Assembly (NCBI GenBank): GCA_047611865.1
Contig: JBLFWS010000043.1
Coordinates: forward strand, 1-21,790
From: Chlamydiales bacterium
Lineage (GTDB): Bacteria; Chlamydiota; Chlamydiia; Chlamydiales; JBDQID01
Direction of reading: 5' to 3'
DNA: 21,790 bases
Shown: positions 1 through 21,790 of the stretch, piece after piece
Numbering within the stretch: position 1 is the first letter of the stretch
How the letters are laid out: every line of letters begins with the position of its first letter
The notes under the pieces: model-generated
Database searches by the model: none
Told to the model about the DNA's origin: nothing
What the model saw: the letters and a program-made list of their open reading frames with translations, nothing else
Program-made: the position numbers and the translations under genes

Positions 1-95
1 TTTTTACGATTGTACCCTAAATATTCCTAATTTTATACCCTCCCCATCGAATTTCACTCATCCTGTCCCTCTTTTTGCGCTTTCCCCCACTATCA

Positions 96-511
96 GGCGT
101 TGTTGTATAAAAAACCACTGAGGGGCGTTGTTGCATAAAACATGCGTCTACAAGAGACTTATGATTAACATTTTACCACCGAGATCACAGACTCGACTTT
201 CGACATTTGTGCCTCATATCACTTATCATAAGTACTATAAACCACAGAGGACACAGAGAGGACCACTGAAAAATAAAATAGCCCAGAAGACGCCTCTCAG
301 AGGTCTCAAAATCTTCTCTGGTGAGCTCTGCGTTCTCTGTGCTTCAAAAATGTTGAAAGTCGAGACAGAGGGCACAGAGAAAATAAAAAATCACAGATCA
401 GTTGATAGCATATTCTGAGAGACTTTATGCATTTTTCTATCTCTCTGTGTTCTCGGTGCTCCCGGTGGTTAAATAAATGATTGTAAATGTATTAAGTTAT
501 GCAACAACGCC
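96..511. mobile_element. Non-autonomous MITE with IS903-group (IS5 family)-like ends
   Basis: Left end GGCGTTGTTGTATAA (96-110) is the 14/15 inverted match of right end TTATGCAACAACGCC (497-511). A perfect 9-bp direct repeat CCACTATCA flanks it (87-95 and 512-520). A second internal end GGCGTTGTTGCATAA lies at 124-138. The ends resemble the IS903 IR GGCTTTGTTGAATAA, and IS903 makes 9-bp duplications. No transposase inside. Confidence 0.85.
175..470. repeat. REP-like CACAGAG/CTCTGTG short repeats inside the MITE
   Basis: ACCACCGAGATCACAGA (175-191), ACCACAGAGGACACAGAGAG (241-260) and ACAGAGGGCACAGAGA (365-380), with inverse copies CTCTGCGTTCTCTGTG (326-341) and CTCTGTGTTCTCGGTGCTCCCGGTGGTT (443-470). 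Confidence 0.7.
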
Positions 512-624
512 CCACTATCAAGGGATCTCTAGTCAGCAAATCCCGCGTTAACTAACTAAAAACACAGTTTAGTACCATTTTTTATCAATATTACATGACT
601 TTTAAAGTATTTGTAAATTTTTTG

Positions 625-653
625 TTGACAAACAATAAAAATATCATTATTAT
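625..653 (+). promoter_or_regulatory. sigma70/sigma66-type promoter
   Basis: TTGACA (625-630)-N17-TATTAT (648-653), about 50 bp upstream of ATG 703. Confidence 0.7.
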
Positions 654-702
654 TCTAATAAGAGGAAGGGAAATAACTATAACAAAACAAAGGTGTTATA
701 AT

Positions 703-1638
703 ATGACTTCCTCAAGCCTAAATCCAGCTTTCAACCATTTTGTATACTCCACTATTGCCCATTCTGATACGGGCAAATCCAGAACTGCTCCCTGGAAAGG
801 GAAAACCAATAAATTTTTATCTCTAGTTGAAAATAGAATCCTCCAACTCGAAGAAAATGGTCTAATACCTCAAAGGTATGCCCTTGAATGCCTTAAATCC
901 CTATTAGGTAGAATTGAAAGTGACATATCATCACGTAGTGGATGTGGCTGGAAAGCAGGTAAAAGAGGGACCAAACTAGAAAAAGTACAGGCCCTCATAG
1001 CCAAGTTATCCGATGACTTCAAAGCTCCACCTATTGATTCATTAGAAGGTTTTGCAACTTGCTTGCCAGAAGGCTTTGACCGCTCTATTGATTTTGCAGA
1101 GGCACATAAAAAAATAGAAGCAGCCAAAGGAAAAGATAAAGGCCAAATAAACCGGGATAGCTCCGGAAGAGGAAGCTTTTTCTTTACCAACAGTGCTGGC
1201 CAATCCGAAAAGCTACCCAACAATCCTGAAGAAATTAAAAACTTCCTAATTGGCAAGCTCGAAGCTACATTACTAGGTTCAAATATGCCGAAAGACACAA
1301 AAGAAAAAATTGTTGAAGACTTGATGTACGCCAGCACTCAAGATCCCATGAACCAATTATCCCTCTACACTATGCCAAACGGTATTGGTGGAGGCTCTGA
1401 TAGCACATACTATAAAATCAATTATCTTGTGGACCCAAAAACAGAGGAGGGAGCTTACGAGCTTTCCACAACCCGTGAGGGAATATTCACAACTAAATCA
1501 GACATCCATGCTAAGAAACAAGACAAAAAGCCTGTTGTTTTCCGTGCTCATGGAAAAGCCGAAATCACCCTGGATAAAGAAGACCCCAGTTCATTTGAAA
1601 CACAAATGACGGTCAACCTCTATAACTGGGTAGGATAA
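703..1638 (+). CDS. Hypothetical protein (311 aa), possible secreted effector
   Basis: Long ORF. Start moved from 595 to ATG 703 because a promoter lies at 625-653 and an AAGGTG SD-like motif precedes 703. Ser-rich N-terminus MTSSSLNPAF; no family recognised. Confidence 0.75.
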   Translation: MTSSSLNPAFNHFVYSTIAHSDTGKSRTAPWKGKTNKFLSLVENRILQLEENGLIPQRYALECLKSLLGRIESDISSRSGCGWKAGKRGTKLEKVQALIAKLSDDFKAPPIDSLEGFATCLPEGFDRSIDFAEAHKKIEAAKGKDKGQINRDSSGRGSFFFTNSAGQSEKLPNNPEEIKNFLIGKLEATLLGSNMPKDTKEKIVEDLMYASTQDPMNQLSLYTMPNGIGGGSDSTYYKINYLVDPKTEEGAYELSTTREGIFTTKSDIHAKKQDKKPVVFRAHGKAEITLDKEDPSSFETQMTVNLYNWVG

Positions 1639-1644
1639 TAAATC

Positions 1645-1683
1645 AAAAGAGAAGGAGCTGGAACTACCAGCCCCTTCTCTTTT
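1645..1683 (+). terminator. Intrinsic terminator, possibly bidirectional
   Basis: AAAAGAGAAGGAGCTGG-aacta-CCAGCCCCTTCTCTTTT, a 16/17 inverted repeat ending in a T-run just after stop 1638. Confidence 0.8.
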
Positions 1684-1714
1684 AATAAAAAAGGGAATAG
1701 TTTAAATTTATTTA

Positions 1715-1743
1715 TTGACTTCACACTGCCTATTTAGTATACT
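1715..1743 (+). promoter_or_regulatory. sigma70/sigma66-type promoter
   Basis: TTGACT (1715-1720)-N17-TATACT (1738-1743) upstream of ATG 1810. Confidence 0.7.
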
Positions 1744-1809
1744 TTATACTTTTAGTAAATAAAAACTTACTAAGTTAAACAATAAAGATCTAATCCATAG
1801 GCCATAGAA

Positions 1810-2952
1810 ATGACAATAGCTCCAATAGCTAACCCTCTTCTACCAAAACTCCTTACACCAGAAGCACCACATAGACAAAACTCCTCAGATATTGGAAGTC
1901 GTATTTATTCCTATCTGTCTACATGCTTTTCCCACAATCGACGTAACTCAGACTCTTCCGAAGAACTAAAGCAAAATCAGCTTCTTACAGATAAAATTCA
2001 TAAGATTGCAAAACAAATTCCAGATGATACCAGCAGCCTAAATAATTCTGAGCGTATACTTAAATTGATCAGTAGCTTCTGCCAAGACTTATTGATAAAT
2101 AAAAACGGCATCCCCCTAAACTTTGATAGCAACCTCGTTCTCAACGCCCAAAAAAGCCTAAGTACAAGCACAAATGAAATCGATAAACTTGCAGCTGCAG
2201 ATTTTCTCAATGAATTCAGTCAGATAAAGGCTACATTTACCAATCAACCTGTTGCCGACAAATCTCCCGATAAAAGAATCATAAAAGCTAAGCTATATAA
2301 ATTTGCAAGAGCTCATGATCGCTTCAAAATCGGCCTTGAAACACGACGTGCAATCGAAGAAGGAAAAAAGGCTCTCGCCATGGCAAATTCACACAATCCC
2401 GAACTTGCTGAAAAAGGCCTCGAATTACTCCAGTTAAAACACCCCTTAATCTACAAAAGTATTCTCAAGCCTAGCTACATTTACAGACAATCCCAGATCC
2501 ACAACATGATCCTTGGGGTTCGAGATCATTTAAAACTCTTAAAAAAATCCCCGAAACAAGAACTTAAGTTTCGCGATGCCCTCACCAACAGTGACTCTGA
2601 AGTTTTTTTTACGATTCCAGCCTTAGGAATTCTAAAAACTTTAAACAAATCCCTAAAAATTAATGGAATATCCCTTCGCCATAATAGCTCTTGGGATGAG
2701 AGCACAGACCTCCCAGATTCACTTAAAGATCGTTTTCAGGAGCTCACATCTGCCAAAGAAGAACTCCAGAACTTAATACAAAACAACTCTGTTAAAGCTG
2801 ACGACATCTCCCTTGCCCTTACAGATAAGGAACATCTGCAAAGCAATCCCCAACTCACTAATCTTCGCAACAAGCTCTATTCCATTGCAGTTAAAATGTC
2901 TCAAGAATTTTCCCGAGATTTCGAGGATATACTACAAGAAATCAAAGTGTAG
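1810..2952 (+). CDS. Hypothetical protein (380 aa), probably helical/coiled-coil, possible effector
   Basis: Long ORF with its own promoter. Pro/Ser-rich N-terminus and L/K/E/Q-rich body; no family recognised. Confidence 0.75.
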   Translation: MTIAPIANPLLPKLLTPEAPHRQNSSDIGSRIYSYLSTCFSHNRRNSDSSEELKQNQLLTDKIHKIAKQIPDDTSSLNNSERILKLISSFCQDLLINKNGIPLNFDSNLVLNAQKSLSTSTNEIDKLAAADFLNEFSQIKATFTNQPVADKSPDKRIIKAKLYKFARAHDRFKIGLETRRAIEEGKKALAMANSHNPELAEKGLELLQLKHPLIYKSILKPSYIYRQSQIHNMILGVRDHLKLLKKSPKQELKFRDALTNSDSEVFFTIPALGILKTLNKSLKINGISLRHNSSWDESTDLPDSLKDRFQELTSAKEELQNLIQNNSVKADDISLALTDKEHLQSNPQLTNLRNKLYSIAVKMSQEFSRDFEDILQEIKV

Positions 2953-3066
2953 AAGCTTAAGCCCCCTCCCGCTCAATATGTAAAATTAGTTTTTGAACTT
3001 TATAGACATTCCAGCTATCTTCAAATATAAAGACAGAAGCAAAACACTACAGCAAAGAGCAGAAGT

Positions 3067-4701
3067 ATGGATTCATTTGCGGGTTTTATTGCCGGTTTCG
3101 CGTTCTTCTTGGTTGGTCTAAAGCTTTTTTCTACTAACCTGAATCAAATCACAAGTAAGCGTTTCCGTACTCTTATAACCAGATTCACTCCCAATGATTG
3201 GCTAGCCGGAATGTGGGGAGTGCTACTTAGCCTCCTAACAGCGGGAAATACCGTCCTCACCCCCTGTATTACCGCAGGCTTTGAGTCCGTCCATGCGATA
3301 AATTTTCGAAAGGCCATTCAAATTGTTCTTTGGAGCCGGGTAGGAGCTTGCTTCTTTATCTACTTAGCTGGCTTTAACATTAAGTTACTAGTTCTCATAT
3401 TGATGGGCTTCGCCGGGATCTCTTTCGCCATTAATAAACCCAAACATTATAACAACCTTACGTCTTCAATTTTCAATCTCGGTTTAGTTTTATTCGGAAT
3501 ACAACTGATCAAAGGAAGCTCCAAAGTCCTCATTAAACTCGATTGGTTTCATAATGTTATTGAATATACCCAGCAGTTTCCTGAAATAGCCTTCATTGCA
3601 GGAATTCTTTTCATCCTCGGGGCACAAAGCCTCTTCGGAGCTTTGGTCGTTGCTTTAAGCTTTATTGATTCAGGGATCTTCGACATCCAGCAAGCTATTT
3701 TATTTACTTACGGTGTGTACTTGGGAGAAGCGATTCTAAAAACATTGCACCTGACTTCTTTCAAAGGCATCTTCAAACAAGTCATGTGCCTACTGCCCAT
3801 CATATATTTTGCTACCTTTCTGACGGGTATTCTAACCTATATAGCCAACGCAATGGATTTCCCTTTTATCCAACATTATGCTCATATTTGGGCTTCAAGC
3901 CCAAAACAAGAGTTAGCTCACCTCAACTTTGGCATACATCTGTTCACTGTTTCACTACTGTCTATTGGAGTCTTGGGTGTAGAAGCTTTAGTATATGCGC
4001 TCCTGGGCAAGCCCAAAACAGAAGAAGTTAAGGCAATTGATATCCCCGATGGAATACTCGACGATCCCATCATGACAATGACCCTAATCGAACAGGAAAA
4101 AAATCGATTAATTCATAAGTTTCCTAATTACTTAGAAAATATACGTTCCGGTGAAAGTCAAAAGGAACCACTTACCCACAACAATTTACATTGTTATTTA
4201 AAAGAAAATCTAGAAGACATCCATGATATCTTCAATGAGTTGTTAGAAAGAAGCCACTATCATCCCGAAATAAGTGCTCAACTCCTTCTTGCCATTGAAA
4301 GACAAAATCTCCTCAGCGCTCTGGAAGAAAACCTTTACAACTTCAGCATCACCGTAGACTTTTTAAGAGAACAAACTAAAAGTAACGTAGAATTATCGAA
4401 TAAGTTCCTCAACTTTGCTGAAGCCATGGACGCAACCCTGCTCACCATGATCGATGTTCTGGATGACCCGAAAGAATCTTTCAATTTAGATGCCCTTATG
4501 AAGATCACCTCAGGAAGGGAAGACTTTATGAAAGATATCCGGGAGCAATACTCTAGCCAGCTAGCTATAACAGAAAAAGTCGAACTCATTTCACTAGTCA
4601 ACCTTTTCGAATCGAATATCTGGATCGTCAAAAAAATCGCCAACTCAGTATACGAAGGCGAGTTCATTTTGGAAGAAACTACGGCTAAAGCAGGAGCGTA
4701 A
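3067..4701 (+). CDS. Na+/Pi cotransporter family (NptA/YjbB-like) membrane protein with PhoU-like C-terminal region
   Basis: N-terminal GFAFFLVGLKLFSTNL and internal repeat GLVLFGIQLIKGS, about 310 aa hydrophobic, AHLNF helix, then a soluble helical C-terminus. Length (544 aa) and architecture are typical of the family. Confidence 0.7.
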   Translation: MDSFAGFIAGFAFFLVGLKLFSTNLNQITSKRFRTLITRFTPNDWLAGMWGVLLSLLTAGNTVLTPCITAGFESVHAINFRKAIQIVLWSRVGACFFIYLAGFNIKLLVLILMGFAGISFAINKPKHYNNLTSSIFNLGLVLFGIQLIKGSSKVLIKLDWFHNVIEYTQQFPEIAFIAGILFILGAQSLFGALVVALSFIDSGIFDIQQAILFTYGVYLGEAILKTLHLTSFKGIFKQVMCLLPIIYFATFLTGILTYIANAMDFPFIQHYAHIWASSPKQELAHLNFGIHLFTVSLLSIGVLGVEALVYALLGKPKTEEVKAIDIPDGILDDPIMTMTLIEQEKNRLIHKFPNYLENIRSGESQKEPLTHNNLHCYLKENLEDIHDIFNELLERSHYHPEISAQLLLAIERQNLLSALEENLYNFSITVDFLREQTKSNVELSNKFLNFAEAMDATLLTMIDVLDDPKESFNLDALMKITSGREDFMKDIREQYSSQLAITEKVELISLVNLFESNIWIVKKIANSVYEGEFILEETTAKAGA

Positions 4702-5308
4702 TTGCCTGATAGAAAAAGTTCAGGCCAAAAGTTATAAAAAATATTCCAGCCAAGACACAGACAAGCTTCATGCGGCTATCTGTAATATACGATTTTCCAA
4801 AGTGTAAAACTGTAGAAAGAAACAGCGACCAGATCAGCACACCTAAGATAATTCCAAGATGACCGATTAGTGCAGAAATTGTCAGACTTTCCGGTGGAAG
4901 AGATCCCATTACGGCACCAAAAACACCCAACCACCAGACCACGGACATTGGATTTATAACGGCGAGTGAAAAACCGAGAATAAAAGCATTTGTCCCTGAC
5001 GCTTCTTCTGAATCTATAAACAGCTTCTTTTTAAAACCGTCAAGAATATTTTGGACACCAAAGTAGATTAAAACTATAGATCCCAAAATCATTATGGAAG
5101 TCCTGACGACGGGCAGTGACATAAATGGTGCTAAACCGAAGAAAGTCAGCAAAAGATAGAATAAATCTCCCGCAGCCCCTCCGACACAGACAGAAAAGGC
5201 AGCTATGAAACCACGGCGCAAACCTCTCTTTATGACCTCAATACTTAGGGGGCCGATAGGAGCAGCGAGGCTAATCCCCAATAAAATACTTGTTCCAAGT
5301 CCGAACAT
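4685..5308 (-). CDS. LysE family amino-acid exporter
   Basis: GISLAAPIGP..IEVIKRGLRRGF, G...GD and GF.LAVINP...WW motifs; 207 aa, hydrophobic. Overlaps the convergent gene by 17 bp. Confidence 0.9.
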   Translation of the reverse strand: MFGLGTSILLGISLAAPIGPLSIEVIKRGLRRGFIAAFSVCVGGAAGDLFYLLLTFFGLAPFMSLPVVRTSIMILGSIVLIYFGVQNILDGFKKKLFIDSEEASGTNAFILGFSLAVINPMSVVWWLGVFGAVMGSLPPESLTISALIGHLGIILGVLIWSLFLSTVLHFGKSYITDSRMKLVCVLAGIFFITFGLNFFYQAITLLL

Positions 5309-5500
5309 AAAAAATAACCCAACTATTTATAATTATATTTTTATATACTAAATCCAAGATGGTACTATAACAGAAATACCTATTGTTTTCAAGGTTTTAC
5401 AGGTCAAGCACTTAGATGCAAACTTATTTATTTAAAGATCCGCGTCGAGAACTCGACTTAAAGAAATTGATATTTTTTGATTTTTTTTAAAAAAAAAGAA

Positions 5501-5588
5501 CGGAGGAGGAGGGATTCGAACCCTCGGTACCCGATTAGAGTACACACGCTTTCCAAGCGTGCTCATTCGGCCACTCTGACACCCCTCC
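5501..5588 (-). tRNA. tRNA-Ser (GGA)
   Basis: Minus strand: acceptor GGAGGGG/CTCCTCC plus discriminator G, D-arm TCAGAGTGGCCGAATGA, anticodon arm CACGC-TTGGAAA-GCGTG, long variable arm, T-arm GAGGG-TTCGAAT-CCCTC. CCA is not encoded. Confidence 0.96.
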
Positions 5589-5749
5589 GTTAAAGAAGCT
5601 AACAAATTACCCCAAAAGAGAATTATCTTCAAGGCAAATCAGAACTTTAAGCTGTTAATATCGACAGACTAATTAGAAAATTACCTTGTAAAATATACTA
5701 ATTAGATGCATGCTCTTTTTTGCGAATTCTCATTTACACGGAAGTTTTT

Positions 5750-6736
5750 ATGATCCATCTCTTAACATATTTAAATAGATTTAATAGCAAATTTGGCCTT
5801 CCTTTTTTAGCCTATTTTCTCCTTCTCCAGTCTTGCTCATCCATCGAGGATAGCACCGATTCCTCTCAAGCGCGCATCGTCACAAGCATTGCCCCCTACA
5901 AGTATTTTATTGAACGAATTGCCGGAGATTCTGTCACGATCAGCGTTTTGGTCCCTAATGGTGAAAGCCCGCACACCTTTGAGCCCACACCAAAACAAGT
6001 TATACTCGCAAGCCAAGCCAAGGCTTGGTTTCAAGTGGGAGACCCTTTTGAACAAAAAATGTCCATCCCACTAAAGCAAAGCAATCCCGCAATGCTCATC
6101 ATCGACCTACGTGACGGCCTATCCCTAATTCAGGATGAACATCACCATTGCCATGATCACGATTGTCATAATCACAATCATGATAGTCATAATCACAATC
6201 ATGATAGTCATGATCAAACCCATGAAACACATCATGACGGCATGGACGTACACACTTGGTTAAGTCCCAAACTTGCTATGAAACAAGCCAGATCTATCGC
6301 AAAAACTCTTATACAAGTTCTCCCCGAACAAAAAGACAATTTCACCAAAGGTCTTGAAGGGCTACTTGAAGATCTTCATAAATTGGATGACGATATCAAC
6401 GGCATGCTTAGTGAATATCAAGGGCGTACTCTAATGTTTTCCCACTCAGCCTTTACCTATTTCTGTCTTGATTATAAACTTGAACAGTTCGCTATTGAGT
6501 GTGAAGGAAAAGAACCTCACCCCTCATACATCACAAAGACGATGGAAAATGCTAAAAAATCTAAAATCGGAAGTATCTTTCTACAAAAAGAATGCAGCGA
6601 AAAAGGTGGAAAAAGAATCGCAGAGGCCCTTGATCTCAAAACCATATACATTTATCCCTATGCGGAAAACTACCTAGAAAACATGCGTCAGATATCCCTC
6701 GAATTCAGAAGAGAGCTTTCACAACATGCAGAATGA
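5750..6736 (+). CDS. znuA: Zn/Mn ABC transporter substrate-binding lipoprotein (ZnuA/AdcA-like)
   Basis: Lipobox LLQSC; SPHTFEPTP, DVHTWLSP and HSAFTYF metal-ligand motifs; His-rich loop. ATG 5750 preferred over TTG 5720. Confidence 0.9.
   Translation: MIHLLTYLNRFNSKFGLPFLAYFLLLQSCSSIEDSTDSSQARIVTSIAPYKYFIERIAGDSVTISVLVPNGESPHTFEPTPKQVILASQAKAWFQVGDPFEQKMSIPLKQSNPAMLIIDLRDGLSLIQDEHHHCHDHDCHNHNHDSHNHNHDSHDQTHETHHDGMDVHTWLSPKLAMKQARSIAKTLIQVLPEQKDNFTKGLEGLLEDLHKLDDDINGMLSEYQGRTLMFSHSAFTYFCLDYKLEQFAIECEGKEPHPSYITKTMENAKKSKIGSIFLQKECSEKGGKRIAEALDLKTIYIYPYAENYLENMRQISLEFRRELSQHAE
6165..6211 (+). repeat. 21-bp tandem repeat in the His-rich loop
   Basis: GTCATAATCACAATCATGATA twice plus GTCAT, encoding HNHNHDS twice. 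Confidence 0.9.
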
Positions 6737-7460
6737 ACTTCTGGTACATGCTGAAAATTTGTCGTTCCAGTACGGCAAGACACCCATACTGGAAGGTATT
6801 AACCTCAAGGTCGAGAAAGGCCAGTTCGTTGGAATAATAGGCCCCAATGGTGGTGGTAAGACCACACTATTAAAACTCATCCTTGGCTTTCTAAAACCCA
6901 CAAAAGGAAGTATCAAGGTTTTGGGAGAAAGCCCAAAGGCCGCACGAAAAAAAATGTCCTATGTTCCTCAGGCACTACATCGCGACAAAGAGTTCCCCAT
7001 TTCCGTCATCGACGTTGTATTAGGTGGAAAACTTTCAGAATATTCCTGGTTTAGCGGCTATAGCAAGGATGCTATTACTCAAGCTTATAGCTTACTTGAA
7101 AGACTAGAATTAAAAGATCTTGCTCACAGTCCTTTTGGAAATTTATCTGGTGGACAAGCTCAAAAAACACTCATTGCACGAGCCTTGATTTCTGAACCCG
7201 AAATTCTATTGCTTGATGAGCCTACCTCCAGTGTTGATGCAAAATCGGAAAAGGAAATACACGAAATCCTCAGATCCCTCCAAGGACAGATGTCTATCCT
7301 TATGGTAACGCACGATATACGTGCGATTATCGACAACACAAAAAACATCCTTTCTGTGCATCGTAAAGTCGTTACTATGAAGCCAGCAGACGTTTGTGAA
7401 CATTTTGCTCTAGGAGTCTATCACACTCCTCTAATACAAAATTCAAACTCAGAAACCTAA
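6726..7460 (+). CDS. znuC: Metal ABC transporter ATP-binding protein
   Basis: Walker A GPNGGGKTT, signature LSGGQ, Walker B LLLDEP, H-loop VTHD; overlaps the preceding gene. Confidence 0.92.
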   Translation: MQNELLVHAENLSFQYGKTPILEGINLKVEKGQFVGIIGPNGGGKTTLLKLILGFLKPTKGSIKVLGESPKAARKKMSYVPQALHRDKEFPISVIDVVLGGKLSEYSWFSGYSKDAITQAYSLLERLELKDLAHSPFGNLSGGQAQKTLIARALISEPEILLLDEPTSSVDAKSEKEIHEILRSLQGQMSILMVTHDIRAIIDNTKNILSVHRKVVTMKPADVCEHFALGVYHTPLIQNSNSET

Positions 7461-7485
7461 AAGCTACCTTACAGAGATTAAAGCA

Positions 7486-8355
7486 ATGTCGTTTACGCAA
7501 GCCCTATTATCCAATCCTCTTCTTCAGTCTGCTTTATTTGCGGGATTACTCGCCTCATTTGCCAGCGGCATTATTGGTTCATATGTAGTAGTTAAACGAA
7601 TAGTTTTCATCAGCGGTAGCATAGCTCACTCCATTCTAGGTGGCCTAGGCCTATTTCTATGGCTCCAGCGTACTTATGGTCTGGTATGGCTTTCACCTCT
7701 TCACGGAGCCCTCCTTGCCGGTATTCTTGCCGCTATCGCAATTGGATGGATTCACTTAAGGTACCGCCAAAGGGAAGACTCTGTCATAGCTGCATTATGG
7801 TCCACGGGAATGGCTATTGGAGTAATCTTTATATCTATCACTCCTGGCTCCAATGCCGAACTCTCCAATTACCTCATTGGAAATATTCTTTGGGTAAGTA
7901 AAAGCGACCTGTGGATGCTTTTCTCTCTTGATGTCCTCATCATAACTACAGTAGTTTTTCTCTATCAAAAATTATTGATACTTTGTTTCGATGAAGAACA
8001 GGCTCTCATGCAAGGAGTACCCGTAGAAAAGCTATACTACCTTTTACTTGTCCTAGTAGCCATTTCTGTAGTTCTTTTGATGCAAATTGTAGGTATTATC
8101 CTCGTGATCACCATGCTGACTCTACCCGCAACTATTGCCAACCTGTTCACAAAAAAACTATCATACATGATGCTTCTGGCAACTCTTCTAGGCACATGCT
8201 TTTGCTTTATAGGTCTCACTATATCTTATGAATTCGAATGGCCTCCTGGAGCCACCATTGCCCTTTTCGCAGGGGTATGCTATCTCATATCCTTGCTTTC
8301 GATAGAAAGGCGATTCAGATTAAGCAATCGTGAGGCCGATACTCAAGAGATCTAA
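7486..8355 (+). CDS. znuB: Metal ABC transporter permease (ABC-3 family)
   Basis: GSYVVVKRIVFISGSIAHSILGG, YLIGNILWV, FDEEQA..QGV and IVGIILVITMLTLPA motifs. Confidence 0.92.
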   Translation: MSFTQALLSNPLLQSALFAGLLASFASGIIGSYVVVKRIVFISGSIAHSILGGLGLFLWLQRTYGLVWLSPLHGALLAGILAAIAIGWIHLRYRQREDSVIAALWSTGMAIGVIFISITPGSNAELSNYLIGNILWVSKSDLWMLFSLDVLIITTVVFLYQKLLILCFDEEQALMQGVPVEKLYYLLLVLVAISVVLLMQIVGIILVITMLTLPATIANLFTKKLSYMMLLATLLGTCFCFIGLTISYEFEWPPGATIALFAGVCYLISLLSIERRFRLSNREADTQEI

Positions 8356-8374
8356 TTGAATTGGAGTACTAAAT

Positions 8375-9082
8375 ATGTGTGGCAGATTTACCATCACATC
8401 CGATGGTCCAAGCATTTTAAAGCGCTTTGGCTTAGATCAAAAAGAATTCCCTTTTCACCCCCGCTACAATCTCGCCCCAGGACAAATAGCTCCTGTAATC
8501 ACAAAAAATTCCTCCCGTCAGGTTTTTGCAATGAAATGGGGCCTTGTACCCCATTGGGCAAAAGACCCAAATGTGGGTTTCAAAATGATAAACGCCCGAG
8601 CTGAAACCCTTGCTCAAAAACCTTCATTTCGTCATCCCTTTCGACACAAGCGCTGTCTGATACCAGGTGATAGCTTCTATGAATGGAAAAAAGACCGATC
8701 CACAAACTCTAAAATACCCTTCCGCTTTCATCTCAAAGAACAAAAACTTTTTGCTTTTGCAGGCTTATGGGAAGAATGGATAAACCCGCAAGGGAGTCCC
8801 CTTCAAACCTTTAGTATCGTCACAACTAATGCTAATAGTTTAGTTTCCCCCATACACGATCGCATGCCCGCAATCTTAAATGAGGAAGATGAAAGCATAT
8901 GGTTAGATCATTCAATTGACAATTTAGAAATAATAGGAAGCCTTCTGAAGCCTTATCCTAGGGATCAAATGGACTCTTACAAAGTCTCGCCTCTCGTAAA
9001 CTCCGTAAAGAACGACTCACCTAAATGTTTGGAGACCTCTATAGAACTCTCTCAGGCTGACTTGTTCATGGACTTTCAATAG
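8375..9082 (+). CDS. SRAP family abasic-site-protecting protein (YedK/HMCES-like)
   Basis: N-terminal MCGRF (catalytic Cys2), YNLAP, WGLVP, INARAET, RCLIP...FYEW and IHDRMP motifs. Confidence 0.95.
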   Translation: MCGRFTITSDGPSILKRFGLDQKEFPFHPRYNLAPGQIAPVITKNSSRQVFAMKWGLVPHWAKDPNVGFKMINARAETLAQKPSFRHPFRHKRCLIPGDSFYEWKKDRSTNSKIPFRFHLKEQKLFAFAGLWEEWINPQGSPLQTFSIVTTNANSLVSPIHDRMPAILNEEDESIWLDHSIDNLEIIGSLLKPYPRDQMDSYKVSPLVNSVKNDSPKCLETSIELSQADLFMDFQ

Positions 9083-9189
9083 TCTAAAATCACGCCAAAT
9101 TACGTCTGATAAACCTGCCATAATGCCATTCTGAGCAACGGAAGATGGTCAGAAAAAGTTCGTCAAAGGAACCCTTCTAAACACCCGAT

Positions 9190-9250
9190 TGCTCTGTCAA
9201 ACTTAAGATTGGGGGTTGATTTACCAAGATTAAGCTCGACAGAGCACTAG
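9190..9250. repeat. Small palindromic MITE-like remnant ending in CTAG
   Basis: TGCTCTGTCAAACTTAA (9190-9206) pairs 15/17 with TTAAGCTCGACAGAGCA (9230-9246), followed by a CTAG shared with the next element. Confidence 0.55.
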
Positions 9251-9414
9251 TACTGCATTTCAATTAGATTTTCAGGTTGGGTGCTGATATTTTTTCGTCT
9301 GGTGAACTGTGGAGATCGAAACCAACCCATTTGGTGTTAGTGAGATCTCCACAGTTTTCTAGGCGGTAAAAGATCGGTGCTCAACCCGAAAATCGGATTG
9401 AAATGAAGCACTAG
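9247..9414 (+). repeat. 168-nt palindromic element bounded by CTAG
   Basis: Ungapped 71-nt arms 9247-9317 and 9344-9414 are 55/71 complementary; 9 of the 16 mismatches are G-U pairs on the + strand. Lies between convergent SRAP and trpS. Confidence 0.8.
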
Positions 9415-9436
9415 TACAATAAGTCGTAAATGTTGA

Positions 9437-10501
9437 CTACACTGCAGACTTTGCTCGGTCACGAGCAACACGAGATATTTTCTTCCACCCTCCAGAAATC
9501 CCCATCGCGGAGCGCATTTCCTTAAGAGTAGCCTCTGAAGTCTCAATCATTTTATGAGTGCCTTCGTAGATAACCTGCTCTACATAACCCTTATCAGCCT
9601 CAAACTCTTTCCGACGTTCCCGAATAGGATTAAGAAAATTATTCAACGCGATTGCTAACTTATCTTTCACTTCCACATCACCAACAGAACCTTTACGATA
9701 GCGCTCCTTGAGGTCTTCTATTTCTTCATGATTTGGGTTGAATATATCATGATAAATGAACACAGGGTTGCCTTCTACTGTCCCAGGAGTATCTGCACTA
9801 ATCCTTTTGGGATCAGTAAACATCCCCTTAACCTTTTTCTGAACAACTTTCGCATCATCAGAAAGAAAGATCGTATTATTTAATGATTTGCTCATTTTCC
9901 CTTTCCCATCAGTACCGATAAGTGTAGGTACATCACTGAGGAGAACCTCCGGTTCAGGAAAGACTTCACCGTAATATTGGTTGAAACGACGAGCAATACT
10001 TCTTGTCAGCTCAATATGTGCTTCATTATCCTTACCAACAGGAACAAGGTGAGCTCTAGGCATAAGAATGTCGGCAGACTGTAATACAGGATATCCAATC
10101 AAACCAAAGGACATGCTTTCATCATCGATATGAGCGTTTCTTGCCATATCTTTCAAACTCGGCAATCCCGTCAACCTGTTCAACGAAACAAGCATCTCAA
10201 AAATCAGATTCATCTCATAAATTGCAGGCACCGCAGACTGGAGATATATGACGGACTTTTCCGGATCAATACCGCAGGCCAGGTAGTCAAGGACCATATC
10301 TTTTATATTGTCTCTAATCTCAATAATATGCTTTTTCTGCGGCTTTGTAGTAAGCACGTGCAGATCGGCAATTATAAAAGAACAATCGTATTCATCCTGT
10401 AATGCGACTCTATTTTTAAGCGAACCCACATAATGCCCAAGGTGAAGACGCCCTGTAGGGCGATCGCCAGTTAAAATTCGCTTTTTTTCTGTATCTGTCA
10501 T
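9437..10501 (-). CDS. trpS: Tryptophanyl-tRNA synthetase
   Basis: [19 protein letters not shown] (HIGH), [18 protein letters not shown] and KMSKS motifs. Start set at ATG 10501 behind a GAGG SD. Confidence 0.97.
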
Positions 10502-10515
10502 CTTATTCCTCAATA

Positions 10516-11742
10516 CTATTTAATATATTCACTTGCCACGCATTGCAGTAGGCCCATCTTATTCGCTACTTCCAAGACAACTACCCCCGAAAAGAAAGTA
10601 ATCGCCAATACAAGAGAAGTCTTTCCACCCATTACCGTATAAATAGCGGGTTTAGCAGTTTGCTTGCGAACAGACCAAGCCATTAAGGCCGGAAGAATTC
10701 CCAGTAATACAGCGACAAATACCCCTGCATACTCTAGTGCAAGATAGAAGCCTCTTACACCTGTCAGTACAAAGGTCAAAGGCGGTAAAAATGTCAGCAT
10801 GCAAACAGCCAGCTTACCAGAGCTTCCTTTTTTCAAATCCAAAGCATCTGCTATAAAATGAAATAGGCTTAGAGATACCCCCAAAAAAGAAGTCGATATA
10901 GAAAAAAATGCAAAAAATTGCGCGCCAACAGATAGCCATGGACTTTGCAAGCTTGCCCTTAGAGGATCTGTAGCGGGCATATCACCTGACCAAGCCTCCA
11001 AAATGCTATTTGGCCCTTCAAGAGGTACCACTCCCAAGACAAGAAATTCCCAGACAGCGTAAACGCAAAGGGGAATCAGACAACCCACAAAAAGAGATAT
11101 CTTGAGTTTCCTAAGATCTCTATCTAAATAAGTCGTCAAAAAAGGAATTACTACATGAAAACCAAATGAGGTTACGACTACAGACACTGACATTGCAAGA
11201 TAGCTCCAATCTGTATGCTCAAAGTTTTCCATCGTGACGTGAGCTGGAGCAAAACAAACAAGTAAAGAATAGGAAGCTATCAAACCCACCATCAGTAATC
11301 GGTTGAGGTAATCTACAGATTGTGTCCCCAAGTATACCACAAAAGAAAAGAAGCCTAGCACTAACACTGGGGTAAACCATTGGGGCAAGTCAAAACCTAT
11401 CAAATTCTCAATAGCTTCTCCCACAATATGAGAGCTACCTCCTATATAAGCAGCTGTCAATGCGTAGAGTAAAAGAAGATAGCTAATCCCACTCACATAC
11501 TTACCAAAAGAACCCAGCGTACTTTGAGCCATCGAAATAAGATCTGCCTCACCATCCATCCACAAATTCACTTCCAAAAGCAAAAATGCCGTAAAGGTCA
11601 TAAAACCCCAGCTGACGAAAAAGAGAAAAAGAGAAGGATAAAACCCTGCTAAGCCAGTAGAAATAGGTAGTGCAAGCATACCTGCACCAATTGCCGTCCC
11701 GGCAACCAAGAGGATTCCTCCTAACAATCGACTATCATTCAT
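10516..11742 (-). CDS. tyrP: Aromatic amino acid permease (TyrP/Mtr/TnaB family)
   Basis: [29 protein letters not shown] and TSFLGVSL motifs. ATG 11742 is preceded by a GGAG SD. Confidence 0.92.
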
Positions 11743-11757
11743 TGCAATTCTCCACAA

Positions 11758-13005
11758 CTAGGTATAGGTATCTGCTTCGGAAAGAATCGCTGTCCATCCC
11801 ATTTCCTGAAACAGCTTAAAAAATATTACAGCACACGCAAAAATCAACACTGCCAAAAGAGATTTCTTACCTCCAGGAAAGCAACGCTCCGATTCTCCAT
11901 CATCCCGATAACGAGCAGACCACACCATGAGAGGGGGCAGCACACCAAATAACAAGGCGGCGCCGAAGCCTCCAGCATAGTCCAGGGCTGTAAGAAAAAC
12001 CCCTGGGTACGTGAGTGAAATGACAAAAGGAGGTAACATCACAAGCCCGCACAAAAAAACTTTTCCTTCCCCTGTCTTATTTACTTTTAAGCCATCTGCA
12101 AGAAAGTCCACGAAACTTAAAGATACCCCTAGAAAAGAAGTAACCAGCGCAAAAAAAGCAAACGATTGAGCAGCTATAATCAACCATGGACTCTCCAAAA
12201 ACCCTAGCAAAGTCTGCGTTGCCGTCTCTCCCTTCATCAGAGCATGACGAATCCCACCTTCCCCTTCAAGAGGCACTATACCCAAAACGAGTGTTTCCCA
12301 AAAAATATATACGAGCAAGGGAATCGTGCAACCACCAACGATAACCTTTTTCATTTTTTGGCTGTCCCCTTCAAAATAGGCTGTCAAAGTAGGGACTAAC
12401 TGATGAAAACCAAAACCCACAATAGCCACGGGAACAATAAAAGGAGATGCTTCCCAATTGCTGTTTGCCAACAGGTTAGTATCAACTTCCGAGATACCTG
12501 CCGTTATCAAAAAGCAATAGGAACTTACAAGACCAATCATTAGCACTCTATTAAAGTGATCCACTAAACCAGTACCTAGGTAAACACAGGCTCCAAAAAG
12601 CATGACAAAGAAGAGGCTCCCCGCCCAAGGAGCTATACTTTTGCCACTTATCATTTCTACAGAACTCACAAAAAGAGCTCCACTTCCTACAGAATAAGCA
12701 ACCATTACACAGTAGAAAAGAAACAAAAAAGTTCCCCAAGAAATAACTTTTCCGGGAAAACCCAAAGTAAGTTCTGCCATAGTAGCTAAGTTAACATCCT
12801 GTCCATATTTGATATTTAGCTCCAAAATCATCAGGCCTGTGCTTAACATGAAAAGCCAAGTAATAAAGAGCACGAGAATGGAGGGAACGAATCCAGCAAC
12901 TCCAGTAGATATGGGCAGTGCCAGCATCCCAGAGCCAATACAGCATCCCGAAACGAGTAAGATGCCCCCAAATACCTGACCTGTTAAAGAGCGAATATAT
13001 CGCAT
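11758..13005 (-). CDS. tyrP: Aromatic amino acid permease (TyrP/Mtr/TnaB family), second paralog
   Basis: GGILLVSGCCIGSGMLALP, GFGFHQLVP and TSFLGVSL motifs. ATG 13005 preferred; TTG 13017 is possible. Confidence 0.9.
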   Translation of the reverse strand: MRYIRSLTGQVFGGILLVSGCCIGSGMLALPISTGVAGFVPSILVLFITWLFMLSTGLMILELNIKYGQDVNLATMAELTLGFPGKVISWGTFLFLFYCVMVAYSVGSGALFVSSVEMISGKSIAPWAGSLFFVMLFGACVYLGTGLVDHFNRVLMIGLVSSYCFLITAGISEVDTNLLANSNWEASPFIVPVAIVGFGFHQLVPTLTAYFEGDSQKMKKVIVGGCTIPLLVYIFWETLVLGIVPLEGEGGIRHALMKGETATQTLLGFLESPWLIIAAQSFAFFALVTSFLGVSLSFVDFLADGLKVNKTGEGKVFLCGLVMLPPFVISLTYPGVFLTALDYAGGFGAALLFGVLPPLMVWSARYRDDGESERCFPGGKKSLLAVLIFACAVIFFKLFQEMGWTAILSEADTYT

Positions 13006-13111
13006 TATGTGTACCAACAGTTTATTGATCTTTTAATTAAAGCATCCAAGGCAAGGCCATGATTTTATTTACTAGTTTAATGAGCTCGAGAATCGCCAGA
13101 GAGAATACTCT

Positions 13112-13225
13112 CTAGATAAATAAGATGTTGCGATTCCAACTCCACCACAACTTATCCCAAGAAAGGAACAGGGCAGACTGGACATCGTCAAAAAGATCAT
13201 GCTGATGCATATTATGAGCAGACAT
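13112..13225 (-). CDS. Putative Trp-rich leader peptide (TrpL-like), 37 aa
   Basis: Manual translation: MSAHNMHQHDLFDDVQSALFLSWDKLWWSWNRNILFI*. Four TGG codons in eight positions including a WW pair; ends about 105 nt before the tyrP-tyrP-trpS operon on the same strand. Confidence 0.75.
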   Translation of the reverse strand: MSAHNMHQHDLFDDVQSALFLSWDKLWWSWNRNILFI

Positions 13226-13236
13226 TTAAAGACACT

Positions 13237-13245
13237 ACTATAACA
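13237..13245 (-). promoter_or_regulatory. Possible extended -10 promoter for the leader/tyrP operon
   Basis: Minus strand TGtTATAGT, 11 nt upstream of the leader ATG; no clear -35. Confidence 0.35.
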
Positions 13246-13365
13246 AATAAATTAATCCAATGCTAGCACAGCAGCACACAAAAATACAACAGCTAAACAA
13301 CTTACATCTCAAAACTGATTCGAAAGCGACGTTTCGTAATTTTAATACACACCCTGCTATATTTG

Positions 13366-13405
13366 AATAAAAAATAAGCAGTACTGGTGACTGTACTGCT
13401 TATTT
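13366..13405 (-). terminator. Intrinsic terminator of thyX
   Basis: Perfect 13-bp inverted repeat AAATAAGCAGTAC-N8-GTACTGCTTATTT (13372-13405) running into TTTTTTATT on the minus strand, just after the thyX stop. Confidence 0.85.
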
Positions 13406-13411
13406 GAAAAC

Positions 13412-15052
13412 TTAAACGCTCTCTACTTTTTTCCGAGCCGTACGCTCTTCCTGTTGCAGGCGCCCTAATTCATACCCCTCAAAGTCTACAAACTTAAAGA
13501 AACGTTCGAACTCTGGAACACTATCAAAAACAGCTTTTGCCATTTCCTGAGCTACATAACGGTACCCTGGATGACCTGCTGGAGAAGAACGCAGCTCACA
13601 AAGCCACTGCAAGGATCTCAAGTTTACGTGAAAATACCAGCGAATATTGTAAGCCATAGGAACCACATATTGGGCTTCTTCTGGCAACTCATCTTTGATT
13701 GTATCAAACACTTCTTTTGCTTTCATCAGAGCATCATTGTATTCATTAAGTATCTCTGTTCCAGACAGTTCTGCGGGACTATAAAATCCGTAATCACAGG
13801 TAAGTAACTGACGATCCTGAGTGAGAATACGGTGTCGCTGTAAATCTCTATAGATGCCGTAGTCAGCCACTATTTCAAAAGTAAATTCTGCGTGTTCCAA
13901 AGCTCTAGGAGACTTATGGCGACGATTGTCTCTTGAGGAACAAGCTGAATCAAGAATACTCGCTATTTCTTCTTCGGGTAACTCACTACAATGCTTTTGC
14001 AATTCCGGGAGACCTTGATTACTATAAGAGTAAAGAAGGGCCGCTGCTACTTTCATAACTCCTTGAGGATCACTAGAAACCAAACGAACACCAGAAGCTA
14101 GAGATCTTTCAGGAAACTCTTCCTGTTTTGCTGTTACCGCTCGAATTTGCTCTTCCATTGATTCACTAAAGGCCATTCCTGACTTACAGTGCTTGTGGGT
14201 ACTTTCAGATCGTCTGACAAAAGAAGGAATCACCTTTGAAAGCTCTTCGTATGACTTCTTACCAATTTCCTGTAGTTCTGCAAGATTATTGCTATGAAGC
14301 TTCCGTATCATACTTTCAAAGAAACGGCCATTCCCATAAATCCCCATATTTGTCAGGGCACTTGCGGGTAACAGGCCTCGCAGGCAATCTAATACTTTAG
14401 CCCTCAAAGCTGCGGTATAGGCTGCCTTGGATATCTCTTCGGTTCTTGGGAATCTCTCTTCAATGAGCTCTGTTACAGACGGAATCAACTTACTGTAGGT
14501 ATCAAATAACATGTTACAGGTGTCGATGTAAATCTGTCTGTACGCTGAGGTCATAAGAATAGGCTCTTTATAAAAGAGATATTCTCCCTGAATTTTCTGG
14601 TCGAAATAAATATAACGAGTCGATTTTTCCAAAGGAGAGCCACCGATCCGGCAGTCTTCCAAAACCTTTGTAGCAATCATTGATACATTTTCGATAGCGA
14701 GGTGTGCACCTCCTAGCTCTCCAATAGAATCATCACCATATCCATCAAGAATACGGTCATAGAAATTCTGGGCTCTTTTAATCGCAAGCATTTGATCTTG
14801 GGTAGACTCTTTACTTTCAGAACCTGCCCCTACGATGCTTTCGAAAGCAACCTCATCATTAGCTACAAATTCTTTCAGCAATAGAGAGCGTAGTCCCAGT
14901 CGCGAGCGAGAGTAGCGAGAGAACAAAGCCCCTTTAATTACTTCAGGTAAATTACGTAAAGCAAAGATATTACACGAAGTATTGGTGACAAAGCGTTCCA
15001 GAAGATTAATCTGGCTGTCAGTAAATTCCTCGTAACCTTCTTGATGAGTCAT
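13412..15052 (-). CDS. thyX: FAD-dependent thymidylate synthase, long two-domain chlamydial type
   Basis: GALFSRYSR, GYGDDSIGELG, LEKSTRY, RALEH, RDLQRHR and ELRS...GHPGYR motifs; 546 aa. Confidence 0.92.
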   Translation of the reverse strand: MTHQEGYEEFTDSQINLLERFVTNTSCNIFALRNLPEVIKGALFSRYSRSRLGLRSLLLKEFVANDEVAFESIVGAGSESKESTQDQMLAIKRAQNFYDRILDGYGDDSIGELGGAHLAIENVSMIATKVLEDCRIGGSPLEKSTRYIYFDQKIQGEYLFYKEPILMTSAYRQIYIDTCNMLFDTYSKLIPSVTELIEERFPRTEEISKAAYTAALRAKVLDCLRGLLPASALTNMGIYGNGRFFESMIRKLHSNNLAELQEIGKKSYEELSKVIPSFVRRSESTHKHCKSGMAFSESMEEQIRAVTAKQEEFPERSLASGVRLVSSDPQGVMKVAAALLYSYSNQGLPELQKHCSELPEEEIASILDSACSSRDNRRHKSPRALEHAEFTFEIVADYGIYRDLQRHRILTQDRQLLTCDYGFYSPAELSGTEILNEYNDALMKAKEVFDTIKDELPEEAQYVVPMAYNIRWYFHVNLRSLQWLCELRSSPAGHPGYRYVAQEMAKAVFDSVPEFERFFKFVDFEGYELGRLQQEERTARKKVESV

Positions 15053-15109
15053 GTGGAAACCTCAAACCTAAACACATTCATAAAAAGTGGATTGCTCATA
15101 TTGTGAGCG

Positions 15110-15125
15110 ACCAAAAAGCGTGCCA
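15110..15125 (-). promoter_or_regulatory. Possible sigma54 (-24/-12) promoter upstream of thyX
   Basis: Minus strand TGGCACGCTTTTTGGT versus consensus TGGCACG-N4-TTGCW; one mismatch, at the conserved -12 C. Confidence 0.35.
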
Positions 15126-15355
15126 TATCCACAGGACAATGTTCAAGTAAAAAGTCTCGGACTCGAACCTTAATAAATTTCTTATCTACACTACCGACAT
15201 TGCCCAAAATCAAAGTGAATGTAACATCATATACAATTTATTTAAACCCCGATGTCGCATAGACCCTCAAAGACGTATGAGTTTCCCAATGAAAAAGCTC
15301 CTAAATAAAATTCTCAATACCGACTCAATCCTTACTCATGAGATCTTGTAGCGTA

Positions 15356-15705
15356 AGCGTCAAATCAACCCATCTTGACAGTATACCCATTATGGTTTGG
15401 CATTGGCGAAGCCTTCATGAGTCCGGAGGACGTCCGCTTAGAGCCTCGGGTGACTTAAGCTTGCGAAGGAACCCTGGACGTTTTATATGGGGAAAAGAGC
15501 CCGCCAGGGCGATTGAAAGGTGAAACAAGCTTCAATCGCCCTCGTTCCTCGGGCTCTATATCTCCTAACTTCCACCACGAGTTCCCTCGCAAGCTTAAGT
15601 CACCCGAGGCTCTAAGCGGACGCCCTCCGGACTCATGAAGGCTTCGCCAATATCACATCCCATTCTTTAATATGGGTAACTGTCAAGATGGGTTGATTTG
15701 ACGCT
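15356..15705. repeat. 350-bp nested inverted-repeat element (MITE-like)
   Basis: Outer arms are a perfect 27 bp (15356-15382 / 15679-15705); inner arms match 64/65 (15402-15466 / 15587-15651); core helices 15496-15503 / 15550-15557 and 15506-15517 / 15531-15542. CTTGTAGCG is directly repeated at 15345-15353 and 15709-15717. Confidence 0.9.
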
Positions 15706-15775
15706 AACCTTGTAGCGGCCTCGTCACAACAGAAAGTAGATGAGTTGTAAGCGTTCCTGTAGCCGCTCTATAGGA

Positions 15776-15802
15776 GGTGTTGTTGCATAAATAACCACTG
15801 AG
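15776..15802 (+). mobile_element. Solo IS903-like end, same family as the MITE at 96-511
   Basis: GGTGTTGTTGCATAAATAACCACTGAG is 24/27 identical to 96-122. Confidence 0.7.
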
Positions 15803-16078
15803 CCACTGAGATCAGTGAGGAGGGATGAGATGGGGAGAGCTATTTTATACGATTAAGCGTCGAAGACCGTACTTTAGTAGCTTCACGTTAAAATTGATCA
15901 ATAAGCCTCTGCCTCCGCCAGCTTGTTTTAAATAGGATAGCAACTCGGTTCTAAGCACCCTATTTTTAATGCTATACGCTATTTTTACTAGGCATCTTCT
16001 TTCTTTTTTTGGATTCATTCAATAATAATTGCAAAATAGTCTACTATAAAGGGAATTAGATCTTTTAAAAGCTTAGTT

Positions 16079-16975
16079 ATGACAACAAATATCTCTGATA
16101 GCCAACTTCTTGAGTTTAACAAGCAAGGTTTTATTCCTGGCCCAAACGAACAAAGCTATCACTTTTTATCCAGAGTGAAGGATTCTTTGCATTTTGCTAA
16201 CAATATCGATGAATACCTGGAGAGTTCTGAAGAACTCTTTCCCTTTCGTGCTGAAGACAAAATCCCTACTCAAGAAAAAGAATCCGCCTTTCACATATGC
16301 AAAACTTTGTTTGATATGGCCCCTAGCTGGGTACCTGCTTTCTACAACAACCACGATCTTTCCGTATGGCATGGTGGCAGCTCATGGATTCCTGAGGTAA
16401 ATGAAGGCTCCCCCATAATCTTTTTCCAGCTTCGGAAAGCTTTTAAAGCTTCTTCAACTTACTTGTGGATTTATCAACGTAATGAGATCCTTTCTCATGA
16501 AGCCGTCCATGTTGGCCGAATGGCTTTTCATGAACCTGAATTCGAAGAAATTCTAGCTTACCGAACGAGTAGCTCTCCATTGAGACGGCTTCTTGGGCCC
16601 ATTATACAATCTCCCGAAGAAACTATGGCATTTGCTCTTATTATCTCCTTTATTGTCGCCCTCGACTACTTTCTTCTCTTTACCCAAAATTTTTCTCTCT
16701 ACGCTACAGCAATGTGGCTAAAACTTATTCCTCTTTTTCTAATCCTTTATGGTCTATGGCGTATCTGGAAGCTCCACCGTGTTTTTGAAAAATGCCTCGA
16801 AAATCTCGAAGCACTCTTGTCAAGCAAAGACAAAGCCAACGCTGTAATTTATCGCCTTACCGATAAGGAAATCTATCGATTCTCCGAAGATCTTTCACCA
16901 ACAATCCTACAATATGCTCATGAGAATAAATCTAGGTCTCTGCGTTGGAGACTTCTCAATATAGCCTATTTCTAA
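16079..16975 (+). CDS. Hypothetical membrane protein with HExxH motif (possible zinc metallopeptidase)
   Basis: 298-aa ORF; ILSHEAVHVGRMAFHEPEFEE; two hydrophobic segments in the C-terminal half. Confidence 0.75.
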   Translation: MTTNISDSQLLEFNKQGFIPGPNEQSYHFLSRVKDSLHFANNIDEYLESSEELFPFRAEDKIPTQEKESAFHICKTLFDMAPSWVPAFYNNHDLSVWHGGSSWIPEVNEGSPIIFFQLRKAFKASSTYLWIYQRNEILSHEAVHVGRMAFHEPEFEEILAYRTSSSPLRRLLGPIIQSPEETMAFALIISFIVALDYFLLFTQNFSLYATAMWLKLIPLFLILYGLWRIWKLHRVFEKCLENLEALLSSKDKANAVIYRLTDKEIYRFSEDLSPTILQYAHENKSRSLRWRLLNIAYF

Positions 16976-16994
16976 AGTTTAGGTATAAAATAGT

Positions 16995-17020
16995 GCGTGA
17001 GGCTAAGAACAGCCCCACGC
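16995..17020 (-). terminator. Hairpin between convergent genes, probable rpoN terminator
   Basis: GCGTGAGGCT-N6-AGCCCCACGC. The single mismatch is G-U on the minus strand, where the stem is followed by ACTATTTTAT. Confidence 0.55.
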
Positions 17021-17029
17021 CTGATGAAC

Positions 17030-18520
17030 TTATCTATATTTTCTTCTCTGAGAGGCATTTCCAATATTGAGCTCCCTACGGTATTTGGCTACCGTTCTTC
17101 GAGCGCAGGGAATCCCTTTCTTTTTTATCAAAGCTGAAATGGTCTCATCAGAATAAGGTTTATTTTTGTCTTCTTTCCCGATTACATCTTTCAAATAGTC
17201 TTTGACAGTTCTAGAAGAAATCTCTCCCTCATCTGTAACGTATGCGTTAGTAAAAAACGAACGCAGGGGGAGTAAACCTCTTGGACAATCTACGTATTTA
17301 TTAGACACTGCTCTAGCTACAGTTGACTCATGTAGATCAAGTTCTTCTGCAACAGTCTTCATTGTAAGGGGCAATAAGTTTCCCTTGTTATCCAGGAAAA
17401 AGTTTTTCTGACGTTTCACTAAATACTCGGTAATCTTCAAAAGAGTATCGTTTCGCTGATGAATATTGCGTAACAACCACTTTCCTGAAGCCACTTTATT
17501 ACGGATATACTCTTTTGTTTCCTCAGCTAGGTCATTGTCACCTAGCATTTTAAGATACTTTGAGTTGAGTTTCAGAAAGGGTAGGGTTTCTCCATCAATG
17601 CTCACTAGGAGCTTACCATTCTCTCTGCTAACGATTACATCCGCCGTAACGTGGGGAACAACCTCGTTGGAATACCAGGTACCGGGGTATAAATCCAAAC
17701 GAGCGATCTCTTCGTGCACAGCCTTTTGAATTTCATCAGCTGTCGTAGACAAACTCTTTTTGATCAAAGGAATGCGGTTGTACAGCAAGTCCTCGTAATG
17801 CTTTTCGATGATTTTGTACGCAATGCTATCTTTTTTCCCCTGAAAAGCCAGTTGAATGAGCAATGACTCCCTTACATCAACAGCACCTACTCCGTGAGGT
17901 TCAAATGATTGTATCTCAAGTAATACCTCTTCAACCTTACTTAACTCAGCTTCGTAAAGAAGAGATATCTCCTCTAAGGGCATTTCCAAAAACCCCCGCT
18001 GGTCAAGGTTACCAATGATAGCCTCAGCAAGGTCTAAATCTTCCTGTGATTCCAGGCTTTGCCTAGCCTGTGCCATCAGATGCTCAAAAAGAGAGCTCTG
18101 GGCGCATATGGAACTCTCCATATAGGACTTCAACTTCTCTTCATCAGAAGACCTTTTGGTATGGCCCCCTCCACTTTCAGCAAAGTGATCTCCAAATTCC
18201 TCATCAAGCCGCCTCATTATGCCAAAATCCTGATCATCAAAGGTAATTTCTTCCTCTACAGGAAGATCGGCGTCTTGGTTCTCTTCGTGAATCTCACTCT
18301 CAATATCTTGTTGTAAGCTGTCGTCAGGATCTATTTCTTCTCCATACTCTAATACAGGGTTCTGCTCCATCTCTGCTTCAATCATGGTTGTCAATTCCAT
18401 AACTGGCATTTGCAAGAGGTGAATCGCTTGCTGCATTTGTGGGGACATAATAAGGCGTTGCGTCTGCTTGAGGCTCTGGACATTCTTTTGCTGAAGGTTT
18501 AAAGACATGGAATAACTCAT
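17030..18520 (-). CDS. rpoN: RNA polymerase sigma-54 factor
   Basis: Gln/Leu-rich region I (PQMQQAIHLLQ), HESTVARAVSNKY HTH, RpoN box ARRTVAKYR; AAGGAG SD. Confidence 0.97.
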   Translation of the reverse strand: MSYSMSLNLQQKNVQSLKQTQRLIMSPQMQQAIHLLQMPVMELTTMIEAEMEQNPVLEYGEEIDPDDSLQQDIESEIHEENQDADLPVEEEITFDDQDFGIMRRLDEEFGDHFAESGGGHTKRSSDEEKLKSYMESSICAQSSLFEHLMAQARQSLESQEDLDLAEAIIGNLDQRGFLEMPLEEISLLYEAELSKVEEVLLEIQSFEPHGVGAVDVRESLLIQLAFQGKKDSIAYKIIEKHYEDLLYNRIPLIKKSLSTTADEIQKAVHEEIARLDLYPGTWYSNEVVPHVTADVIVSRENGKLLVSIDGETLPFLKLNSKYLKMLGDNDLAEETKEYIRNKVASGKWLLRNIHQRNDTLLKITEYLVKRQKNFFLDNKGNLLPLTMKTVAEELDLHESTVARAVSNKYVDCPRGLLPLRSFFTNAYVTDEGEISSRTVKDYLKDVIGKEDKNKPYSDETISALIKKKGIPCARRTVAKYRRELNIGNASQRRKYR

Positions 18521-18629
18521 GATTCTCTCCTTCGTTTATTGGCCGAACGCTTCGCCCATATATTGCTGAGTGTACGGATTTATGCAAAAAATAAAAGAAT
18601 TATTTTACAGAAAATGCCCTGAGGAAGCC

Positions 18630-20582
18630 CTACCAATTAGAACCAAAACGACTTGAGGATACGTTAGCTTCCCTCTCAATATACTCTTCGGGGATTTCAC
18701 GTAAAAATCGACTTTGACGCATAATGCGTTGTTCTTGCCAGATATAGCGTGTTTTTGCTGATGTCATGTAAAGATATTCTTTAGCTCTTGTCATTCCCAC
18801 ATAACAAAGTCGCCGCTCCTCTTCGAGGGACTCTTGGCTTCCTCTAGAGTTAGCGTGAGGGAATAAGTCCTCTTCCATCCCTACAAGAAACGTCAAGTTA
18901 AATTCTAAACCCTTGCCATTGTGCACTGTCATCATGCTAATCCTATCATCTTCTGAAGTAGACTCATCCAGAGTAGTTCTCAGAGATAGTTCTTCTAGAA
19001 AAGTAGACAATTGTCCCTCTTCGTTATGCTCTTCCCACTCAACAGCTTTCGCTACGAGTTCGTCCAAGTTCGCCCGGCGATCCTCATAAGTCTCTTTATC
19101 CCCACGTAAATAGTCCAGATAACCTGATTGACGTAAAGTTGTTACTACAAGAGAACTAAGACTCTCTTCCTCAGCTACTTTGCGCAAATGCTGGATAACA
19201 TTAACATAGGAAATCAAACCTTCCTTTTGTTTTGCTGAAAAGCGAAAACCGTCAGCTTTAATTTCTCCTTCTGCCAGCTTCACACAATAGTCCAAAATAT
19301 TTAGTTCACTCTTGTCCACTGCCATACGTATTTTATTGATCGTAGTATCTCCTATCCCTCTCTTAGGTAGGTTGATAGTCCGTAAAAATGAAACAAAATC
19401 AGCCCCGGACTGCACCATCCTAAGATAGGCGAGTATATCCTTAATCTCTCGCCTTTGATAAAAGGAAATCCCCCCCACAATAACATAAGGAATACGATTA
19501 TACATTAAAGCATCTTCAAAAACCCTTGACTGAGCGTTTGTTCGATAAAAGATAACTGTTTCGTTATAGGAGTTTCCATTTCCCCGATGATGAGAAATTT
19601 TCCGTACTACAAAGTTTGCCTCGTCCCGGTCCGTATCACCACTATATAATGTGATTTTAGCACCATCACCCAGGTCACTCCAGAGGTTCTTTTCATAACG
19701 ATCGCTGTTACAACGTATTAACTCATTGGCGGCATTCAAAATGTTGGCATGGCTCCGATAGTTCTGCTCCAGCCTGACCACTTTTGCATTAGGGTAATCT
19801 TTTTCAAAAGAAAGAATATTGTGGATATTAGCACCACGCCAAGAATATATAGATTGATCAGGATCCCCCACGACGAAAATGTTCTGGCTTTTCTCCACGA
19901 GCATCCTCGCAATAGAATACTGTGCTTCATTCGTGTCCTGGTACTCATCGATAAGTAGGTAACGCCATAAATTCTGGTAATACTCTAAGACCACTGGGCA
20001 ATCTTTTAAAAGGCGCACCATAACAAAAAGGAGGTCATCAAAATCCAAAGCATTGTATGCCTCCAGTTTACGCTGATACGAAGCATAAATTTCGGGGAAT
20101 AGCTGTTCTTTCTCACTTGTCAGATCGGTAAAATCAATATTGTCTGGTGATTGAAGCTGATTTTTTGCAGTAGATATCTTGTGTTTAAAGTATTTTGGCT
20201 TAATATCTCGGTCCCTAATCCCCGCTTCATTCATACAAACTTTGATAAGCTTCAAAGCATCGTCTTCGTCATAAATGGTGAAATCCTTTCCATAACCTAA
20301 ATGATCCGCACACTGCCTTAAAACTTTTACGCCAAGACTATGAAAAGTACAGATAAGAGGAGCACTTTGCGTCATAGACTGCACCCTTTCCCTCATCTCT
20401 TCCGCTGCCTTATTGGTAAAGGTAACAGCAAGAATCTGGTGAGCAGGAACCCCTTTGTCCAAAAGATTAACGATACGCGTAGTAACAATGCGGGTTTTTC
20501 CCGATCCTGCACCAGCTAAAACGAGTAAAGGCCCATCTATATGTTCAACAGCTGCATTCTGCTCACAGTTCAAATCCACCAT
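18630..20582 (-). CDS. uvrD: ATP-dependent DNA helicase UvrD/PcrA
   Basis: AGAGSGKT, TFTNKAA, DEYQDTN, VGDPDQSIY, LEQNYRS, TVHNGKGLEF and EERRLCYVGMTRA motifs. ATG 20582 follows an AAGGTG SD. Confidence 0.96.
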   Translation of the reverse strand: MVDLNCEQNAAVEHIDGPLLVLAGAGSGKTRIVTTRIVNLLDKGVPAHQILAVTFTNKAAEEMRERVQSMTQSAPLICTFHSLGVKVLRQCADHLGYGKDFTIYDEDDALKLIKVCMNEAGIRDRDIKPKYFKHKISTAKNQLQSPDNIDFTDLTSEKEQLFPEIYASYQRKLEAYNALDFDDLLFVMVRLLKDCPVVLEYYQNLWRYLLIDEYQDTNEAQYSIARMLVEKSQNIFVVGDPDQSIYSWRGANIHNILSFEKDYPNAKVVRLEQNYRSHANILNAANELIRCNSDRYEKNLWSDLGDGAKITLYSGDTDRDEANFVVRKISHHRGNGNSYNETVIFYRTNAQSRVFEDALMYNRIPYVIVGGISFYQRREIKDILAYLRMVQSGADFVSFLRTINLPKRGIGDTTINKIRMAVDKSELNILDYCVKLAEGEIKADGFRFSAKQKEGLISYVNVIQHLRKVAEEESLSSLVVTTLRQSGYLDYLRGDKETYEDRRANLDELVAKAVEWEEHNEEGQLSTFLEELSLRTTLDESTSEDDRISMMTVHNGKGLEFNLTFLVGMEEDLFPHANSRGSQESLEEERRLCYVGMTRAKEYLYMTSAKTRYIWQEQRIMRQSRFLREIPEEYIEREANVSSSRFGSNW

Positions 20583-20760
20583 CTGCACACCTTTTATATT
20601 AGAGGTATTGAAACCCAAGAATTGTACAGTATTATTCATTAAAGCTCAGTAGATAAAAACTTTTCAAACGAGCCCCAGAGAAACTGCTGAGTCCATTTAA
20701 TTATTTAAATTTTAATTATACAACTCTTATACAATCCTCCACAAACTACTAATAACTATA

Positions 20761-20799
20761 TATATGCCGAAGCAATTCCTCAATTTATTTCGGTGTATA
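20761..20799. repeat. Small palindromic remnant sharing TATA with the adjacent element
   Basis: TATATGCCGAAG...TTTCGGTGTATA, an imperfect hairpin with G-U pairs on the + strand. Confidence 0.45.
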
Positions 20800-20959
20800 C
20801 TGTGCGGGGTGCAATTTGATGCCTTTCCACCCAGATATTTTGCTGTCTGGTGCCGTGCGGAGACCGAAGGTAGCCACTTGTGCGCTACTGAGGTCGAGCG
20901 CGGTACCAGGCAGCAAAAGATCGGGTGAGAAGGTATCAAATTGCTCTCCGTGTAGTATA
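20796..20959 (+). repeat. 164-nt palindromic element bounded by TATA, related to 9247-9414
   Basis: Arms 20796-20858 and 20898-20959 differ by 12 substitutions and one bulge; 9 of the 12 are G-U on the + strand. Shares GATATTTTnnnGTCTGGTG and AGGCrGyAAAAGATCGG with the 9247 element. Confidence 0.8.
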
Positions 20960-21076
20960 AACAAAACCTCTGATAAAGAGGATATTTGTTCATCCTGCCA
21001 TCCTGTTTTTAATTTAATAACGTGCTTAATCTGGAAGGCCTGCTTAAGTATCAATACAATTTTTCCACAATATAAT

Positions 21077-21105
21077 TTGACAATATAATATTAAGTTTTT
21101 ACTTT
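21077..21105 (+). promoter_or_regulatory. sigma70/sigma66-type promoter
   Basis: TTGACA (21077-21082)-N17-TACTTT (21100-21105) upstream of ATG 21141. Confidence 0.6.
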
Positions 21106-21140
21106 GTGTCCACCCGGAATACCTTTAGGGAGGAAAACAC

Positions 21141-21790
21141 ATGTCAAGTATTGTTACACGTCACCAGGAACAGCTTTTTGAACTCTCACAAGAACCTAGC
21201 CGCAAGCGAGGAAGAGAGGAAACAGAAGAAAGATACGATGGCCTAAAACTAACTCCTGAAGACATTGCCAAGGCAATGGGGGTACCCCAAGCAGAGAGCG
21301 ATACAGAAGAATATCTGCTAGAGCCAAGCAAGAAAAGGGTTAAACCAAACGAGAGTGAAGAAACTGTGCAACGCTACTCCAGGGTAAGGTCTGGAATGCT
21401 AGAAGCACCCATTGAAATGACCAGAGATAAAGCCATTCAACTCTTAATGCAAGAGCGCAATGAATTCATTAAAGAGCTCATCGAAGATGGTTCCATAGTA
21501 CTTCCTGAAGTCGAAGATGCGGAAATGAGCGAAGCAACAGATGCCAAACTCACAAAAAAGCAAGCTAACAAAATCCTCGATATAGCCACTACAAAATCAC
21601 TAAAACTCTCCCAGCAAGTGAACGATTTTTTCAGCTTGTTCTCCACTTTGGGTCCCAAGCACCGCGCATCAAAAGAAACTATTCTTAACTTTGTTTTTTC
21701 TTACATTGAACAAATGCCCGACAAAGTGACGGAAAATAAGTACATAGAAGCTGCTAATGAACATGCTCAAATACTTTTTGCAGAGAACGA
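21141..21790 (+). CDS. Hypothetical protein, 3'-truncated by the window, with two NLS-like motifs
   Basis: Open from ATG 21141 to the window end (at least 216 codons) with a strong GGGAGG SD. Begins MSSIVTRHQEQLFELSQEPSRKRGREETEE...LLEPSKKRVKPNESEE. Missing from the ORF track because it has no stop in the window. Confidence 0.85.
   Translation, partial: MSSIVTRHQEQLFELSQEPSRKRGREETEERYDGLKLTPEDIAKAMGVPQAESDTEEYLLEPSKKRVKPNESEETVQRYSRVRSGMLEAPIEMTRDKAIQLLMQERNEFIKELIEDGSIVLPEVEDAEMSEATDAKLTKKQANKILDIATTKSLKLSQQVNDFFSLFSTLGPKHRASKETILNFVFSYIEQMPDKVTENKYIEAANEHAQILFAEN

Follow-up and report, generated by a model that had tools for sequence, protein, structure and literature searches.

The 21,790-nt stretch of DNA that we analyzed, hereafter the window, carries on its minus strand thyX, two tandem genes for aromatic amino acid permeases, and a gene for a tryptophan-tRNA ligase. 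The thyX gene (positions 13412 to 15052) encodes a protein of 546 amino acids that matched TIGR02170, with the Pfam Thy1 domain over residues 327 to 514, and is the upstream neighbor of the element described below, outside the proposed switch. The first gene that would be regulated is tyrP1 (11758 to 13005), an aromatic amino acid permease gene whose product matched TyrP, Mtr, and TnaB family models (TIGR00837, 305.6 bits). Its tandem paralog, tyrP2 (10516 to 11757), abuts tyrP1 and matched TIGR00837 with 312.7 bits; on these permeases, the TnaB model gave 109 to 128 bits, under its cut-off. The product of trpS (9437 to 10513) matched TIGR00233 with 313.9 bits against a cut-off of 176.75, and a tyrS model gave only 44.2 bits on the same protein. 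Since tyrP1 and tyrP2 are separated by 0 nt and tyrP2 and trpS by 2 nt, we regard tyrP-tyrP-trpS as one operon. The window comes from an environmental chlamydia. Its TyrP is 88, 84, and 77% identical to its nearest relatives. For TrpS, the highest identity was 84%, to the protein of locus L019, with 79 to 80% for those of L009, L014, and L016. Among species-representative genomes, the best TyrP matches were 52% identical and came from assemblies labeled Parachlamydiaceae, Waddliaceae, or Chlamydiae.

Within the 406-nt intergenic region between thyX and tyrP1, the original prediction had placed a minus-strand ORF of 37 codons at positions 13225 to 13112 with Trp residues at 23, 27, 28, and 30, and we found the translation to be exactly as claimed. 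The ORF reads MSAHNMHQHDLFDDVQSALFLSWDKLWWSWNRNILFI followed by TAG, with TGG codons at 13159 to 13157, 13147 to 13145, 13144 to 13142, and 13138 to 13136, and it occupies the same place as the short leader ORFs of 25 related loci described below. The peptide contains four Trp and three Phe residues, and its C terminus is NRNILFI with no Pro ahead of the stop. In dinucleotide shuffles of the 406-nt region, in which we counted ORFs of at least 15 codons with an ATG, GTG, or TTG start, four Trp per eight residues appeared in only 1 of 5,000 shuffles and three Trp per eight residues in 24 of 5,000, which indicates that the cluster is not a chance feature of composition. The antisense strand of the same region reached at most one Trp per eight residues. 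A six-frame scan of the whole 21.8-kb window found at least three Trp per eight residues at four places, with four Trp only at the leader ORF. We conclude that the short ORF, with its cluster of Trp codons, is a genuine feature of the region. When the peptide was compared with 1.84 billion representative proteins, the only two matches were long tandem-repeat proteins unrelated to the locus; since the peptide did not match itself, the ORF has not been called as a gene in that collection.

The thyX gene is followed by an intrinsic terminator (13372 to 13405, minus strand; 13 pairs and then the T-run TTTATTCAAA), which was the sole terminator-like site within positions 12900 to 13500 and separates the leader transcript from thyX. 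The terminator scan and the profile matches thus bore out the predicted placement of the ORF between the thyX terminator and two aromatic permease genes followed by a TrpRS gene. Immediately ahead of the ORF, two overlapping -10-like hexamers lie in TATAGTAGTGT (13232 to 13242, minus strand), with TATAGT at 11 nt and TAGTGT at 6 nt from the leader ATG, and their position suggests a near-leaderless leader mRNA in the window. The region contains one sigma-70-like match, TTCAAA-17-TAAAAT (13339 to 13367, minus strand; 9 of 12 positions), about 105 nt upstream of the leader ATG; shuffles averaged 1.6 such sites, so that this match points only weakly to an alternative candidate promoter. Downstream, a 106-nt spacer (13006 to 13111; C 0.18, G 0.17) with a seven-codon mini-ORF at 13060 to 13037 separates the leader stop from tyrP1.

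Folding of the window RNA predicted a two-tier hairpin at 13082 to 13142 (minus strand), with an outer 5' arm at 13142 to 13130 formed by the codons for W28 to R32 and an inner stem at 13114 to 13097 that begins at the TAG stop. The stop codon (13114 to 13112) is therefore enclosed by the hairpin. The predicted free energy was -22.1 kcal/mol, with z = -1.91 on 73 nt, where 9 of 200 shuffles folded as well, and z = -3.5 on a 71-nt segment. The whole 246-nt window leader folded no better than shuffles (z = -1.38).

We then compared the locus with its relatives. From 120 listed TyrP homologs, 38 were aligned, and the alignment was used to retrieve 80 related Chlamydiota loci. A trpS gene lies downstream in 48 of the 80; tyrP-tyrP-trpS or tyrP-trpS is the common order, often with thyX upstream. 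Two upstream architectures were apparent: at some two dozen loci, tyrP starts directly at the thyX stop or overlaps it, whereas at others a spacer precedes tyrP. In 19 of the 22 loci without trpS, the distance upstream of tyrP was shorter than 140 nt. Of the 81 sequences (the 80 relatives and the window), 38 have 140 nt or more ahead of the first tyrP. Among these 38, a short ORF with at least two Trp in 10 residues occurred in 14 on the sense strand and in 3 on the antisense strand, compared with a mean of 2.2 and a maximum of 6 over 200 shuffles. Short ORFs containing WW were found in 11 of the 38 on the sense strand and in none on the antisense strand (200 shuffles, mean 0.3, maximum 3). 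A search for conserved short ORFs with Trp codons upstream of tyrP/trpS across Chlamydiae, which the original prediction had proposed as a check, thus gave a positive answer.

At 25 of the 80 related loci, we identified an ATG-started, Phe-rich ORF of 15 to 30 codons located 53 to 142 nt before the first tyrP and ending in W or WW plus one to seven further codons, as exemplified by MKKQTHFHFFFRFWWPTGH (L009), MDNKYITTSTSHFFFWWR (L013), MRSHLFFFFSYCRFFWC (L034), and MQTTSLLNIVFFFGFGRFWP (L002). The complete lack of a Trp-codon ORF at orthologous loci, which would have counted against the original prediction, is therefore not what we observed. Of the 25 loci, 22 have trpS downstream, 1 does not, and 2 are cut off; only 1 of the 22 loci demonstrably without trpS has a leader. 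No such leader was found at eight trpS-containing loci with a long spacer or at 17 whose spacer is less than 140 nt, and a relaxed screen of the 55 remaining loci (at least four aromatics in the 12 residues before a Trp) returned one unconvincing match, at L065. The gene order at L009, thyX-leader-tyrP-tyrP-trpS, is that of the window, and L016 likewise carries a leader in this order.

Together with the window ORF, these relatives form a set of 26 leaders whose peptides are 15 to 37 residues long and unconserved in sequence outside F and W; of their 543 residues, 20.6% are Phe and 7.2% are Trp. The last Trp lies 2 to 8 codons before the stop, and the stop lies 53 to 142 nt before tyrP. Because the leaders of the relatives are rich in Phe and contain one or two Trp residues, the family would sense aromatic amino acids and not Trp alone. 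The prediction of a Trp-starvation switch that controls uptake and charging together was accordingly supported in its placement by a leader family upstream of tyrP/trpS, but its restriction to Trp was not upheld by the Phe-rich relatives.

A TANNNT -10-like hexamer lies 6 to 8 nt before the ATG in 19 of the 26 leaders, including that of the window, whereas 36 displaced control positions gave 1.5 on average and never more than 5; the leader ATG had been picked without regard to the hexamer. A hexamer at this distance from the ATG implies a promoter directly at the short ORF and near-leaderless mRNAs. The spacers between leader and tyrP contain more C than G in 25 of the 26 leaders, and the relatives' spacers are G-poor when pooled (C 0.21, G 0.12, T 0.38), compared with C 0.19 and G 0.18 further upstream.

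The predicted hairpin is also a family feature. In all 26 leaders, the last in-frame UGG was base-paired as part of the 5' arm of a local hairpin, and in 16 of them this hairpin also spanned the stop codon. The z values of the local folds averaged -2.38 over the 26 leaders and were below -1.5 in 20. In 13 aligned sequences free of gaps, a 6-pair stem was paired in 88.5% of cases, compared with 17 to 44% in slid registers. Both sides of the stem change at three of the six pairs, giving a covariation of 0.209 versus 0.105, which 3 of 500 shuffles reached; the three central pairs are invariant and are therefore uninformative on covariation. A covariance model, R1, was built on the 13 relatives' sequences, with a motif of a U-rich tract, UGG, and then a UGGC(C)/(G)GCCA hairpin, and was run on the window and the 80 loci (722,619 bases). 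Its top 20 matches were all relatives' leaders on the tyrP strand, just upstream of tyrP1, and seven of these were outside the training set.

We also searched Rfam 15, which includes amino-acid leader families and the T-box. There was no relevant match over window positions 12700 to 13700 at E values up to 10, and six relatives at the gathering score returned a tRNA only. A T-box was ruled out on these grounds for the window and the six relatives.

An alternative view is that the short ORF is not read at all. A U-rich tract followed by a GC hairpin or palindrome could be a nontranslated RNA or DNA signal, such as a protein site or an operator, with Phe and Trp codons as by-products of U-richness and of the UGGC/GCCA stem. 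The stem is indeed the most conserved part of the element (columns 32 to 34 and 41 to 43 are invariant in alignment A3), several stems are perfect DNA palindromes, and the peptide is unconserved outside F and W. Several observations argue against this view. The frame of the TGG codons had an ATG 8 to 40 codons upstream and a stop within nine codons at 25 of 25 anchors, whereas the other two frames had this arrangement at 1 and 0 of the 25, respectively. Most anchors came from the ORF screen, which makes the comparison partly circular; the three leaders found by the RNA motif only (L002, L017, and L046) all passed the same test. Phe codons (TTT or TTC) numbered 112 in frame over the 26 leaders versus 68 and 74 in the other frames, and the -10-like hexamer in the 19 leaders is placed relative to the ATG. 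Furthermore, the window keeps its Trp codons and ORF without the conserved stem sequence. The spacing between TGGC and GCCA varies (4, 6, 7, or 8 nt), which suits an RNA hairpin and not a dimeric operator, and the reading of the hairpin as a DNA operator or palindrome was dropped for this variable half-site spacing. Overall, we regard an untranslated signal as unlikely. The element instead comprises a conserved, apparently translated short ORF with runs of aromatic codons at the 5' end of the operon transcript.

We therefore favor a reading of the 37-codon ORF as a probable regulatory leader peptide of tyrP-tyrP-trpS, a Trp-weighted member of a Phe/Trp leader family found at this position in Parachlamydiales-like chlamydiae. 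Since similar aromatic-rich mini-genes occur at the same spot in many related genomes, the element is most likely a starvation sensor that switches the operon on. In the mechanism that we propose, transcription would start a few nucleotides ahead of the leader ATG, as the -10-like hexamers indicate, and a ribosome would translate the leader. A shortage of charged tRNA-Trp (and, in the relatives, of tRNA-Phe as well) would make the ribosome stall on the UGG codons, which in our folds form the 5' arm of the hairpin that also holds the stop codon. The stalled ribosome would hold this hairpin open and cover the start of the spacer, permitting transcription and/or translation into tyrP-tyrP-trpS. 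When tRNA-Trp is plentiful, the ribosome would reach the stop and depart, so that the hairpin could refold, the bare spacer would be exposed, and downstream expression would fall. Stalling at UGG codons, and at UUY codons as well in the relatives, would thus raise downstream expression.

The leader model is weakest at its output step. Because one hairpin holds both the Trp codons and the stop, a ribosome at either would open it, and geometry alone does not separate the starved from the replete state. With low confidence, we rank Rho or ribosome occlusion first as the output step, and our preferred guess for the step that would lower expression is Rho-dependent termination on a G-poor spacer. 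Here, a ribosome held beside the exposed spacer would block Rho. This option is compatible with the G-poor spacers of the relatives, whereas the spacer of the window is not G-poor, and it agrees with the part that Rho is reported to play in Trp-codon polarity in C. trachomatis (PMC7755916).

Other outputs were considered and fared less well. Two scans found no terminator-like site between leader and tyrP in the window (13111 to 13006), and intrinsic termination was rejected as the window output for the lack of such a site and of a U-rich tail. Among the 26 leaders, seven have a terminator-like site, which in each case is the W hairpin itself followed by a modest T-rich tail (shuffles averaged 1.6, with at most 5); only relatives with U-rich tails could thus use the hairpin as an intrinsic terminator. 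We found no antiterminator pairing, as there is only one conserved hairpin and a G-poor spacer gives its 3' arm no partner. Specific control by sequestration of the tyrP ribosome-binding site, as in ermC-like systems, was attractive in minimum-free-energy folds. The leader ORF paired with this site with a probability of 0.39, versus 0.27 for shuffled ORFs, and 20 of 26 leaders were above the shuffle mean. However, the leader duplex energy was -12.18 kcal/mol for the tyrP1 site and -12.21 kcal/mol for the sites of other genes, with 84 of 156 controls as good or better, and masking a ribosome at W23, W27, W28, W30, or the stop in the window left the accessibility of the tyrP site at 0.46 every time. 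Given the comparison with other genes and the masked window folds, specific control of this kind is not supported.

The proposed element shares several features with the E. coli trpL leader. In each case, a short ORF carries tandem Trp codons near its end; the family hairpin, which has these codons in its 5' arm and encloses the stop, resembles the 1:2 structure of trpL; and both would sense charged tRNA-Trp through ribosome position. In contrast, E. coli trpL has a 3:4 terminator and a 2:3 antiterminator, neither of which is found at the window locus. Also unlike trpL, the tyrP leader mRNA is apparently near-leaderless, and its targets would be import and tRNA charging instead of biosynthesis. 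The original designation as a TrpL-type leader thus holds for the Trp-codon cluster, the 1:2-like hairpin, and the conservation at orthologous loci, and it does not hold for the terminator or the antiterminator. With these two missing, we classify the element as a variant of leader-peptide control and not as a classical TrpL attenuator.

Runs of Phe codons and tandem Trp codons are a mark of starvation sensing in pheA, pheST, and trp leaders. The relatives' leaders resemble the pheA and pheST leaders of gammaproteobacteria, which have Phe runs in a peptide of about 15 residues. In the part of PMC1262725 that we retrieved, classical attenuators are predicted upstream of Streptomyces trpS, and pheST is cited. 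Unlike the pheA and pheST leaders and those of Streptomyces trpS, the tyrP family combines Phe and Trp codons in one leader, has permease genes first and no classical terminator, and occurs in Chlamydiota.

The tnaC-tnaAB operon of E. coli also resembles the tyrP loci in having a short Trp-containing leader, a spacer, and a TnaB-family permease, and the Rho-dependent termination of the tnaC spacer is the mechanism that we would favor for the tyrP leaders. TnaC has a conserved arrest sequence with a Pro right before the stop, senses free Trp, and induces at high Trp. By analogy, the leaders studied here could be arrest peptides: a ribosome halted close to the stop by free tryptophan would block Rho, and the permeases would be induced when Trp is abundant. 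The membership of the downstream permeases in the TyrP/Mtr/TnaB family would agree with such a role, as would the Trp residues 2 to 8 codons from the stop, the G-poor spacer of the relatives, and a Pro-stop at the end of 4 of the 25 relatives' leaders (L002, L031, L066, and L010), whereas the window peptide ends in ILFI-stop without Pro. Arrest peptides need a conserved sequence, but only F and W are conserved in the tyrP leaders, and their runs of three to five Phe codons, like their tandem Trp codons, are characteristic of leaders that sense starvation. In addition, trpS is cotranscribed, which is sensible where charging limits. These features of codon runs without a conserved peptide set the tyrP leaders apart from TnaC and argue for starvation sensing, and we consider a TnaC-like peptide quite unlikely.

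Within the family, the window leader stands apart from its relatives. R1 missed the window, which was absent from 56 matches at E values up to 10, and the window peptide could not be aligned with the relatives' leaders beyond WW. The 406-nt intergenic spacer is also longer than most. One could therefore take the window ORF for a chance or decaying frame without function, in a lineage that may have lost the canonical leader of its relatives. A chance frame is difficult to reconcile with four Trp in eight residues, a density seen in only 1 of the 5,000 shuffles, and with the agreement of the window with the family architecture: TAGTGT lies at a 6-nt gap from the ATG, the UGG is paired in a hairpin with an enclosed stop, the distance from the last Trp to the stop is 8 codons (family range, 2 to 8), and the stop is 106 nt from tyrP (family range, 53 to 142). 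For these reasons, we find a functionless frame quite improbable. The shared architecture, together with the thyX-leader-tyrP order at L009 and L016, leads us to read the window ORF as the positional equivalent of the relatives' leaders, shifted from Phe and Trp to mainly Trp. The window leader would accordingly be an atypical, Trp-weighted member that fits the family architecture and that R1 does not detect.

A functional small hydrophobic or aromatic peptide that is not a sensor, for instance a membrane partner of the permeases, is very improbable: aromatic-rich peptides do occur beside transporter genes in other bacteria and the position of the ORF is conserved, but the peptides have only 15 to 37 residues with no conservation save codon identity, many lack a hydrophobic stretch long enough for a membrane span, and no similar predicted protein was found among the 1.84 billion representatives.

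Trp-codon-based sensing has been discussed before in this phylum for other genes. The excerpt of PMC3937554 that we retrieved places a putative trpL of C. trachomatis and C. felis only in the trpR-trpB spacer and describes tandem group C tyrP genes of Chlamydiae as "adjacent to tyrS" near uvrB. The C. trachomatis trpL has 59 residues with nonconsecutive Trp. According to the retrieved portion of PMC7755916, it is unvalidated and a poor attenuator; C. trachomatis has no validated TrpL-type attenuation, with a trans-acting substitute instead, and Rho is reported to mediate Trp-codon-dependent polarity in this species. The WWW motif of YtgCR is located inside a protein-coding gene and acts in trans via YtgR. 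As far as these excerpts go, the chlamydial trpL and the YtgCR WWW motif are similar to the tyrP leader in Trp-codon-based sensing within the same phylum, and unlike the tyrP-trpS leader, they concern the trp salvage operon. The retrieved parts of PMC4916741, PMC4833913, and PMC2965389 contain nothing on tyrP or trpS leaders. In the full-text literature that we searched and in Rfam 15, we found no prior description of a tyrP/trpS leader in Chlamydiae, in agreement with the original view that the arrangement had not been described. Judged from its sequence, the element is a putative variant of leader-peptide attenuation not described before.

A broader proposal, which we put forward tentatively, is that environmental chlamydiae may possess undescribed, near-leaderless, single-hairpin leaders that read the charging of tRNA-Phe and tRNA-Trp jointly and control aromatic import and TrpRS without a terminator or antiterminator, by Rho or another form of ribosome occlusion, and that the lineage of the window may have retuned its leader from Phe and Trp to mainly Trp. 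Such leaders would raise the questions of how a single hairpin discriminates the starved from the replete state, whether Rho is involved, and whether leaderless translation contributes to the sensing. The leader family also provides a practical marker for annotating such short ORFs in related chlamydial assemblies.

Trp supply is central to chlamydial biology, and pathogenic members of the group are controlled by host Trp depletion. If our reading is true, the tyrP leader would represent the first sensor of Trp starvation that acts in cis in this phylum, and an aromatic leader placed before importers and TrpRS would show that Chlamydiota use cis-acting ribosome sensing. The regulated function would be uptake and charging, which fits auxotrophic intracellular bacteria.

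On the minus strand of the window, folding predicts a long-range helix between approximately 13212-13183 and approximately 13045-13007, which would join codons 5-14 of the Trp-rich leader to the 40 nt upstream of the tyrP start. The predicted helix contains a perfect 9-bp match (UGAUCUUUU/AAAAGAUCA) and encloses the whole Trp hairpin, the stem that carries the last leader Trp codons in its 5' arm. Between the leader and tyrP, the spacer also holds a mini-ORF of seven codons (ATG ... TGG ... TAA; 13037-13060, minus strand) with one Trp codon. Since inspection of the sequence revealed no obvious ribosome-binding site for this mini-ORF, it may have arisen by chance.

At some of the related Chlamydiota tyrP loci that have trpS and a long spacer, we observed short Phe/Tyr-rich ORFs lacking Trp (L006, 4336-4422; L021, 4361-4441), one of which contains FYHYFFF; these ORFs may represent Phe/Tyr-only versions of the leader. 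Another locus, L010, encodes a short ORF at approximately 4350-4404, 78 nt upstream of tyrP, with the C-terminal end SSISSWWP followed by the stop codon. Like that of the window, this leader is weighted toward Trp and poor in Phe. Later ORF screens missed the L010 leader because its TTG-started frame exceeds 70 codons. Locus L046 contains three tyrP copies, including one at 2111-3298, and its leader (4363-4425) precedes the second copy, at the pair adjoining trpS, rather than the first copy after thyX.

In PMC3937554, the synthetase gene adjoining the tandem tyrP genes of group C is called 'tyrS'. Family-model and tblastn matches identify the tyrP-adjacent gene as trpS in the window (9437-10513, minus strand) and in 48 of the 80 related loci; judging from these sequences, the published name may be a mistake. 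On the plus strand, the window also carries a ytgABC-like metal-uptake operon encoding ZnuA, an ABC ATPase and a permease (5720-8355), followed by a gene for an SRAP peptidase (8375-9082). The 289-aa permease matched permease models only; for C. trachomatis, PMC7755916 describes the repressor YtgR as fused to the permease. Four further plus-strand ORFs of 216-380 aa (595-1638, 1810-2952, 16079-16975 and 21141-21788) had no Pfam match at E ≤1e-5, and 16079-16975 likewise had no NCBIfam match. Within the 546-aa ThyX (13412-15052, minus strand), the Thy1 domain match spans only residues 327-514, and the N-terminal 320 residues matched no Pfam family at E ≤1e-5. ThyX proteins of relatives aligned with window ThyX over the full length.

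A different arrangement of thyX and tyrP was found in about two dozen related loci (L041, L044, L049-L053, L055, L056, L058, L059, L064, L067-L069, L071-L073, L075 and L077-L079), including examples from assemblies labelled Rhabdochlamydiaceae and Anoxychlamydiales. Here the end of thyX either overlaps the beginning of tyrP or directly adjoins it, with a spacer of -8 to +5 nt at locus position ~4480-4510. The leader is absent from these loci, and trpS was not found downstream in those with enough sequence to judge. From gene arrangement, the overlap or abutment of thyX and tyrP looks like a second, thyX-coupled mode of tyrP expression.
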